A stretch of 64,000 nucleotides of DNA, from positions 2,133-66,132 of the forward strand of contig DASTCG010000026.1 of assembly GCA_035711385.1 (NCBI GenBank). Direction: 5' to 3'. Source of the DNA: Gaiellaceae bacterium (GTDB lineage Bacteria; Actinomycetota; Thermoleophilia; Gaiellales; Gaiellaceae). This document shows, piece by piece, positions 1 to 64,000 of this stretch (its first letter is position 1; every line of letters begins with the position of its first letter). The position numbers and the translations under genes were made by a program. The notes beneath the pieces were generated by a model, which saw nothing but the letters and a program-made list of their open reading frames with translations, did not search any database and had not been told where the DNA came from.

Positions 1-15
1 GTGTCGTTTCGGGGC

Positions 16-44
16 TTGCATCTCCCCAGGCATCGCCCTAGTGT
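16..44 (+). promoter_or_regulatory. sigma-70-like promoter of RNA copy 1 (TTGCAT-17 nt-TAGTGT)
   Basis: The -35 hexamer at 16-21 and -10 hexamer at 39-44 have a 17-nt spacer. Both hexamers sit at exactly the same offset (+283) as the promoter-like hexamers of copy 2, although the spacer sequence is not conserved. Confidence 0.4.
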
Positions 45-49
45 CCTCC

Positions 50-206
50 CTGCGTCGAGCACGGGACGCGAGTAGGACGAACCCGATCCTGAGGGCTGTA
101 GCCGGAAGGCAAAAGTCACCAGGATCGGTGGACGAAAGCGGAACCGGCTCGGCGAACGATCTGGCGCAGAGGGGCTCTCGGGTTCCTCGGCGCCAGATCC
201 TTTTTT
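50..206 (+). ncRNA. structured RNA, copy 1 of a tandem pair (riboswitch-like leader or sRNA, class unassigned)
   Basis: About 90% identical over ~169 nt to 321-489. Closing helix CGUCGAGC (53-60) / GCUCGGCG (147-154). Two internal hairpins carry a GGACGAA(A)GC motif, plus a GGC-AAAA-GUC hairpin. It ends in an intrinsic terminator. The 5' end is estimated from the -10 box. Confidence 0.6.
158..206 (+). terminator. intrinsic terminator of RNA copy 1
   Basis: 10-bp stem GATCTGGCGC (158-167) / GCGCCAGATC (190-199) followed by T6 (201-206). There is no T-tract on the other side, so it is plus-strand specific. Confidence 0.75.
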
Positions 207-298
207 GTGTCCGTCGGTAGAGCGCACGCTCCCGAAAGCTGTAGAGATGTGAAAAACTGAACTTTTCGCAAATTGCGGGAAGTTGTTCTTCCGCGGTC

Positions 299-327
299 TT
301 GAAACCGTACGCTGCCGGGCCTAATGT
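299..327 (+). promoter_or_regulatory. sigma-70-like promoter of RNA copy 2 (TTGAAA-17 nt-TAATGT)
   Basis: -35 at 299-304 and -10 at 322-327 with a 17-nt spacer. It lies at the end of a lower-GC spacer (207-298). Confidence 0.45.
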
Positions 328-332
328 CCTCC

Positions 333-489
333 CTGCGTCGAGCACGGGACGCGAGTAGGACGAAGCAGATCCTGAGGGCCGTAGCCGGAAGGCGAAAGCC
401 AGCGGGATCGGTGGACGAAAGCGGAACCGGCTCGGCGAACGAACTGGCGCAGAGGTGCCTTCGGGTACCTAGGCGCCAGTTCGTTTTTC
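333..489 (+). ncRNA. structured RNA, copy 2 of the tandem pair; possible cis-regulatory leader of the 538..768 ORF
   Basis: Same architecture as copy 1: closing helix 336-343 / 430-437, GGC-GAAA-GCC GNRA hairpin at 391-400, terminator at 440-488. It ends 50 nt before the start of a small membrane-protein ORF. Confidence 0.6.
440..488 (+). terminator. intrinsic terminator of RNA copy 2
   Basis: Stem CGAACTGGCGC (440-450) / GCGCCAGTTCG (473-483) followed by T5 (484-488). Relative to copy 1, the T160-A197 pair becomes A443-T480, a compensatory change. Confidence 0.75.
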
Positions 490-537
490 TGGTTCGGTCG
501 CCTGGCTCGCCTTCGCCCCCGCTAGGATCGTCGCCGC

Positions 538-768
538 ATGCACCTGCGCCAGCCGAGCTTCGATCGAGGCGTGACCTCCTTCCTCTGGGCCGTCGGCCTC
601 GGCCTCTATCTCTGGCTCGGGATGCTCGCCGTCGGCGTGAACAAGGCAACGGCCTTCATCTTCAGCCTGCTGGCAGCGGGAGCGATCTTCCTCGTCGTCC
701 GCCTCTACGGCGGTCGCGAGGTGCGCAGGCCGGCTCAGTCGAGCAGCACGCGAGCCGGGAGACGGTGA
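538..768 (+). CDS. small membrane protein, two predicted TM helices (76 aa), hypothetical
   Basis: Strong GC3 codon bias in this frame. Two hydrophobic stretches (FLWAVGLGLYLWLGMLAV and AFIFSLLAAGAIFLVV). No family recognised. Confidence 0.55.
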   Translation: MHLRQPSFDRGVTSFLWAVGLGLYLWLGMLAVGVNKATAFIFSLLAAGAIFLVVRLYGGREVRRPAQSSSTRAGRR

Positions 769-938
769 TCCCCGGCGAGCGCGCCGACCAGGCGGCGCGC
801 GAGCTCTCCGCCGAGTGCCGCCTCGAGCCGGTCACGCGCGTGCGGCTTTGCCTCCGCGAGGCATGAGACGCGGGCGCAGTGGTCGAGGAGACGATCGACG
901 GCCCTCCCCTCTTCGGGCGGCAGCGGCAGGATGATCAC
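735..938 (-). CDS. hypothetical small protein (67 aa)
   Basis: GTG-start ORF with good GC3 bias. No recognisable domain and no clear SD. It converges on and overlaps 538..768 by 34 nt. Confidence 0.3.
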   Translation of the reverse strand: MIILPLPPEEGRAVDRLLDHCARVSCLAEAKPHARDRLEAALGGELARRLVGALAGDHRLPARVLLD

Positions 939-1040
939 GGCACTCTGTCTATCGTCGGGGCGGTCGTGGGCGCCGATCCCTGGCGGGAGGGACGCCCGGG
1001 CGGTCCGAACCCGCCGAAACCGAATCGACTCTGAAGAAAG

Positions 1041-1556
1041 CTAGTACGAGATGAGTGAGTGGAGCGGGTACTTCGACAGACGCTCCCGCCCGCCGAGGAA
1101 GGTCAGCTCGATGATGAAGTTGACGCCGACCACCACCCCCCCGAGCTGCTCGACCAGGCCGCCGATCGCCTCGACGGTTCCTCCCGTTGCGAGCACGTCG
1201 TCATGGATGACGACGCGCGCGCCGGCCCCGATCGCGTCGGCGTTCAGCTCGAGCGCGTTCTGGCCGTACTCGAGCGCGTAGGTCGCGCTGACCGTCTCCG
1301 GCGGAAGCTTGCCCGGGCGGCGGGCCGGCACGAACCCGCACGGCACCTCCTTTGCGATCGCCGCCCCGAGGATGAAGCCCCGCGCCTCTGCGCCGAGGAC
1401 GAGGTCCGGGCGCTGCTCCCGCGTCCAGGTCGCGAGCTCGTCCACCGTCTGAGCCAGTGCCTCGGGGTCGCGCAGAAGTGGACTCACGTCCTTGAAACCC
1501 ACGCCGGGCTCGGGCCAGTCGGGCACCTCCCGGACTCGCGTCTTCAAGTCGATCAC
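1041..1556 (-). CDS. apt: adenine phosphoribosyltransferase
   Basis: Full-length match to the Apt pattern: FKDVSPLL, GAEARGF, PRPP motif VVIHDDVLATGGT. Confidence 0.95.
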   Translation of the reverse strand: MIDLKTRVREVPDWPEPGVGFKDVSPLLRDPEALAQTVDELATWTREQRPDLVLGAEARGFILGAAIAKEVPCGFVPARRPGKLPPETVSATYALEYGQNALELNADAIGAGARVVIHDDVLATGGTVEAIGGLVEQLGGVVVGVNFIIELTFLGGRERLSKYPLHSLISY

Positions 1557-2233
1557 GACGCTGCAACCTTACGCAGGGAGCGCCAGAACAGGAGCTGCGA
1601 CAGCTCCTGGGCATGCTCGGCGAGCAGCGCGAGGTCGTCGAGGCCGCCCTGGCGGCGCTCGGTGTTTCTCGAGCGCAGCGACGGCGCGACGACCGTCTGG
1701 AGGAGGCCGACCTCCCGCTCGGCGGCGGACCGGAACGAGCGGAGGTGGCGGCCGTCGATGCCGAACCGTGCGAGCTTCGCGCAGGCGGCCGCGATCTCGG
1801 CCTCGCCCTCGCGGTAGAGGCGCTCTCCGCCGTCCACACGCGACTCGAGGAGGCCGAACTCCTCGAGCTGCCGGGCGAGCGACGGCGTGAGGCCGGCGCG
1901 TTCGCAGAGCTCGGCGAGGTCGATCTCGGCCTCGGCGTCGGCCGTGCGGCGGCGGCGGGTCGTCGCGGCCGTCGCCGCGAGCTCCTGGCGGATCACCCGC
2001 AGCGGCAGGAACTCGTCGCGCTGGAGCCGGAGAATCGTCCTGAGCCGGTCGACGTCATCCGTGCCGAAGAGGCGGTACCGGCCTGGCGTCCGACGCGGCG
2101 CGAGCAGGCCCTGGTCTTCGAGGTAGCGAATCTTCGAGATCGAGATGTCGGGGAACTCCTCGCGGAGCAGTCGGCAGACCGCGCCGATCGTGAGCGGGCG
2201 CTCGTCGTCCTGGGTAGCCGCCGCGGTGGTCAT
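1553..2233 (-). CDS. MerR-family transcriptional regulator (FtsR / Rv1828-like)
   Basis: N-terminal MerR HTH (TIGAVCRLL...ISKIRYLEDQGLL...TPGRYRLF). 4-nt overlaps with neighbours. Sits downstream of the FHA gene, as in the mycobacterial garA-Rv1828 arrangement. Confidence 0.85.
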   Translation of the reverse strand: MTTAAATQDDERPLTIGAVCRLLREEFPDISISKIRYLEDQGLLAPRRTPGRYRLFGTDDVDRLRTILRLQRDEFLPLRVIRQELAATAATTRRRRTADAEAEIDLAELCERAGLTPSLARQLEEFGLLESRVDGGERLYREGEAEIAAACAKLARFGIDGRHLRSFRSAAEREVGLLQTVVAPSLRSRNTERRQGGLDDLALLAEHAQELSQLLFWRSLRKVAAS

Positions 2234-2691
2234 TGCTCCAAGAAGGTCAACCGATACTTGCCGATCTGCAACTCGTCGCCGTCTGCGAGCGGCGACGAGT
2301 CGATGCGCCGCCGGTTGACGAACGTCCCGTTCAGGCTGCCTTCGTCCTCGATCACGAACCCATCGTCTGCCCGGAGGAGAACTGCGTGCTTGCGCGAGAC
2401 GGTGACGTCGTCGAGGAAGATGTCGCAGTCAGGGGAGCGCCCGATGGTCGTCCGGTCGCCCGACGGAACGAAGTGCTCCCCGGCCCGACCGCCGCCGGAA
2501 CGGACGACGAGCGCGGGGCCCTCCATCCCGAGCTCCTCGAGCGGCGACTGCTCGTCGAGCTCCTCGGGCGTGAAGGCCACCGTCGTGTCGGCACCGGGCG
2601 GCTCGCGGACGAGCGCCGTGCCGCACTTCGAGCAGAAGTTCGCGGTCTCCGGGTTCTGGAACCCGCACTCAGGGCAGTAGACGTGCGGCAA
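2230..2691 (-). CDS. FHA-domain protein with N-terminal zinc ribbon (GarA/OdhI-like)
   Basis: CPECG...CSKCG ribbon. The C-terminal FHA signature is TIGRSPDCDIFLDDVTVSRKHA...DEGSLNGTFVN. A DTTVAF segment resembles the GarA ETTSVF phospho-acceptor motif. Confidence 0.85.
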   Translation of the reverse strand: MPHVYCPECGFQNPETANFCSKCGTALVREPPGADTTVAFTPEELDEQSPLEELGMEGPALVVRSGGGRAGEHFVPSGDRTTIGRSPDCDIFLDDVTVSRKHAVLLRADDGFVIEDEGSLNGTFVNRRRIDSSPLADGDELQIGKYRLTFLEQ

Positions 2692-2700
2692 CGAGCGCCT

Positions 2701-2955
2701 CTAGCTCTCGTTGGGCGGAGTCGCCTTGCCGGCCAGGATCGCCGCCAGCCGGTCGACGTCGACCTCTCCGAGCGGCCCCTCCCCCGCTCCCTCCTGCTGC
2801 TGGAGCCGCGAGACGAGCTCTGCGCGCAGGATGTCGATCTTCCCGTGAAGCAGGCGGCGCCGGTACGACACCTCCTGCTCCTCGCGCTGGAGGTCGTCGA
2901 TGAGCGACTTCAGCTCGGAGTCGGAGAGGGATGCGAGATCGGGCAGCGGTTCCAT
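2701..2955 (-). CDS. small coiled-coil protein, RsiG-like (84 aa)
   Basis: Contains EQEVSYRRRLLHGKID, i.e. E-x3-S-x2-R-x3-H-x3-D. This is one residue away from the c-di-GMP-binding E-x3-S-x2-R-x3-Q-x3-D motif of RsiG anti-sigma factors. Confidence 0.6.
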   Translation of the reverse strand: MEPLPDLASLSDSELKSLIDDLQREEQEVSYRRRLLHGKIDILRAELVSRLQQQEGAGEGPLGEVDVDRLAAILAGKATPPNES

Positions 2956-2996
2956 GGAGGCCTTTCGTTCGGGGGCTCAGTTAACCAGTCGGACGC

Positions 2997-5543
2997 CTAA
3001 GGGTCAATCTCAACTTGAGTGTTGGGGCCTGCGTTGCTTGCGTCGCCCTCTCCATTCTGCAGGACGTCCTCGACGAGGCCGCGAAGCTCCTGCTCGAGCT
3101 CGGCGGATGCGTCCTCGCTCTCGCCCTCGGCGTACACGTGGACGAGCGGCTCGTCGGGATCGGGAAGCACCTGCGCCCAGCCGCGCTTGTCGTAGACCTT
3201 GATCCCGTCGCGAAGATCGACCTCGCGGTCCTTGAGCCGCTCGGTGAGCACCCGCATGACGAGTCCTTTCTGCGCCCACGGGCACGGAACCTGCCTGTGG
3301 ACGACGTGCGACACGGGGAGCTCGGCGACGAGCTCGGAGAGCGGCCGGTCGACCGGTGCGAAAAGCTCGAGGAGCTTGCAGAGACTCGCAATCGCGTCGT
3401 AGGCGGGAAGGAACTCCGGGAACACGTATCCGCCGCCCACGGCGCCGGCGAAGATCACGCCGTCCTCGGCTGCGGCCTTCGTGAGCTCGGCGAGCGACGC
3501 CGGCGTGCGCACGATCTCCAGGCTGCTCCCCTCGACGAGGCGCTCGACCTGGCTCGTGACGGTGACCGGGAACGCGAGCTTCCCGACGCGCCCGTCGCTT
3601 CCGATCAGGCGGAGGAAGAGCAGGAGGGCCTGCTCGACCGGGATCTCCCGCGCCTGGTCGTCCACCAGGTAGAGGCGTTCCGCGGCCCGGTCGAAGACGA
3701 CGCCCAGGTCGGCCCCGACCGCGCCCACGAGCCGCTTCGTCTGTCCGACGAGGCTCCTGAGGGTCGCCGTCTCGCCGGGAGGGAGGTCGGGCGTGAAGGC
3801 GTGCGCCGCCACCGCCTCGACGGCGAGCGGGCCGAGCACCAGCGGCAGCACGAACGACGCTGCCGAGTAGCCGTAGTCGACGACGATCCGGAAGCCGCGC
3901 CTGCGGATCTGCTCGACGTCGAGGTTCGACAGGAGGTCGTCGGCGTATTCCTCGCGCGCGCGGGCCGGGTAGCTGATACCGCCCACGTCCGCCGCCCCCA
4001 CCGAGCGCAGCTCGTGCCGGCTGAAGTGCTTCTCGATCTCCTTCTGGAACGAGGCGGAGGCCTCGATCCCCGGGTGCTCGAAGAACTGGATCTTGACGGC
4101 CTCGGGATCGGCGCTCGAGAGCCCGACGTGGAAGCCGGCGTCGTAGCCGTGGCTCTTGAGGAGATGGCGCGCGACGGCGGCCGGCAGAACACGCAGGTCG
4201 GCGACGTCTACGCCGGTCGAGTTGAGGCCGGAGATCATCGCCCGCTTGATCATCCGACAGGCCGGCGCGGACTCGCGGCTCGCGACGACGCGGGCGCCCC
4301 GCTTCAGAGCCGTTCCCATCGCGGCGGCGACGCGGAGCGCCAAGTCCGGCGTCAGGTCGACGTTCACGAGCCCGGTGATGCCTCCCTCGCCGAACAGCCG
4401 CGGGCTGGAGCGCGATTCGAAGATGAGATTCTCGTAGACCTGCGACCCGGACTCGACCTCCTTGAACGGGAAGATCCGGATGCCGGGCATGACGACGCTC
4501 TCGGCGCCGATGGTGACCTCGTCGCCGATCGCGACGTCCTCGTGGATGCGCACGTGCGCGCGGATGTCGCAGTTCCTCCCCACGATCGCGTTCTCGATCA
4601 GCGCGCTGCGGCCGACGTGCGTGGACGCGTCGATCACCGAGGCGACGGTGCGCGCACGCTCGCGGAGCGTGACGCTCGACGAGAGCACCGAGTACGGCCC
4701 GACGGTCGCGTCGGCGCCGATCCGGCAGTAGTTCCCGAGGTAGGCCGGGCCCTCGATGCGGTCGATGTCGTCGATCTCGACCCCCTCGCCCAGCCAGACG
4801 TTGCCGCGAAGCCGCACTCCCGGGATGTCGAGCTGGACGCTTCCGTCGAGGGCGTCGAAGTTCGCCTGACGGTACTGGGCCAGGTTCCCGATGTCCTGCC
4901 AGTAGCCGTCGACGACATAGCCGTACATGGGTCGACCCATCTCGAGGAGGAGCGGGAAGAGCTCCTTCGAGAAGTCGTACGGCCGATCGGTGGGAACGTG
5001 GCTCAGCACCTCGGGCTCGAGGACGTAGACGCCGGTGTTGATGGTGTCCGAGAACACCTGGCTCCAGGAGGGCTTCTCGAGGAACCGCTCGATGCGGCCG
5101 TCGCTGTCGGTGACGACGATCCCGAACTCGAGCGGGTTCTCGACCGACTTGAGCGCGATCGTCGCGGCGGCGCCCTGCTCCTTGTGGAACTCGATGAGCT
5201 TCGTCAGGTCGAAGTCGCAGAGGGCGTCGCCCGAGATCACGAGGAACGTGTCGTCGAGGCGGCCGCTCGCGAGCCCCACCGAGCCGGCGGTGCCGAGCGG
5301 TGACTCTTCGACGGAGTACTCCATCCTCAGTCCGATGCTCTCGCCGTCTCCGAAGTAGCTGCGGATCGCCTGCGGCAAGAAGGCGACGGTGACGATCACG
5401 TCCTCGAGGCCGTGAGAGCGCAGGAGCTCGAGGATGTGCTCCATGCACGGCTTCCCCACGATGGGCACCATCGGCTTGGGCTGGTTCGAGGTCAGCGGGC
5501 GGAGGCGCGTCCCCTCCCCGCCTGCCATCACGACCGCCTTCAC
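2997..5543 (-). CDS. sugar-phosphate nucleotidyltransferase (GMPP-like) fused to a degenerate phosphomannomutase/PGM-like domain (848 aa)
   Basis: N-terminus [17 protein letters not shown], then left-handed beta-helix repeats and a four-domain PGM/PMM fold. Start set at GTG 5543 (GTGA overlap with the upstream stop). The longer ORF to 5684 is an Arg-rich extension running into pgsA. Confidence 0.85.
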
Positions 5544-6088
5544 GACCGGCTCCTGAGCGCGCCGACGACGTAGGCGGCGCCCGCGACGAGTGCGAGCGCG
5601 AGCCCGATCCAGAAGAGAACGAGCGGGAAGTCCGTGCCCTCCGGGGTCGCCAGCATCAGCGTGAGGGCGGCGTAGAGGATCCATGTGGCGGCCTTGCCGG
5701 CGAAGCTGACCGAGAGCTCGTACCCGCGGGGCACGACGAGCTTGTACCCGCCCACGAGCAGGACGTCACGGGCCAGGATCAGTACCAGGCCGGGCCAGGG
5801 GACCCGTCCGTAGAGGAAGAGCCCGATCACGGCGGTGTCGATCATCAACCGGTCGGCGAGCGGGTCGGCGACGGTACCGAACCGGGACTCCACGTGCCAG
5901 CGGCGCGCAAGCCAGCCGTCGAGCTGGTCGGTGGCCGCCGCGGCGGCGAAGAGGATCGCTGCGGGCCAGCTCTGCCCGCCGTCGGCGTCGAGGAGCAGAA
6001 CGATGAAAACCGGAATCGCCGCGAAGCGCGCGATCGTCAATGCGTTCGGGATCTGCGCGAGGCGGAGCGGGACGACTCGTTCGGCCAT
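5540..6088 (-). CDS. pgsA: CDP-alcohol phosphatidyltransferase (PgsA / CDP-type cardiolipin synthase-like)
   Basis: Motif [11 protein letters not shown]...G...DPLADR. Start at ATG 6088 (MAERVVPL...), because the upstream part of the ORF is low-complexity. Confidence 0.85.
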
Positions 6089-6236
6089 CCCTGGCAAGGA
6101 TAAAGCTCCTGGCGAGGCGGGCTCGGCGGCCACGTCCGCAGCTGGGGCCTCCAACCTCCTCCCCACTTCGAGCCTAGTGCCGCGCGGCGCGCGCGTGTGG
6201 AACGCGGCCGCGCCAGAAGTGTGACGATGGCCCGCG

Positions 6237-7250
6237 ATGGCCGAGCCGACCACGCTGGCGCTCCCGGGGTTCGTGAACGCCCACTGCCATGCGTTCCAGC
6301 GGGCCCTCCGTGGCCGCAGAACCGGTGGAGACTTCTGGGCCTGGCGGGACGCGATGATCGTGGAGGCCGAGCGCCAGACACCGGAGACGGTCCGGCGGGA
6401 CTACGCCGAGACGTACCGCGAGCTCCGCGCGGCCGGCTACACGGCCGTCGGCGAGTTCCACTACCTCGGCCTACCGGAAGCGCATGCAGCCGCCGAGGCG
6501 GCTCGTGAGGCAGGCGTCGAGCTCGTCCTCCTGCTCAGCGCCTATGCCCGCGGCGGGAGCGAGCGCTTCCGGCAGGCGTCGCCTTCCGAGTACATCGGCC
6601 AGCTCGAGGAGCTGACGGCAGCCGGTGTGCGCGTCGGATGCGCGCCTCACTCGGTCCGCGCCTGCCCGCCGGACTGGCTCGAGGCGATCGGGGCATACGC
6701 AGCCAGAGCGGAGCTTTCGCTCCATGTCCACGTCGACGAGCAGCCGCGCGAGATCGAGGAATGCCTTGCCGAGCACGGGGTCCGGCCCATCGAGCTGCTC
6801 GAGCGCACCGGCTGCCTCGGCTCCCGCACGACCGTCGTCCATGCCACGCACGCGGACGACCGGGAGCTCGACCTCCTGGCGGCCGCGGGTGCGCGAGTCT
6901 GCGTCTGCCCGACGACGGAGGCGAACCTCGGCGACGGCTTCGCGCCGTTCGAGCGGATCCGTGAGCGGGGAATCGGGATCTGCATCGGCTCGGACTCGAA
7001 CGTGCGAATCGACCCGCTCGAGGAGCTGCGCGAGCTCGAGACGACCGCGAGGCGCCGGACGCTGGCGCGCGAGGTCTGCGATGCCGGCACGCTCCTCTGC
7101 TTCGGGGCCGACGAGGGCGCCGCGGCGCTCGGGCTCGAGTCCTGGCCCGACACGGCCGTCGACCTGGAGCATTCGTCGCTCCGCGGCGTCGAGCGGGAAG
7201 ACGTCCTGGACGCGCTCGTCTTCAGCTGCGGCGCCGACGTCTTCGTCTAG
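6237..7250 (+). CDS. amidohydrolase-superfamily deiminase/deaminase (formimidoylglutamate deiminase-like, short form)
   Basis: N-terminal metal motif FVNAHCHAFQRALRG and later HATH and GSDS motifs. It lacks the usual ~50-aa N-terminal beta-sandwich. Confidence 0.7.
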   Translation: MAEPTTLALPGFVNAHCHAFQRALRGRRTGGDFWAWRDAMIVEAERQTPETVRRDYAETYRELRAAGYTAVGEFHYLGLPEAHAAAEAAREAGVELVLLLSAYARGGSERFRQASPSEYIGQLEELTAAGVRVGCAPHSVRACPPDWLEAIGAYAARAELSLHVHVDEQPREIEECLAEHGVRPIELLERTGCLGSRTTVVHATHADDRELDLLAAAGARVCVCPTTEANLGDGFAPFERIRERGIGICIGSDSNVRIDPLEELRELETTARRRTLAREVCDAGTLLCFGADEGAAALGLESWPDTAVDLEHSSLRGVEREDVLDALVFSCGADVFV

Positions 7251-7266
7251 GGCGAGCCCCGACGGC

Positions 7267-10233
7267 TTACCGAACCCGGACGCGAGCCGTCCCGACCAGG
7301 TAGCCGCGCTTCGTCGCCTGGAAGTAGACGATGCCCTTCTGCTTCGGCCGGAAGCGGAAGACGACCTGGCCCCTGCGGTTCGTCGCCCGCCAGCGCGGCT
7401 TGAGACCGGACCCGAGGCCACGAACCTTCGCGCTGGCCACGACGCGGCCACCGGCCTTGATCGTCACGACCACGCGGCTCATCCGCTTCGCACGGAGCCT
7501 GCCCTTGACGAAGATGCGCAGGCGCTGGGCGACCTGGATGCCCCCCGGGCGGCTGGCACTCGTCTTGGCGAGCGTGAACGAATGCGCGCGGGTGTAGTCG
7601 CCGACGTTGTTGTCCTCGTCATAGGCCGCGACTTTCCACCAGAACGTCCCGCCCTGCAGATAGACAGTCGAGGTGAGGGTCGGGGCGTAGGACGTGTTGT
7701 CGGTTCGCAGGTCCTCGACGGTCGTCGCGAAGTCCTCGCGATTCGCCACGAGCACTCGGTACTGCTTCGTCCCCGGCTTGGGATCCCAGCTGAAGACGAG
7801 GGAGGTCGGCGAGGCGTCGGTGATGGCGCCGGTCGGCTCGCCCATCGTCCGGGTGAAGTTCCCGGTCGAGGACCACGGCCCCGGCGTCGTCTGACCCGTC
7901 TTCGTGGGGAAGTTCGCGCGGACACGGACACCGACGATCCCCGTTCCGGTCATCTTCGCGAAGCTCGCAGCAGCCGAGCGGAAGTCGTCGTACTCGGCGT
8001 GGTCGCCGTCCGGCTCGTCGATGGCGACCCGGTATGACACAGCTCCCGCGACCGGATTCCACGCGATCAACGGATACATGTCGCCAGTCGGAGGCTCGAA
8101 CCTCGGCGACGGCACCGGCAGCCGGCGCTGGAAGGTTGCGACGGTGGACCAGCGGAGACCGACGAGGTTCTCGTCGTCGGCCCGCACGCGCCAGTACAGC
8201 ACGGTGTCTGCCGGATACGACGTCGCGCTGGTGTACGCGGTGGACGCAGTCTGGACGTCGTCGAGCACCGTGCCGAAGCTCGGGTCGTTCGAGACCTGGA
8301 GCCGGTAGCGGCGCGCACCCTCCGCCGAGTTCCACTGGAACGTCGGCTGCCCCGTCACGTCGGCGCCTGACGCGGGCGAGAGCTGCGTGGGCGGGTTGGA
8401 GAGCTTCTGGAAGTTGTCCGGCGCGGCCTGGAGCGGGTTTCCCGCCGCGCCGTCGCCGTTCGCGCTCGTCGCCGGGAGTACGGCCCAGTAGTACAGCGTC
8501 TCCTCGTCGGTGTACGTCACGGGCGCACTGCCGGTGCGCGGTGCGTACGCGGGCAGCTGCGTGAATGCGTAGTCCACGATGTTGCTGAACGACGGATCCT
8601 TCGCGACGATGACGTAGTAGCTCGCCTTCCCGGAAAGCGGCTTCCAGGTGAAGAGCGGCATGCGCGTCGTGGCCACACCCGTGGTGGGAAGCAGATAGTC
8701 GTCCGAGCCGAGGTTCCCCGCGACGCAGGACGGCGAGCAGCTCCCGCCGGCGGGTGGGCCGACCCAGGTGAACGATGTCCCGGTTCCGTCGTCGAGGTAC
8801 GTGTACTCGCCGTAGACCTCCTGCGAGCCCGAGTCGCGGTCGGCACGGGCACGAACACGGGCGCAGTACGACTTTCCAGTCACCGGGGCGTGGTTCCCGT
8901 CGGTGGAGACTGCGCGCGTGTCGGGGTACGGCTTGACGCCGCCCCAACCTGCGCCGAGCATCGTCCACGACGTCGTCGCCGTCTTGATCCGCCAGTTGTC
9001 GTCGGGGCCGTCGGAGTCCGACCAGTCGCAGATGCCGCCTTCGAACGGCCAGACGTCGACTTCGTAGCTGGAGGCGCCGGGAACCGGGCTCCAGGTCAGG
9101 ATCGGGACGCTGGTCTGGTAGCCCGCCGTGCCCGAGTCGACGTCGCTGCCGGGATCCGAGAGGTTGTCGCGCATCCGGAGGTTCTTCACGCTCGGTGCGC
9201 TGACGGGTGGGACCTTGTCGAACGTCTTCGTGAACGGCGCGCCGAGGTTCCACTGCCCGGCGTTGCCGAACGCATCCAGAGCGCGCACACGCCAGTAGTA
9301 CGTGTTGTCCCGGAGCATCGAGGTCGGTGCGTGGGAGGAGCCGATGATCGTGCTCGTGCAGCAGACCTTCGACCCGGGCGAGAAATCGGCGGTGGGGTTG
9401 ACCTCGAGCTCGTACTTCGCCGCACCCGGGACGGGTGTCCACGAGAAGAACGGGTCGAACACCTCGGTCTCCGTCATCAGGTCGGAGACCCCGGGCGCAG
9501 TCGCCGTCGGCCACGTCCATGTAAACGACTGGACCGGCGACGGTACGCCGCGGTGATCCTGCGCATCCATGGGAGTCACGCCCCAGTAGTACGTGCCGGG
9601 TGGAAGCAGGAGCGCGCGCGGCGCGTAGACGGTCCCCGACGTCTCGACGTTCTCCTGGCCGCCGACCGCCGAGCCGAGCAGCGGGTCGCTCGCGATCGTG
9701 ACGAGGTACTTGGCGGCATGCGGCACTGCCGACCACCGGAGCACGAGCGGGTTCGTCGGATGCGAGACGACCGCCCCGTGTGCCGGCGCCTGCAAGGCGG
9801 GCGCGAGCGTCCAGCTCTTGCGCAGCTGCCGAGGCGCCGACCACGGGGAAACAGATCCGTCGGCGGCGACGGCGCGGACACGCCAGTAGTACGTGCCGTT
9901 CGGGATGGTCTTCTTGAGGGTCGCTCGGGTGTTCCGGGTGAAGAACTGGTCTTCCCCCTTCCCGAGCACCGGCGCGTTGAAGCCGGAGTCGGCGGCAAAC
10001 TGGAACTCGTACCGCGCGGCACCGGCTACGGCGCTCCAGGAGAAGGCGGGCAGTGCCTGGGCGCTGGCCCCGGCGCCCGGCGCGAGCGGTGCCGGAGCGG
10101 CGAGCGGGGACGCCGCCGGGGAGGCGGCGGCGGTCAGGAGCGCGGCGGCTGCAACCAGCGCGCCGGCGGCGGTGCGAACGGGAACGGCGCCGGGCGAGAC
10201 CCCGGCTCGGACTGCTCTCAGGATGGCGGCCAT
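7267..10233 (-). CDS. large secreted protein with 8 fibronectin-III-like repeats and a C-terminal Ig-like/carboxypeptidase-regulatory-like domain (988 aa)
   Basis: Signal peptide with Ala-rich h-region. Eight ~100-aa repeats each carry W-x-x-V/A-x-G-A-x-x-Y ... D-x-x-F ... YYWRV-type motifs. Confidence 0.8.
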   Translation of the reverse strand: MAAILRAVRAGVSPGAVPVRTAAGALVAAAALLTAAASPAASPLAAPAPLAPGAGASAQALPAFSWSAVAGAARYEFQFAADSGFNAPVLGKGEDQFFTRNTRATLKKTIPNGTYYWRVRAVAADGSVSPWSAPRQLRKSWTLAPALQAPAHGAVVSHPTNPLVLRWSAVPHAAKYLVTIASDPLLGSAVGGQENVETSGTVYAPRALLLPPGTYYWGVTPMDAQDHRGVPSPVQSFTWTWPTATAPGVSDLMTETEVFDPFFSWTPVPGAAKYELEVNPTADFSPGSKVCCTSTIIGSSHAPTSMLRDNTYYWRVRALDAFGNAGQWNLGAPFTKTFDKVPPVSAPSVKNLRMRDNLSDPGSDVDSGTAGYQTSVPILTWSPVPGASSYEVDVWPFEGGICDWSDSDGPDDNWRIKTATTSWTMLGAGWGGVKPYPDTRAVSTDGNHAPVTGKSYCARVRARADRDSGSQEVYGEYTYLDDGTGTSFTWVGPPAGGSCSPSCVAGNLGSDDYLLPTTGVATTRMPLFTWKPLSGKASYYVIVAKDPSFSNIVDYAFTQLPAYAPRTGSAPVTYTDEETLYYWAVLPATSANGDGAAGNPLQAAPDNFQKLSNPPTQLSPASGADVTGQPTFQWNSAEGARRYRLQVSNDPSFGTVLDDVQTASTAYTSATSYPADTVLYWRVRADDENLVGLRWSTVATFQRRLPVPSPRFEPPTGDMYPLIAWNPVAGAVSYRVAIDEPDGDHAEYDDFRSAAASFAKMTGTGIVGVRVRANFPTKTGQTTPGPWSSTGNFTRTMGEPTGAITDASPTSLVFSWDPKPGTKQYRVLVANREDFATTVEDLRTDNTSYAPTLTSTVYLQGGTFWWKVAAYDEDNNVGDYTRAHSFTLAKTSASRPGGIQVAQRLRIFVKGRLRAKRMSRVVVTIKAGGRVVASAKVRGLGSGLKPRWRATNRRGQVVFRFRPKQKGIVYFQATKRGYLVGTARVRVR

Positions 10234-10527
10234 GTCTCGTCGAACAGAGCGCAGCGGCCGCAGAGCTGTCTCCGTCCCTCTCCTTCCGTCGGGGCCTTAC
10301 CCGGCTGACATCGGGGCGGCGTGAGCGAGCGCACATCCCCCAACCGAGGGGAACGCGTTGATTCGGCCCTCTATGGCGGAAAGATCGGAAACGCGCTGTT
10401 TCGGGAGCCGAAGACAGGCGTGCGAAGCTCGTATCGCTCGCTGTCCGATCCTTTCCGGTACACGCGCCCGCCGCATCGGGTGAGCCCGCGGTCGCGAACT
10501 ACCAGAGCGCGTCCGGCAAGTCTCGGG

Positions 10528-10947
10528 CTACCGGATGTAGAAGTCGACGAACTGCCCCCTGCCGTAGTGGTAGGGCAGGTTGCAGATGAGCGAGTAGTGA
10601 CCTTTTCTCAGGGTCAGGGTCAGCCGTTTCGTCTGGCCGGGCTTGATCTCCCCGATCTCGCCGACGGCGCCCGTCTCCGGCGCTTCGCGCGCGTTCGGAG
10701 CGGCCAGTCGCCCTGCCGCCTTCGCCGTCCTGAGCACGACGAACTCGTGGGTCATCCGCCCGGCGTTGTGCACGACGAAGGTGACCTTGGTGGCTGTGGT
10801 CTTCGTCGCCGTCACCGGCAGGATGTCCCACTCGACCATCCTGAACTTCATGCTTGCGGTCTTCGCCTGGTGCGACGGCGCGGCCGCAGCCGGGGCCGCT
10901 GCAGCGATCAGCGCGGCAAGCGCCGCGAGTGTCAGCGTCCACCTCAT
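10528..10947 (-). CDS. secreted cupredoxin-like protein (139 aa)
   Basis: ATG 10947 preceded by AAGGAGG with 6-nt spacing. Signal peptide MRWTLTLAALAALIAAAAPAAAA. Ligand-like residues HEF ... CNLPYHYGRGQ. The upstream part of the 431-aa ORF is an artefact. Confidence 0.75.
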   Translation of the reverse strand: MRWTLTLAALAALIAAAAPAAAAPSHQAKTASMKFRMVEWDILPVTATKTTATKVTFVVHNAGRMTHEFVVLRTAKAAGRLAAPNAREAPETGAVGEIGEIKPGQTKRLTLTLRKGHYSLICNLPYHYGRGQFVDFYIR

Positions 10948-11106
10948 GATCCGCCTCCTTGCTCGGTAGAGCGCAACGCTTCCAGGGCGGCGACGCTTCG
11001 CCATCGGTCTGGGCACCCACTGCGATTGCGGACATCCACGGATCTGTGGACAGCCTGGCGACGCACGCCCGGCCCGAGTCGGCGAAGCTATGCAAGGAGG
11101 AGATCG

Positions 11107-11520
11107 ATGGCGTTCACGATTCGCAGGGTCCAGTACTTCTACGTCAACGTGAGGGACGAGCTCGGGGCGGCGTATCGCGTGCTGTCGCAACTCGCCGAGC
11201 TCGGAGTCAACCTGCTTGCGTTCACGGCGGTGCCGAGCGGGCCGAGCCTCGCCCAGTTCGCGCTCTTCCCGGAGGACCCGGGCAAGCTCGTCGCCCAGGC
11301 GCGCAGCGCCGGACTGACGATCGACGGCCCCTATCACGCGCTGCTCGTGCAAGGCGACGACGAGCTGGGTGCGCTCGCCGGAGTCCACGCCAGCCTGGTG
11401 GCCGCCGGCGTCGACATCTACGCCTCCACCGGCGTGACCGACGGCCGAGGCTCCTTCGGGTATGTCATCTACGTGCGCGAGGACCAGTTCGAGAGCGCGG
11501 CGCGCGCCGTGGAAGTCTGA
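11107..11520 (+). CDS. ACT-domain-containing protein (137 aa)
   Basis: ATG 11107 preceded by AAGGAGG. Two ACT-like beta-alpha-beta-beta-alpha-beta halves (YFYVNVRDELGAAYRVLSQLAELGVNL...). Confidence 0.7.
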   Translation: MAFTIRRVQYFYVNVRDELGAAYRVLSQLAELGVNLLAFTAVPSGPSLAQFALFPEDPGKLVAQARSAGLTIDGPYHALLVQGDDELGALAGVHASLVAAGVDIYASTGVTDGRGSFGYVIYVREDQFESAARAVEV

Positions 11521-11641
11521 TCGGGCGGCACGGCCCGGCTTACCCCCGGCCCTTTGGCCTCGAACGGGCGAGACTTGTCGCACTCGCTTGCCGACGGTGC
11601 GAGCCCGTGCGAGCCCGCCGCCTACCGCCTCGTATGTCTGC

Positions 11642-12451
11642 CTACTTCTTCTTGCCGTGGCCCTTGTTCTTGCCGCTGCTGCTGTTCTGGTCGTCCTTGC
11701 CTTTGCCGTCGTGGTGATTGGCGTAAGCCACACACTGTCCTTGGTTCTTGAACGACGGATTCGCGAACCGCCTCCAGCGGCCCTTCTTGCACTGCTGCTT
11801 GCTCGTCGGCGGCGCGATGACATAGGTCTTGAACGCGAAGTCGGTGGAGCCGAAGGCGTTCACGGGCGCCCACGTCACGCCTCCGTTGCCACTGTGAAGT
11901 CCCAATCCAGCGGGATAGGGATCTCCGGCCGGCCCGAAGCCCCACGCGTAGCAGTTGACGAAGCCACAACTCGAGGACGAGACGACGATCGCGTACTGAG
12001 TACCGGCCGTCACCGGGGCCGGTGGCGTGAGCGGGACCGAAAGGAAACCCGTAGGGACCACGCCGGCCGGGACGCTCGCCGCCGGAAGGGTCTCGTTCGC
12101 GAGAGCGAGACTGCTCGGCACCCCGCCCGACAGAGACCGGATCTCGACTCGCAGCGACGCGGTTCCGGCCCCCTGCCGGACGACGGCGATGTCGATCTGG
12201 TCGAGGCCGCCCGAAACGCCGTTCGTAAAGGTCTGCGCCCAGTTGCTCGTGTCGGAAACCAATCCCTGGACATTCGAGATTCCAGGCTGAGTCTGGTCGA
12301 GCACCCCCGCGCTTGCGGAGGGAACGACGGCGAGCATCCCCCCGACCATGGTCAGAGCGAGAACCAGCGCGAGCCCGGGTAGTCGGAAGCCGGTTCGTCG
12401 CGCCCCGCCCGAGCCACAAGAACTGCGCCGCAGCAGCACCCGCATCACCAT
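11642..12451 (-). CDS. secreted hypothetical protein with C-terminal Cys pair and Lys-rich tail (269 aa)
   Basis: Signal peptide/TM (LALVLALTMVGGMLAVVPSASA) and good GC3 bias. C-terminal CKKGRWRRF...NQGQCV motif followed by a GK/K-rich tail. Confidence 0.7.
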   Translation of the reverse strand: MVMRVLLRRSSCGSGGARRTGFRLPGLALVLALTMVGGMLAVVPSASAGVLDQTQPGISNVQGLVSDTSNWAQTFTNGVSGGLDQIDIAVVRQGAGTASLRVEIRSLSGGVPSSLALANETLPAASVPAGVVPTGFLSVPLTPPAPVTAGTQYAIVVSSSSCGFVNCYAWGFGPAGDPYPAGLGLHSGNGGVTWAPVNAFGSTDFAFKTYVIAPPTSKQQCKKGRWRRFANPSFKNQGQCVAYANHHDGKGKDDQNSSSGKNKGHGKKK

Positions 12452-12581
12452 GACGCCCCCCTCTCTCGCGTAGGCAGGTCGATGGTCTCGCTCGGCCCCG
12501 GCAATGTCAAGCTGCGTCCCCGGCGACCAGGCGCCGGGCAGATGAGCCGCGATGTTCGTACGAACAGAGGTTCCTGCTCGA

Positions 12582-13994
12582 TTAGCGTGGAGATGGCGGG
12601 ACGAGTCGCAGTTGGGTGGCGTCCCATCGCCACACGTTGTCGCCTGTGATGTGCGTGCCGCCGATCCAGCGGTCGATGCCGAGCAGATCGACTCGGTCGG
12701 CCTCGCCGAGCAGGACGCGCTCGCCGGTGGCGGTCAGCCGGAGATGGAGCCGTGAGAAGAGCTGGCTGTCGCCGAGTGGTGGTGGCGGTGGGAGCGCCTC
12801 CCCATCGTCGGTTTCGAGCAGCCTGTTCGTTCCGTGCCCCAGTGACGAGAGGATCCGGTAGAACCAGGCGTCGCCGAGGAAGGGCGCCACCTCGAGTCGC
12901 TGCGCGGCGACGAAGGTGGCGGGAGGCGTGGCGGCGCCGGCCGCGATCGCGTTCAGCGCGTGTCGCTCTGTTCCAGAGAGGCCGTCGGCCGGTGCTGGGA
13001 GCTCGTCGAGCAGCCGCCGCAGTGCTGAAGCCAGGAACGGCAGATCATCGGTCTCCCGCGTCGCCCACTCGGCCATTGCGGTCGGCTCCTGCCCTTGGAC
13101 GGCAGCCCAGGTGCTCGCCGCCGCCTGAAGCGCCGCTGGTGTCGCCGGTTGCCGCGAGGGCCAGAGCGTCTCGAGCTCGTCGGGGGTCAGCTCGCCCAGC
13201 CCAGCGAAGGACGGTTTGGCAGGGAACGAGTCGATGACGATGAGCTCCGGTGCGACCTCGGCTGCGTGCGCGAGGGTGAGGACGTCGATGAGCTGGAGCT
13301 GGTCATAGAGGTCGTGCTCGAACCAGAGCACCACGTGAAGGCCGTCGCTGAGCGCGTCGAGCAGCTGCCGGTCGCGTCGCTGGAGCGAGGAGAACAGGGC
13401 ATGCCGGTTGCCCCAGCCGCAGTCGGCGAGGAACGCGGCGCGTGTCCGTAGCAGCTCGCGCCGGGGCAGCGCTGGGACCGGCCCTTCGTGGAGGACGTCC
13501 TGCCAGGAGAGCACGGCGCCGTCGAGCGCCGTCTGTCGCAGGGTGTTGCCGGCGCTCTCGCCGTTGGTGATGTGCAGAAGCGACGGCCGCGCCGCGGGCT
13601 CGCCGCCGCGTCGGGCAAGGTAGGCCGCGCCGCAGGTGCAGTGGTCAAGCGAGGTGCAGGCGCAGCCGACGACGCGTGCGAGTTCCTCTCGCATCCGCCG
13701 CAGCGCCGCGATCCGCACGTCGATCTCGTCGATCTTGGCCGCCATCCGCAGGCGCAGCACCTCCGACGGCGACCGCGAGCGGCGTGCCGCGCGCAGGTAC
13801 TCAGCGATCTCCGCCAGCGTGAAGCCGACCGCCTGGGCTTCCTTGATCGAGCGCAGGAACCGGACCGTCTCCTCGTCGTAGCGGCGATGCCCACTCGGCG
13901 TCCGCTGCGGCTCGGCCAACAGGCCCCGCCGCTCGTAGTAGCGAAGCGTCTCGACGCCGACGCCTGCGCGTGCTGCGACCTCGCCGACTCTCAC
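12582..13994 (-). CDS. MerR-family regulator fused to DUF1835/DUF3658-like domains (470 aa)
   Basis: MerR HTH (VGEVAARAGVGVETLRYYERRGLL...GHRRY), coiled coil, Cys cluster CACTSLDHCTC, then SLLHITNGESAGNTL (DUF1835-like). Start placed at GTG 13994 because a palindromic operator lies at 14011-14026. The alternative start is TTG 14033. Confidence 0.8.
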   Translation of the reverse strand: MRVGEVAARAGVGVETLRYYERRGLLAEPQRTPSGHRRYDEETVRFLRSIKEAQAVGFTLAEIAEYLRAARRSRSPSEVLRLRMAAKIDEIDVRIAALRRMREELARVVGCACTSLDHCTCGAAYLARRGGEPAARPSLLHITNGESAGNTLRQTALDGAVLSWQDVLHEGPVPALPRRELLRTRAAFLADCGWGNRHALFSSLQRRDRQLLDALSDGLHVVLWFEHDLYDQLQLIDVLTLAHAAEVAPELIVIDSFPAKPSFAGLGELTPDELETLWPSRQPATPAALQAAASTWAAVQGQEPTAMAEWATRETDDLPFLASALRRLLDELPAPADGLSGTERHALNAIAAGAATPPATFVAAQRLEVAPFLGDAWFYRILSSLGHGTNRLLETDDGEALPPPPPLGDSQLFSRLHLRLTATGERVLLGEADRVDLLGIDRWIGGTHITGDNVWRWDATQLRLVPPSPR

Positions 13995-14010
13995 GCAGTC
14001 GAGTGTAGAC

Positions 14011-14026
14011 CCGTACCTAGATACGG
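14011..14026. promoter_or_regulatory. near-perfect 16-bp palindrome CCGTAcCTAGaTACGG, candidate MerR-type operator
   Basis: Located 17 nt upstream of the GTG start of the MerR-DUF1835 gene. Confidence 0.4.
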
Positions 14027-14048
14027 AAATCAACCGCAGCCACGCAAC

Positions 14049-14075
14049 AAAAAGCCGCCAGTTGCGGCGGCTTTT
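14049..14075. terminator. bidirectional-type intrinsic terminator after tRNA-Pro
   Basis: A5-GCCGCC-loop-GGCGGC-T4. On the minus strand it reads stem-loop plus U5 immediately after the tRNA 3' end. Confidence 0.7.
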
Positions 14076-14078
14076 CGA

Positions 14079-14153
14079 TCGGGGCGCCGAGATTTGAACT
14101 CGGGACCTCTAGTCCCCCAGACTAGCGCGCTAACCAGGCTGCGCCACGCCCCG
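14079..14153 (-). tRNA. tRNA-Pro (anticodon GGG)
   Basis: Hand-folded 75-nt cloverleaf: acceptor CGGGGCG/CGCCCCG, D stem GCGC/GCGC, anticodon stem CUAGU/ACUAG with loop CUGGGGG, T stem CCGAG/CUCGG with UUCAAAU loop, discriminator A. No encoded CCA. Confidence 0.95.
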
Positions 14154-14182
14154 CAACGCCGGACACGATAACAGGCGGCCCT

Positions 14183-14392
14183 CTACGCCCTCCGGCGCTG
14201 GGCGATCTGGGAGTCGGCCGGGCGCAGCATCGTGTACACGAGCAGGCCGATGAACGGGAAGACGAGCATGGCGATCGTCCACGCGGCCTTCGCGCCCACC
14301 GACAGGTCCGGTCGCCGTCGGAAGAGGTCCAGCACTGCCCTCACCCAGAGGAAGAGGAAGAGCACGATCACCGCGCCGAGGATGATCCGCAT
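14183..14392 (-). CDS. PLD-nuclease N-terminal (PLDc_N) domain small membrane protein
   Basis: Two TM helices and the family-typical W..AMLVFPFIGLLVY motif. ATG 14392 has GGAG at 6-nt spacing. ATG 14398 is the alternative start. Confidence 0.75.
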   Translation of the reverse strand: MRIILGAVIVLFLFLWVRAVLDLFRRRPDLSVGAKAAWTIAMLVFPFIGLLVYTMLRPADSQIAQRRRA

Positions 14393-14701
14393 GAACATCT
14401 CCGGGGAACTTTACGCCGGGCGCCGGGCCGCCTCGTCGTCCCAGCGGGATGATCCGCCGGGCTCCCAGGCTGCGCCTGTGAGCTCAGGAGACGCCTCGTA
14501 GGAGGTGGCCACTCGTCGGGCGTCACGAATTTCACGGAAAGACCGCATGTTTTGACCGTGGTCAACGCAAGCTTCACGGTGTCGGAGCGTCTTGAATTGG
14601 GAGGACAAGCACACTGCTTGTTGTCCACAGCCCTCCTCTGCGGCACCCTCAGAGATGGCTCGGACACGGAAGTTGCCAGTCCCGACGATATCCACAGCCC
14701 T

Positions 14702-14914
14702 GTGGAAAACTCCGAGAATCCCGGAAAACCGCCACCCGACGACGACGACGGGGTGAAGAAGCCGCCCGGCGAGTTCGTCAACGACGAGCTCGAGAAGCAG
14801 ACCAAGCGGTTTCTCCAAGAGGTCAAGGACCTCGCACGTCGCCGCCGGGAGGCGGAAGACGACGTCGAGCCGGGCCCGCCGCCCGGCCCGGTTCAGCGTT
14901 CGAGGCGTCGGTAG
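14702..14914 (+). CDS. possible small acidic/Pro-rich protein (70 aa), weak call
   Basis: GTG 14702. GC3 bias is strong only in the 3' two-thirds (from about 14740). No domain. It overlaps the 3' end of the convergent XRE gene by 22 nt. Confidence 0.25.
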   Translation: MENSENPGKPPPDDDDGVKKPPGEFVNDELEKQTKRFLQEVKDLARRRREAEDDVEPGPPPGPVQRSRRR

Positions 14915-15192
14915 AGGCGGTCGATCAGCTCGGGCATCTGCTCGAGCTTCTGTGTGATCAAGCGGAGCCGGTACTCCCGGAAGTGCTCCGGCTCGACTCC
15001 GAGCGCCTTCGCCAGCCGCCGCACGATGTCGTCCGACGGCACGGGCCGGTTTCCGTGCACGAGGTGGTTCAGATAGCCCGCCGAGAGTGACGTCTGCTCC
15101 GCGAGCGCCCGGTAGGTGACGCCCTTCTCGTGCATCAACCGCTCGAGCGTGGGGCCGAACGGCTCCGTGCTGAATCTCCGGCGGCGGGCCAA
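14893..15192 (-). CDS. XRE-family helix-turn-helix transcriptional regulator
   Basis: HTH: GVTYRALAEQTSLSAGYLNHLVHGNRPVP. Start uncertain: TTG 15192 keeps helix 1 (FGPTLERL), ATG 15135 is the alternative. The 202-aa ORF extending into proS is an artefact. Confidence 0.7.
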   Translation of the reverse strand: MARRRRFSTEPFGPTLERLMHEKGVTYRALAEQTSLSAGYLNHLVHGNRPVPSDDIVRRLAKALGVEPEHFREYRLRLITQKLEQMPELIDRLYRRLER

Positions 15193-15206
15193 GGTCGTAT
15201 TACTAC

Positions 15207-16874
15207 CTAGTTTCCAAGTTCGGCGACGGGAACGCGCCGCTCGTCGCCGGTCCGCCGGTCGCGAACGTCGACCATTCCGTCCTCGAGCGTCCGCTTGCCG
15301 ACGGTGATCCGCGTCGGGCACCCGATGAGGTCGGCGTCCGCGAACTTCTCGCCCGGGCGCTGGTCGCGGTCGTCGAGCAGCACGGTCTTGCCGGCCGCGT
15401 CGAGCTCGCCCGCGACGCGCTCGGCTAGCTCTGCCACCTTGGGATTGCCCGCAGCGAGCGCGATGAGGTGCACGTCGTACGGCGCCACCGACTCCGGCCA
15501 CCGGATGCCCTGCTCGTCATGGTGTTGCTCGACGACGGCCGCCATCACCCGTCCCGGGCCGATCCCATAGCTCCCGCCGAGCAACGGCTTCTCCTGACCG
15601 TCCTCGTCGAGGAAGGTGGCGCCAAGCGGCTCCGAATAGAAGCCGCCGAAATTGAAGATGTGGCCAACCTCGATCGCGGTCTGGAAGATCAGCGCGCCGC
15701 CGCATATCGGGCAGCGGTCGCCCTCCCGAGGTTCGCGCAGGTCCGCGAAGCGCGGCTGATAGTCGCGTCCGGCCTCGACGCCGCCAAGGTGCCAGCCGTC
15801 GCGATTCGCGCCGGCGACGAACTGCCCCTCGCGCAACGTCTCGTCGGCGATCACCTCGCCGGAAAACGCAACCGGGCCGAGCGATCCGCCGCCCGCGCCG
15901 AAGGCGGCGCGGATCTCGTCGTCCGTGGCGGGGCGCGAGTCGCCGGGCAGCGCGTCGTAGAGCTTTGTCTCGCTGAGCCGGTCGTCGCCGCGGACGAGTG
16001 CGAGCACGACCGTGCCGTCCGGCTTCACCACCGGCATCGCCTTTGACGTGGCCGACTCGTCGATTCCGAGGAACTCGGCTAGTCCCTCGATCGTCGTCAC
16101 CCCCGGCGTCTCGATCTCCTCGGGAGCCTCGAGCGGCTCGGGGAGCACAGCGGCGCGAGGGACGGCCTCCGCGACCTCCAGGTCGCCGGCGTAGTCGCCG
16201 TTCTCGCAGCGGACGAGCGTGTTCTCGCCCGAGCCCGAGGGCGCGAGGAAGTCGATGCTGAACTTTCCGCCCATGATCCCGCTTTCCGCCTGGACGTCGT
16301 ACGTCTCGAGCCCGCAGCGGGCGAAGATGCGCTTGTACGCCTCGCGGTTCGCCTCGAAGCTCGAACGCACGCCCTCCTCGTCGCGGTCGAAGGAGTACGC
16401 GTCCTTCATGATGAACTCGCGCACCCGCAGGAGGCCGCCGCGGGGACGGGGCTCGTCGCGGTGCTTCGTCTGAAAGTGGTACCAGAGCTGCGGCAGCTCC
16501 CGGTAGCTCCGGATCTCGCGGGCGTGATACGTGACCGTCTCCTCGTGTGTCAGCGGCAGGATGAACTCCCGACCGGTCCGGTCCTTGAGATGAAAGATCT
16601 CCGGAATCCCGAGGCGGCCCGTCGCCTCCCAGAGCTCGGGCGGCGTCAGGATGGGCATCAGCATCTCCTGGCCGCCGATGGCGTCCATCTCCTCGCGGAC
16701 GATCTGCTCGATCTTCCGGTGGACGCGCCAGCCGAGCGGCATGAACGACCAGACCCCCGCCGAGACCTGTCGGATGAAGCCGCCGCGGACGAGCAGGCCG
16801 TGGGAGACCGCCTCGGCGTCGGCCGGGGCCTCGCGCAGGGTCGGTAGGAAGAGCTGGGAAGCGCGGGCGATCAC
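15207..16874 (-). CDS. proS: proline--tRNA ligase
   Basis: Class II ProRS with an editing-domain insertion, conserved throughout (e.g. RPRGGLLRVREF, GGSYGIGPGR). Confidence 0.95.
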   Translation of the reverse strand: MIARASQLFLPTLREAPADAEAVSHGLLVRGGFIRQVSAGVWSFMPLGWRVHRKIEQIVREEMDAIGGQEMLMPILTPPELWEATGRLGIPEIFHLKDRTGREFILPLTHEETVTYHAREIRSYRELPQLWYHFQTKHRDEPRPRGGLLRVREFIMKDAYSFDRDEEGVRSSFEANREAYKRIFARCGLETYDVQAESGIMGGKFSIDFLAPSGSGENTLVRCENGDYAGDLEVAEAVPRAAVLPEPLEAPEEIETPGVTTIEGLAEFLGIDESATSKAMPVVKPDGTVVLALVRGDDRLSETKLYDALPGDSRPATDDEIRAAFGAGGGSLGPVAFSGEVIADETLREGQFVAGANRDGWHLGGVEAGRDYQPRFADLREPREGDRCPICGGALIFQTAIEVGHIFNFGGFYSEPLGATFLDEDGQEKPLLGGSYGIGPGRVMAAVVEQHHDEQGIRWPESVAPYDVHLIALAAGNPKVAELAERVAGELDAAGKTVLLDDRDQRPGEKFADADLIGCPTRITVGKRTLEDGMVDVRDRRTGDERRVPVAELGN

Positions 16875-16878
16875 GCCG

Positions 16879-18012
16879 CTATTCGACCGGGATCAGGGAC
16901 GCTTCCGCCATGGCCAGCGCCGCCGGCTTGGCCATCTTCAGGCGCTTGGGTCGCTGCATACCGGCCTCGATCCAGGCGTCGATCTCGTGGAAGAGCTCGT
17001 CGATCAGGATGTCTGACGAGACCTTCTTCAGCACGCGGCCGTGCGCGTAGATGAAGCCGACGTCGCGTCCGCCGGCGAGACCGAAGTCGGCGTCGCCCGC
17101 CTCCCCCGGCCCGTTGACGGCACAGCCCATGACCGCAACCTCGAATGCCTGCGAGTAGCCGCGAAGCCGCTCCTCGACGACCTCTGCGAGGCTCTGCACG
17201 CCGACGTTGTCACGGCCGCACGACGGGCACGCGATCATCACCGGCCCGCGCTCGCGCAGATGGAGCGCCTTCAGGATCTCCCAGGCCGTCTCCACCTCCT
17301 TCACTGGGTCGGCCGTCAGCGAGACCCGGATCGTGTCGCCGATCCCGTCTGCGAGCAGCGAGCCGATCCCGACCGCGCTCTTGATCGATCCGGTGTACGG
17401 CGTCCCCGCCTCGGTGACGCCCAGGTGGAGCGGGTACGGGACCCGCGCCGCGAGCATGCGGTATGCGCGGATCATCGTCGGCACGTGGGTCGCCTTGACC
17501 GAGATCTTGAAGTCGCGGTAGTCGAGCTTCTCGAGCAGCTCGACCTCCTCCAGCGCGGCCGCGACGAGCGCTTCGGCCTGATCTCGCTGGGCGAGCCCGT
17601 AGAGATGCTTCGGCAGCGAGCCGGAGTTGGCGCCGATCCGCATCGGGATCCTGGCCCGCTTGGCGGCCAGCACCACCTCGGAAACCCGGTCCGGGCCGCC
17701 GATGTTGCCCGGGTTGATTCGCACGGCGGCCACCCCTGCGTCGATCGCCCGGAGCGCGAGGCTCGCGTTGAAGTGGATGTCCGCGATGACCGGCAGCGGC
17801 GAGAGCCGGACGATCGTCCTCAGGGCCTCGGCATCCTCGATCTTCGGGACCGCGACTCGCACGATCTCGCAGCCGGCGGACGCAAGCGCCGCGATCTGCG
17901 CCGTGGTCGCCTGGACGTCACGCGTCGGCGTGAGCGTCATCGACTGGACGACGACGGGCGCGCCGCCGCCGATCTGCACGTTGCCTACCCTGACGCTGAG
18001 CTCGGATCCCAC
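16879..18012 (-). CDS. ispG: 4-hydroxy-3-methylbut-2-en-1-yl diphosphate synthase
   Basis: Full-length IspG/GcpE pattern, including the C-terminal cluster CPSCGR ... GCAVNGPGE. Confidence 0.95.
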   Translation of the reverse strand: MGSELSVRVGNVQIGGGAPVVVQSMTLTPTRDVQATTAQIAALASAGCEIVRVAVPKIEDAEALRTIVRLSPLPVIADIHFNASLALRAIDAGVAAVRINPGNIGGPDRVSEVVLAAKRARIPMRIGANSGSLPKHLYGLAQRDQAEALVAAALEEVELLEKLDYRDFKISVKATHVPTMIRAYRMLAARVPYPLHLGVTEAGTPYTGSIKSAVGIGSLLADGIGDTIRVSLTADPVKEVETAWEILKALHLRERGPVMIACPSCGRDNVGVQSLAEVVEERLRGYSQAFEVAVMGCAVNGPGEAGDADFGLAGGRDVGFIYAHGRVLKKVSSDILIDELFHEIDAWIEAGMQRPKRLKMAKPAALAMAEASLIPVE

Positions 18013-18022
18013 GGGTCCGAGT

Positions 18023-19258
18023 CTAGCCTCCTGCGCGCCCCCCGATGTCGTTCGAGAGGCCGATGAAGAAGAGCATCAGTACGACCGCGATCCCGATGAC
18101 AGAGACCCGCTCGTAGACCTCGCGCCCCACCGCCCGGCCCCGGACTCCTTCGATGATCGAGAACGCGATGTGGCCGCCGTCCAGCGGGAGCAGCGGAAGC
18201 AGGTTCAGGAGTGCCAGCGAGAGGCTGATCAGACCAAGTACCCAGAGATAGGTCTCCCAGCCGCGGTCGAGGGCGCTGGACGAGCCGCGCACGATCCCGA
18301 TCGGGCTCGAGATCTCCTCTCGGCCCGATCCCTGCACGAGCCGGCCGAGAACGCCGCCGATCTCCCTCGTGATCGTCCAGGTCAGCCGGAAGGACTCTCC
18401 GACCGCCGTCGTGGCCGGAAGGTCCTCGAACCGGGGCCGGAAGCCGACGCGATACGCCCCGTCGGTGTCCTTGAACGGAGTGACCGGGCCGAGGTTCACC
18501 CGCCGGCCCTGCCGCTCGACCGTGAGCGTGACGGGCTTGCCGTCGGACTCCAGGATCAGCCGGAACATCTTCGAGGCGTCGACGGGCGTGCCGTTCACGG
18601 CGACGATCCGGTCGGACGGACGGAGTCCGATCTGCACCGCAGGCGTCGGGCGGCCGCTCGGCGTCTGCCGGTCGATCTCGGCCACGGACGTTGTCGCCCG
18701 GCCCGGGCCGAGGAAAAGCAGGAGTGCGAACATCACGATCGCGAAAACGAGGTTCACGCCCGGGCCGGCGCCGATCACGGCGATCTTCTTCCAGGTCCGC
18801 TGCCGCCAGTACGCGTCGAGGCCGAGCTCGTCCGCGATCTCCTCGATTCCCCGCTCGACGCCCTTGCGGGCCGACGGCGAGAGGTCGGCGTCGGCGGCCG
18901 CACGCTCGAGGGCCTTCAGCGCCCCGCCGGCGCCGTCGAAGTTGCCGTCGCCGAGCAGCCGCTTGAGCCGCTCGGCCGGGCCGACCAGCTGCGGCGCCTC
19001 CTGGATCGCCCGTCCGAAGTACGCGTCCACCTCGGACGGCGCCGGCCGGTGCATCCCGGGGATCTTCACGTAACCCCCCAGCGGAATCGCGCCGATGCCG
19101 TACTCGATGCCGCTCTTCCGAACCTTGGCGATGGCGGGCGGGAACCCGACGTAGAACCTCCGCGGCCGCATCCCGACGGCGCGGGCGGTGTAGAAGTGCC
19201 CGGCCTCGTGCAGGAGGACGAGGAACGCGAGCCCGAGAATGGCGATCAGGCTGTTCAC
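18023..19258 (-). CDS. rseP: site-2 (M50) zinc metalloprotease, RseP/Rip1-like
   Basis: HEAGHF zinc motif in TM1, central PDZ region, C-terminal NLLPLLPLDGG motif. Confidence 0.9.
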   Translation of the reverse strand: MNSLIAILGLAFLVLLHEAGHFYTARAVGMRPRRFYVGFPPAIAKVRKSGIEYGIGAIPLGGYVKIPGMHRPAPSEVDAYFGRAIQEAPQLVGPAERLKRLLGDGNFDGAGGALKALERAAADADLSPSARKGVERGIEEIADELGLDAYWRQRTWKKIAVIGAGPGVNLVFAIVMFALLLFLGPGRATTSVAEIDRQTPSGRPTPAVQIGLRPSDRIVAVNGTPVDASKMFRLILESDGKPVTLTVERQGRRVNLGPVTPFKDTDGAYRVGFRPRFEDLPATTAVGESFRLTWTITREIGGVLGRLVQGSGREEISSPIGIVRGSSSALDRGWETYLWVLGLISLSLALLNLLPLLPLDGGHIAFSIIEGVRGRAVGREVYERVSVIGIAVVLMLFFIGLSNDIGGRAGG

Positions 19259-20316
19259 GCGGCCACCAGCGCCTGCTCGGCGAGGCGTCTTGCCTCAGCG
19301 TCCGTCGCAACGAGCTCGTCCAGATCGGCCGCCGGCGAGCCGTCCGCGGCGTCGAGCGCCCGGGCGACGACCTCCGGAATCCCCAGGAACGGCAGGGCGC
19401 CGCCGAGGAACGCCGCAACGGCGACCTCGTTCGCGGCGTTGAACACGCAGGGATAGCTCCCACCCTGACTGCCGGCGCTTCGGGCGAGACCGAGCATCGG
19501 GAAGACATCGTCCTCGACCGGCTCGAACTCGAGCACGAGGCCCGAGGAGAGATCGAGGGGTTGGATCCCGACCGGCGCGCGCTCCGGGTACGTCAGCGCG
19601 TACGAGATCGGCACCCGCATGTCCGGGTAGCCGACGTGCGCCAGCGCGGAGCCGTCGCGCAGGTGGACGAGGGCATGCACCACCGACGTCGGTTGGATCA
19701 CGACCTCGATCCGCTCGAAGGGAAGGCCGAAGAGGAAATGGGCCTCGATGACCTCGAGGCCCTTGTTCGCGAGGGTGGCCGAGTCGACGGTGATCTTCGG
19801 CCCCATGCTCCAGGTCGGGTGAGCGAGCGCATCCTCAGGTCTTACGTCCTCCAGCTCCGAACGGATGCGGCCCCGGAAGGGTCCTCCGGACGCCGTCAGC
19901 ACGATCGAGTCGACCGTCTCGGCGTCGCGGCCCTCGACGAGCTGGAACACGGCGGAGTGCTCGCTGTCGACGGGGAGCAGGCGACCCCCGCCCCGCTTCC
20001 AGGCTGCGAGGGCGAGCTCGCCGGCGGCCACGAGGCTCTCCTTGTTCGCGAGCGCGAGGTCGATGCCGCGCTCCAGTGTCCACAGCGTCGCGCGGACGCC
20101 GGCAAACCCCACGACCGCATTCAGGACGACGTCGGGCTCGGCGCGCTCGAGCAGCTCGACCGGATCGCCGCCGACCTGCGTCAGCGGTGCGGTGCCGTCG
20201 AGCGGCCGGGAGCCGGAGGAGGCGGCAACCAGCTCGAGATCAGGGTGCTGCTCGATCACGTCGCGGGCCTGAACCCCGATCGAGCCGGTTGCGCCGAGGA
20301 GCGCGACACGTTTCAC
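19255..20316 (-). CDS. dxr: 1-deoxy-D-xylulose-5-phosphate reductoisomerase
   Basis: N-terminal LLGATGSIG NADPH motif, LANKESLV and DSEHSA motifs. Confidence 0.95.
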   Translation of the reverse strand: MKRVALLGATGSIGVQARDVIEQHPDLELVAASSGSRPLDGTAPLTQVGGDPVELLERAEPDVVLNAVVGFAGVRATLWTLERGIDLALANKESLVAAGELALAAWKRGGGRLLPVDSEHSAVFQLVEGRDAETVDSIVLTASGGPFRGRIRSELEDVRPEDALAHPTWSMGPKITVDSATLANKGLEVIEAHFLFGLPFERIEVVIQPTSVVHALVHLRDGSALAHVGYPDMRVPISYALTYPERAPVGIQPLDLSSGLVLEFEPVEDDVFPMLGLARSAGSQGGSYPCVFNAANEVAVAAFLGGALPFLGIPEVVARALDAADGSPAADLDELVATDAEARRLAEQALVAA

Positions 20317-20323
20317 CGGTGAA

Positions 20324-21115
20324 TCATGCCGATCCGACGGCTAGCAGGAGCACGTAGACCGCCATGCCCGTGAAGAGGAACGCGTCCAGCCGGTCGAGCA
20401 TCCCGCCGTGGCCGAGAAGCAGCCGTCCGCTGTCCTTCACGCCGGCGTCCCGCTTGACGGCAGATTCGAACAGGTCTCCGACCGGGTCGGCGACCGCGAT
20501 CACCGCGCCGAGGGCCAGGGTCTCCGCGACCGTCAGGAACCCTTCGTCGTAGAGCGCGAAGAACGGGACGAGCACGGCCGCGACCGAGCCTGCGACGAAG
20601 CCCTCCCACGTCTTCCCCGGCGAGGTCTCCGGCGCCATCTTGTGGCGGCCGATCAACCGTCCGGCCGCATAGGCGGCGGTGTCGCACGCGAAGACGGCGA
20701 TCACGAGCGTGTACATGGCGAGGACGCCGTGCTCCGGCAGGTCGCGGATCAGCACGAGGCTCGCGAGGCCGAGGCCGATCCAGGCCGCTCCGAGCACGGT
20801 GACCCCGACGGACGCGATCGTCGGCATCGCACCGGCCGCCGCCTTGAAAAGAAAGGCGAGCGGCAGCGTCGCGAAGAAGCCGGCCAGCGCCCACGCGGGC
20901 CCCCACGCGGCGCCGACGAGCGCCGCGACGGTCCCGACATAGCCCGCCAGGAGCACCGGCCGGAACTCGCGTGCGAGCAGGTAGAGCTCGTGGAGCGCGA
21001 TGAGCGCCGCGACGACGGCGGCGCCGACGAGCCACCAGCCGCCGGCCCAGATCACGAGGAAGACGACCGGGACGAGGACGACCGCGACGAGGATCCTGGA
21101 GACGAACGCGGTCAT
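20324..21115 (-). CDS. cdsA: phosphatidate cytidylyltransferase
   Basis: Polytopic membrane protein with C-terminal SAVKRDAGVKDSGRLLLGHGGMLDRLD signature. Confidence 0.9.
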   Translation of the reverse strand: MTAFVSRILVAVVLVPVVFLVIWAGGWWLVGAAVVAALIALHELYLLAREFRPVLLAGYVGTVAALVGAAWGPAWALAGFFATLPLAFLFKAAAGAMPTIASVGVTVLGAAWIGLGLASLVLIRDLPEHGVLAMYTLVIAVFACDTAAYAAGRLIGRHKMAPETSPGKTWEGFVAGSVAAVLVPFFALYDEGFLTVAETLALGAVIAVADPVGDLFESAVKRDAGVKDSGRLLLGHGGMLDRLDAFLFTGMAVYVLLLAVGSA

Positions 21116-21849
21116 CTGCTGCCGAAGCGCCGCTGGCGCGCCGCGTACTCGGCAACGGCCTCGCGGAGGTCCTCCGGCCCGAAATCGGGCCAGCGCCGGT
21201 CGGTGAAGACGAGCTCGGAGTAGGCGAGCTGCCAGAGGAGGAAGTTCGAGATCCGCAGCTCGCCTGAGGTGCGGATGAGGAGGTCGGGATCGGGAAGCTC
21301 CGGCGCATACAAGTGCAGCGCGACGACCTCCTCGTCGATCTCGTCGGGGCGAAGGCCTTCCGCCACGATCTTCCGCGTCGCCTCGGCGAGCTCGGCGCGG
21401 CCGCCGTAGTCGAATGCGATCCAGAGGTCGAGGCGGTCACGGTCGGCCGTCTCTCGCTCGAGCTCCGCCATCTGGTCGAGCAGCTCGGGCGCCACTCGGT
21501 CACGGCGCCCGACGAACCGGGTGCGGACTCCCTGCTCGGCGAGATCGGGGAGCTCGCGCCGGATCGTCTCGCCGAAGATCTCCATCAGCGCCTCGACCTC
21601 CTCGGGCGGACGGAGCCAGTTCTCGGTCGAAAACGCGTACACGGTCAGCGACTCGATGCCGAGGTCGATCGCCGCCTCGACCGTGCGGCGCAGGGCGCGC
21701 GTTCCCTCGCGGTGTCCCTCGGCTACGGAGAGGCCGCGGTCGGCCGCCCAGCGGCTGTTGCCGTCCATGATGATCGCGACGGCGCGGGGGACCGCCTGAG
21801 GCTGTTCGTGAGCCTCAGGGTGACGCCGCAGGCGGGCGAGGATGCCCAC
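21112..21849 (-). CDS. uppS: isoprenyl (undecaprenyl) diphosphate synthase
   Basis: Cis-prenyltransferase motifs: IIMDGNSRWA, FSTENW, LIRTSGELRISNFLLWQ. Confidence 0.95.
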   Translation of the reverse strand: MGILARLRRHPEAHEQPQAVPRAVAIIMDGNSRWAADRGLSVAEGHREGTRALRRTVEAAIDLGIESLTVYAFSTENWLRPPEEVEALMEIFGETIRRELPDLAEQGVRTRFVGRRDRVAPELLDQMAELERETADRDRLDLWIAFDYGGRAELAEATRKIVAEGLRPDEIDEEVVALHLYAPELPDPDLLIRTSGELRISNFLLWQLAYSELVFTDRRWPDFGPEDLREAVAEYAARQRRFGSR

Positions 21850-21856
21850 GCAACTC

Positions 21857-23943
<2,087 letters not shown>

Positions 23944-23947
<4 letters not shown>

Positions 23948-24825
23948 TGGCTTTCCCCCTCCTCGGCGGGCGCTTCCTCCGCCGGCGCCTCGGCGGGCGC
24001 TTCCTCCGCCGGCGCCTCGGCGGACTCGGTCTCGGCAGCGCTCTCAGCCTGTGCCATCGGCTCGTGCTCGACGGGCGTCTCGTCGGCCGCCGGCTCCGCC
24101 TCGACCTCGCGCTGGCCATTCTGCTCGAACTCCTGGGGGGTCGCGCCTTGCTTCCCGGCCTCGATCGCGTCGCCGATCGCGCGTACGATCAGGCTGCAGG
24201 AGCGGATCGCGTCGTCGTTGCCGGGGATCACGAGGTCAACCTCGTCCGGATCGCAGTTCGTATCGACGAGGCCGATGATCGGCAGGCCGAGCCGCCGCGC
24301 CTCACGGACCGCGATCGCCTCTTTGCGCAGGTCGACGACGAAGAGCGCGTCGGGCTGGCGCTTGAGGTCGGCGACGCCGCCGAGGTTCGCCTCGAGCTTC
24401 TCCAGCTCGCTGAGCATCGTCAGGCGCTCCTTCGCCGGGAGCAGGTCCAGCTGGCCCTCCTCATTCAGCCGCCGCAGCTCGTGGAGCCGCTCGATCCGGC
24501 TCGAGATCGTGCGCCAGTTCGTGATCAGCCCGCCGAGCCAGCGGTGGTTGACGTACGGCATGCCGACTCGCTTGGCGGTCTCCTCGACGGCGTCCTGGGC
24601 CTGCTTCTTCGTGCCGACGAAGAGCACGGTGCCCCCCTTCGCGGCCAGGTCGCGGGCGAAGTCGCAGGCCTGCTCCAGCAGGTCGGACGTCTTCTGCAGG
24701 TCGATGATGTAGATGCCGCCGCGCTCCGTGAAGATGAAGCGGCGCATCTTCGGGTTCCAGCGGCGCGTCTGGTGGCCGAAATGGACGCCGGCCTCCAGCA
24801 GCTCTCGCATCGAGACAGCGGGCAT
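23944..24825 (-). CDS. rpsB: 30S ribosomal protein S2 with acidic Ala/Glu/Pro-rich C-terminal extension
   Basis: [19 protein letters not shown] signature. The tail is ...[27 protein letters not shown]. Confidence 0.95.
23961..24023. repeat. perfect 27-bp tandem duplication (2.3 copies) inside the rpsB 3' tail
   Basis: CCTCGGCGGGCGCTTCCTCCGCCGGCG occurs at 23961-23987 and again at 23988-24014, followed by a partial third copy. It encodes the repeated APAEEAPAE tail. Confidence 0.85.
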
Positions 24826-24949
24826 GTGGGTCCCCCTTGGGTCTGGTTGACGTGTGCTTCAGCCGGCGGGACGAGCGTGGAACCGGTGGCAAGGCACCGG
24901 CACCGACCACGTCGTGGATCCGCCGGGTCGGGTGCGGAACGGGCGGATT

Positions 24950-25717
24950 CTAGCGGAGGTCGTCGAGGTATCGGCCGAGCTCGGGCGGCAGCGGCGACTC
25001 GACGTCGATGCGCTCGGTCGTAAACGGGTGGTCGAAGGCCAGCCGGGACGCATGAAGGAACTGCCGGCCGAGCGCAGGGTCCGGGACGCCGTAGACGGGG
25101 TCGCCGACGACCGGGAGCCCGATCGCGGCCAGGTGGACGCGGATCTGGTGCGTGCGCCCCGTCTCGAGCTCGACGCGGAGGAGCGCGTGCTGACCCAGCG
25201 GCTCGAGGAGCTCGAAGTGGGTCACCGCCTCGCGCGGGCTGTCCGTGCTCAGGGACCGGCGGGTCGGGTCGCGTCGGTCGCGGCCGATCGGCGCCTCGAT
25301 CCGGCCACGCCTCGAGCGCGGGCGGCCGCGCACAAGCGCGATATACGTCCGCTCGAGGCCGTGCCGCCGGACGAGCGCCTTCAGCCGCTCGTGGGCCTCC
25401 TCCGACCGTGCGACGACGAGAAGCCCGGACGTGTCGCGGTCGAGCCGGTGGACGATTCCCGGCCGCTCCTCGTCGCCGCCGGCGGCGCCGTGCGCGAGGA
25501 CGCCGTGGACGAGCGTGCCGGTCGCATGCCCCGGAGACGGGTGGACGACGACGCCCGCGGGCTTGTCGACGACGAGGAGGTGCTCGTCTACGTGAGCGAT
25601 CCGGAGCGGCACGTCCTCGGGCGCCAGCTCGGGCGGCGCCTCCGGCAGCTCGAACTCGACGTCCTCCCCGCCCTGCAGCCGCCGGCTCTTCGGCGCCTGC
25701 CTCCCGTCGACGACCAC
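24950..25717 (-). CDS. rluD: 23S rRNA pseudouridine synthase, RluD family (minimal span from first canonical start; true start probably near 25834)
   Basis: Catalytic HRLDRDTSG motif. The in-frame sequence upstream of GTG 25717 encodes the S4 domain (GLRLDRFLADLPEVGSRAAAERLLERGDV), but has no ATG/GTG/TTG back to the stop at 25880-25882. Confidence 0.85.
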   Translation of the reverse strand: MVVDGRQAPKSRRLQGGEDVEFELPEAPPELAPEDVPLRIAHVDEHLLVVDKPAGVVVHPSPGHATGTLVHGVLAHGAAGGDEERPGIVHRLDRDTSGLLVVARSEEAHERLKALVRRHGLERTYIALVRGRPRSRRGRIEAPIGRDRRDPTRRSLSTDSPREAVTHFELLEPLGQHALLRVELETGRTHQIRVHLAAIGLPVVGDPVYGVPDPALGRQFLHASRLAFDHPFTTERIDVESPLPPELGRYLDDLR

Positions 25718-25811
25718 GTCTCCGCGCTCGAGTAGCCGCTCGGCGGCGGCGCGAGAGCCGACCTCGGGGAGATCGGCGAGGAAGCGGTCGAGCCGGAGCC
25801 CGGCCGCCGTC

Positions 25812-26327
25812 TCAGGAACGGTGACTCGAGCCAGGGGCGTGCCTGCGCGGCTCCCCTTCTGCGAGGAGCAGCGCGGCGATCAGGATCCCGACGCCGGCGA
25901 CGATGAAGCTGTCGGCCAGGTTGAAGGCGGGCCAGTAGCGCAGGTCGAGGAAGTCGGTCACATGCCCCAGCCGGACGCGGTCGATCAGGTTCGAGACGCT
26001 TCCGCCCAGCAGGAACCCGAGCGCCACCGGCAGGACAGGGTGGCGTGCGCCCGAGCGGGCGAAGAACACGAGCATCCAGGCGACCGCGATGCCGGTGAGC
26101 ACGATCACCGCGGCCGTCGCCGTCGCGAAGAGGCCGAACGCGATGCCCGAGTTCTGGACGTGGTGGATGGAGAGCGGGCCGACGACGTCGACGGACTCGC
26201 CGAGGACGAGCTGGGAGGCGACGATCCACTTCGTCGTCTGGTCGGCTGCGATCGAACAGAGCGCGACGGCCGCCAGGGCGACCCACTGGCTGGTTCCGGC
26301 GGCGAGCGAGCGCCGGCCCGCGAGCAC
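25812..26327 (-). CDS. lspA: lipoprotein signal peptidase II
   Basis: DQTTKW, NSGIAFG and FNLAD motifs with four TM segments. Start at GTG 26327, the first canonical start after the upstream dksA-like gene. The 345-aa ORF is over-extended. Confidence 0.85.
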   Translation of the reverse strand: MLAGRRSLAAGTSQWVALAAVALCSIAADQTTKWIVASQLVLGESVDVVGPLSIHHVQNSGIAFGLFATATAAVIVLTGIAVAWMLVFFARSGARHPVLPVALGFLLGGSVSNLIDRVRLGHVTDFLDLRYWPAFNLADSFIVAGVGILIAALLLAEGEPRRHAPGSSHRS

Positions 26328-26383
26328 CGGGACGACGCCGTTCGTCGACGACCCGACCCGGACCTCGGTTGCCCGGGCCTCGG

Positions 26384-26755
26384 TCAGCGTTCCTCGCGGC
26401 GTTTGCAATCGATGCAGAGGGTCGCCCACGGCATCGCCTCGAGCCGTTCTTCGGGGATGGGGGCGCCGCAGTTGACGCACTTGCCGTAGATGCCGTCCTC
26501 GATTCGCCGGAGCGCGTCGTCGATCGCCACGAGCAGGCGCTCGTCGTGCTCCTCGAGGGTGCTGCCGATCTCGCGCTCCACGGTCTCCGTGGCGGTGTCC
26601 GCGAGATGCTGGTCGGCGCTGCCGGAGACGAGCTCCCCCGTCTCCTCCTCGAGCGAGCGGGAGTTCTCCCGCTGGAGGTTGTCGAGCGCGGCCGTCACGG
26701 CCTCGCGTTTCTCGACGAGCAGCGTCCTGAAGTGCTCGACGTCGAGGGTGCTCAT
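26384..26755 (-). CDS. TraR/DksA-family C4 zinc-finger protein
   Basis: Coiled-coil N-terminus and C-terminal CVNCGAPIPEERL...CIDC finger. Confidence 0.85.
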   Translation of the reverse strand: MSTLDVEHFRTLLVEKREAVTAALDNLQRENSRSLEEETGELVSGSADQHLADTATETVEREIGSTLEEHDERLLVAIDDALRRIEDGIYGKCVNCGAPIPEERLEAMPWATLCIDCKRREER

Positions 26756-27024
26756 GCAGAGAGTCTCCGTTCCGCCTCGGACGGCTCGATCCCGGTGACC
26801 TCGACGACCTTGTCGCGAGACCGGTGGCCCGAGACGAGGCGGACATCACGCGCGTCGACGCCGAGCCTGCTCGCGAGGAGCTCGAGCGCGGCGTGGTTCG
26901 CGCGCCCGCGCTCCGGCGGGGCTGTCACGCGCAGCTTCCAGCCCTCGCCGTGACGCCCCACGACGCCGGGGCTCTTCGAGCCAGGGACGACGCGTAGCCG
27001 CAGCCGTGTTGCACCCCCTGCCAC
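26752..27024 (-). CDS. DUF167 (YggU) family protein
   Basis: LRVVPGSK...G...LKLRVTAPPERGRANHAALELLA pattern, 90 aa. Confidence 0.8.
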   Translation of the reverse strand: MAGGATRLRLRVVPGSKSPGVVGRHGEGWKLRVTAPPERGRANHAALELLASRLGVDARDVRLVSGHRSRDKVVEVTGIEPSEAERRLSA

Positions 27025-27033
27025 GTTCAGATT

Positions 27034-27492
27034 CTAGGCGGCGGCGGCTTCGTCCGGGGCGTCGGCCGGCGCCTCGTCGCCGCCGTCGATCTCCTCGGTC
27101 GCCGCCAGCGCCGCCCGAAGCCCCTCGCGGAGGCGCCTGACCTCGGTCAGCAGCCGCTCGCGCTCCGCCGCGGCGGCGAAGGTGATGCGACGGGCCTCGG
27201 CGTGCGCCTCGGCGACGACGAGCTCCGCGTTCCGTCGCGCCTGGTCGCGCTGCTCCTCGGCGGCGGCCTCGGCGGAGACCAGCGTCTTCCGGAGCAGCGA
27301 CTCGAGCTCGCGATGCCGCCGGAGCTCCTCCTCGAGGTGCTCGACCCGGTCGGCCAGCTCGGCGCGGCCCCGCCAGACGTCCTCGTAGCTGTCGGCGATC
27401 TCGTCGAGCAGCAGCTCGACGGCGGCGCGCCGGTAGCCCCACGGCCCGCGCGGGATCGGGATGTGCCGGATCTCTGTCGGTGCCAGTCCCAT
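27034..27492 (-). CDS. divIVA: DivIVA-domain cell-division/polarity protein
   Basis: N-terminal LAPTEIRH....RGYRRAAVELLLDEI DivIVA motif followed by a long coiled coil. Confidence 0.8.
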   Translation of the reverse strand: MGLAPTEIRHIPIPRGPWGYRRAAVELLLDEIADSYEDVWRGRAELADRVEHLEEELRRHRELESLLRKTLVSAEAAAEEQRDQARRNAELVVAEAHAEARRITFAAAAERERLLTEVRRLREGLRAALAATEEIDGGDEAPADAPDEAAAA

Positions 27493-27502
27493 CTCTCACC
27501 AC

Positions 27503-27817
27503 CTATCCGAATTCGCCCAGGATGCGGATGACGAGACCGCTGACGATCCACAGCACGAAGATGGCCACGATCGGAGAGATGTCCAGCGGCCCGAGCGGCG
27601 GGATGAAGCGTCGGAAGATCCGCAGATAGGGCTCCACGACGTCGTACAGGAAGCGTTGGATCCGGTTCAGCCAGATCGAGTACGGCAGGCGCACCCAGGA
27701 CATGAGGATGTACGCGAAGATCAGGAGGAAGTAGACGAGCGTGAAGACCTGCACGAAGTTCTGGGCGGCGTCCACCCAGTCGGCGAGCAGCATCGCGACA
27801 GCGCTCACTGCACCCAT
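27503..27817 (-). CDS. yggT: YggT-family membrane protein
   Basis: 104 aa with a two-TM YGGT repeat pattern (ILMSWV ... PPLGPLDISPIVA). Confidence 0.85.
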   Translation of the reverse strand: MGAVSAVAMLLADWVDAAQNFVQVFTLVYFLLIFAYILMSWVRLPYSIWLNRIQRFLYDVVEPYLRIFRRFIPPLGPLDISPIVAIFVLWIVSGLVIRILGEFG

Positions 27818-27832
27818 GCAGCGCAGTTCGTT

Positions 27833-29803
27833 CTAACCCCTCGGTTCCCTCCGCTGCGAGGGATCGAGCGCAGCGGGCAGCGGGCGGTCGTGGACGACCG
27901 CGAGCGTCCTCGTGGGGCGGGTGAGCGCCACGTACAGCTCACGGAGGCCCTGACCGCCGAGCGCCTCCTCGACGATCGAGGCCGGTTCGACGACGACGAC
28001 GTGGTCGAACTCCATGCCCTTCGCCTCGCGCGGCGTCAGCAGCGGGATGCGAGTCTCGTCGAAGAGCGAGGGCGTCTCGCCGCCGCGCAGCGACGCCGGG
28101 ACGATGAGCGCGAGCAGCCCCTCCTCTCCCGCCAGCCTGGCGGCCTCCTCGAGGGCCAGGGAGAACACGGGCTCTCCGTGGAGGATCCGCGGCGGCTCGG
28201 CCCCCACTCGATACGCCACCGGCGGCTCCGTGTCCGGTGCGATCTGCTCGAGCAGGGGGAGGGCGAGCGCCATGATCTCGCGCGGTACGCGGTAGGCGTG
28301 GCGAAGCTCCTCGGTCGCGGCGTCGCCTCCGCCCGGGAGGTGCGGCAGCAGCTCGCTCCAGGCGTCGTAGGGGACCGGACCGGTTGCCTGCGCGATGTCC
28401 CCGAGGACCGTGAACGAGCCGACGGCGCGGCGGCCGATCATCCGGAGCTGCATCGGGGTGAGGTCCTGCGCCTCGTCCACGATCACGTGTCCGTACGCCT
28501 GCGGCGGGCCGTGGAGGAGCGCCCGCGCCTCGTCGACGAGCGGGAGGTCGGCCTCGCTCCAGCCGCGCCGGGAGCGTGCCAGTAGCGCCTGCTCGTCGGG
28601 CTCGAGCACGCCTTCTGAGAGGGCGGCGAGGCGTTCCCGCGATGCGAGTACCTGGCGGACGACCTGCTCCGGCCTGGGCGCCGGCCAGACGCGGTCGAGG
28701 AACCGGTTCAGCGTTCCTCCTCTCCTGAGTGCCCGTTCGACGTCGTCGGCGGCCAGGAACGCGCTTCCCCCGAGGCGCTCGCCGTAGCGCTGGTAGAACC
28801 GGCGGAGGAGGCCCATGCGGAAGTGCTCGCGTGCGGCCGTCGACAGGCCGCGCTCCTCGCGCGCGTCGGCGACGAGCGCCGCGATCTCCTCCTCCCTGAG
28901 CCGGATGAGCACGCCGCCGAGACGGAGTGCGAGCTCCTCCGGCCGCGGTTCGACCCGCGCCTCGGCCGCGCGGCGGACGACCTCTGCGATCCGGACGTCC
29001 GCCTTGAGCCGTTGCACCTCCAGCGGATCGGAGCGGGTCACCTCGACGCCGTCGACGAGCTCGCCCACCGCGCGCTGCTCCACGCTCTCCTCGCCGAGCG
29101 CGGGCAGGACGTGCGAGACGTAGTCCATGAACGTCGGGTTCGGCCCGACGACGAGCACACGCCGCAGCTCCTCCTGGTGCGTGTAGAGCAGGAACGAGGC
29201 GCGGTGCAGCCCGACGGCGGTCTTGCCCGTTCCCGGGCCGCCCTGGATGACGAGCGGAGGACGCGGGTCGCGCGCGATCAGCCCGTACTGGTCGGCCTGG
29301 ATCGTCGCGACGATGTCCCGCATCCTTGCTTCCCGGGCCCGTTCGAGCTCCTCCAGGAGGAAGTCGTCGACCGAGGCGACGGCGTCGGCGATCGAGCCGT
29401 CCAGGGCCTCGTCGCTCACGTCCAGCAGCATTCGGCCCCGCGTCCGGAAGCGGCGGCGGCGGGTGACTCCGTGCGGCTGGGCAGGCGTCGCCGTGTAGAA
29501 GGGGCGGGCCGCCGGCGCCTGCCAGTTCACGACGACGGGCTCGCCGCCCTCGTCGTGTACCCAGCGGCGGCCGACGTACGTCGGGTCGATCGTCGTCTCG
29601 ACGTCGATCCGGCCGAAGCAGAGGCTCTGCTCGGCGTCGGCGAACGTCTGCAGGCGGCGAACGTTCCAGGCGTCGAGCGCCTCGCCGGCAACGTCGTCGA
29701 GCGCGGCGTCACCGGAGCGCACGAGCGCCTCGCGCATCCGGTCGAGGCACGCGTACGCGTGGTCGAGATATTCCTGCTCAGCGGCGACTTCGGGGTGGGC
29801 CAC
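27833..29803 (-). CDS. helD: HelD-like (helicase IV / UvrD-family) RNA-polymerase-associated ATPase (656 aa)
   Basis: N-terminus AAEQEYLDHAYACLDRMRE (HelD-type), Walker A GGPGTGKTAVGLHR, VIVDEAQD, C-terminal 2A motifs. Start at GTG 29803. The ORF extension to 29965 runs through the sepF terminator. Confidence 0.8.
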   Translation of the reverse strand: MAHPEVAAEQEYLDHAYACLDRMREALVRSGDAALDDVAGEALDAWNVRRLQTFADAEQSLCFGRIDVETTIDPTYVGRRWVHDEGGEPVVVNWQAPAARPFYTATPAQPHGVTRRRRFRTRGRMLLDVSDEALDGSIADAVASVDDFLLEELERAREARMRDIVATIQADQYGLIARDPRPPLVIQGGPGTGKTAVGLHRASFLLYTHQEELRRVLVVGPNPTFMDYVSHVLPALGEESVEQRAVGELVDGVEVTRSDPLEVQRLKADVRIAEVVRRAAEARVEPRPEELALRLGGVLIRLREEEIAALVADAREERGLSTAAREHFRMGLLRRFYQRYGERLGGSAFLAADDVERALRRGGTLNRFLDRVWPAPRPEQVVRQVLASRERLAALSEGVLEPDEQALLARSRRGWSEADLPLVDEARALLHGPPQAYGHVIVDEAQDLTPMQLRMIGRRAVGSFTVLGDIAQATGPVPYDAWSELLPHLPGGGDAATEELRHAYRVPREIMALALPLLEQIAPDTEPPVAYRVGAEPPRILHGEPVFSLALEEAARLAGEEGLLALIVPASLRGGETPSLFDETRIPLLTPREAKGMEFDHVVVVEPASIVEEALGGQGLRELYVALTRPTRTLAVVHDRPLPAALDPSQRREPRG

Positions 29804-29947
29804 GACGTCCGAGCGTACTCGGAGACCCGGGCCCCTGCTGGCAGGCGACACGCAGGTCAGAGCCTGGAACCCCCGAGCGCTTCTCGGCCGCGCGCCGCGA
29901 CAGCGGCGCCCACCCTCGCGGGTCTGGAGTGGCCGAAAGTCGTGAGA

Positions 29948-29981
29948 CTTTTCGGCGAAAACCAAGCCGTCAGGCTTGGTT
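29948..29981 (-). terminator. intrinsic terminator of sepF
   Basis: Stem AACCAAGCC (29960-29968) / GGCTTGGTT (29973-29981) with the sepF stop codon in the loop. On the minus strand it is followed by UUUUCGCCGAAAA. Confidence 0.6.
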
Positions 29982-30527
29982 GAAGAAGCCGCCGCGCTCG
30001 AGGAGCTGGGCGCGCTGCTCGGCGCTCACCTCGACGTTCGCAGGCGTGAGCAGGAAGACCTTGTCGGCGATTCGCTGCATCCCGCCGTCGAGCGCGTACG
30101 TCAAACCACTGGCGAAGTCGATCAGGCGCTTGGAGAGCTCCGCGTCCACGCCCTGGAGGTTGAGGATCACCGGCGTGTAGTCCTTGAACCGGTCGGCGAT
30201 CGTCTTCGCGTCCTGGAAGGTGTGCGGGACGACCAGGTGCACCTTGACCGAGGGGCTGGGCGCCGCCGGGACGGGCGCGAGCTCCGGCCGCTGCCGGGAC
30301 CGGATCGACGCGGTACGCGTGGGCGGCGCCGGCTCCGGGTCGGTCCAGTCGTCGAACTCCTTGCTGGAGCGCCTCCGCGGCGCCAGGCGGCGGACGTTCG
30401 GTCGCTCCGAGTACGTCCGTTCGAGCTCCTCGTTCGTCACGTACCCGTCCTCGTCCCAGTCGTCGTCGTCCTCCTCGGCGATGCCGAAGTAGACGAGCGT
30501 TCGGTTCCAGACGTCGGAAAAGGCCAC
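29970..30527 (-). CDS. sepF: cell division protein SepF
   Basis: N-terminal membrane-targeting MAFSDVWNRTLVYFG and a C-terminal SepF core (PHTFQDAKTIADRFKDYTPVILNL...RLIDFASG). Confidence 0.9.
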   Translation of the reverse strand: MAFSDVWNRTLVYFGIAEEDDDDWDEDGYVTNEELERTYSERPNVRRLAPRRRSSKEFDDWTDPEPAPPTRTASIRSRQRPELAPVPAAPSPSVKVHLVVPHTFQDAKTIADRFKDYTPVILNLQGVDAELSKRLIDFASGLTYALDGGMQRIADKVFLLTPANVEVSAEQRAQLLERGGFFNQA

Positions 30528-30556
30528 CGAGCAGGGGATATTAGCCCCGATGGCGG

Positions 30557-31150
30557 CTAGTGCCAGAGGACGGAGCCGACGCGCACGAACGTCGCCCCCT
30601 CCTCCGCGGCGACGCGGTAGTCCTGGCTCGTCCCCATCGAGAGCTCGGCCAGGCCGAGCCGCTCGGCGAGCTCGCGGAGCCGCCGGAAGTACGGCCGCGA
30701 CGCCTCCGGGTCCTCGGTGAACGGGGGCATCGCCGCGAGCCCGCGCACCTCGACCGGGCAGCGCTCGAGAAACGCCTCGAGGTCCTGGGGCGCGATCCCC
30801 GACTTCGTCTCCTCCCCCGCGAGGTTGACCTGGACGAGCGCGGGGATCGTGAGGCGCCTGGCGGCCGAATCGGAGTCGAGCGAGTGGACGAGCTCGCAGA
30901 GCGCGCTCACCTTCGGCGCCTTCCGGCTCTGCAGATGGCCGATGAAATGCCAGCGAAAGCGATCGCCGTAGCGGGCGTGCTTCGCCTCGAGGTCTTGCGC
31001 CCGGTTCTCGCCGACCACCTCCACGCCGGCCTCGGCCAGCGCCGCCATGTCCTCGACCGACACGTACTTCGTGGCCGCGACGACCGTGACCCCCTCCCCG
31101 AGCTCGGACTTGACCCGCTCGTACCGCTCGCGGATCTCGTCAGGCGACAG
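30557..31150 (-). CDS. yggS: YggS-family pyridoxal-phosphate homeostasis protein (start inferred at CTG 31150)
   Basis: FGENR-type motif (VVGENRAQDL), HFIGHLQSRK, and SMGTSQDY. The PLP lysine (VVAATKY, K at 31067-31069) lies upstream of the first canonical start (GTG 31063). The frame is open only back to the stop at 31157-31159. CTG 31150 has AGGGAG 9 nt upstream. Confidence 0.75.
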   Translation of the reverse strand: MSPDEIRERYERVKSELGEGVTVVAATKYVSVEDMAALAEAGVEVVGENRAQDLEAKHARYGDRFRWHFIGHLQSRKAPKVSALCELVHSLDSDSAARRLTIPALVQVNLAGEETKSGIAPQDLEAFLERCPVEVRGLAAMPPFTEDPEASRPYFRRLRELAERLGLAELSMGTSQDYRVAAEEGATFVRVGSVLWH

Positions 31151-31856
31151 CGGCGATCACTCCCTGGCGACCGGTCACGCCCCCGTCTCGCCGATGCGAG
31201 AAGAAGAGCTCCCGGTGGCAGGAGGTGCAGAGATCCGTCCGCTCGACCTCCGAGACGCCCGCGTCCTTCAGCGCCAGCCCCGCGGCCAGCCAGAGGTCGA
31301 GATTCCGGCCGGCGAGGATCTCGGGACCGAACCGGGCGAGGTACGGCTCCGCAACCTCGGGCCCGACCTCGTAGCAGCAGGGGCCGATCCCCGGGCCGAC
31401 CACGGCCTTGAGCCGCCCGCCTCCCAGGGCCGCCACGCCGTTCTCGACGATTCCGGCCAGCAGCCCGCGCCAGCCGACGTGGAGAACGGCGAGCGCCGGG
31501 GCGGCGCCGTTCGTTCGCGCGATCGCCACCGGCAGGCAGTCGGCGGTCAGGAGCAGCATCCCCTGCCCCGGCTCGTCGCTCCACCAGCCGTCGCACGGCG
31601 CGTGGCGGACCCGGGCGAGGATCCCCTCCGGCGCCGCCTCCCTGACGACCGCGCCGTGCTGCTGCCAGGCCATCCGCGCGCGTTCGGGCTCGATTCCGAC
31701 CCGGTCGGCGAGGCGCCGCCGGTTCTCGAACACCCGCTCGGGCTCGTCGTCGGTGAGGACGCCGAGGTTGAGCGACTCGTACGGCCCCTCGCTGACGCCG
31801 CCGACACGAGTCGAGAACGCGACGACGTACGACTCGGAGATCTCCCAGCGGATCAT
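31140..31856 (-). CDS. pgeF: peptidoglycan editing factor PgeF / YfiH (DUF152 laccase-domain) protein
   Basis: FSTRVGGVS...SLNLG, and ADCLP and C.C motifs. ATG 31856 forms an ATGA overlap with the upstream stop. The 364-aa ORF is over-extended. Confidence 0.85.
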   Translation of the reverse strand: MIRWEISESYVVAFSTRVGGVSEGPYESLNLGVLTDDEPERVFENRRRLADRVGIEPERARMAWQQHGAVVREAAPEGILARVRHAPCDGWWSDEPGQGMLLLTADCLPVAIARTNGAAPALAVLHVGWRGLLAGIVENGVAALGGGRLKAVVGPGIGPCCYEVGPEVAEPYLARFGPEILAGRNLDLWLAAGLALKDAGVSEVERTDLCTSCHRELFFSHRRDGGVTGRQGVIAAVA

Positions 31857-34477
31857 GTGGTCGAGATCAGCTCCCGCGCGGCGGCGAGCTCGGACTCGCG
31901 CCCGTCGAGCTGGCCGTTCAGCTTGCGGCGCCGTAGCTCGGCGAGGATCTCCCCCACCTCCGGCGACTCGCCGAGGCCGAGCGCGGCGAGGTCGGAGCCG
32001 CTGACCTCGAGCTGCACGTTCCTGAGGCGCCGGAAGTAGTCGTCCAGTTCGGGCCGCTCCTCGAGCGCCATGGCGAGGAGCGGTGCGTCGGGTGCGTACG
32101 GGTCCGCCGCAGCGACGACGTCGGCCGGCTCGAGCGAGTCGCCGCGGAGCCGCTCGACCAGGCGGGGCGCGACGGTCACGGCCGAGGCGATCCGCTCCCC
32201 GTCGCGCCGCTGCACCTTCAGCCGCTGGAGCCATCCGTACACCTCGTCCGGCGTCATCCGCCGCGCGAGCACCGCGAAGGCGAGCCGCCAGGCCGGGATC
32301 CCGGTGCCGTACTCCTCGTTCAGCTCGCGGAGGCGGCCGAGCAGTCCGACCGCCTCGTCGTCGGCCGCCAGGTGCGGATGGATCGCCGCGCCCGCACCGA
32401 GCTCGGCGAGGCGAAGGATGGACGGGCCGGGATCGCCCTCTTCGAGCAGCGCGACCAGCTCGTCGCGGAGGCGGGCGGACGACAGGTCGCCGACGAGCCC
32501 CATCTCGATCGTCCCACGGGCCAGCCGCTGCGTGTGCTCGTCCATGCGGAAGCCGTAGCGGCTCTCGTACCGGATCGCGCGGAAGATCCGGGTCGGGTCG
32601 TCGATGAACGACAGGTTGTGGAGGATCCGGATCGTCCGCGTCTCCAGGTCGCGGCGCCCGTGGAACGGGTCGACGAGGCGCCCGAAGTCGTCGCCCTTCA
32701 GAGACACCGCCATCGCGTTGATCGTGAAGTCCCGCCGGAAGAGATCCTCCCGGATCGAGGCGTGCTCGACGCTCGGCAGGGCCGCCGGCGCGTCGTAGAA
32801 CTCCGTCCGGGCCGTGACGACGTCGACCCGCTCGCGAGGAGCCGACTCGGCGGCGCCGCCCAAGGCTGTTCCGGCTCCGCCGGAACGGCCGGTTGCTTCA
32901 TCGCCGTAGAGGACGACGGCCGTGCCGAACTTTCGGTGCGCCCGGACTCGCCCGTCGACGGCGTCGGCGAGGGAGCGGGCGAGCTCGATCGCATCACCCT
33001 CCACCGCGATGTCGACGTCGAAGTTCGGCTCGCCCAGGAGGATGTCGCGCACGGTTCCGCCCACGAGATAGACGCCGTCGTACGGCTCGCTGACCGCGGC
33101 GACCGCCTCGAAGATGCGCTGCAGGTGCTCGAGCCGGGCGAGCTCCTCCCGGAGGCTTGCGGCGGGCTCTGCCTCCGCCTCCGGCTGCTCGCCCAGCGCC
33201 CGGAGGACGTCGCTGCGCGTGACGACCCCCACCAGCTTGTCGTGCTCCACGACTGCCAGCCGCCCGTCGGCCGAGCCCGCCAGCGCCTCCTGGACCTCCG
33301 CGAGCGGCGCGTCGGAGGCGACCGTTACGACGCGCGAGCTCATGATCCCCTTCACGGGCGCGTGGGAGAGGCCGTGCGCGATCGCCTTGTCCAGATCCTC
33401 GCGGCCCACCGCGCCGACGAGCTCCCCGCCGTCGACGACGAGGATCCCGCTCTGCTGGTACCGCTGGCAGACCACCATCGCGGCGGCGACGGACTCCTCC
33501 GAGCCGACGGACCTGGCCGGCCGAGACATGACCTGGCGCGCGCGGACCGGCTCGCGAACGGCGTCCGGAAGGCCGCGGCGCAGGATCTCGCGCGCGTCGT
33601 CGAGCGAGCCGCGGAAGATCGCCGACGCGGCCTCGAAATGTCCTCCGCCCCCGAGCAGGGCCGCGATCCCCGCCGCGTCGATCTCCGGGGCCCGGCTCCG
33701 GGTAACCGCGAAGACGCGGTCGTCCATCTCCACGAGCAGGACGAGCGCGCGGCAGTCGGTGAGGTCGACAACCTTGTGCGCGAGGTTCGAGACGCCGTCG
33801 ACGTGGCGGGGCCATGAGACGGCCGAGACGACGACCTCCACGCCGGCGACGCGCTCGGTCTCGACTGCCGCCATGAGCGCGCTCAGGAGATCGCGCTCGT
33901 CCTCCGTCAGCGGCGTGTGGAGGAAGCGCGCGAGGAGGTCCTGGCGTGCGCCGTGGCGCAGGCACCAGGCGAGCGCATCCGCGTCGCGCTGCGTCGCCGT
34001 CGGATAGGTCAGCGACCCGGTGTCCTCGTGGATCCCGAGGGCGAGCGCCGTCGCCTCGATCGGCGTCACGGCGATCTCGCGTTCCGCGAGCACGCCCACG
34101 AGGGTCGTCGTCAGCGCTCCGTCCTGCGAGATGACCGCGTTGCCCGGCTCGACCCACTCCGGGAGCTCGCCGGCATGGTGGTCGAAGACGACCGTCTCCA
34201 CGTCGGGGTCGAGCGCGACCGCCTCGAGCTCGCCGAGCCTCGACGCCGAGATCGTCTCCACGACCACGAGACGCCGGATCGCGCCCAGGTCGAGACGCGA
34301 AGCCTCCACGACGTCCAGCTGGTCGGCGTGGAGGCGGTAGAACTCGCGCACGTTCCGGTTCAGCGTCCCGTGGAGCGCGATGACTGCGTCCGGATACAGC
34401 CGCCGGACGGCGAGCAGGGACGCGAACGCGTCGAAATCCGTGTTCTGGTGGGTGGCGATGACCTCGGGCGCCTTCAC
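31853..34477 (-). CDS. DHH/DHHA1 phosphoesterase - CBS pair - poly(A) polymerase/CCA-adding nucleotidyltransferase fusion protein (874 aa)
   Basis: N-terminus HQNTDFDAFAS (DHH) and GGGH (DHHA1). Two CBS repeats. Then YLVGGTVRDILLG...DVDIAV head domain and a tRNA-NT body. Confidence 0.85.
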   Translation of the reverse strand: MKAPEVIATHQNTDFDAFASLLAVRRLYPDAVIALHGTLNRNVREFYRLHADQLDVVEASRLDLGAIRRLVVVETISASRLGELEAVALDPDVETVVFDHHAGELPEWVEPGNAVISQDGALTTTLVGVLAEREIAVTPIEATALALGIHEDTGSLTYPTATQRDADALAWCLRHGARQDLLARFLHTPLTEDERDLLSALMAAVETERVAGVEVVVSAVSWPRHVDGVSNLAHKVVDLTDCRALVLLVEMDDRVFAVTRSRAPEIDAAGIAALLGGGGHFEAASAIFRGSLDDAREILRRGLPDAVREPVRARQVMSRPARSVGSEESVAAAMVVCQRYQQSGILVVDGGELVGAVGREDLDKAIAHGLSHAPVKGIMSSRVVTVASDAPLAEVQEALAGSADGRLAVVEHDKLVGVVTRSDVLRALGEQPEAEAEPAASLREELARLEHLQRIFEAVAAVSEPYDGVYLVGGTVRDILLGEPNFDVDIAVEGDAIELARSLADAVDGRVRAHRKFGTAVVLYGDEATGRSGGAGTALGGAAESAPRERVDVVTARTEFYDAPAALPSVEHASIREDLFRRDFTINAMAVSLKGDDFGRLVDPFHGRRDLETRTIRILHNLSFIDDPTRIFRAIRYESRYGFRMDEHTQRLARGTIEMGLVGDLSSARLRDELVALLEEGDPGPSILRLAELGAGAAIHPHLAADDEAVGLLGRLRELNEEYGTGIPAWRLAFAVLARRMTPDEVYGWLQRLKVQRRDGERIASAVTVAPRLVERLRGDSLEPADVVAAADPYAPDAPLLAMALEERPELDDYFRRLRNVQLEVSGSDLAALGLGESPEVGEILAELRRRKLNGQLDGRESELAAARELISTT

Positions 34478-34497
34478 ACCCGAATTGTTGCGAAGCG

Positions 34498-34893
34498 CTA
34501 GGCCAGCGCGATCGCTTCGATCTCCACCTTGGCGCCGGACGGGAGCCTGGCCACCTCGACCGTTGACCGAGCCGGCGGCATGTCGCCGATCCGGCGGGCG
34601 TAGACCTCGTTCATGGCCGCGAAGTCGTCGAAGTCGTCGAGGAAGACGGTCGTCTTGACGATCCGGTGGAGGCCGGAACCGGCCGCCTCGAGAATGCTCT
34701 GAAGGTTGTCGAAGGCCTGTTCGGTCTGCTCGGTGATCCCCTCGCCGACGAGCTCGGTATGGTCGGGGTCAAGCCCGACCTGCCCGGCTACGAAGACGAG
34801 CCCGCCGGCGACGATCGCCTGGGAGTACGGTGCGCCCTGGAACGGCGCCGGGGCCCGCTCGGTGCGCACGACCTGCTTCTCCGCCATTGCCAT
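34498..34893 (-). CDS. ridA: RidA-family reactive-intermediate deaminase
   Basis: YjgF/RidA pattern: PYSQA...G.LVFVAGQ..., ARSTVEVARLP..AKVEIEAIA. Confidence 0.9.
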   Translation of the reverse strand: MAMAEKQVVRTERAPAPFQGAPYSQAIVAGGLVFVAGQVGLDPDHTELVGEGITEQTEQAFDNLQSILEAAGSGLHRIVKTTVFLDDFDDFAAMNEVYARRIGDMPPARSTVEVARLPSGAKVEIEAIALA

Positions 34894-34895
34894 CG

Positions 34896-35420
34896 CTACT
34901 CCTTTCGCGGCGCCGCCGCGTGGGCGAGCGCGCCTCCGAGGGCCTTGAAGATCGCCTCCAGCACGTGCTCCGGGTCCTCACCGTGCAGAAGACGAACGTG
35001 CATCGTGAGCCCGGCGCCCTCGGCGAGCTCCCGCAGGAAGCCGGAGACGAGATCTCGCTCGAGCCCGGCGACGTGGGCATTCGAGAGGTCGACGTTGGAG
35101 ACGAGGAGCGGCCGGCCGGATGCCTCGAGCACGACGTTGGCGAGCGCCTCGTCGGCCGGGATCATCGCGTAGCCGTAGCCCGTCGCCTCCTCGGCGCCCA
35201 GAACGTCCCGCAAGGCGGCGCCGAGCGCGTTCCCCGCCGCCGTTGCCACGGCGTCTGGCCCGCCGGGGGCGACCTCGAGCTGGAGGTCGAAGCCGGAGTG
35301 CTCGGCGACGAGGCCGAGCAGGTGGTCGAGCACCGGCAGCCCGGTCGCCACGTTGGCACGGCCGCTTCCGCCCAGCTCGATCCGGGCTGGAAGCGTCCGT
35401 CCCTCCGGGGCACTTTCCAT
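34896..35420 (-). CDS. imidazoleglycerol-phosphate dehydratase-like protein with degenerate metal-binding motifs (174 aa)
   Basis: Aligns by eye to the IGPD fold (TGLPVLDHLL, SGFDL, IPADEALA, SGRP, EAIFKALGGAL). The HHxxED motif is replaced by AVATAAG, and HH by EH. Start at ATG 35420. Confidence 0.7.
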   Translation of the reverse strand: MESAPEGRTLPARIELGGSGRANVATGLPVLDHLLGLVAEHSGFDLQLEVAPGGPDAVATAAGNALGAALRDVLGAEEATGYGYAMIPADEALANVVLEASGRPLLVSNVDLSNAHVAGLERDLVSGFLRELAEGAGLTMHVRLLHGEDPEHVLEAIFKALGGALAHAAAPRKE

Positions 35421-35500
35421 CGCTCGAACGAGGGTATCGCAGCGCCTCCGGCGGGCCGATCTCGACCTGGCGAGCCACCCCTCGGCTCGGAGCGGCCCAC

Positions 35501-37102
35501 ATGGACTCTCCACACGCGCACCCTGCGATCCGTCTGGCCGCGGCCATCCTCCCGATCGTGGGAGCCGCCGCCCTCGCCGTGCCCGCGGCGGCGTTCTCGG
35601 CGTCTTCCTCGCCCTCGGCACCGGACACGGCGGTCGTCACGTATCGGAGCCGCACCGCCCTCCGCCGGGCGCTCGACCGCTACCCGGCGCACATCGTTCG
35701 ACGTCTCCCCGACGTCGGTTCCGTGGAAGTGCGGCCCAGCGACCTCCGCAGCTTCACGGCGGCAGTGTCACGCCTTTCGGGGATCGTCTCGGTGGAGGCG
35801 CCGGAGCGGCGCTTCTCCGCGAGCGAGCCGGGCCTGACGGCGATGTACTCGGCCGGGGTGCCGTACCAGTGGCAGTACGCGGCGACCAGGGCGAGCTCCG
35901 TGCCGGATACCGTGCTCCGGGCGGCGGCCGGCGTGAAGATCGCCGTCGTCGACACGGGCGCCGACGTGACCGCGCCCGACCTGGCCGCGAAGAGCCTGGA
36001 GACGTACAGCGTCCTCGACGGCGGCACCGACATCAGGGACCTTCACGGCCACGGCACCTTCGTCGCCTCGATCGCCGGCGGCTCGGTCTCGAACGGCGAG
36101 GGCATCGCGGGATTCGGCGGCGACGCGCAGCTACTGCTCGTCCAGTCCGGCCGCGCGGATGGGTCCTTCACCGACGTCGACGAGGCCGACGCGATCGTCT
36201 ACGCGGTGAACCACGGCGCGAAGATCATCAACCTGTCGATCGGAGGGACGCAGACGTCCTCCGTCGAGAAGAAGGCGCTCTCCTACGCGGCCGAGCACGG
36301 CGTCCTGGTCGTCGCGGCTGCAGGCAACGAGTACGGAGACGGCAACCCGGTCGAGTACCCGGCCGCGCTCCTCCAGCCGGTGGGCTCCAGAGGGCGAGGC
36401 GGGTTCGGCCTCTCGGTCGGGGCGACGACGAAGGCGGGCAACCGGGCGTCGTTTTCGAACACCGGCTCCTGGATCTCGCTCGCCGCTCCCGGGGAGAACG
36501 TCCTCGGCGCTCTCTCGAGCTACTCCAAGGCGCGGGAGTGGCCGCGCTATCCGCTTCCCGGCTCGAGCCAGGGCCTCTACGGCTTCGCGAGCGGCACGTC
36601 GTTCGCGGCCCCCCAGGTCGCCGGCGCCGCGGCGCTCGTGTGGGCGGCGAACCCGTCGCTCGATCGGGATCAGGTGTCCTGGATCCTCAAGCGGACCGCG
36701 TCCAACGACGGATGGTGGACGAAGGGCCTCGGCTACGGCGTCCTGGACGTCGGCCGTGCGGTCGCGACGGCGCAGGCAGGCGGCGAGATCGCGCCGCCCG
36801 CGCGCGCCCTCGCCTCGTTGCGCGTGCTCCGGAAGCAGGCGCGGCGGATGCGCGTTCGCGTCCGCGCCAGGCTCGGCTCGCGCCTCGCGGCGATCTCACC
36901 CGCAGGCCGCGGCGTGGCGCTCCAGCTTCGCCGGAATGGAGGGTGGCATGGGATCGCGCGCGCCCGGACCAAGGCCGGCGGCCGCGTCGTCCTGAAGGCT
37001 CGTCTTCGCCCGGGGCGCTACGTCCTGCGCGTCCGGTACGCCGGCGCGCCCGAGCTGGCGGCCGCGGTCTCCGGCCGGCTCGTTCTCCGTGTGCGGCGCT
37101 AG
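35501..37102 (+). CDS. secreted S8-family (subtilisin-like) serine peptidase
   Basis: Signal peptide, and catalytic triad VVDTGAD / HGHGTFVAS / GTSFAAPQVAG. C-terminal Arg-rich Ig-like tail. Start at ATG 35501. Confidence 0.9.
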   Translation: MDSPHAHPAIRLAAAILPIVGAAALAVPAAAFSASSSPSAPDTAVVTYRSRTALRRALDRYPAHIVRRLPDVGSVEVRPSDLRSFTAAVSRLSGIVSVEAPERRFSASEPGLTAMYSAGVPYQWQYAATRASSVPDTVLRAAAGVKIAVVDTGADVTAPDLAAKSLETYSVLDGGTDIRDLHGHGTFVASIAGGSVSNGEGIAGFGGDAQLLLVQSGRADGSFTDVDEADAIVYAVNHGAKIINLSIGGTQTSSVEKKALSYAAEHGVLVVAAAGNEYGDGNPVEYPAALLQPVGSRGRGGFGLSVGATTKAGNRASFSNTGSWISLAAPGENVLGALSSYSKAREWPRYPLPGSSQGLYGFASGTSFAAPQVAGAAALVWAANPSLDRDQVSWILKRTASNDGWWTKGLGYGVLDVGRAVATAQAGGEIAPPARALASLRVLRKQARRMRVRVRARLGSRLAAISPAGRGVALQLRRNGGWHGIARARTKAGGRVVLKARLRPGRYVLRVRYAGAPELAAAVSGRLVLRVRR

Positions 37103-38379
37103 TTCTCGACGCGGTCGATCTTCGCGCCGAGGGCACGCAGGCGCTCGTCGATGCGCTCGTAGCCTCGATCGATCTCGCCGACGTTTCCGATCGTGGAGAT
37201 GCCGTCGGCGCACAGGCTCGCGATCAGCATCGCCATTCCTGCGCGGATGTCCGGGCTCGCCATTCGCTGGCCATAGAGCTTCGCCGGGCCGGTGACTACG
37301 GCCCTGTGGGGATCGCAGAGGATGATCCGCGCCCCCATCGAGACCAGCTTGTCCACGAAGAACAGGCGGTTCTCGAACATCTTCTCGAAGATCAGCACCG
37401 TCCCCCGCGCCTGCGTCGCCACGGCGAGTGCGATGGAGGTGAGGTCGGCCGGGAAGGCCGGCCAGGGGCCGTCCTCGATTTTCGGGATCTGGTCGCCGAG
37501 ATCGTCCTCGATCATCAGCTCCTGGCCGGGAGGCACGCGGACGCTCGAGTCGGCGAGCTCGACCTCGACGCCGAGCCGCCGGAAGACCGGGAGGATCGGG
37601 GCCAGGTCGTCGATCTCCACCCCGTCGATCGTCATGTCTCCCCCGGTGACGGCCGCGAGGCCGATGAAGCTCGCGACCTCGATGTGCTCGGGCCCGATCC
37701 GCCACTCGCCGCCGCCGAGCTGCTGAACGCCGCGGACGCGCAGGACGTTCGAGCCGATTCCCTCGATTTGCGCCCCGAGCGCGCCGAGGAACCGGCAGAG
37801 GTCCTGGACGTGCGGCTCGCAGGCCGCGTTCCGGATCACCGTCTCCCCAGTCGCGAGCGTCGCCGCCATCAACGCGTTCTCCGTCGCCATCACGCTCGCC
37901 TCGTCGAGGAAGATCCGCCGGCCCAGAAGCCCCGGCGTGCGCATGTCGAAGCGGCCGTTGAGCTCGATCTCGACGCCGAGCTCGGCCAATGCGTGGATGT
38001 GCGGGTCGAGCCGCCGGCGGCCGATGACGTCGCCGCCCGGAGGCGGGACGCTGGCTCGGCCGAAACGCGCCAGCAAGGGGCCGGCGAGGAGGAAGGAGGC
38101 CCGGATCTGGCTGCAGAGCTCGGGGTCCAGCTCGGTCTTGTGCGCCTGCGCCGGGTCGACGCGCAGCTCGTTCGGTCCCAGCCACTCGACGTCGGCGCCC
38201 AGGTCGGCGAGGAGCGCGACCATGGTGTCGACGTCGCGGATTCGAGGCACGTTCGAGAGCGTCACCGGCTCGCTCGCCAGCAGCGTCGCAGCGAGGATCG
38301 GCAGTGCGCCGTTCTTGTTCCCGGCTGCCGAGACGCGGCCGCCGAGGGGCGCTCCGCCCTCGATCACGAAGCTCTCCAT
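37099..38379 (-). CDS. murA: UDP-N-acetylglucosamine 1-carboxyvinyltransferase
   Basis: MESFVIEGGAPLGGRVSAAGNKN N-terminus and conservation throughout. The 984-aa ORF upstream extension is an Arg/Pro-rich artefact. Confidence 0.95.
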   Translation of the reverse strand: MESFVIEGGAPLGGRVSAAGNKNGALPILAATLLASEPVTLSNVPRIRDVDTMVALLADLGADVEWLGPNELRVDPAQAHKTELDPELCSQIRASFLLAGPLLARFGRASVPPPGGDVIGRRRLDPHIHALAELGVEIELNGRFDMRTPGLLGRRIFLDEASVMATENALMAATLATGETVIRNAACEPHVQDLCRFLGALGAQIEGIGSNVLRVRGVQQLGGGEWRIGPEHIEVASFIGLAAVTGGDMTIDGVEIDDLAPILPVFRRLGVEVELADSSVRVPPGQELMIEDDLGDQIPKIEDGPWPAFPADLTSIALAVATQARGTVLIFEKMFENRLFFVDKLVSMGARIILCDPHRAVVTGPAKLYGQRMASPDIRAGMAMLIASLCADGISTIGNVGEIDRGYERIDERLRALGAKIDRVEN

Positions 38380-38433
38380 CAGGGCGTTCGGGATGAGGGT
38401 GGTCGACACGAGCGGAGTATGGTACTGGCCGGT

Positions 38434-39009
38434 ATGGAGGTCACTCGCGACCGGGCCTGGGACACGCTTACCCGTTACACGCAGAGCGAAGCGCTCCTGC
38501 GCCATGCCCTGGCCGTCGAGGCGGCGGTGCGGGCTTACGCGCGGAAGCTCGGCGGCGACGAGGAGTTCTGGGGCTGCGCGGCGCTCCTCCACGACTTCGA
38601 CTACGAGATCCACCCGACGCTCGACAAGCATCCACAGGACGGCGCCGCGATCCTGCGGGAGGAGGGCTATCCCGAGGAGCTGATCGAGACCGTGCTGTCG
38701 CACGCCGAGCACCTCGCGATGCCGCGCGACACGGAGCTCAAGAAGGCGCTCTTCGCGTGCGACGAGCTCGCCGGATTCGTCCACGCGTGCGGCCTCGTGC
38801 GCCCGGACGGGATCGAGACGCTCACGACGAGGTCGGTGAAGAAGAAGCTCAAGCAGCCGTCCTTTGCGGCCGGAGTCCACCGGGACGAGGTGTACGCCGG
38901 CGCCGAGCTCCTCGGCGTCGACTTCGACGAGCACGTCCAAACAGTGATCGATGCGATGAAGCCGATCTCGCAGGAGCTCGGGCTGCGGACGGCGGCTGAC
39001 GCGGCATGA
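38434..39009 (+). CDS. HD-domain metal-dependent phosphohydrolase (HDIG-like)
   Basis: ALLHDFDY and HAEH motifs, ~190 aa. ATG 38434 is preferred and ATG 38419 is the alternative. It sits at the end of a 1218-aa artefactual ORF. Confidence 0.8.
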   Translation: MEVTRDRAWDTLTRYTQSEALLRHALAVEAAVRAYARKLGGDEEFWGCAALLHDFDYEIHPTLDKHPQDGAAILREEGYPEELIETVLSHAEHLAMPRDTELKKALFACDELAGFVHACGLVRPDGIETLTTRSVKKKLKQPSFAAGVHRDEVYAGAELLGVDFDEHVQTVIDAMKPISQELGLRTAADAA

Positions 39010-39392
39010 CGCCGCGCTTCGAGGCCGTCGGCACCATCGTCTCGGACATGGCGCGGGCGCTCGCGTTCTACCGGCAGCTCGGCCTCGAGTTCCCCGAGGG
39101 CGCGGACGCCGAGGGTCATGCCGAGGCTTCGGTGGCGGGCGTCCGGTTGATGTTCGACACGGAGGCGGTGATCCGCTCGTTCGATCCGGACTGGGAGCCG
39201 CCGTCGGGCGGTCACCGCTCGTCGCTTGCCTTCCGCTGTGACTCGGCCGGCGAGGTGGACGCCGCGTACGCGGCGCTCCTCGAGCACGGCGGGACGAGCC
39301 ACAAGGAGCCGTGGGATGCGTTCTGGGGCATGCGCTACGCGCAGGTTCGCGATCCCGACGGCAACCTCGTCGACCTCTTCGCCGACCTGTAG
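39006..39392 (+). CDS. VOC-family (glyoxalase/bleomycin-resistance fold) protein
   Basis: 128 aa with a paired beta-alpha-beta-beta-beta pattern, ...YAQVRDPDGNLVDLF at the C-terminus. ATGA overlap with the HD gene. Confidence 0.8.
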   Translation: MTPRFEAVGTIVSDMARALAFYRQLGLEFPEGADAEGHAEASVAGVRLMFDTEAVIRSFDPDWEPPSGGHRSSLAFRCDSAGEVDAAYAALLEHGGTSHKEPWDAFWGMRYAQVRDPDGNLVDLFADL

Positions 39393-39407
39393 CCGGACCA
39401 GGGGCGC

Positions 39408-39564
39408 TCGACCCGGTGGGTCGTCTGTCCCGGACAGCCTCCGCAGGCTCGCCGCTGCACGAGCATGCCCCCGCCCAGCATCTCTCGGCGCCTTGTGGGG
39501 CATTCGTCACGCTTCCGGCACTAAGGCCCTGGCCCTGCGGGCCACGGCCGAGGGACAGTCCCTC
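39408..39564 (+). repeat. 157-nt intergenic repeat, copy A
   Basis: Shares the length and conserved blocks of 56681-56837: TCGACC(C/G)GGTG(G/A)GTCGTC, GGACAGC(C/T)TCCGC(A/C)GGCTCGCCGC, GCCCAGCA, TTCGTCAC, and the identical terminal palindrome CCGAGGGACAGTCCCTC. Confidence 0.6.
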
Positions 39565-39572
39565 GCGCGCCG

Positions 39573-40664
39573 TCAGCCGGCGAGGCGACCGAGCCCCGCC
39601 ACCAGCCGCCTCAGGTCGTCCTCGCTCGTCCAGTAGCCGCACGAGGCACGCAGGAGGCCGGTTCCGGGGAGGTCCCGGATGACGACACCGTCCGCGTACA
39701 GCTGCTCGACCGCCGCCGTCGTGTCGGCCTCCCACCGGAACGCCACCAGGGTTCCGTGCCCCGGCTCCGTGACCACGGCGTGACCGGCGTCGAGCAGAAG
39801 CCCCCGGCAGCGCTCGGCCAGCTCGCGCCCGCGCTCGAAGCGCCACTCCGGCGTCGCCGCAAGCGCGGCCTCGAGCCCCGCGATGGAGGAGCTCGAGATC
39901 CAGTTCTGCTCGAATCGGGCGGCGCCGTCTCTCGGTACGAAAGCCCCGTTCGCCTCGTACGACGCCTGCGAGAAGTAGCTGGGAGAGCCGACACGCAGCC
40001 CATCCGGATCCCGCACGTACAGGGCGCCTGTCGAGACCGGGCCGCACAGCCATTTCTGCCCCGAGACGGTGTAGAAGTCGAACGGCTCGGCGGCGACCGG
40101 AATCGCTCCGACCGACTGCGCGCCGTCCACGAGCAACGGGACGGAGACGGCGTCCTTCAGCTCGTCCAGCGGCACGACATGCCCCGTGATCCAGAGCACG
40201 TGGGAGACGGCGATCAGCCTCGTCCGCGGCGTGACCTCCCCCAGGATCGCTTCGAGCGCCTCGGCCGCCGGGCGGTCGCGGAGCGCTGCGACGCGAACGT
40301 TCGCGCCCGATGCGTGCAAGGGGCCGAGCATCCCGAAGTGCTCGGCGTCCGTCGTGACCACCTCGTCGCCCGGCCCGACTTCGAGCCCGGCGAGGACGAT
40401 GCGGCAGGCTTCCGACGTCGACGTGGTGAGGGCGATCCGCCCCGCATCGACGCCGATCTCGCCCGCGATCAAGGCCCGCAACCGCTCTCGGGAGGCCAGG
40501 ATCGCCCGGAACGCCTCCAGGCCGCCACGCGGGCCGAGCTCGGCCTTCGCCTCCGCCGCCATCGCGTCGTACGTGGAGCGTGCCATCGGCCCCATCGAGC
40601 CGGCGTTGAGGTACGCCCAGCGCTCGAGGACCGGAAAGGCGGCGCGTGCATCCGCGAAGGTCAT
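39573..40664 (-). CDS. class V aminotransferase / cysteine-desulfurase-like PLP enzyme
   Basis: FPVLERWAYLNAGSMGP N-terminus, and the PLP-Lys region YTVSGQKWLCGP. ATG 40664 forms an ATGA overlap with the upstream stop. Confidence 0.85.
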   Translation of the reverse strand: MTFADARAAFPVLERWAYLNAGSMGPMARSTYDAMAAEAKAELGPRGGLEAFRAILASRERLRALIAGEIGVDAGRIALTTSTSEACRIVLAGLEVGPGDEVVTTDAEHFGMLGPLHASGANVRVAALRDRPAAEALEAILGEVTPRTRLIAVSHVLWITGHVVPLDELKDAVSVPLLVDGAQSVGAIPVAAEPFDFYTVSGQKWLCGPVSTGALYVRDPDGLRVGSPSYFSQASYEANGAFVPRDGAARFEQNWISSSSIAGLEAALAATPEWRFERGRELAERCRGLLLDAGHAVVTEPGHGTLVAFRWEADTTAAVEQLYADGVVIRDLPGTGLLRASCGYWTSEDDLRRLVAGLGRLAG

Positions 40665-41443
40665 GCGACAGCGACCTCCACCTCGACGGGTGCGTGGTCG
40701 GAGAGCGCCAACGGGCCGAGCCTGCGCCGCTCCGGCGTCCAGCGGTCGTACGGACTCGTCGTGGCGCGGAGGGCGAGCACGTGGTCGACCCCCGGCCCCG
40801 GCCTCGTGTAGCCGTCGAGTCGATCGATCACGACCGACCGGGCCGTATCGATGTTGAAGTCGCCGGCGAGGACGACCGGGCCTCCGCCGAGCCGCGCCGC
40901 CCACGCGGCGGCCCGAGCGACCTCGGCGTCCGGCACGCGTGGGTTCCGCGCCTTCGTCGCATGCAGATTCGCCACGACCAGCCCCCCGTCGAGCCGCACC
41001 GCGATGCACTGGCGCCGCTCCTTCGCCCACGCGAGCTGCGAGACGAGCGAGAGGCGGAGCCGCCGTCCCTCGCGCAGCCGGAAGCACAGAGGGTTCAAGG
41101 TCAGGACGTGGCGCGCGAGGATCGCACGCCGACGTGAGACGAGGATTGCGTTCGCCTGCCCTTCGAAGCCGGAGCGGAAGAGCCCCGGATGGCGGTCGGT
41201 GATCGACCTCCCGAGCGCGACCGTCGACGGCAGCGGCCCGATCGTGGGTCGCGCCGCGACCTCGCCGTAGACCTGCATCCCACTCCAGTCGGCGATCGGC
41301 CCCAGGGCCCAGGGAGGTACCTCCTGGAGGCACACGACGTCCGGACCGTCCCGCGTCAGCAGCCGGATCATCTCTTCGACGTACCGGCGCCGACCCGGAG
41401 GGACGGTATTTCCGTGGAAGATGTTCCAGGTCCGGACGACCAC
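40661..41443 (-). CDS. endonuclease/exonuclease/phosphatase (EEP) family protein
   Basis: WNIFHG, DVVCLQEV, GDFN and SDHAPV motifs. Confidence 0.85.
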   Translation of the reverse strand: MVVRTWNIFHGNTVPPGRRRYVEEMIRLLTRDGPDVVCLQEVPPWALGPIADWSGMQVYGEVAARPTIGPLPSTVALGRSITDRHPGLFRSGFEGQANAILVSRRRAILARHVLTLNPLCFRLREGRRLRLSLVSQLAWAKERRQCIAVRLDGGLVVANLHATKARNPRVPDAEVARAAAWAARLGGGPVVLAGDFNIDTARSVVIDRLDGYTRPGPGVDHVLALRATTSPYDRWTPERRRLGPLALSDHAPVEVEVAVA

Positions 41444-41463
41444 GGCGGTACTGTAGGGACGCC

Positions 41464-41769
41464 GTGGGCGGCCGCTTCGCAGAAGTGATCGCGCGTCAGC
41501 TCGACCTCTTCGAGGAGCAGGACGCGGCCTTCCTGCGACGGGTCGACGAGGCCGAGCGCGCCTACGACGAGGCCGACCGCGAGGACGCCGAGGAGGTCTA
41601 CGGCCGCTACCAGGAGCTCGTCGAGCACGGAACGGAGGCGCTCGCGGAGATGCGGGACGCCTACGGGGGCACGCTCGACCCGGGCGACGCCGAGGAGTAC
41701 GCCGGGGAATTCAACGAGGCCGTGATCGAGCGGCTTCCACGTTTCGGGCTCGAGATCGAGGAGCTCTAG
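41464..41769 (+). CDS. small acidic hypothetical protein (101 aa)
   Basis: GTG start, good GC3 bias, helical and acidic composition, no recognised domain. Confidence 0.55.
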   Translation: MGGRFAEVIARQLDLFEEQDAAFLRRVDEAERAYDEADREDAEEVYGRYQELVEHGTEALAEMRDAYGGTLDPGDAEEYAGEFNEAVIERLPRFGLEIEEL

Positions 41770-41832
41770 TCACTCCGGCTCTCGGCGGTTCACTCGCGGA
41801 CCGCCCCGACTGTGCTGTCGGAGTCGAGCCGG

Positions 41833-42351
41833 CTATGCCTCGGCCCGCTCCTTCTCGGGATGACCGGGAGTGACGGCCCGTCCGGTGGGCTCCTCCACGA
41901 GGTTCAGCACCCGCATGCCGTGAGTGAAGACGATGGCGCCGCCGAGCCACCCGCCGAGCGTCAGGAAACCGAAGCCGATCAGCGTCAGCGCGAGCGCGCC
42001 ACTGCCGACGGCACGGTCGACGTAGTCGCCGTGCCCCACGATCGCGGCCAGCAGGAAGAACACCGTCGCGGTCACCATCGAGCTCAGGTGGAGCGTGGCC
42101 GTCCGCCACAGCGGCGTCCCTCGGGAGATCCCGAGCCATTCCACGAGCCCGGTGAGGGCCGTCGGGACGGTGAAGACCAAGCCGGTGACGAGCAACAGCC
42201 ACCAGGCCGTCGCCGTGTTCCGCTCGCTCACTCCGAGCGCCGAGAGCACGCCGAGCGCCGTGGCGCCCGTGTACACCCCCACCGTCACATCGGTCAGCGG
42301 CGGGTGGAGAGGATGGCCGGGAAAGCCCTTGACGAGAACGCTCAATCTCAT
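41833..42351 (-). CDS. DUF2231-domain membrane protein
   Basis: N-terminus HPLHPPLTDVTVG followed by four TM helices. Confidence 0.75.
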   Translation of the reverse strand: MRLSVLVKGFPGHPLHPPLTDVTVGVYTGATALGVLSALGVSERNTATAWWLLLVTGLVFTVPTALTGLVEWLGISRGTPLWRTATLHLSSMVTATVFFLLAAIVGHGDYVDRAVGSGALALTLIGFGFLTLGGWLGGAIVFTHGMRVLNLVEEPTGRAVTPGHPEKERAEA

Positions 42352-42479
42352 CTCGCCTCCTTTGTGTCCCCAGGGATGGGAATTCTTACTCGCGCCTTGA
42401 CCGAGCCCGTGACGTAGACGGCCGCCGGATCGCCTGGCATATTCCGTTGAGAGGTTTCAACTTTCGACAAGGGGGTCTC

Positions 42480-43211
42480 ATGCTCAGACGCCGTCTCTGG
42501 CCGGTAGCCGTCGCGCTCGCCGCTGTCATCGGCTTCGGTGCCGCGCCGGCCTCGGCCTCGCACTCGTGGGGCGACTATCACTGGGCCCGCACGGCGAACC
42601 CGTTCACCGTGCCGCTCGGCGACAATCTCACGGCGGATTGGAAGCCGCGCCTCGGCGTCGCGTCCGCCGACTGGTCGGCTTCGTCCGTCCTCGACTCGCC
42701 CGTCGTCGCTGGGAGCGGCGGCAAGAACTGCAAGGCGTCAGACGGCAGCATCCAGGTCTGCAACAGGCGCTACGGCTACAACGGCTGGCTCGGCGTCGCG
42801 CAGATCTGGACGTCGGGAAGCCACATCCTCAGGGCGACCGCGAAGATGAACGACTCGTACCTCTCGTCGGCGACCTACAGCAACACGAACAAGCAGCACG
42901 TCCTCTGCCAGGAAGTCGGCCACGGGTATGGCCTTGACCATCAGGACGAGTCGGGCGCCGACCTGAACACGTGCATGGACTACTCGTCCGCGCTCGACAA
43001 CCCGCACCCGAACCAGCACGACTACGAGCAGCTCGAGACGATCTACAACAGCCACCTCGACTCGACGAGTACCGTCGGCTCGGCCTCGGCAGCGTCCGGC
43101 CGCGTCGTGTTCCGGCGCGACGGGCTCCGGAGCTCGTACGTTGTCGAGGATCTCGGCCGCGGCTTCCGCCTGCATACGTTCGTCTTCCACGCGGTTCCTG
43201 GACTGCCCTAG
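42480..43211 (+). CDS. secreted metzincin-like protein with variant QExxHxxGxxH motif
   Basis: ATG 42480 preceded by GGGGG. Signal peptide ending ASASHS. CQEVGHGYGLDHQ resembles HExxHxxGxxH but has Gln at the first His position. Confidence 0.65.
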   Translation: MLRRRLWPVAVALAAVIGFGAAPASASHSWGDYHWARTANPFTVPLGDNLTADWKPRLGVASADWSASSVLDSPVVAGSGGKNCKASDGSIQVCNRRYGYNGWLGVAQIWTSGSHILRATAKMNDSYLSSATYSNTNKQHVLCQEVGHGYGLDHQDESGADLNTCMDYSSALDNPHPNQHDYEQLETIYNSHLDSTSTVGSASAASGRVVFRRDGLRSSYVVEDLGRGFRLHTFVFHAVPGLP

Positions 43212-43225
43212 CGTCCGAGTCGTCA

Positions 43226-43259
43226 CGTGGCGCGGTGAGTGCACGCTCGCCGCGCCACG
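43226..43259. terminator. GC-rich hairpin between convergent genes (terminator-like, no U-tract)
   Basis: 10-bp stem CGTGGCGCGG / CCGCGCCACG, located between the metzincin-like gene and dnaE2. Confidence 0.4.
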
Positions 43260-43264
43260 CGGCG

Positions 43265-46200
43265 CTAGCGGTGCCCGAAGTGGTGGGCCGGCGGGAGCGA
43301 GCCTCCAAGCTGGTCGACGTCGGCGAGCCGCCGCGCGAGCGGCGCGAGGCTCTCGATCTCCCGCACGAGCACGTTCTGGTTCCGACCCTGGCGCTCGAAC
43401 CTCCCCCGGGCGAGCACGAGCTTCTCGGCGCGGACGACGGCGCGATGCCGCTCGTACACCGTCGGCGGGACGATGAGGTTCACCTGGCCCCACTCGTCTT
43501 CGAGAAGCATGAACACGACGCCGTTCGCCGTCGACGGGCGCTGGCGCGCCACGACCATTCCGGCCACGACCACACGGGTCCGGTCCGCGGTCTCCCGCAG
43601 CTCACGGCTCGAGAGGACGCCGCTCGAAAGCTCGGACCGCAGCAGCTCCAGCGGATGGACGCCCACGGAGACGCTCGTCGTGCGGTAGTCCGAGAGCATC
43701 CGCTCCCAGTCCGTCGGCTCCGGCAGCTCCGGTGTCTCCACCGTCGGATCGAGCGGCAACGCCAGCTGCCGCGCCTCCCCGCCCGACCCCGGCACCGAGG
43801 ACGAGCGCGGCGCGAGCCCCGCCTCCCAGAGGAGCGGCCGAGCCTCCTCCCCGAAGCACCCACACGCGCCGGACTCGATCAGCGCCTGCATCCCTTCCTG
43901 GCGCAGCGGCACCCGCTGCGCCAGGTCCCGAACCGACAGAAACGCCCCGTTGCGATCCCGCTCCTCCACGAGCGCCTTCGCCTCGTCCTCCCCGATCGAG
44001 GTCACGTACTCGATCCCCATGCGGACACGGCCGCCTTCGACCACGCACTTCGCGTCGCTGAGGTTGACGTGCGGCGGCAGCACCTCCACACCGCGCCGCT
44101 GCGCGTCCCGCACGAGCGTCGCCGGCGGGTAGAACCCCATCGGTTGCGCGTTCAGCAGTGCCGCGAGGAACTCGGCCGGATGGTGGCAGCGCAGCCACTG
44201 CGACTGGTAGGCGAGAAGGCCGAACGCCGCCGCGTGCGACTTCGGGAACCCGAACCCCGAGAAGGCCACGAGCTTGTCGTAGATTGAGTTGGCGAGCTCC
44301 TCCTCCACGCCCCGGCCGATCGCACCCTCGACGAACCGGCGCCGGTACGCCTCCAGCGCCGCCTCGCTCCGCTTCCGGCTCATCGCCCGCCGGAGCCCCT
44401 CGGCCTCACCGACCGTGAACCCGGAGAGCGCCATCGCCACCTCCAGCACCTGGTCCTGGAAGACGACGACGCCGAGCGTGTCCCGCAGTGGCTCCTGCAG
44501 CAGCGGATGATCGGCCGGCGGCTCGTACGTCGGGTCCTCGCGCAACCGCTGCCGCCGCTCGATGTACGGATGGACGGCCTTTCCCTGGATCGGCCCCGGC
44601 CGGACCAGCGCGACCTGCACCATGATGTCCTCGAGCGTCTCGGGCCGCGTGCGGAGGATCGTCTGCATCTGTGCCCGGCTCTCGATCTGGAACGCGCCGA
44701 CCGTGTCCGCGTCCCGGATCTGCGCAAAGGTCTCCGGGTCGTCGAGCGGGATCCGTGAAAGATCGATCGGCTCTCCGCGCAGCCTCGCGATCTGATCCAC
44801 GCACTCCTCGACCGCCGAGAGCATCCCCAGCCCGAGCAGGTCGATCTTCAGGAAGCCGGCGTCGTCGCAGGAGTCCTTGTCCCACTGGACGAGCTGCCTC
44901 CCCGCCATCGCCGCCGGCTGCACGGGGACGAGCTCGACGAGCGGCCGCGTCGAGATCACCATCCCGCCCGGGTGCTGGGAGATATGGCGCGGCAAACCCG
45001 CGATCTCGTGCGTCAGCTGGGCGAAGGCGCGCCAGCGCGGCGAGCCGGCCTTGTCCTCGAAGCCCGGGACGAGCTCGAGCTCCTCCGCGACGCGCTTCGC
45101 GTTCCAGCCGTCCGAGACCCGCGCGAGCCGCTCGAGCTCGCCGAACGGCAGGCCGAGCGCCTTGCCGATGTCGCGGATCGCGCCGCGCGAGCGGTACGTC
45201 GAGAAGCTCGCGACGAGCGCGGCGTGCTCCCGGCCGTAGCGCTCGGTGACGGCGACGATCAGCTTCTCGCGGATATCGCGGGGGAAGTCGAGGTCGATGT
45301 CGGGGACGCCGGTCAGCTCGCGGTTGATGAAGCGGCCGAGCGAGAGGCCGGCGGCGACCGGGTCGACGTGCGAGAGGCCCGTCAGGTAGCAGACGATCGA
45401 GCCGACGGACGAGCCCCGCCCGCGGCCCGGCGGAAGCGAGTTGCGCGGTGACTCGCGGCCGCGGACACCGGCGGCGACCTCCCGCGCGAGCTCCAGCACC
45501 TCGTGGTGGAGCAGGAAGAACCCAGCGAGCCCGATCTCCTCGATCAGCTTCAGCTCCTCGTCGAGCCGGGCCCGAGCCTGACCAAGTAACACAGTGTTAC
45601 TTGCGTTCGAATAGCGCTCCGAAAAGGCTTGGTTGCAGACATTCGCGAGCCGCTTGATGGCTGGTTCGGCCCCCCCGGAAAAGTCCGGGTAGCGGTATCC
45701 GAGCTCCTGCGTGAGGTCGAATTCGCAGCGTTCGGCCACGGCCCCGGTCCGCTCGACCGCATCGCGGTCGAGCGGGAAGCGCTCCAGCAGCTCTTCCGGC
45801 GCCCGGAGCACCGCCTCGTGGTTCCCGCGGCGTTCCGGCTCCGAGCCGTCGAGCGAGGTCCGGTGGCGGATCGCGACGAGCGCGTCCTGCAGCGGCGCCC
45901 GCGTCGCCGCATGCGCGTGGACGTCGCCGGTGACGACCGTCTCGACCGCGAGCGCCTGGGCGAGATCCCGGAGCCGCGCGTTCCGCCGTACGTCCCCCCG
46001 TTCGAACGGTCGCTGGAGCTCGACGAAGAAGCGCTCCGGCCCGAACGCACGGGCGAGCCGGGCGGCGGAGTTCGGGCTCCGGACGGCAAGCCCGAACCGC
46101 GAGCAGCCGGACAGGCAGAAGAGCCCCTCGTTCAGCTCCTCGAGCAGCGCCTGGTCGAGCGCAGGATCGAGCGCCACGCTACGCGTCTTGGAGTCCGGCC

Positions 46201-46498
46201 GGGTCTCGGCGTGCGCCGTCGTGAGCAGCCGGCAGAGGTTTGCGTACCCGCGCGGGCTCTCCACCAGCAGCGTGACGTGCGAGCCGTCGCCGAGCGTGAC
46301 CTCGGCTCCGGTGATCGGACGCACGCCGAACGCCTTCGCGGCGTGGGCGAACTCCAGCGAGCCGTAGACGCCCTCGTGGTCGGTGAGCGCCAGCGCGTCG
46401 TAGCCGAGCTCGGCCGCGCGGACCGCCAGCTCCTCGGGCAGCGAGGCACCGTCGAGGAACGAATACGCTGAATGGGCATGGAGCTCGACGTAGGCCAC
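43265..46498 (-). CDS. dnaE2: error-prone DNA polymerase III alpha subunit DnaE2 (ImuC)
   Basis: 1077 aa. PHP N-terminus YVELHAHSAYSFLDGAS. Length and sequence are of DnaE2 type. GTG start at 46498. Confidence 0.9.
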   Translation of the reverse strand: MAYVELHAHSAYSFLDGASLPEELAVRAAELGYDALALTDHEGVYGSLEFAHAAKAFGVRPITGAEVTLGDGSHVTLLVESPRGYANLCRLLTTAHAETRPDSKTRSVALDPALDQALLEELNEGLFCLSGCSRFGLAVRSPNSAARLARAFGPERFFVELQRPFERGDVRRNARLRDLAQALAVETVVTGDVHAHAATRAPLQDALVAIRHRTSLDGSEPERRGNHEAVLRAPEELLERFPLDRDAVERTGAVAERCEFDLTQELGYRYPDFSGGAEPAIKRLANVCNQAFSERYSNASNTVLLGQARARLDEELKLIEEIGLAGFFLLHHEVLELAREVAAGVRGRESPRNSLPPGRGRGSSVGSIVCYLTGLSHVDPVAAGLSLGRFINRELTGVPDIDLDFPRDIREKLIVAVTERYGREHAALVASFSTYRSRGAIRDIGKALGLPFGELERLARVSDGWNAKRVAEELELVPGFEDKAGSPRWRAFAQLTHEIAGLPRHISQHPGGMVISTRPLVELVPVQPAAMAGRQLVQWDKDSCDDAGFLKIDLLGLGMLSAVEECVDQIARLRGEPIDLSRIPLDDPETFAQIRDADTVGAFQIESRAQMQTILRTRPETLEDIMVQVALVRPGPIQGKAVHPYIERRQRLREDPTYEPPADHPLLQEPLRDTLGVVVFQDQVLEVAMALSGFTVGEAEGLRRAMSRKRSEAALEAYRRRFVEGAIGRGVEEELANSIYDKLVAFSGFGFPKSHAAAFGLLAYQSQWLRCHHPAEFLAALLNAQPMGFYPPATLVRDAQRRGVEVLPPHVNLSDAKCVVEGGRVRMGIEYVTSIGEDEAKALVEERDRNGAFLSVRDLAQRVPLRQEGMQALIESGACGCFGEEARPLLWEAGLAPRSSSVPGSGGEARQLALPLDPTVETPELPEPTDWERMLSDYRTTSVSVGVHPLELLRSELSSGVLSSRELRETADRTRVVVAGMVVARQRPSTANGVVFMLLEDEWGQVNLIVPPTVYERHRAVVRAEKLVLARGRFERQGRNQNVLVREIESLAPLARRLADVDQLGGSLPPAHHFGHR

Positions 46499-47248
46499 GC
46501 GGTCGTCCTAGGCCCCGGCGAGGGTGAGCGGCTGAACGACCGGATCGTCGTCAAGCTCGAGACGTCGGAGATTTCGGTCAACGAGGTGGACGTGGGCCCG
46601 GACTTCGAGGGACCGGGCCCGCACTTCCACCGAGACCATGTCGACGCGTTCTACGTCCTCGACGGAACACTCGAGTTCATCGTCGGGGACGAGACGCTTC
46701 GTGCGCAGGCGGGAACGACTGTGGCCGTCCCGCCCGGAATCGTCCACGGGTTCACGAACGCCGGACCCGGCCGTGCCCGCTACCTCAACATCCACGCCCC
46801 CGACGGCGGCTTCATCGAATACCTGCGCCATGCGGTCCGCGGCGGGACGTTTCAGTGGGACAGCTACGACGTCGACGAGCCCTACGGGCCAGCAACCGCG
46901 CAGATCGTGGGGCCGGACGGCGGGGAACGGCTTTCCCGGCGAGAGGGCTTGGCGAACACGATCAGGGGCGAAACGACCGAGCTGTCTCTGTTCGTGCTCG
47001 AGTTCGACGAACGCTGGGAGGGGGTCGACCCGCACAGCCACGACGACCACGTCGACTCGTTCTTCCTGCTCGACGGCGAGGTCGATTTCCTCGCCGGGGA
47101 CGAGACGGTGCGCCTCGGCCCGGGCTCGTACTTCGCGGCGCCCCTCGGCGTGACGCACGGGTTCCGCCCCGTTGGGCCGGCGCGGCTCTTCAACATCCAC
47201 GCGCCCGACGCAGGGTTCGCAGCGCGGGCCCGCGGACGTCGAAGCTAG
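46472..47248 (+). CDS. bicupin protein (two cupin_2 domains)
   Basis: Two repeats of the G..H.H....D..F.vLdGe..F pattern. The first beta-strands start right after ATG 46472/46478, so its 5' end overlaps the divergent dnaE2 start by 21-27 nt. Confidence 0.75.
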   Translation: MGMELDVGHAVVLGPGEGERLNDRIVVKLETSEISVNEVDVGPDFEGPGPHFHRDHVDAFYVLDGTLEFIVGDETLRAQAGTTVAVPPGIVHGFTNAGPGRARYLNIHAPDGGFIEYLRHAVRGGTFQWDSYDVDEPYGPATAQIVGPDGGERLSRREGLANTIRGETTELSLFVLEFDERWEGVDPHSHDDHVDSFFLLDGEVDFLAGDETVRLGPGSYFAAPLGVTHGFRPVGPARLFNIHAPDAGFAARARGRRS

Positions 47249-47895
47249 GCCTGGCCTTCCCCGACCATCTCTCCCATGTAGGGCGGAAGCTCCAGCGCTC
47301 GCTCGAACGCTGCCCGGTCGTGCACCGGCTCGCCGTGCGAGATGATGACGCGCTCGAACGGCAGCTCGAGCAGCTCTCTGAGCGCGGGAAGGACCCGTTT
47401 CTCGTGCCACGGCGTCCCCCAGACGACGAGCTCGCCGTCGCGCTCCGTCAACGCGTCGGCGAAGACGAGCGCTCGCTGCTCCGGGAGCCAGAGCGGCGTC
47501 TCGTTCCGGCCGCGGCCGTCGTAGAGCGCGACGAGGCCACCGGGCAGCCCGCTCCCCTCGCCGATCCACTCGAGCTCCGTCTCCGGCGCGTCGCCCGCAA
47601 AGAAGACGTCCGGCCCGAAAGCCCGCGCGCCGTAGCGCCTCGCGAAGAGATCGACGTCGCGGACGTGGTCCGGCTTGAGCACGACCAGGAACGTCGGTGG
47701 GCGTGTGTCGAGCCGCTGCCAGATCTCGGTCGCCTGCTCCGGGGGAGCGAGCGGGTCCAGCAGCCCGACCTCGCCGCCCGACTCGACGCACGTCGAGGTG
47801 ACCGGCGGGTCCCAGCTGACGTGCGGCGCCCAATCGGGGTGCTCCGTGCGCCAGATCCAGAGCCCCGGCGCGACGTCGCGGATCTCGGGTCTCAC
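47245..47895 (-). CDS. hypothetical protein, possibly degenerate MBL-fold (216 aa)
   Basis: GTG 47895 forms a GTGA overlap with the upstream VOC gene stop. The LKPDHVRD segment is only loosely HxHxDH-like. The family call is weak. Confidence 0.55.
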   Translation of the reverse strand: MRPEIRDVAPGLWIWRTEHPDWAPHVSWDPPVTSTCVESGGEVGLLDPLAPPEQATEIWQRLDTRPPTFLVVLKPDHVRDVDLFARRYGARAFGPDVFFAGDAPETELEWIGEGSGLPGGLVALYDGRGRNETPLWLPEQRALVFADALTERDGELVVWGTPWHEKRVLPALRELLELPFERVIISHGEPVHDRAAFERALELPPYMGEMVGEGQA

Positions 47896-48257
47896 GACGG
47901 CTCCTGGTAGATGCCGAGGATGTTCCCGCCCGGGTCGCGGAATCTCGCAGTGATCTCCGGTGCATCGCCGCCGATCGGCTGCACGATCTCGCCTCCGTGG
48001 GTGACGATCGCCTCCACGGCCGCCTCCGCGTCGTCGACCATGACGTACAGCAGCAGGCCGGGGTCGGTCGACGGCGGCCGGCCCGTGACCCACGTGCCGC
48101 TGACCTCGCCGATGGTGTCGTCGAACGCCGTCGCGCCGTCCCCCCGCTTCCGGAGCCGCCAGCCGAAGACTGCTGCATAGAAGGCTGCCGACCGCTCGAT
48201 GTCGGTCGCGGGGATCTCGACGTAACAGATCTTGCCGTCTGCATGGGTGGGAGGCAT
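47892..48257 (-). CDS. VOC-family (glyoxalase-fold) protein
   Basis: 121 aa. YVEIPATDIERSAAFY...FRDPGGNILGIY pattern. Confidence 0.8.
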   Translation of the reverse strand: MPPTHADGKICYVEIPATDIERSAAFYAAVFGWRLRKRGDGATAFDDTIGEVSGTWVTGRPPSTDPGLLLYVMVDDAEAAVEAIVTHGGEIVQPIGGDAPEITARFRDPGGNILGIYQEPS

Positions 48258-48294
48258 TCGGGCTCCTTTCTCGGCGGATCCATTGTGCTGCCTG

Positions 48295-48552
48295 CTAGGC
48301 GCCGCGCTGGCTGAACCAGCGGCCCTGCTCGTCGTCGTGGAAGACGACGACGTTCTGGCCGCTCTCCAGCACGACGTCGAAGTAGCGGCGGTTGATCGGC
48401 TGCTCCGTCCACCAGCGGTCGAGCACGCGCCACTCCTCGCGGATCAGCTCGACGCCCAGGCGGTTGACGAGACGCGGCGCCCCGTCTGCTCGTGGCTCGA
48501 CGAGGGCGGGCCGCGGCTCATTGAGAGCCTTCAGTGCGGTGTGCTTCGTCAC
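48295..48552 (-). CDS. small conserved protein, DUF6504-like, mutasome-associated (85 aa)
   Basis: EEWRVLDRWW...RRYFDVVLESGQNVVVFHDDEQGRWF pattern, recalled from memory as typical of small ORFs next to imuB. Position is directly downstream of imuB. Confidence 0.55.
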   Translation of the reverse strand: MTKHTALKALNEPRPALVEPRADGAPRLVNRLGVELIREEWRVLDRWWTEQPINRRYFDVVLESGQNVVVFHDDEQGRWFSQRGA

Positions 48553-48682
48553 CCGGGTGCGAATGCAAGGACGCAGGAAGCGCCCGTATCCGCAGCGATC
48601 CGGGTGCGACTGAGGACGCCGCAGTCGGGCCGCACAGCGCGGCCGGGTAGCACAAGGCTCACCGTGCCGGAGGCTCTCGGCC

Positions 48683-49867
48683 CTAGCCGTCCCGCGGAAC
48701 GAACAGTGCGCGCGCTTCGGGGATCCGCGACCACGGTGCGACTTCGACGACGCTTGCGACCGCCCCGCCGCCGGTCGAGGCCTTGACCTGGCGCAGGCCT
48801 TCGCGGAGGCGGGTCTCGAGCTCGGCTCCCTCGGTCTTGACGAGCTCGAGCTGGCGGCCGGTGTCGTCGGACAGCTCGACGAGCTCGAGGCGGAGGGCCA
48901 GAACCGGCGCGGGCAGCTCGGCGATCTTCGGGCCGAGCGCGATCCGGATCCGGTCGTGGTCGCCGGCGAGATCGCGGAAGGTCAGCGTCCGGCGCCAGGA
49001 GGCTCCACCGACGAGTCGTGCCGAAAGTGCGACCTTCCGGATGAAGCGGTCGGCGCGCTCGGGGCGGGCCACGGCCTTCTCGGCCAGGGTGGCGAGCGCG
49101 CGGCGAAGCGTGAGCTCGTTCCCGACCGCCTCGGGAAATTCGAGCTCCTCGACCACCTCGGCGGGCGGGCGACGGCCGCGGATGCGACCGCGCTTCCCTC
49201 CTCTCGCCTGGCCCCAGGCGCTGCGGCCGTCCGGTCCCAGTCGTTCGGCAACGGCAGCGCCCGGGAGCCCGGCAAGCTGTCCGACCTTCCTCACTCCCAG
49301 CGCCTCGAGCTCCTCGCGACGTCGCTCGTCGAGCCCGAGCAGGCGGAGCGGAAGCGGAGCGAGGAAGTCCCGCGTGCGCTCGTCGGAGACGACGAGCACC
49401 TGGCCTGGGCGCGCGACGTTGGCAGCCGCGAGGGCGGCGAAGCGGCGGGTGGCCGCGCCAACGCGCGCGTCCCAGTGGGAGCCGACCGCTGCGAGGGCGC
49501 GCCTGAGCGCCGGCTCGAGGCCGCCGTAGAGGCGTTCCACCCCGCGCGTGTCGAAGTAGGCGGTGCCGAGCCCTGCGGACTCGACCGCGAAGCCGTTGTC
49601 CTCGAGCCGGCGGACGATCTCCTCCCAGTCCCGCTCGGCCGAGGCCGGATCGGGCTCGACGAGCGCGAGCTTCGGGCAGGTCGCGAGCGCCTCCCCCATG
49701 CGCATCCCCGGCTTCACCCCGGCCTGGTCGGCCGCGGCGGTGACCGGCCCGATCAGCGGCTCGGCGCCTTCCGAAGGCGCGAGCGCGGCGGGCAGGAGCG
49801 CGAGGCCCGGCCGCTTGCGGAGCGCGGCGCGAAGCTCGAACGCGGGGATGGCGAGGCAAGCGATCAT
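48683..49867 (-). CDS. imuB: ImuB, Y-family-polymerase-like mutasome subunit
   Basis: MIACLAIPAFELRAAL... DinB-like fold without the catalytic acidic triad context. SOS boxes lie immediately upstream and dnaE2 lies downstream. Confidence 0.85.
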   Translation of the reverse strand: MIACLAIPAFELRAALRKRPGLALLPAALAPSEGAEPLIGPVTAAADQAGVKPGMRMGEALATCPKLALVEPDPASAERDWEEIVRRLEDNGFAVESAGLGTAYFDTRGVERLYGGLEPALRRALAAVGSHWDARVGAATRRFAALAAANVARPGQVLVVSDERTRDFLAPLPLRLLGLDERRREELEALGVRKVGQLAGLPGAAVAERLGPDGRSAWGQARGGKRGRIRGRRPPAEVVEELEFPEAVGNELTLRRALATLAEKAVARPERADRFIRKVALSARLVGGASWRRTLTFRDLAGDHDRIRIALGPKIAELPAPVLALRLELVELSDDTGRQLELVKTEGAELETRLREGLRQVKASTGGGAVASVVEVAPWSRIPEARALFVPRDG

Positions 49868-49870
49868 GAC

Positions 49871-49884
49871 CGAACACCTGTTCT
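49871..49884 (-). promoter_or_regulatory. LexA (SOS) box 1, CGAAC-N4-GTTCT
   Basis: Matches the actinobacterial/Gram-positive TCGAAC-N4-GTTCGA consensus core. It lies 4 nt upstream of the imuB ATG. Confidence 0.7.
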
Positions 49885-49909
49885 ATCACGAACGTGTGTT
49901 CGATGTCAA
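49880..49909 (-). promoter_or_regulatory. imuB promoter (TTGACA-17/18 nt-ATAGAAC)
   Basis: Minus-strand TTGACA at 49909-49904 and TAGAAC at 49885-49880. It predicts a very short leader. Confidence 0.5.
49889..49903 (-). promoter_or_regulatory. LexA (SOS) box 2, CGAAC-GTGT-GTTCGA
   Basis: Near-perfect palindrome, located in the -35/-10 spacer of the predicted imuB promoter. Confidence 0.75.
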
Positions 49910-50246
49910 CTCCTGATGAACGCGAGGATGTCGCCGAGCGGCGGGTCGTACCCGTCTGACGTCGCGACCTCGAGCGACGGCACGTCGAGGGCGATCGGCT
50001 CGAACGCCTCGTGGCGGCGCTCGATGCTCTCGAACGGCTCCGAGAGGCCGCTCACCCCGCGCGGTGCGCGAGGGCGTCGCCGGAGGCCGGGGTGTACTCG
50101 TCCAGAGTCTGGGCGAGGCCTTCCTTGATCTCGTCGCGGCCGAGGACGGACAGGGGAGCTCCCGTCCGAGCAGCCGCGCGAGAGTCGTCGTGCCGGAACC
50201 CGGCGGCCCGCTGACCACGACAGGAGCGGGCGGCTCACGGATCCAT
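49906..50246 (-). pseudogene. P-loop kinase / AAA-family ATPase remnant with at least three frame disruptions
   Basis: ATG 50246 (MDP) runs into a stop after 3 codons. The coding sense continues in three frames: EPPAPVVVSGPPGSGTTTLARLLGRELP / LSVLGRDEIKEGLAQTLDEYTPASGDALAHRAG* / GVSGLSEPFESIERRHEAFEPIALDVPSLEVATSDGYDPPLGDILAFI. Confidence 0.7.
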
Positions 50247-50326
50247 TATCGAGCGAGTTTTCGCGTCCTTCGCGGAGCCGGCTCGGCCCAGGAGGCTCCG
50301 CGCAACCGTGGCCGCATCACCCTCAC

Positions 50327-51001
50327 CTAACCGGCGACGATCTCCGCCGCCCCGTCCAGCATCCGCGACAGGCGCGGGACGACGCCGATCGTGTTCTCCT
50401 GCGAACAGAAGCGGATGTCGTCCTCGAGACCCGGCGGGCCGTAGGTCCTGGCCATGATCGCGTCCCACGCCGTCGGAAAGGACCGGGCCAGGATCGTGCA
50501 CGCCTTCGCCGCGTCCGTCACCTCGGCCTCGAGGAGCGCGACGATCCGGCCGGCGCAGTAGGCGTCGTCTAGGGCGAATCGGCCCTGGAAACCCGCGCAG
50601 ACGATGACGCAGTCGTCCTCGACCGACTCCGCCACCGCACGCAGGTTCAGGAGCGAGCCCAGCAGCACCGTCTCACAGGCCGACGCCGACGCCACGACCG
50701 CCCGCGTGCCGTTCGTCGTCGAGTAGATCAGCGTCCGGCTGCGCGGCTCCAGCACCTCACGCGGCGAGGCGCCGATGTCGAAGCCCTCGATCCGCATCGC
50801 CGAGCGCTCCCCACCCAGCAGCCCCTCCCCCAGCCGGTCGCGCAGCGCGCGGGCCTCCTCGATCTCCCGGCAGCAGTAGACCCGCTCGTAGCCGCTCGCC
50901 AGGGCCTGCGCGATCGTGGACGTCGCCCGCATCACGTCCACGACGACGGCGACCGGCGCCTCCAGTACCTCGTCCGGCGTGGAAGCGACATGGACGCGCA
51001 C
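50327..51001 (-). CDS. comB: 2-phosphosulfolactate phosphatase (ComB) family protein
   Basis: VVVDVMRATSTI, GGER and DIGASP motifs, 224 aa. Confidence 0.8.
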   Translation of the reverse strand: MRVHVASTPDEVLEAPVAVVVDVMRATSTIAQALASGYERVYCCREIEEARALRDRLGEGLLGGERSAMRIEGFDIGASPREVLEPRSRTLIYSTTNGTRAVVASASACETVLLGSLLNLRAVAESVEDDCVIVCAGFQGRFALDDAYCAGRIVALLEAEVTDAAKACTILARSFPTAWDAIMARTYGPPGLEDDIRFCSQENTIGVVPRLSRMLDGAAEIVAG

Positions 51002-51190
51002 GGCGGGTCTACGCTACTTGCCCGTGGCCCTTAACCGCTCCTCCTGCGACGAAGCCTTGAGCCGCCGAGCTGCGCTGGGCGGCGCGAGGCGTCGTCCTCG
51101 GGCGAGTCCGTATCCTCCGGATACGCGCTCGCCCTGCATCCGGGCCTCGCATCCCCCCAGCACACCTCGTCGGCGAAGCGTCATCGCAGA

Positions 51191-52042
51191 ATGAGCGAGA
51201 CGATGTACTGCTACCGGCACCCGAACCGGGCGACGATGGTCTCCTGCTCGGAGTGCGGCCGGCCGATCTGCGAGGACTGCATGACCTTCGCGCCGGTCGG
51301 CATCCGCTGCCCCGACCACGCGGGGCAGCCCCAGGGCGCCGCCCGCGTCAGCCACGGGATGCGACGCGCGAGCTGGGAGGGCACGGGCGCGCTCGTCACG
51401 AAGAGCCTGATCGGGATCAACGTCGCGATCTACCTCATGGAGCTTGCGCTCGGGGGGAACATCAGCGGCACCGGCAACGAGATCTACCGCAAGGGCGTCC
51501 TCTACGGCCCGGCCGTCGCCAACGGGGACTGGTGGCGGCTCTTCACGTCGATGTTCCTCCACTACGGGCCGCTCCACCTCGCGCTGAACGTGCTCGCGCT
51601 CTGGTGGTTCGGTGCCGCGGTGGAAACGGTCCTCGGCCGCGGCCGCTTCCTCCTCCTCTATCTCGTCTCCGGCCTCGCCGGCGCAGCCGGGGCGCTGGTC
51701 GTCTCCCCGGAGACCCTGACCGTGGGAGCCTCGGGCGCGATCTTCGGCATCCTCGGCGCCGCCTTCGTGCTCGAGCGCCAGCGCCTGTACGTGCTCGGGG
51801 GGAGCGCGCTCTCGCTGATCGTGCTGAACCTCGCGTTCACGTTCTTCATCCCCGGGATCTCGATCGGTGGGCACCTCGGCGGACTCTTCGCCGGCGCGCT
51901 CGGCACGTTCGCCCTGTCCCGCTTTGGTACGGGGCACGCCGCGTACGGGCGCCCGGGTCTCGTCGGCGTGCTCGGGCTGGTCGCGATCGGCGTCGTCAGC
52001 GTCTTGATCTCGTACTGGTCCGTGCAGCAGTACGTCGTGTAG
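51191..52042 (+). CDS. rhomboid-family intramembrane serine protease with N-terminal zinc ribbon
   Basis: CYRHP...CSECGRPICEDC, WRLFTSMFLH, catalytic GASGAIFG and GGHLGG. Confidence 0.9.
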   Translation: MSETMYCYRHPNRATMVSCSECGRPICEDCMTFAPVGIRCPDHAGQPQGAARVSHGMRRASWEGTGALVTKSLIGINVAIYLMELALGGNISGTGNEIYRKGVLYGPAVANGDWWRLFTSMFLHYGPLHLALNVLALWWFGAAVETVLGRGRFLLLYLVSGLAGAAGALVVSPETLTVGASGAIFGILGAAFVLERQRLYVLGGSALSLIVLNLAFTFFIPGISIGGHLGGLFAGALGTFALSRFGTGHAAYGRPGLVGVLGLVAIGVVSVLISYWSVQQYVV

Positions 52043-52057
52043 GAGAGAATCGCTCCC

Positions 52058-52738
52058 GTGTGGGTCTGGGAGCGGTGGGCGGCGGGGACCGGTATCGCGT
52101 TCGTTCTCTGCGCCGCGATCGCGTTCCTGATCGTTCCCGACCCGCCGAAGGCCGACGAGGGGAGCGAGTTCATCCTCAACTTCTTCGCAGTCAACGATTC
52201 CGACCTGCTCTGGCAGGCGTTCTTCTTCGGCCTCGGCGGCGTCTTCCTGCTGTGGTTCGCCGGGACGCTGGCGGTCGCGCTGCGCCGGGCCCAGGGCGAC
52301 CGGCTCGACCGGACGCCGGCGATCCTCGCGGCGGCGGCCGCGGCCGCCGTCGCGCTCTTCCTCCTCGGTGTGACCTCGGTCGGGGCCCTCGCCTCCGGCG
52401 TCGAGGGCATGGACCAGGGCGTCGCCTACGGCATGTACCAGCTCGGCAGCTTCGCGTTCGTGATGACGGACTTCCCCGCCGCAGCGTTCGTCTGGGCGGC
52501 CTCGCTGGGGATTGCGCGGTCGAGCCTCCTTCCGGCCTCGGTCGGCTGGGTCGGCGGTGTCGTCGGACTGCTGCTCGTGGCGAACGCGGGCGGCCGACTC
52601 CTGGCCGACAGTCCGGACTTCGCCCCCGGCGGCACGGTCAACACGCTCGCCTTCGTGTTCTTCCTCTTCTGGATCCTCGTCACCAGCCTCTTCCTCGTGC
52701 AGCGGCTGCCGCCCTCACGGCGGGCACCCGAGAGCTAG
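52058..52738 (+). CDS. polytopic membrane protein, hypothetical (226 aa)
   Basis: GTG start, six hydrophobic segments, good GC3 bias. No confident family. Confidence 0.65.
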   Translation: MWVWERWAAGTGIAFVLCAAIAFLIVPDPPKADEGSEFILNFFAVNDSDLLWQAFFFGLGGVFLLWFAGTLAVALRRAQGDRLDRTPAILAAAAAAAVALFLLGVTSVGALASGVEGMDQGVAYGMYQLGSFAFVMTDFPAAAFVWAASLGIARSSLLPASVGWVGGVVGLLLVANAGGRLLADSPDFAPGGTVNTLAFVFFLFWILVTSLFLVQRLPPSRRAPES

Positions 52739-52757
52739 ACGCGGGAATCGGTGCCGG

Positions 52758-52979
52758 CTACCCCGCCGGCGCCACAGTCTCGAGATCGCCCGCCGCCGGC
52801 GTCGCGCGGGAGAGGAGGACGCTCGCGACCACGATCCAGCTGAGCCCGGCGAGGAGCAGCACGTACATGTAGCCTCCGCTCGGCGACCAGAAGCCGTCCG
52901 TCGCCCAGTTCGTGGCCCGGAGCGCAACGAGGGCTGCGGCCGTGAGCCCGAAGAGCTCGAAATACGGGAGGTCGGTCAA
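52758..52979 (-). CDS. small membrane protein (73 aa), hypothetical
   Basis: TTG start 5 nt after the ppdK stop. Two hydrophobic helices and strong GC3 bias. Confidence 0.45.
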   Translation of the reverse strand: MTDLPYFELFGLTAAALVALRATNWATDGFWSPSGGYMYVLLLAGLSWIVVASVLLSRATPAAGDLETVAPAG

Positions 52980-52984
52980 GCGGG

Positions 52985-55543
52985 CTAGCCGCCGATCGCG
53001 ACCGCCTCGACGCCCGCTTCGTGCAGCGCCGCCTGCGCGGCCGCGAGCCGTGCGAGCGGTACCCGGTACGGCGAGCAGGACACGTAGTCGAGCCCGAGCG
53101 TGTGGCAGAAGGCGACCGACGACGGCTCGCCACCGTGCTCGCCGCAGATCCCCAGCTTGATCTCGGGCCTCGTCGAGCGTCCTCGTTCGACGGCGATCCG
53201 CATCAGGTCCCCCACCCCGCTCTGGTCGAGCGCCTCGAACGGGTTCCGCTCCAGCACGCCGTCCTGGAGGTACTGCGTGAGGAACTTGCCCTCGGCGTCG
53301 TCCCGCGAGAAGCCGAGCGCCGTCTGCGTCAGGTCGTTCGTGCCGAACGAGAAGAAGTCCGCCTCCTCGGCGATCTCGTCGGCCCGAATGCAGGCCCGCG
53401 GGAGCTCGATCATCGTCCCGACGTGGAAGTCGATCTCGCCCTCCTCGGCGGCCGCCGCCATCGTCAAGCCGCGGAGACGGTAGAGCTCCTCCCGGAAGCC
53501 GACCAGCGGGTGCATGATCTCGACGAGGGGTGCCTCGCCGGTCCGCTCGCGGACGGCAAGCGCGGCGCGGATGATCGCCCGCACCTGCATCTCGTAAATC
53601 TCCGGGAACATGAGGCCCAGCCGGCAGCCGCGGGTGCCGAGCATCGGGTTCGCCTCCTGGAGCGCGCGGATCCGGGCGCGCATCCGCTCGTCGGTCGCCT
53701 CCTCGAGCGGCGGGAGGAACTCGTGAAGGGGCGGGTCGAGCAGGCGGATCGTCACCGGCAGGCCGGCCATCGCCTCGAAGATCCCCTCGAAGTCGCCCTG
53801 CTGGAAGGGAAGGAGGCGATCGAGGGCGCCTCGCCGCTCGTCCTCGCTCGACGCCATGATCATCTCGCGGACGACGGGGAGCCGGTCCTCGGCCATGAAC
53901 ATGTGCTCCGTCCGGCAGAGGCCGATGCCCTCGGCGCCGAACTCGCGCGCCTTCGCCGCATCCTCGGGCGTGTCCGCGTTCGCCCTGACTCCGAGGCGCC
54001 GGATGCCGTCGGCCCAGCCCAGCACGGTCTCGAAGTCCTCGTTGAGGCCGGGCGGCATCAGCGAGACCTCCCCGAGGATCACCTCGCCCGTGCCGCCGTC
54101 GATCGTGATCGTGTCGCCCTCCGTGAGCTGCGTGCCGTTCAGCGAGGCGGTGCGCGCGGCGCTATCGACCGAGAGCGCCTCGCAGCCCGCGACGCACGGC
54201 TTGCCCATGCCCCGCGCGACCACGGCGGCGTGGGACGTCATCCCCCCGTGAGCGGTGAGGATCCCCTTCGCGTGGATCATCCCGTGGATGTCGTCCGGGG
54301 TCGTCTCCCAGCGGACGAGGATCACCGCCTCCCCGTTCTGGCCGCGCTCCTCAGCCGTGTCCGCGTCGAAGACGATCCGGCCCGACGCCGCCCCCGGCGA
54401 GGCGTTCAGGCCCCTGGCGACGACCTCGTAGCTCACCTGCGGGTCGATGCGCGGATGGAGGAGCTGGTCGAGCTGGCCCGGATCGATGCGCGCGACGGCC
54501 TCCTCGCGTGAGATCAAGCCCTCCTGGACCATGTCGACCGCGGCCCTGAGCGCCGCGGCCGCGGTCCGCTTGGCCGTGCGTGTCTGCAGGAGGTAGAGCT
54601 TCCCGTCCTCGACCGTGAACTCGAGGTCCTGCATGTCGCGGTAGTGCTCCTCGAGCCTCCGGACCGTCTCCACGAACTCGTCGAACGCGCCGGGGAGGCG
54701 CTCCTTCATGGCGGCGATCGGCTCGGGCGTCCTGATCCCGGCGACGACGTCCTCGCCCTGCGCATCCGTCAGGAACTCGCCGTAGAGCTCCGCCTCGCCC
54801 GTCGACGGGTCGCGCGTGAAGGCGACACCGGTCCCGGACTCCTGCCCCTTGTTCCCGAAGACCATCTGGACGACGTTGACGGCGGTGCCGAGGTCGTCCG
54901 GGATGTCGTTGTGGCGACGGTAGGTCTGCGCGCGGGGCGTGTTCCACGACTCGAAGACGGCGCTGACGGCGCGCGTGAGCTGCTCGCGTGCGTCCTGCGG
55001 AAAGGCCCTGCCTGTCTCCTCCTCGTAGATCGCCTTGAAGGTCACGATCAGGCCGGGGAGGTCGGCCTCCTGCTTCGCGAGCGCGTCCGAGAACCGGTGT
55101 CCGTCGATGTCGTCGACGGTCTCCCCGTACATCTGGATCAGCCGGCGGTAGGAGTCGTTGGCGAAGCGCTCGTTGCCCGTGCGACGCGCGAGCCCGGCCG
55201 CCGCCTCGTCGTTGAGCCCGACGTTGAGGATCGTGTCCATCATCCCCGGCATCGAGATCGCGGCGCCCGAGCGGACCGAGACGAGGAGCGGGTCGTCGGG
55301 ATCGCCGAATCGCTTGCCCGTCTTCTCCTCCAGGCGCGCGAGGTGCTCGTCGATCTCGGCCTCGAGGCCAGGGGGGAACTCGCCGCTCGCCATGTACGCG
55401 CGGCAGGCGTCGGTCGTGACCGTGAAGCCGGCCGGGACCGGGATGCCGAGCTGCGTCATCTCGGCGAGGCCGATCCCCTTGCCGCCGAGCAGGTCGCGGC
55501 CGCCCTCTGTCTGCTCGTCGAAGTCGTACACGTAGCGCGTCAT
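52985..55543 (-). CDS. ppdK: pyruvate, phosphate dikinase
   Basis: N-terminus LLGGKGIGLAEM, phospho-His region GGMTSHAAVVARG, and C-terminal PEP-utilising motifs FFSFGTNDLTQ and ICGEHGG. Confidence 0.95.
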   Translation of the reverse strand: MTRYVYDFDEQTEGGRDLLGGKGIGLAEMTQLGIPVPAGFTVTTDACRAYMASGEFPPGLEAEIDEHLARLEEKTGKRFGDPDDPLLVSVRSGAAISMPGMMDTILNVGLNDEAAAGLARRTGNERFANDSYRRLIQMYGETVDDIDGHRFSDALAKQEADLPGLIVTFKAIYEEETGRAFPQDAREQLTRAVSAVFESWNTPRAQTYRRHNDIPDDLGTAVNVVQMVFGNKGQESGTGVAFTRDPSTGEAELYGEFLTDAQGEDVVAGIRTPEPIAAMKERLPGAFDEFVETVRRLEEHYRDMQDLEFTVEDGKLYLLQTRTAKRTAAAALRAAVDMVQEGLISREEAVARIDPGQLDQLLHPRIDPQVSYEVVARGLNASPGAASGRIVFDADTAEERGQNGEAVILVRWETTPDDIHGMIHAKGILTAHGGMTSHAAVVARGMGKPCVAGCEALSVDSAARTASLNGTQLTEGDTITIDGGTGEVILGEVSLMPPGLNEDFETVLGWADGIRRLGVRANADTPEDAAKAREFGAEGIGLCRTEHMFMAEDRLPVVREMIMASSEDERRGALDRLLPFQQGDFEGIFEAMAGLPVTIRLLDPPLHEFLPPLEEATDERMRARIRALQEANPMLGTRGCRLGLMFPEIYEMQVRAIIRAALAVRERTGEAPLVEIMHPLVGFREELYRLRGLTMAAAAEEGEIDFHVGTMIELPRACIRADEIAEEADFFSFGTNDLTQTALGFSRDDAEGKFLTQYLQDGVLERNPFEALDQSGVGDLMRIAVERGRSTRPEIKLGICGEHGGEPSSVAFCHTLGLDYVSCSPYRVPLARLAAAQAALHEAGVEAVAIGG

Positions 55544-55581
55544 GGGCTGGGGATTATCGCTCAGCGGCGATACTCCGATCC
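55544..55581. promoter_or_regulatory. 38-nt divergent control region with two -10-like boxes and a 6-bp inverted repeat
   Basis: Plus-strand GATACT (55569-55574) lies 7 nt before the pepE-like ATG. Minus-strand GATAAT (complement of 55553-55558) lies 9 nt before the ppdK ATG. Inverted repeat TATCGC-N6-GCGATA at 55555-55572. Confidence 0.35.
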
Positions 55582-56259
55582 ATGTCCGAACGGACCATCG
55601 TCCCCTTCGGCGGTGGCAAGTTCTGCGACGGCGCCGCCCGCTACCTGACCGGGCTGACCGGGAAGGACCGTCCGCGCGCGCTCTTCATCGGGACCGCGGG
55701 AGCGGAGGATCCCGCGCAGGCGCTCCGTGTCCACGACACCTTCGCGCCGCATGCGGAGGTGTCTCGGCTCGAGTTCTTCCCCTGGCCGCCGGAGGATCTG
55801 CGCGGCACGGTGCTGGCGCAGGATCTCGTGTTCGTGGGCGGGGGCAACACGGCGAACATGCTCGCGATCTGGCGGTTGCACGGCGTCGACGCACTCCTGC
55901 GGGAGGCGCACGAGGCGGGCGTCGTCCTGTCGGGATCGAGCGCCGGCGGGATCTGCTGGTTCGAGCACGGCGTCACCGACTCGTTCGGGCCGCAGCTCGA
56001 GCGGATGGACTGCCTGGGCTTCCTGCCGGGCAGCTTCTGCCCGCACTGGGACGACGAGGCGAAGCGGCGGCCTCGATGCGAGGAGCTGCTTCGGGACGGC
56101 TTCCCGTCGGGGTATGCGGCCGACGCCGGCGTCGGCCTCCACTTCGTGAACGGCGAGCTCGTCGGGGCCGTGGCCTGCGACGAAGGCTCGGGCGCCTACC
56201 AGGTCGAGCTCGTGGACGGGGCGCTCGTCGAGACACCGATCGAGACGCGGCTCGTGTGA
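55582..56259 (+). CDS. peptidase S51 (dipeptidase E-like) family protein
   Basis: LVFVGGGNTANML ... LSGSSAGGICWFE (nucleophile Ser) ... PHWD. Confidence 0.85.
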   Translation: MSERTIVPFGGGKFCDGAARYLTGLTGKDRPRALFIGTAGAEDPAQALRVHDTFAPHAEVSRLEFFPWPPEDLRGTVLAQDLVFVGGGNTANMLAIWRLHGVDALLREAHEAGVVLSGSSAGGICWFEHGVTDSFGPQLERMDCLGFLPGSFCPHWDDEAKRRPRCEELLRDGFPSGYAADAGVGLHFVNGELVGAVACDEGSGAYQVELVDGALVETPIETRLV

Positions 56260-56651
56260 GCCTCCGCGAGGGCTGGGAGCGCGAGGCGCCGAACGGGATC
56301 CGGGGGGCCCGCAAGCCCGGGCTCGACCTACTGGCGGTTTCGACGAGAGGCGTTCCTGGCCTCGCTCCCGTCGCCGGGCCGTTTGACGGTGGACGTGGGG
56401 TGCGGCGAGGGACGGGTCACGCGCGATCTCCGGGCGCTCGGCCACCGCGTCGTCGGCGTGGATGCGTCCGCGTCAATGATCGCTGCCGTTCGGAAGGCGG
56501 ATCCCAGGGGGAGTACAACGAGGCGGATGCCGGGGCGCTGCCCTTCGAGGACGAGGCGGCGGACCTCGTCGCCGCATTCATGGTCTTGATGGACCTCGAC
56601 GACATTGACGCGAAACCGCTGTTCCTCGACATCCGCGCCGTGAAGCCGTGA
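56256..56651 (+). pseudogene. class I SAM-dependent methyltransferase remnant (frameshifted, 3'-truncated)
   Basis: The N-terminal piece is in frame a. The SAM motif YWRFRREAFLASLPSPGRLTVDVGCGEGRVTRDLRALGHRVVGVDAS is in frame b. The GEYNEADAGALPFEDEAADLVAAFMVLMDLDD piece is back in frame a after the G5 run at 56507-56511. It ends after ~130 codons, without the C-terminal half. Confidence 0.65.
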
Positions 56652-56680
56652 GTGTCGCGCCGGCACAGAACCGCGCGAGA

Positions 56681-56837
56681 TCGACCGGGTGAGTCGTCCG
56701 GTGTGGACAGCTTCCGCCGGCTCGCCGCGGCATCATTCTCACCGCTTGCGCACCTGCGCCCAGCACCGGGCAAGAACCGGCGCACTTTCGTCACCGACTC
56801 CATGGCCCCGCGAGCCGGGTCCGAGGGACAGTCCCTC
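56681..56837 (+). repeat. 157-nt intergenic repeat, copy B
   Basis: Same orientation, same length and same conserved blocks as 39408-39564, with an identical 17-nt terminal palindrome at 56821-56837. Confidence 0.6.
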
Positions 56838-56864
56838 CCCGCCTCGGCGCGCGCTCCAGCGCCG

Positions 56865-57374
56865 ATGATCGAGCTCCGCCCGATGACGCCCGCGTTCCTC
56901 GAGGCCGTGCTCGGCGACCGGCGGGACGAGGCCGCGCGCCTCATCGACGCCGAGTTGCCGGACGCGTTCCCCACGCAGGGCGAGCGGAGGTTCCTCGGCC
57001 TACGGCTACGCCAGATGGAGAAGGACGAGCGGTTCGAGACCTGGTGCCCTCACGCAATCGTCCTCGACGACGCGATGATCGGCCACGCCGGCTACCACGG
57101 GCCGCCGGGGATCAACTCGACGCAGGATCCGCAAGCCGTCGAGTACGGCTACACGATCTTCCCCGCCTGGCGGGGCCACGGCTACGCGACCGAGGCGGCG
57201 GTAATGCTGATGGACATGGCCGAGGAGCGGGCAGGCATCCGACGCTTCGTGCTCTCGGTCTCGCCCGAGAACGACCCGTCGCTCGCCATCGTCCGCAAGC
57301 TCGGCTTCGTCAAGACCGGCGAGCAGATGGACGAGGAGGACGGCCTCGAGGACGTGTTCGAGCTCGAGCGCTAA
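56865..57374 (+). CDS. GNAT-family N-acetyltransferase
   Basis: ATG 56865. Acetyl-CoA motif region FPAWRGHGYATEAA...LGF. Confidence 0.85.
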   Translation: MIELRPMTPAFLEAVLGDRRDEAARLIDAELPDAFPTQGERRFLGLRLRQMEKDERFETWCPHAIVLDDAMIGHAGYHGPPGINSTQDPQAVEYGYTIFPAWRGHGYATEAAVMLMDMAEERAGIRRFVLSVSPENDPSLAIVRKLGFVKTGEQMDEEDGLEDVFELER

Positions 57375-57547
57375 CCGCGCCGCCTGGCCCTGAACTCCGC
57401 GATCCATGCCAGCCCGCGCAGGCCGAGCCACAGCGGAGCGAGCAGGAAGTAGAAGAGCAGCCCGGCGATCCCGAGCAGGACCCACCAGAGCGCCCAGCGC
57501 CACCGCGGCACCGGCTTCGCCCGTGCTTCCGCCGCCGACGGATTCAC
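57371..57547 (-). CDS. small membrane protein (58 aa), hypothetical
   Basis: GTG 57547 forms a GTGA overlap with the upstream regulator stop. It has a Trp-rich hydrophobic hairpin (WRWALWWVLLGIAGLLFYFLLAPLWLGL). Confidence 0.4.
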   Translation of the reverse strand: MNPSAAEARAKPVPRWRWALWWVLLGIAGLLFYFLLAPLWLGLRGLAWIAEFRARRRG

Positions 57548-58362
57548 GATGCCGCTGCCGCGCGCTCCCGCTGCTCGATCACCTGGATCACCCGCGCCGC
57601 TGTTTCCTCGATGGACAGCTCCGAGATCTCGATCACCGGGCAGCCGAGCCGCTTGTGGAGCCTCGCGGCCGCCTCCAGCTCGTCGTAGATCTCGGTCAGC
57701 TCCTTGTACATGCGGTTGTTCCCCCCGAGCCGCCGTGCGCGGTCGGTGCGGATCTCGGCGAGCCGCTCGGCGTCGATGGTGAGCCCCACGACCTTCTTCG
57801 GGTCGACGCGGAAGAGCGCCGGCGGCGGGTCGATCCCCTTCACGACCGGGACGTTCGCGGTCCGGTACCCGAGGTAGCCGAGATACATCGAGAGCGGCGT
57901 CTTCGACGTCCGCGAGACGCCGACGAGGACGATGTCCGCGTCCTCCAGGCCGCCGACGACCCCGTCGTCGTACTTGACCGCGAACTCGATCGCCGCCATC
58001 CGCTTGAAGTAGTTGGAGTCGAGCGGCGGCCGGGCGCCTGGCGCCATCGCCGCCGCCTGGCCGGAGACGCGCGCGACGGCGTCGATCGGGTGGCCCAGGA
58101 TGTCGCAGTAGTGGACGCGGGCGCTCCGGCAGAGTGACCGCATGGCCTCGCGCAGCTTCTGGTCGACGAGCGTGTAGAGAATCACCGCCGGCCGACCCTT
58201 CGCCCGGTTCACGGCGAGCCGAAGGTCGTCGACCGTCTCCACCCGCGGGTGGACGATGTCCTCGAACTCCTGGCCCGGGAACTGCGCCTCGAGCGCTTGC
58301 ACGAGCCGCTTCGCGGTCGCACCGGTCGCATCCGAGACCACATGGAGCTCCACGGTCGCCAT
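57544..58362 (-). CDS. pyruvate, phosphate dikinase regulatory protein (PDRP, DUF299 kinase/phosphorylase)
   Basis: VVSDATGATA N-terminus and P-loop-like VGVSRTSKTPLS. Start at ATG 58362, because the ORF extension to 58422 runs through the htrA terminator hairpin. Confidence 0.9.
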   Translation of the reverse strand: MATVELHVVSDATGATAKRLVQALEAQFPGQEFEDIVHPRVETVDDLRLAVNRAKGRPAVILYTLVDQKLREAMRSLCRSARVHYCDILGHPIDAVARVSGQAAAMAPGARPPLDSNYFKRMAAIEFAVKYDDGVVGGLEDADIVLVGVSRTSKTPLSMYLGYLGYRTANVPVVKGIDPPPALFRVDPKKVVGLTIDAERLAEIRTDRARRLGGNNRMYKELTEIYDELEAAARLHKRLGCPVIEISELSIEETAARVIQVIEQRERAAAAS

Positions 58363-58395
58363 GCGTGGGAGCGTAGCGCCCCGCCCGAAACCACC

Positions 58396-58422
58396 ATGGC
58401 CCGGTGCCAGGCACCGGGCCAT
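58396..58422 (-). terminator. 13-bp perfect hairpin after htrA
   Basis: ATGGCCCGGTGCC-A-GGCACCGGGCCAT, 24 nt after the htrA stop. On the minus strand it is followed by GGUGGUUUCGGG, a weak U-tract. Confidence 0.55.
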
Positions 58423-58445
58423 GTCTCGGCGGGAGGGGAACTGGG

Positions 58446-59507
58446 TTACTGCGGGCTCTGGGGCCGTGTGCCGAGCGTGACGGTCACGGTGCGCTCGTCT
58501 CCGCCCCGCCGCACCTTCAGCTCGAGCTTGTCGCCGGGCTTGTGGGCGTCGATCGCCTCGCGGAGCGCGTCGCCGCTCGCGATCGCCTTGCCGCCGGCCT
58601 CGACCACGACATCGCCCGTCCGGAGGCCCGCGCGGTCAGCAGGGCTCCCGTTGACGACGCTCATCAGCCGCGCCGACCCGGTGTCCTGGAGGCTCACGCC
58701 GAGGTAGGCGTGATCGATCTTGCCGTTCGCGATCAGCTCGGCCGCGACGCGCTTGGCGGTATCGCCCGGAACCGCATAGCCGATCCCGTCGCTGCCGCCC
58801 GTGTCGCTGCGGATCTGCGCGGCGACGCCGACGACCCGCCCCTGGGTGTCGAGCACCGGGCCGCCCGAGTTGCCGTGGTTCAGCGCCGCATCCGTCTGCA
58901 CGGCGTTCTCGATCGTGAATCCGTTCGGCGACTGGATCTCACGCCCGAGGGCGCTGATCACTCCGGTCGTCAGCGTTCCTTCGAGCCCGAACGGGCTGCC
59001 GATGACGACCACCGGGTTGCCGACCTCGAGCGAGCCCGTCGGCGCGAACTGCACCGTCGTGAGCTGCGAGGCCGGGCGGTCGACGTCGAGGACGGCGATG
59101 TCGGTCGAGGGATCGGTGCCGACGACGTCGGCGTTCACCTCGGTGCCGTCGCTGAACTGCACGCGGACGGAATCCGCCCCGTCGACGACGTGGTCGTTCG
59201 TGACGATGTGGCCCTCCTTGTCGATCACGAAGCCGGAGCCGGTGGCCGTGGCCTGGCCGGGCGTCTGGTCGCCGAACGGGGTCGACTGCTGGCCGCCGCT
59301 CTGTGCGTGGATCTCGACCACGGCGTCCTTGACGCGCTCGTACAGCGCCGCCGTGGAGGAGGTCCGCTGCACGACGGGGGCGTTCTCGACGGCCGACTGA
59401 GACGTCGGCGTCGAATCGGTCTCGACCGCGACAGCGGCGCCGACCGCCCCACCGACGCCCGCTCCCAACAGGAGCGCAGCGAGTATCGCCGTCAGCTGCT
59501 TGCTCAT
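58446..59507 (-). CDS. htrA: HtrA/DegP-family trypsin-like serine protease with one PDZ domain
   Basis: TM/signal anchor, catalytic TNDHV / D / GNSGGPVLD, and a C-terminal PDZ (GSPADRAGLRTGDVV). Confidence 0.9.
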   Translation of the reverse strand: MSKQLTAILAALLLGAGVGGAVGAAVAVETDSTPTSQSAVENAPVVQRTSSTAALYERVKDAVVEIHAQSGGQQSTPFGDQTPGQATATGSGFVIDKEGHIVTNDHVVDGADSVRVQFSDGTEVNADVVGTDPSTDIAVLDVDRPASQLTTVQFAPTGSLEVGNPVVVIGSPFGLEGTLTTGVISALGREIQSPNGFTIENAVQTDAALNHGNSGGPVLDTQGRVVGVAAQIRSDTGGSDGIGYAVPGDTAKRVAAELIANGKIDHAYLGVSLQDTGSARLMSVVNGSPADRAGLRTGDVVVEAGGKAIASGDALREAIDAHKPGDKLELKVRRGGDERTVTVTLGTRPQSPQ

Positions 59508-59654
59508 CGAATCTGCGTCCTTTCCGTGGTTTTCATGGCTCCATCGAACCTCAGGCGACTAAGAGCCGCCTGAGAACGGCGTTGCTCTTCGGTTAAGGCC
59601 GGTTAAGGCCGGGCACGCCGGCGAAGCCGGCACGCCCTCCGTGGTCGGCGCCGG

Positions 59655-61523
59655 CTAGCCGGCGCCTCGCGGAATCTGGGCCAGGTCGCCCAGGGCGCCG
59701 AGTGTGTCGCGCACGTCGAGGAGCAGGCGGAGCCGGTTCTCGCGGACCGTTGCGTCCTCGGCCATCACCAGCACGTCCTCGAAGAACCGGTGCAGGACCG
59801 GGCCGAGCCGCGCACCGGCCTCGACCGCCGCGTCGAAGTCGCCGGTCTGCAGTGCGTCGGCGATCTGCGGCTCGACCTCGGCCAGCGCGTCCGCGACCTC
59901 GCGCTCGGTTGGTTCCGAGAAGAGCCCCGGATCGAGCCGAACCGCCGCCTCCTCCTTCTCGCCGAGGCGGCTCGCGCGGATGTAGGCGGTATGGATCGGC
60001 TCGAACCGCTCGTCCGGAAGGGCCGCCAACGATTGCGCGAGCCGGGCGACTGAGCCGAGGTCCGGCACGCTCGCCGCCCGCGCGGCGCGCACGTACTCGA
60101 CCGGCACGTCGCGCAGCAGCCCCTCGAACCGCTCCTCCACGAACTCCGCGACCTCCTCGGGAAGCAACTCCCTGGGAACGGTCAGGCCGCCCTCCGTGGC
60201 GAGCCGGCAGAGGCCGATGGCGGCGCGCCGCAGGCCGTAGGGATCGCGCGACCCGGTCGGCCTGTGCCCGAGCGCGAACGAGACGCCGAGGGTGTCGATC
60301 TTGTCGGCCGCAGCGAGGACGCGGCCCGGCTCGGTCTCGGGCAGAGGCCCGCCGGCCGAGTCGGGCAGGTACTGCTCCGCGACCGCGGCGCTGACCGCCT
60401 CCGGATAGCCGGCCGCCCGTGCGTACTCGGCGCCGATCGAGCCCTCGAGATCGGGAAACTCCCGAACGAGCTCCGAGGCCTGATCCGCCTTCGCGAGCCG
60501 GGCTGCCTCCAGCGAGGCGTCCCCTCCGCCGAGCTGTTCGACGAGCCGCACGAGCCGCCCGCTCTTGTCCGCGAAGGTTCCGGCTTCGGCGAAGTAGACG
60601 ATCGAGCCGAGACGCGAGGCGAGCTCGTCGATGCCGGCCTCGAGATCGCGCTCGAAGGTGAAGCTGGCATCGTCGAGTCGCCCCTCGAGCACGTTCTCGT
60701 TTCCGGCCCGCACGACGTCGGGATCGCCGCCGTTCGCGACGAACGCGAAGCGGTTCCCGCCGAGCGGGAAATACCGCTGGTGGGACTGCATCGCGGTCTC
60801 GATCACCCTGCCGGGAAGCGCGAGAAAGCGCTCGTCGAAGCGTCCGTCGAGCACGACCGGCTTCTCGACCAGGTGGATCACCTCGGGGAGCTTTCGGAGC
60901 GGGTCTCGCCAGTCGCCGAGCGCGTCGAGGCCCTCCCGGATCAGCCGCTCGCGCACCGCGGCATCGGGCTCGACGTCGGCGGCACGAAGGGTCTCGGCGT
61001 AGGCACCGGCGCTCCGCACCTCGACCTGCCCCTTCGTGAAGCGATGGCCGAACGTGGTGGTGCCGTGACCCTCGACGGGGTCGCCGTCCAGCCGGGCGCA
61101 CGTCCAGCGCACCGGCCGCGGAAACCGCAGTCCCGAGTCGTCCCACCGCATCGTCTTGCCGAAGGCGAGGCCCTGGAGGATCCCGTCGAGGGCGCCCGAG
61201 AGCGTCTCCGCCAGCGGCTGCGCAGGCTTGACGACGCCGAGGAAGCCGTCGCGCTCCTCGAGCTCCTCGGGGGCGACGCCGTGCCGCTTCGCGAAGCCTG
61301 CTGCGGCCTGCTCCCGCAGCGACACCGGCGGGCCCTTGACCCACTCGTCGCCGGTCGGCTCCTCGACGGTCGCGAGGAGCGCGAGCCTGCGCGGACCGAC
61401 GAGGATCGCGTCGGGCGCGACGCCGAGCTGCCGCTCGCTCAGCGACGGGAGCTGCGCCTCGGCCTCGTAGACCGAGCCGGCAGGCAGCTCCTCGCAGCCG
61501 ATCTCAAGCAACAGCAGCGGCAT
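59655..61523 (-). CDS. glyS: glycine--tRNA ligase beta subunit
   Basis: [16 protein letters not shown]-terminus and conservation throughout. ATG 61523 overlaps the glyQ 3' end by 20 nt. Confidence 0.9.
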
Positions 61524-62379
61524 CCCGACTCCTCTCGCCGGCTGCGAGGTAGTCCTGCGCGACACTGCGGGCGAGATCCCGGACGCGGGCGATGTACGAC
61601 GCCCGCTCGGTCACGGAGATCGCCCCACGGGCATCCAGGAGGTTGAACACGTGAGACGCCTTCAGCGCTTGGTCGTAGGCCGGCAACGGCAGTCCTCGCT
61701 CGAGCAGGCGCCTGCACTCCGACTCCCGGTCGGTGAACTCCCGCATCAACAGGTCGACCCGGGCCTCGTCGAAGTTGTAGATCGACCACTGGCGCTCGCT
61801 CTCGCGGAAGACGTCGCCCCAGCTGACGCCGGGCGCCCACTCCAGCTCCCAGGCGCTCCCCTTGTCCTGGAGGAACATCGCCAGGCGCTCCAGGCCGTAG
61901 GTGATCTCGCCCGAGACGACCTCGACGTCCAGCCCGCCCAGCTGCTGGAAGTACGTGAACTGGGTCACCTCCATCCCGTCGACCCAGACCTCCCAGCCGA
62001 GCCCCCAGGCGCCGAGCGTCGGCCCCTCCCAGTCGTCCTCCACGAGCCGGACGTCGTGCCGCTGCGTGTCGATCCCGATCGCCTCGAGCGAGCCGAAGTA
62101 CTGGTCGAGGATCTCCTCGGGCGCAGGCTTGAGGATCACCTGGAGCTGGTAGTAGTGCTGGAAGCGGTACGGGTTCTCGCCGTACCGTCCGTCGGTCGGC
62201 CGGATGCACGGCTCGACGTAGACCGTGCGCCAGGGCTCGGGACCGAGACAGCGCAGGAAGGTCGCCGGGTTGAAGGTGCCCGCGCCGAGCTCGGTGTGGT
62301 ACGGCTGCATCACCACGCAGTCCCGCTCGGCCCAGTAGACCTGGAGCGCCTGGATCATCTCCTGGTAGTTCAGCGCCAT
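61504..62379 (-). CDS. glyQ: glycine--tRNA ligase alpha subunit
   Basis: Highly conserved GlyQ sequence ([22 protein letters not shown]...[14 protein letters not shown]). Confidence 0.95.
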
Positions 62380-62392
62380 GGGTCGCGCAATC

Positions 62393-63826
62393 CTACGGGC
62401 GGGCCTGGACCGTCTCCGGCTCGCGTGCCGACTCGCGGCTGCCCCACGGCGTGATCAGGGTCGCCACGACGGCGCCGACGGTGGCCGCGACGGCGCTGAT
62501 CCAGAACGCGGTCGTGAACGCGGACTCTTCCGGGATGCCGAGGCCGCCGATCGTCTCCGCCGTCAGGATCGCCGCGCCGACCTGGCCGCCGATCACGCCG
62601 CCGATCGTCCGCATGACCGTGTTCATCCCCGTCGCGACACCGGTCTCGGTCGGCCGGACGCTGCTGACGATGACGTTCGCCATCGCCGCGAAGGTCATCG
62701 GGATCCCGAGGCCGAAGACGACCATGGCGGCGACCACTTGCCACGGATGGTCGTGCCGGAGCGCGAGCATCGTCAGCGCCACGGCTGCGAGCGCGAGGCC
62801 GATGCAGAGCGGCCATTTCGAGCCCCACCGCCGGCCCATGATCCCGGCGAGCGGCCCCATGAGGAAGCCGGCGACGGCCGCCGGGAGGAGGTAGAGCCCG
62901 GTGGTCGTGGCGCTCGCGCCGAAGCCGTAGCCCGCCACCCGCTCCTGGATCTGGACGAAGTTCGGAACGAGGACGAAGGATCCGAACATCGCGAAGCCCG
63001 CGATCAAGCCCGTGAGGTTCGCGAAGAAGACGGGTCGGCGCGCGAGCATGCGCATGTCCACCATCGGATCGGGCACCCGCGTCTCGACGTACCCCCAGGA
63101 GACGAGCGCGACGGCGGCGACAGTGAAGAGGCCGACGATGCGGGCGGAGCCCCAGCCCCAGTTCTCACCCTCCGTCAGCGCGAGGAGCAGGGCGACGAGA
63201 CCGATCGAGAGCAGCGTCGCGCCGGCGACATCGACCCGGGACGGAGACTTGATCGGCGACTCGGGGACGAAGAAGTGCACGAGCACAGCCGCGATCCCGA
63301 CGGCGACGGCGCCGACCACGAAGAGCCAGTGCCACGACAGCGAGTCCATGATCACGCCGGAGAGAACGAGCCCCAAGCCCCCGCCGACCGCGAAGACGGC
63401 CGAGACCGACCCAACCGCGACGCCGACCTTCTCGGCGGGGAACTCGTCCTTGATGATCGCGAAGCTGAGCGGGAAGACCGCGGCGCCCGCGCCCTGCAGC
63501 ACCCGGCAGCCGATCAGCACGGCGATGCTCGGCGCGAAGATGGCCAGGACGCTGCCCATGAAGAAGATGAGCAGGCTGATGAGCAGCACCCGCTCCTTCC
63601 CGTACTGGTCGCCGAGCCGGCCGAGTAGGGGCGTCGCGACCGACGCGGACAGCAGGAAGCCGGTCAGGAGCCAGGTCGCCCAGGCCGTCGTCGTGTCGAA
63701 CTCGCGTTGAAGGGCCGGCAGGGCGGGCACGACCATCGTCTGCTGCAGCGCGATCGAGATGCCCGCCAGGATCAGGATCGCGAGCGTGAAGTTGTAGCTC
63801 TGCCGCTCGACCGCCGGATGCGTCAT
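62393..63826 (-). CDS. MFS transporter, DHA2/EmrB-like (14 TM)
   Basis: 477 aa. Motif A-like [13 protein letters not shown] and 14 hydrophobic segments. Confidence 0.85.
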
Positions 63827-64000
63827 GAAGCCCGCCTGGGCCGCTCCATCACCCGGTCGGACGGCGGGCCGAACCCGAACTTCTCGTACAGCCTGTGGGC
63901 GTCGGCCGTGTGGAGGATCCAGCGCGAGCTCGCGTACGGCCCGTTCTCGATCATCTCCCGGACGAGCTCGACGCCGAGGCCACGGCCGCGATACTGGGGC
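63822..64000 (-). CDS. GNAT-family acetyltransferase, C-terminal fragment (5' end outside window)
   Basis: Reads ...YRGRGLGVELVREMIENG...HTADAHRLYEKFGFGP... to the stop at 63822. ATGA overlap with the MFS start. Confidence 0.7.

Follow-up and report, generated by a model that had tools for sequence, protein, structure and literature searches.

Tandem copies of an uncatalogued small structured RNA in Gaiellales, probably sibling sRNA genes with their own promoters and terminators

The window, i.e., the whole stretch of 64 kb analyzed here, probably carries at positions 51-206 and 334-488 two tandem genes of an uncatalogued family of small structured RNAs of the Gaiellales, an order of soil Actinomycetota that are abundant but have hardly any cultured member. 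Judged from sequence and family comparison, the units are most reasonably read as stand-alone sibling small RNA (sRNA) genes, the products of which would act in trans and probably bind a protein. The RNA family is previously undescribed and lies outside Rfam 15. A cmscan search of window positions 1-3000 returned no family at E<=1 and a search of the whole window returned tRNA only, while at E<=10 only chance matches appeared, namely hits of miRNA models to the terminator and a partial match of 13 bits to the Glutamine-riboswitch. Over the window, one type-A tandem locus and one locus of type B/D, cmscan at the gathering threshold and at E<=1 or E<=10 gave nothing credible, and neither Rfam nor the literature searched yielded a described non-coding RNA of the Gaiellales. 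The original prediction of two copies of a structured RNA of unassigned class, each reaching from promoter to terminator, is supported.

Transcription units in the window

Self-comparison of the window revealed a direct repeat of 169 nt (37-205 and 320-488) with 91% identity; at 38-206 and 321-489, for which about 90% had been predicted, the identity is 89.9%. The spacer (207-320) is, as predicted, unrelated to the units and lower in GC content (0.54, vs. 0.63 in the units and 0.70 in the window). A search of the 64 kb with the covariance model R1 found only these two copies (Table 1), and the distance from the end of copy 2 to the ATG at 538 is 49 nt. An internal open reading frame at 41-220 is spurious. 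It has no called gene on record, and the compensatory changes described below speak against a coding role. The contigs that match the apt gene exactly are all shorter than 2 kb and break near the repeat.

Table 1. Coordinates of the RNA units, their predicted signals and the neighboring gene in the window.
Feature	Position	Strand	Basis or remark
-35 hexamer TTGCAT, copy 1	16..21	+	sequence; CTTG at 15-18
-10 hexamer TAGTGT, copy 1	39..44	+	17-nt spacer from -35
sRNA core, copy 1 (probable)	51..157	+	R1 matches 50-159, 110.9 bits, E 9e-22
P1, copy 1	53-64 pairs with 144-154	+	bulged A; fold and alignment
Extra intrinsic terminator hairpin, copy 1 (predicted)	158-199, T-run 201-206	+	fold; 160-197 compensatory vs. 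copy 2
Degenerate remnant GCTGTAGAGATGTGAAAAA of upstream element CTGTGGAAATGTGGAAAAA	238..256	+	inferred from L008, L009 and L040 upstream regions
Palindrome CGCAAATTGCG	267..277	.	-66 from copy 2; presumed transcription-factor site
-35 hexamer TTGAAA, copy 2	299..304	+	sequence, family comparison
-10 hexamer TAATGT, copy 2	322..327	+	17-nt spacer; sequence, family comparison
sRNA core, copy 2 (probable)	334..440	+	R1 matches 333-442, 108.6 bits, E 3e-21; fold
P1, copy 2	336-347 pairs with 427-437	+	fold
Extra intrinsic terminator hairpin, copy 2 (predicted)	438-484, T-run 484-488	+	inverted repeat, fold, T-run survey
TAGGAT, -10 box of 2-TM gene	523..528	+	9 nt before ATG
Gene of 76-aa two-TM protein	538..768	+	conserved neighbor, outside the RNA; 172 homologs, no Pfam family

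The promoters of the family follow a housekeeping-type layout with a -35 element cTTGnn, 17 nt and a -10 element TAnnnT. Among the 158 family members listed, CTTG is present at -35±1 from model position 1 in 155, and TANNNT is present at -11 in 147 and within ±2 of this position in 157. The hexamers that had been noted at identical offsets in both units (TTGCAT/TAGTGT and TTGAAA/TAATGT) were confirmed with 17-nt spacers and at positions conserved in about 155 of the 158 members. The predicted transcription start lies 1-2 nt ahead of the closing helix, at T51/G52 and T334/G335, positions that are derived from the location of the -10 boxes. The C-rich 5' segment (45-50), for which an anti-Shine-Dalgarno-like role in the RNA had been proposed, sits between the -10 box and this predicted start; with the start so placed it is a promoter discriminator lying mostly outside the RNA.

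Upstream of the promoters a palindrome GCA[ACT]NNNGC occurs at -64..-67 in 127 of the 158 members listed and at -80..-48 in 136, and in none of the shuffled controls. It is common to all four subtypes and has a single site in the window, where the window edge removes the upstream promoter elements of copy 1. Each member of a tandem array and also the inverted units have their own complete -35/-10 promoter, with the palindrome conserved near -65 (136/158). Moreover, comparison of the upstream regions of L008, L009 and L040 revealed an upstream element that precedes type-A promoters, a probable degenerate remnant of which is seen in the window.

The strong intrinsic terminator that had been proposed to close each unit was found in both copies as a hairpin followed by a T-run. 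Only four runs of T>=5 exist in the 64-kb window, that of the copy 1 terminator among them, and the sole other terminator-type T-run follows the tRNA gene. The extra terminator hairpin is a feature of the window lineage and is missing in most relatives; in most family members the P1 closing helix and an immediate U-run (consensus P1 then GAAUUUUUUU) form the sole terminator. Terminator function and RNA ends are predicted from these features. As GGWCC is conserved 3' of the U-run in 84 of the 161 members listed, the functional RNA could be longer than the U-run end indicates.

Fold, covariation and distribution of the RNA family

The RNA folds into a single irregular hairpin with a core of approximately 105 nt, or approximately 155 nt in the window counting the terminator, and fold z-scores of -5.95 and -6.20 were obtained for the two window units. 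The closing helix P1 comprises 11 bp and begins at the predicted transcription start. It is followed by an internal loop GAGUAGG / GGACGAAAG, which is purine-rich and nearly invariant while the helices covary, and the tip of the hairpin is a short stem capped by a GNRA tetraloop. Across the family the apex ends in a tetraloop of the GNRA or UUCG type; subtype D has a different apical part in its place, and in other subtypes this part contains insertions. By motif, the GAGUAGG / GGACGAAAG loop looks like an S-turn (loop E). Part of the conservation seen in TAGGNNGAA and GGTGGACGNAAGCG stems from the search pattern used to collect the family, and matches found pattern-free by nhmmer deviate little from both, e.g., as GGACAAAAG or TAGATCGAA.

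In the MAFFT alignment A4, which was built without fitting to the structure, 93.3% of the cells pair, compared with 30-33% when the partners are slid, and double changes occur in 21 of 33 pairs (413 cells), a level reached by none of 500 shuffles. When subtype D is included in a covariance-model alignment, 96.3% of the cells are paired and 17 of 30 pairs show compensatory changes. Subtype D members score 64-82 bits with the covariance model vs. 23-47 bits with the sequence-only HMM. In the GCC-GGAA-GGC hairpin, swaps between GC and CG occur in 61 and 30 of 137 sequences.

These data support most of the original structural description and revise a part of it. The repeats, the hexamers, the terminators and the closing helix CGUCGAGC/GCUCGGCG, which covaries in the family alignment, stand, as does the compensatory change in the terminator stem from T160-A197 in copy 1 to A443-T480 in copy 2. 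The role of the C-rich segment and the layout of the hairpins do not. The segments that were taken for two internal hairpins with a repeated GGACGAA face each other as the two strands of a single internal loop within the one long hairpin, and covariation backs GCC-GGAA-GGC instead of the proposed GNRA hairpin GGC-GAAA-GCC. Furthermore, U90-A121, mentioned as an alternative, is the true pair, while T97/C380, assigned to a helix, is an internal-loop position.

The element and its helices are conserved in related genomes. Searches of genome stretches with nhmmer gave at least 176 copies in at least about 120 loci, among them the divergent subtype D as well as three-copy arrays. Among 125 loci listed, one copy is present in 86, two in 27 and three in 12, and the metagenome-assembled genome (MAG) MFD02416.bin.2.62 carries at least four copies on one contig of 1.08 Mb. 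The matches listed all stem from MAGs of uncultured bacteria, which are labeled Gaiellaceae, Gaiellales or Thermoleophilia or bear an unspecific actinobacterial name.

Many copies in tandem and inverted arrangement would also be expected of a non-functional repeat or a mobile, MITE-like cassette. This reading has next to no probability, given that extensive compensatory changes keep the helices, that the copies hold syntenic positions across species in which the flanking proteins are only 42-60% identical, and that neither terminal repeats nor a transposase were noticed on inspection of the flanks. The family is absent from the plasmid, phage and viral collections searched. BLAST against plasmids and phages gave no copies, and eight pattern matches in IMG/VR are due to chance, none having a covariance-model match, so that a mobile or viral origin was rejected.

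Neighboring genes and the question of action in cis

The neighbors were assigned by tblastn of syntenic proteins and a GC3-based gene call, naive clustering of open reading frames being confounded by high-GC shadow frames. The gene of the two-TM (2-TM) protein adjoins the sRNA in either orientation in about 75 of 139 pattern matches listed. About 68 of about 75 type-A copies listed lie upstream of and co-directional with it, at a distance of 30-480 nt in most loci, and in seven loci listed the unit is inverted relative to it. The type-A copy is always located in the intergenic region between sigA (or uppP) and the 2-TM gene, and in the seven inverted loci it is co-directional with sigA. Type-C copies precede acyl-CoA dehydrogenase genes by 26-150 nt, and arrays of three precede an MFS transporter gene by 550-830 nt. 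Further copies occupy the rnr-smpB intergenic region or face convergent genes or another copy; L049 and L118 have a canonical tmRNA beside smpB. About 90 of the 176 copies listed have no adjoining 2-TM gene.

A conserved structured element with a terminator in front of a gene suggests a cis-acting transcription attenuator or riboswitch for the downstream gene, the tandem copies being two sensors in series, as the original prediction had proposed for the 2-TM gene. The preponderance of type-A copies upstream of this gene in the same direction, the short distance of type-C copies to the acyl-CoA dehydrogenase genes, the terminator at the end of each unit and the invariant internal loops, which resemble an aptamer core, are in line with this explanation. 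However, in place of one leader with one promoter every copy has its own -35/-10 elements and palindrome, and because this complete promoter is present for each copy family-wide, the tandem copies are not two aptamers on one leader. P1 doubles as the terminator stem with no apparent antiterminator alternative, and inspection of the family consensus for a conserved antiterminator pairing found none. An antiterminator in which the 5' C-rich segment would pair with the terminator's 5' arm was discarded, the segment being upstream of the predicted start and most relatives lacking the extra terminator. The orientation is not fixed, as seen from the seven inverted loci, and comparison of the downstream genes across loci revealed varied and functionally unrelated contexts (2-TM, acyl-CoA dehydrogenase, smpB, MFS, convergent genes or another copy), in place of the coherent gene set expected of a riboswitch.

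Moreover, the downstream genes are equipped with a -10 box of their own at a leaderless distance and show no separate Shine-Dalgarno sequence. In 56 of 64 homologous loci a TANNNT box, mostly TAGGAT, ends 5-11 nt before the 2-TM start codon, and this distance implies a leaderless transcript, which looks to start downstream of the sRNA terminator; read-through coupling from a type-A copy into the 2-TM gene is possible. In terminating riboswitches, including the tandem glycine riboswitch, as in the Gaiellales units, a terminator comes after a conserved structured element, mostly ahead of a gene and at times in a tandem arrangement. The two differ in that the Gaiellales copies have own promoters, no expression platform, a flippable orientation and a leaderless downstream gene. 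We therefore consider a riboswitch or serial sensors very unlikely. The other option raised originally, that copy 1 is a stand-alone sRNA, fits both copies, each having its own promoter and terminator.

The vicinity of an sRNA and a gene of a small hydrophobic protein, in either orientation, is also reminiscent of a type I toxin-antitoxin-like module in which the RNA is the antitoxin. This appears highly improbable. The 2-TM protein has 73-80 aa in most homologs and is an order-wide syntenic neighbor of sigA and apt, about half of the copies listed are not beside its gene, and conserved complementarity to its mRNA was not seen on inspection, a stretch of only 7 nt being complementary in the window and not conserved.

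A proposed trans-acting RNA and its comparison with known systems

In the preferred reading of stand-alone sibling sRNA genes, each gene would be its own transcription unit with a housekeeping-type promoter and the conserved palindrome at about -65, yielding a closed rod-like hairpin RNA that would be ended by the added hairpin in the window lineage or by P1 and the U-run in most relatives. This RNA would act in trans and not on the adjoining gene. The near-identical tandem copies may serve dosage, and all paralogs may be co-regulated by a factor binding the shared palindrome. The organization as short non-coding units with own promoter and terminator, seen in the sequence, and the several paralogs per genome, as on the MFD02416.bin.2.62 contig, are those of stand-alone sRNAs.

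Known sibling sRNAs such as Listeria LhrC1-5, Vibrio Qrr1-5 and Pseudomonas RsmX/Y/Z are multi-copy, often in tandem, and have their own promoter and terminator. The Gaiellales genes are alike in being near-identical, often tandem, and equipped with an own promoter, an intrinsic terminator and a common upstream regulator site. They differ in that there is no similarity in sequence or structure to LhrC, Qrr or Rsm, in that the C-rich or GGA-loop seed of these RNAs is missing, and in that the Gaiellales RNA forms a single closed rod, which has invariant internal loops and a closing helix that in most members also serves as the terminator. The shared genetic organization suggests that the RNAs, like LhrC1-5, Qrr1-5 or PrrF1/2, might pair as antisense with mRNAs in trans, the copies providing dosage or target range. 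This is rather doubtful as the conserved positions, which are rich in purines, belong to the two strands of an internal loop instead of an open loop or a tail. Furthermore, there is no conserved C-rich or accessible seed, the apex is closed by GNRA or UUCG tetraloops, and the 7-nt complementarity to the 2-TM mRNA of the window is lost in other loci by inspection of the sequences.

Binding of a protein, as a component of a ribonucleoprotein or as a decoy, would be the most likely mode of action, because the invariant nucleotides are purine-rich and S-turn-like and no accessible C-rich seed is present. Our best guess is thus a protein-binding RNA acting in trans. In a rival reading that would fit the position beside sigA, the RNA might be directed to RNA polymerase as a miniature analog of 6S RNA or Ms1, binding the sigma-A holoenzyme or the core polymerase. 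6S RNA has 150-200 nt and Ms1 about 300 nt. The Gaiellales RNA resembles 6S RNA (RF00013) and Ms1 as a closed rod with a central non-Watson-Crick region, here between helices of about 15 and about 20 bp-equivalents, in its strong housekeeping-type promoter and in the adjoining gene of the principal sigma factor, with which the inverted units remain co-directional; like them it is probably abundant. However, its core of about 105 nt makes it about half their size or less, and the center, in place of a large open bubble, is conserved in sequence on both strands, partly paired and predicted to be structured. Moreover, the Rfam 6S and Ms1 models are silent even at E<=10, and a locus with as many as three copies, or a contig with at least four, is atypical of 6S RNA. 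A 6S-like function is accordingly given little credence.

Other structured RNAs share single elements. The apical part of the Gaiellales RNA is laid out like helix 8 of the signal recognition particle (SRP) RNA (4.5S, RF00169), with two 3-bp stems that enclose a 4x4 symmetric internal loop and are capped by a GGAA tetraloop, and the ends of the molecule are likewise paired; the Gaiellales loops YGUA/GAAR differ from the universal SRP loop motif, the apical part is variable, and the genes are multi-copy in place of single-copy, with no RF00169 match. The sarcin-ricin/loop E motif is similar in that both internal loops are AGUA or GUA opposite GAA, but it is a structural building block and no family, and the Rfam 5S and LSU models gave no match; GAGUAGGACG, the form in both window copies, presumably resembles a stretch of actinobacterial 5S rRNA. 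Identities as SRP, 5S, 6S or tmRNA were rejected for want of model matches. A hammerhead-like CUGAGG...GAAA was discarded as well: inspection showed that the core does not fit, and Rfam gave no family at E<=1.

As a bolder version of the protein-binding reading, the RNA might be a subunit or a high-affinity decoy of a protein machine central to Gaiellales physiology, under control of the palindrome-binding factor; we regard this as speculative and rather unlikely. Examples would be a miniature regulator of RNA polymerase or a sigma factor, or a trans-acting aptamer with a metabolite-sensing S-turn core. If true, this would be a new functional class of bacterial RNA, beyond another regulatory sRNA.

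The family has traits that are usual for RNAs with a core role: it is present in more than 100 species-level MAGs with several paralogs per genome, it has a strong uniform promoter and a private presumed operator, and the conservation of its internal loops exceeds that of the neighboring proteins. It also illustrates that a structured element with a terminator in front of a gene is no riboswitch if the copies have own promoters and the gene is leaderless. For the Gaiellales, the RNA, its presumed operator and the syntenic locus beside sigA together offer a testable entry to the regulation of this order.

Repeat units and distribution of the RNA family

The start of the window carries two direct repeats, and no further copies were found in the 64 kb beyond these two. 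The original prediction had described the units as about 90% identical; over its own coordinates 89.9% identity was measured, and its repeat, promoter-like hexamers, closing helix and terminators were all confirmed as real. The spacer, described as unrelated and lower in GC, has a GC content of 0.54 compared to 0.63 in the units and 0.70 in the window. The copies differ at 17 positions, and one double change preserves a terminator pair, as had been claimed. The units have fold energies of -88.2 and -89.7 kcal/mol, far below those of shuffled controls (z = -5.95 and -6.20), and each is predicted to form a single long, irregular hairpin with a strong terminator hairpin and a T-run behind it. The RNA class had been left unassigned, and a check against Rfam 15 matched nothing similar. 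For riboswitches, 6S RNA and SRP RNA, those defining features that were tested did not fit, and no Rfam family matched.

Features in the window and in homologous loci (L numbers) of other MAGs
Feature	Location	Strand	Remarks
Direct repeats (sRNA copies 1 and 2)	37-205; 320-488		169 nt, 91% identical, period 283
Predicted starts	T51/G52; T334/G335		1-2 nt before P1
Compensatory terminator pair	160-197; 443-480		U-A to A-U
Weak GGWCC versions	207-214; 490-497		GTGTCC; TGGTTCGG
Remnant of DnaA-box-like cluster	238-256		degenerate
Palindrome	267-277		only occurrence in window
TAGGAT box	523-528		9 nt before ATG 538
2-TM gene	538-768	+	76 aa
67-aa ORF	735-938	-	overlaps 3' end of 2-TM gene
Run of T>=5	14049-14053	-	after tRNA gene 14079-14153
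Three-site DnaA-box-like cluster	14621-14709		TTGTCCACA 14621; TATCCACA ~14689; CTGTGGAAAA ~14700
DnaA-box-like cluster	L009 ~3380-3425; L008 ~3488-3530; L096 ~1195-1240		upstream of first type-A sRNA promoter
Motif upstream of principal sigma factor gene	L009 ~3232-3256; L006 ~3548-3572; L012 ~2606-2630; L014 ~2495-2520		sigA-strand form CTTGACATAACGnnCGTTA
Paralog between rnr and smpB	L049 4509-5880; L118 1907-3267		rnr, RNase R-like gene

A genome scan with a pattern built from the two internal-loop strands matched at least 120 stretches, and a profile search free of the pattern, run on the retrieved loci, yielded at least 176 copies. Per 8-kb locus, one copy was found in 86, two in 27 and three in 12 cases. 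The profile search also uncovered a divergent subtype D, two copies of which directly follow a subtype-B copy and so form arrays of three in 13 loci; at least four copies lie on one 1.08-Mb contig. Among the matches listed, all records but three come from uncultured MAGs that bear the label Gaiellaceae, Gaiella, Gaiellales or Thermoleophilia or an unspecific actinobacterial name; the three are one Bacillota false positive and two contigs with Gaiellales synteny from MAGs labelled otherwise. The latter two (DASRPJ010000267.1, labelled Thermoanaerobaculia, and DATEOQ010000162.1, labelled Candidatus Eisenbacteria) have both the sRNA and the Gaiellales 2-TM/apt synteny and are probably mis-binned. 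No copies were found in the plasmid, phage and viral collections searched. Conservation in related genomes, which the original prediction had proposed to check, is borne out by the large family retrieved and by its covarying helices.

Structure of the RNA

For the structural analysis, 137 distinct members were aligned with MAFFT, fitted to no structure, and the consensus was computed by RNAalifold. In this alignment 93.3% of cells are paired, compared to 30-33% with the partners slid by 1-3 columns, and compensatory double changes occur in 21 of the 33 pairs (413 cells), which none of 500 shuffles matched. A covariance-model alignment including subtypes B, C and D gave 96.3% paired cells and 17/30 compensatory pairs. 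Subtype D reaches 64-82 bits with the structural model versus 23-47 bits with a sequence-only profile.

The outermost element is the closing helix P1, which comprises 11 bp with a bulged A (GCRCCGAGC-A-CGG / CCG-GCUCGGYGC). Inward follow a short helix (GCGC/GCGC), an internal loop with the almost invariant strands GAGUAGGNCGAA and GGACGAAA, a conservation that is partly imposed by the search pattern and from which pattern-free matches deviate only slightly, and a covarying helix of 7-9 bp. In the apical part, a 3-bp stem leads through a 4x4 loop (YGUA / GAAR) to a hairpin of 3 bp, in which GC and CG swap freely and whose cap is GGAA or GCAA. An additional hairpin is present here in some members, and in subtype D the apical loops are replaced (UUCG) while P1 and GGACGAA are kept. 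What had originally been read as two internal hairpins are the two strands of one internal loop, and the GNRA hairpin is GCC-GGAA-GGC instead of GGC-GAAA-GCC. Both internal loops show an AGUA/GAA signature, which we take to match S-turn (loop E / sarcin-ricin) motifs, suggesting by analogy that the loops are S-turn-like.

Promoters, terminators and genomic context

When the upstream 100 nt of 158 full-length copies were aligned, the analysis revealed TANNNT at a constant offset in 147 (157 within +-2), a -35 CTTG 17 nt upstream of it in 155, and the palindrome GCA[ACT]NNNGC (typically CGCAAATTGCG) at about -65 in 127, or 136 in a wider window, with none in shuffles. This layout is common to all four subtypes, both tandem members and inverted units. 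Because of the -10 position the start is predicted just before P1, and the C-rich segment formerly taken as anti-Shine-Dalgarno-like would be the promoter discriminator and essentially untranscribed. In most members GAAUUUUUUU directly follows P1, so that the entire RNA would act as terminator hairpin; a separate, added terminator hairpin is found in the window's lineage and in subtype B. Only four runs of T>=5 occur in the 64-kb window, two being the sRNA terminators, one corresponding to an A-run on the other strand of the sRNA promoter region and one following a tRNA gene; U-tract terminators in the window seem confined to stable RNA genes. Within 6 nt after the U-run, GGWCC (mostly UGGUCC) is present in 84/161 copies versus 4 after shuffling; its sequence complements the invariant GGAC in the internal loop.

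The DnaA-box-like cluster has the form TTGTCCACA, ~12-20 nt, then CTGTGGAAATGTGGA[A/C]AA. Of 162 family members, 26-29 have this cluster, which in inverted loci moves together with the sRNA unit. DnaA boxes with at most one mismatch number 9 in the window versus 2.6 expected by chance, and 0/100 shuffles reach 9.

The 76-aa two-transmembrane (2-TM) ORF downstream of copy 2 does encode a conserved protein, which has no Pfam family and for which 172 homologs were found, one of them labelled Gaiellaceae. Longer contigs with homologs share a conserved gene order. Two sigma factor genes come first, one group-2-like and one of the principal type (sigA, ~351 aa, divergent). Beyond a long intergenic region lie the 2-TM gene and apt, followed by genes for a MerR/Rv1828-like regulator, an FHA/zinc-ribbon protein, an RsiG-like protein and a large NTP-transferase/phosphomutase. 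The sigA-upstream motif looks like a TTGACA -35-like element followed by a short palindrome. Several assemblies (L001, L002, L009-L011) annotate the 67-aa ORF, but it has no Pfam family and may or may not be a real gene.

In L008 and L009 the intergenic region between sigA and the 2-TM gene contains two tandem copies. L006, L012 and L014 have just one copy there, which lies on the other strand and is directed away from the 2-TM gene towards sigA, a first sign that the element is not the leader of this gene. About 75 of the 139 pattern matches adjoin a 2-TM homolog (protein identity down to 42%), most of these copies lying 30-480 nt upstream and co-directional; in seven inverted loci the RNA gene runs divergently from the 2-TM gene and in the same direction as sigA. 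TANNNT (mostly TAGGAT) ends 5-11 nt before the 2-TM start codon in 56/64 loci, no separate Shine-Dalgarno was seen before the start codon in these loci, and the mRNA looks leaderless, with a promoter of the gene's own located past the sRNA terminator. Paralogs also lie between rnr and smpB, the latter closely followed by a canonical tmRNA gene, and directly before acyl-CoA dehydrogenase genes; arrays are found 550-830 nt before an MFS transporter gene, and some paralogs face convergent genes. In the type-C loci inspected, the acyl-CoA dehydrogenase genes have a -10-like box just before the start codon (TAGGAT in L126, CAGGAT in L137).

The riboswitch interpretation is not supported. The RNA genes have their own promoters and occur in varied contexts, seven loci are inverted, the 2-TM gene looks leaderless and no antiterminator was seen; taken together, these findings exclude an attenuating riboswitch for the 2-TM ORF, as originally proposed, as main explanation. 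Some read-through coupling to the 2-TM gene may exist. The comparison across loci shows independent, multi-copy and apparently co-regulated genes for an RNA predicted to be stable, closed and rod-like.

Mode of action and novelty

We infer that the RNA acts in trans, and its near-identical tandem copies would serve dosage. The gene organisation behaves like that of known sibling sRNAs, and a base-pairing sibling sRNA is the best-ranked alternative; the RNA has no accessible pyrimidine-rich seed. A 6S/Ms1-like polymerase regulator is suggested by the position beside sigA, and the family recalls 6S RNA and SRP RNA in shape and loop E elements in motif content. A ligand-sensing RNA, a type I antitoxin and a cis attenuator are further alternatives. 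As the invariant positions are purine-rich, fitting a non-canonical (S-turn-like) internal-loop motif, the apex is variable and a pyrimidine-rich seed is lacking, protein binding is the most likely mode, and the RNA might be an RNP subunit or a decoy. That the family represents a functionally new RNP or regulator is rather unlikely.

No description of this sRNA family was found in the literature searched. The feature is genuine. It represents a new RNA family, filed among the stand-alone structured sRNAs, from a lineage that is important and uncultured.
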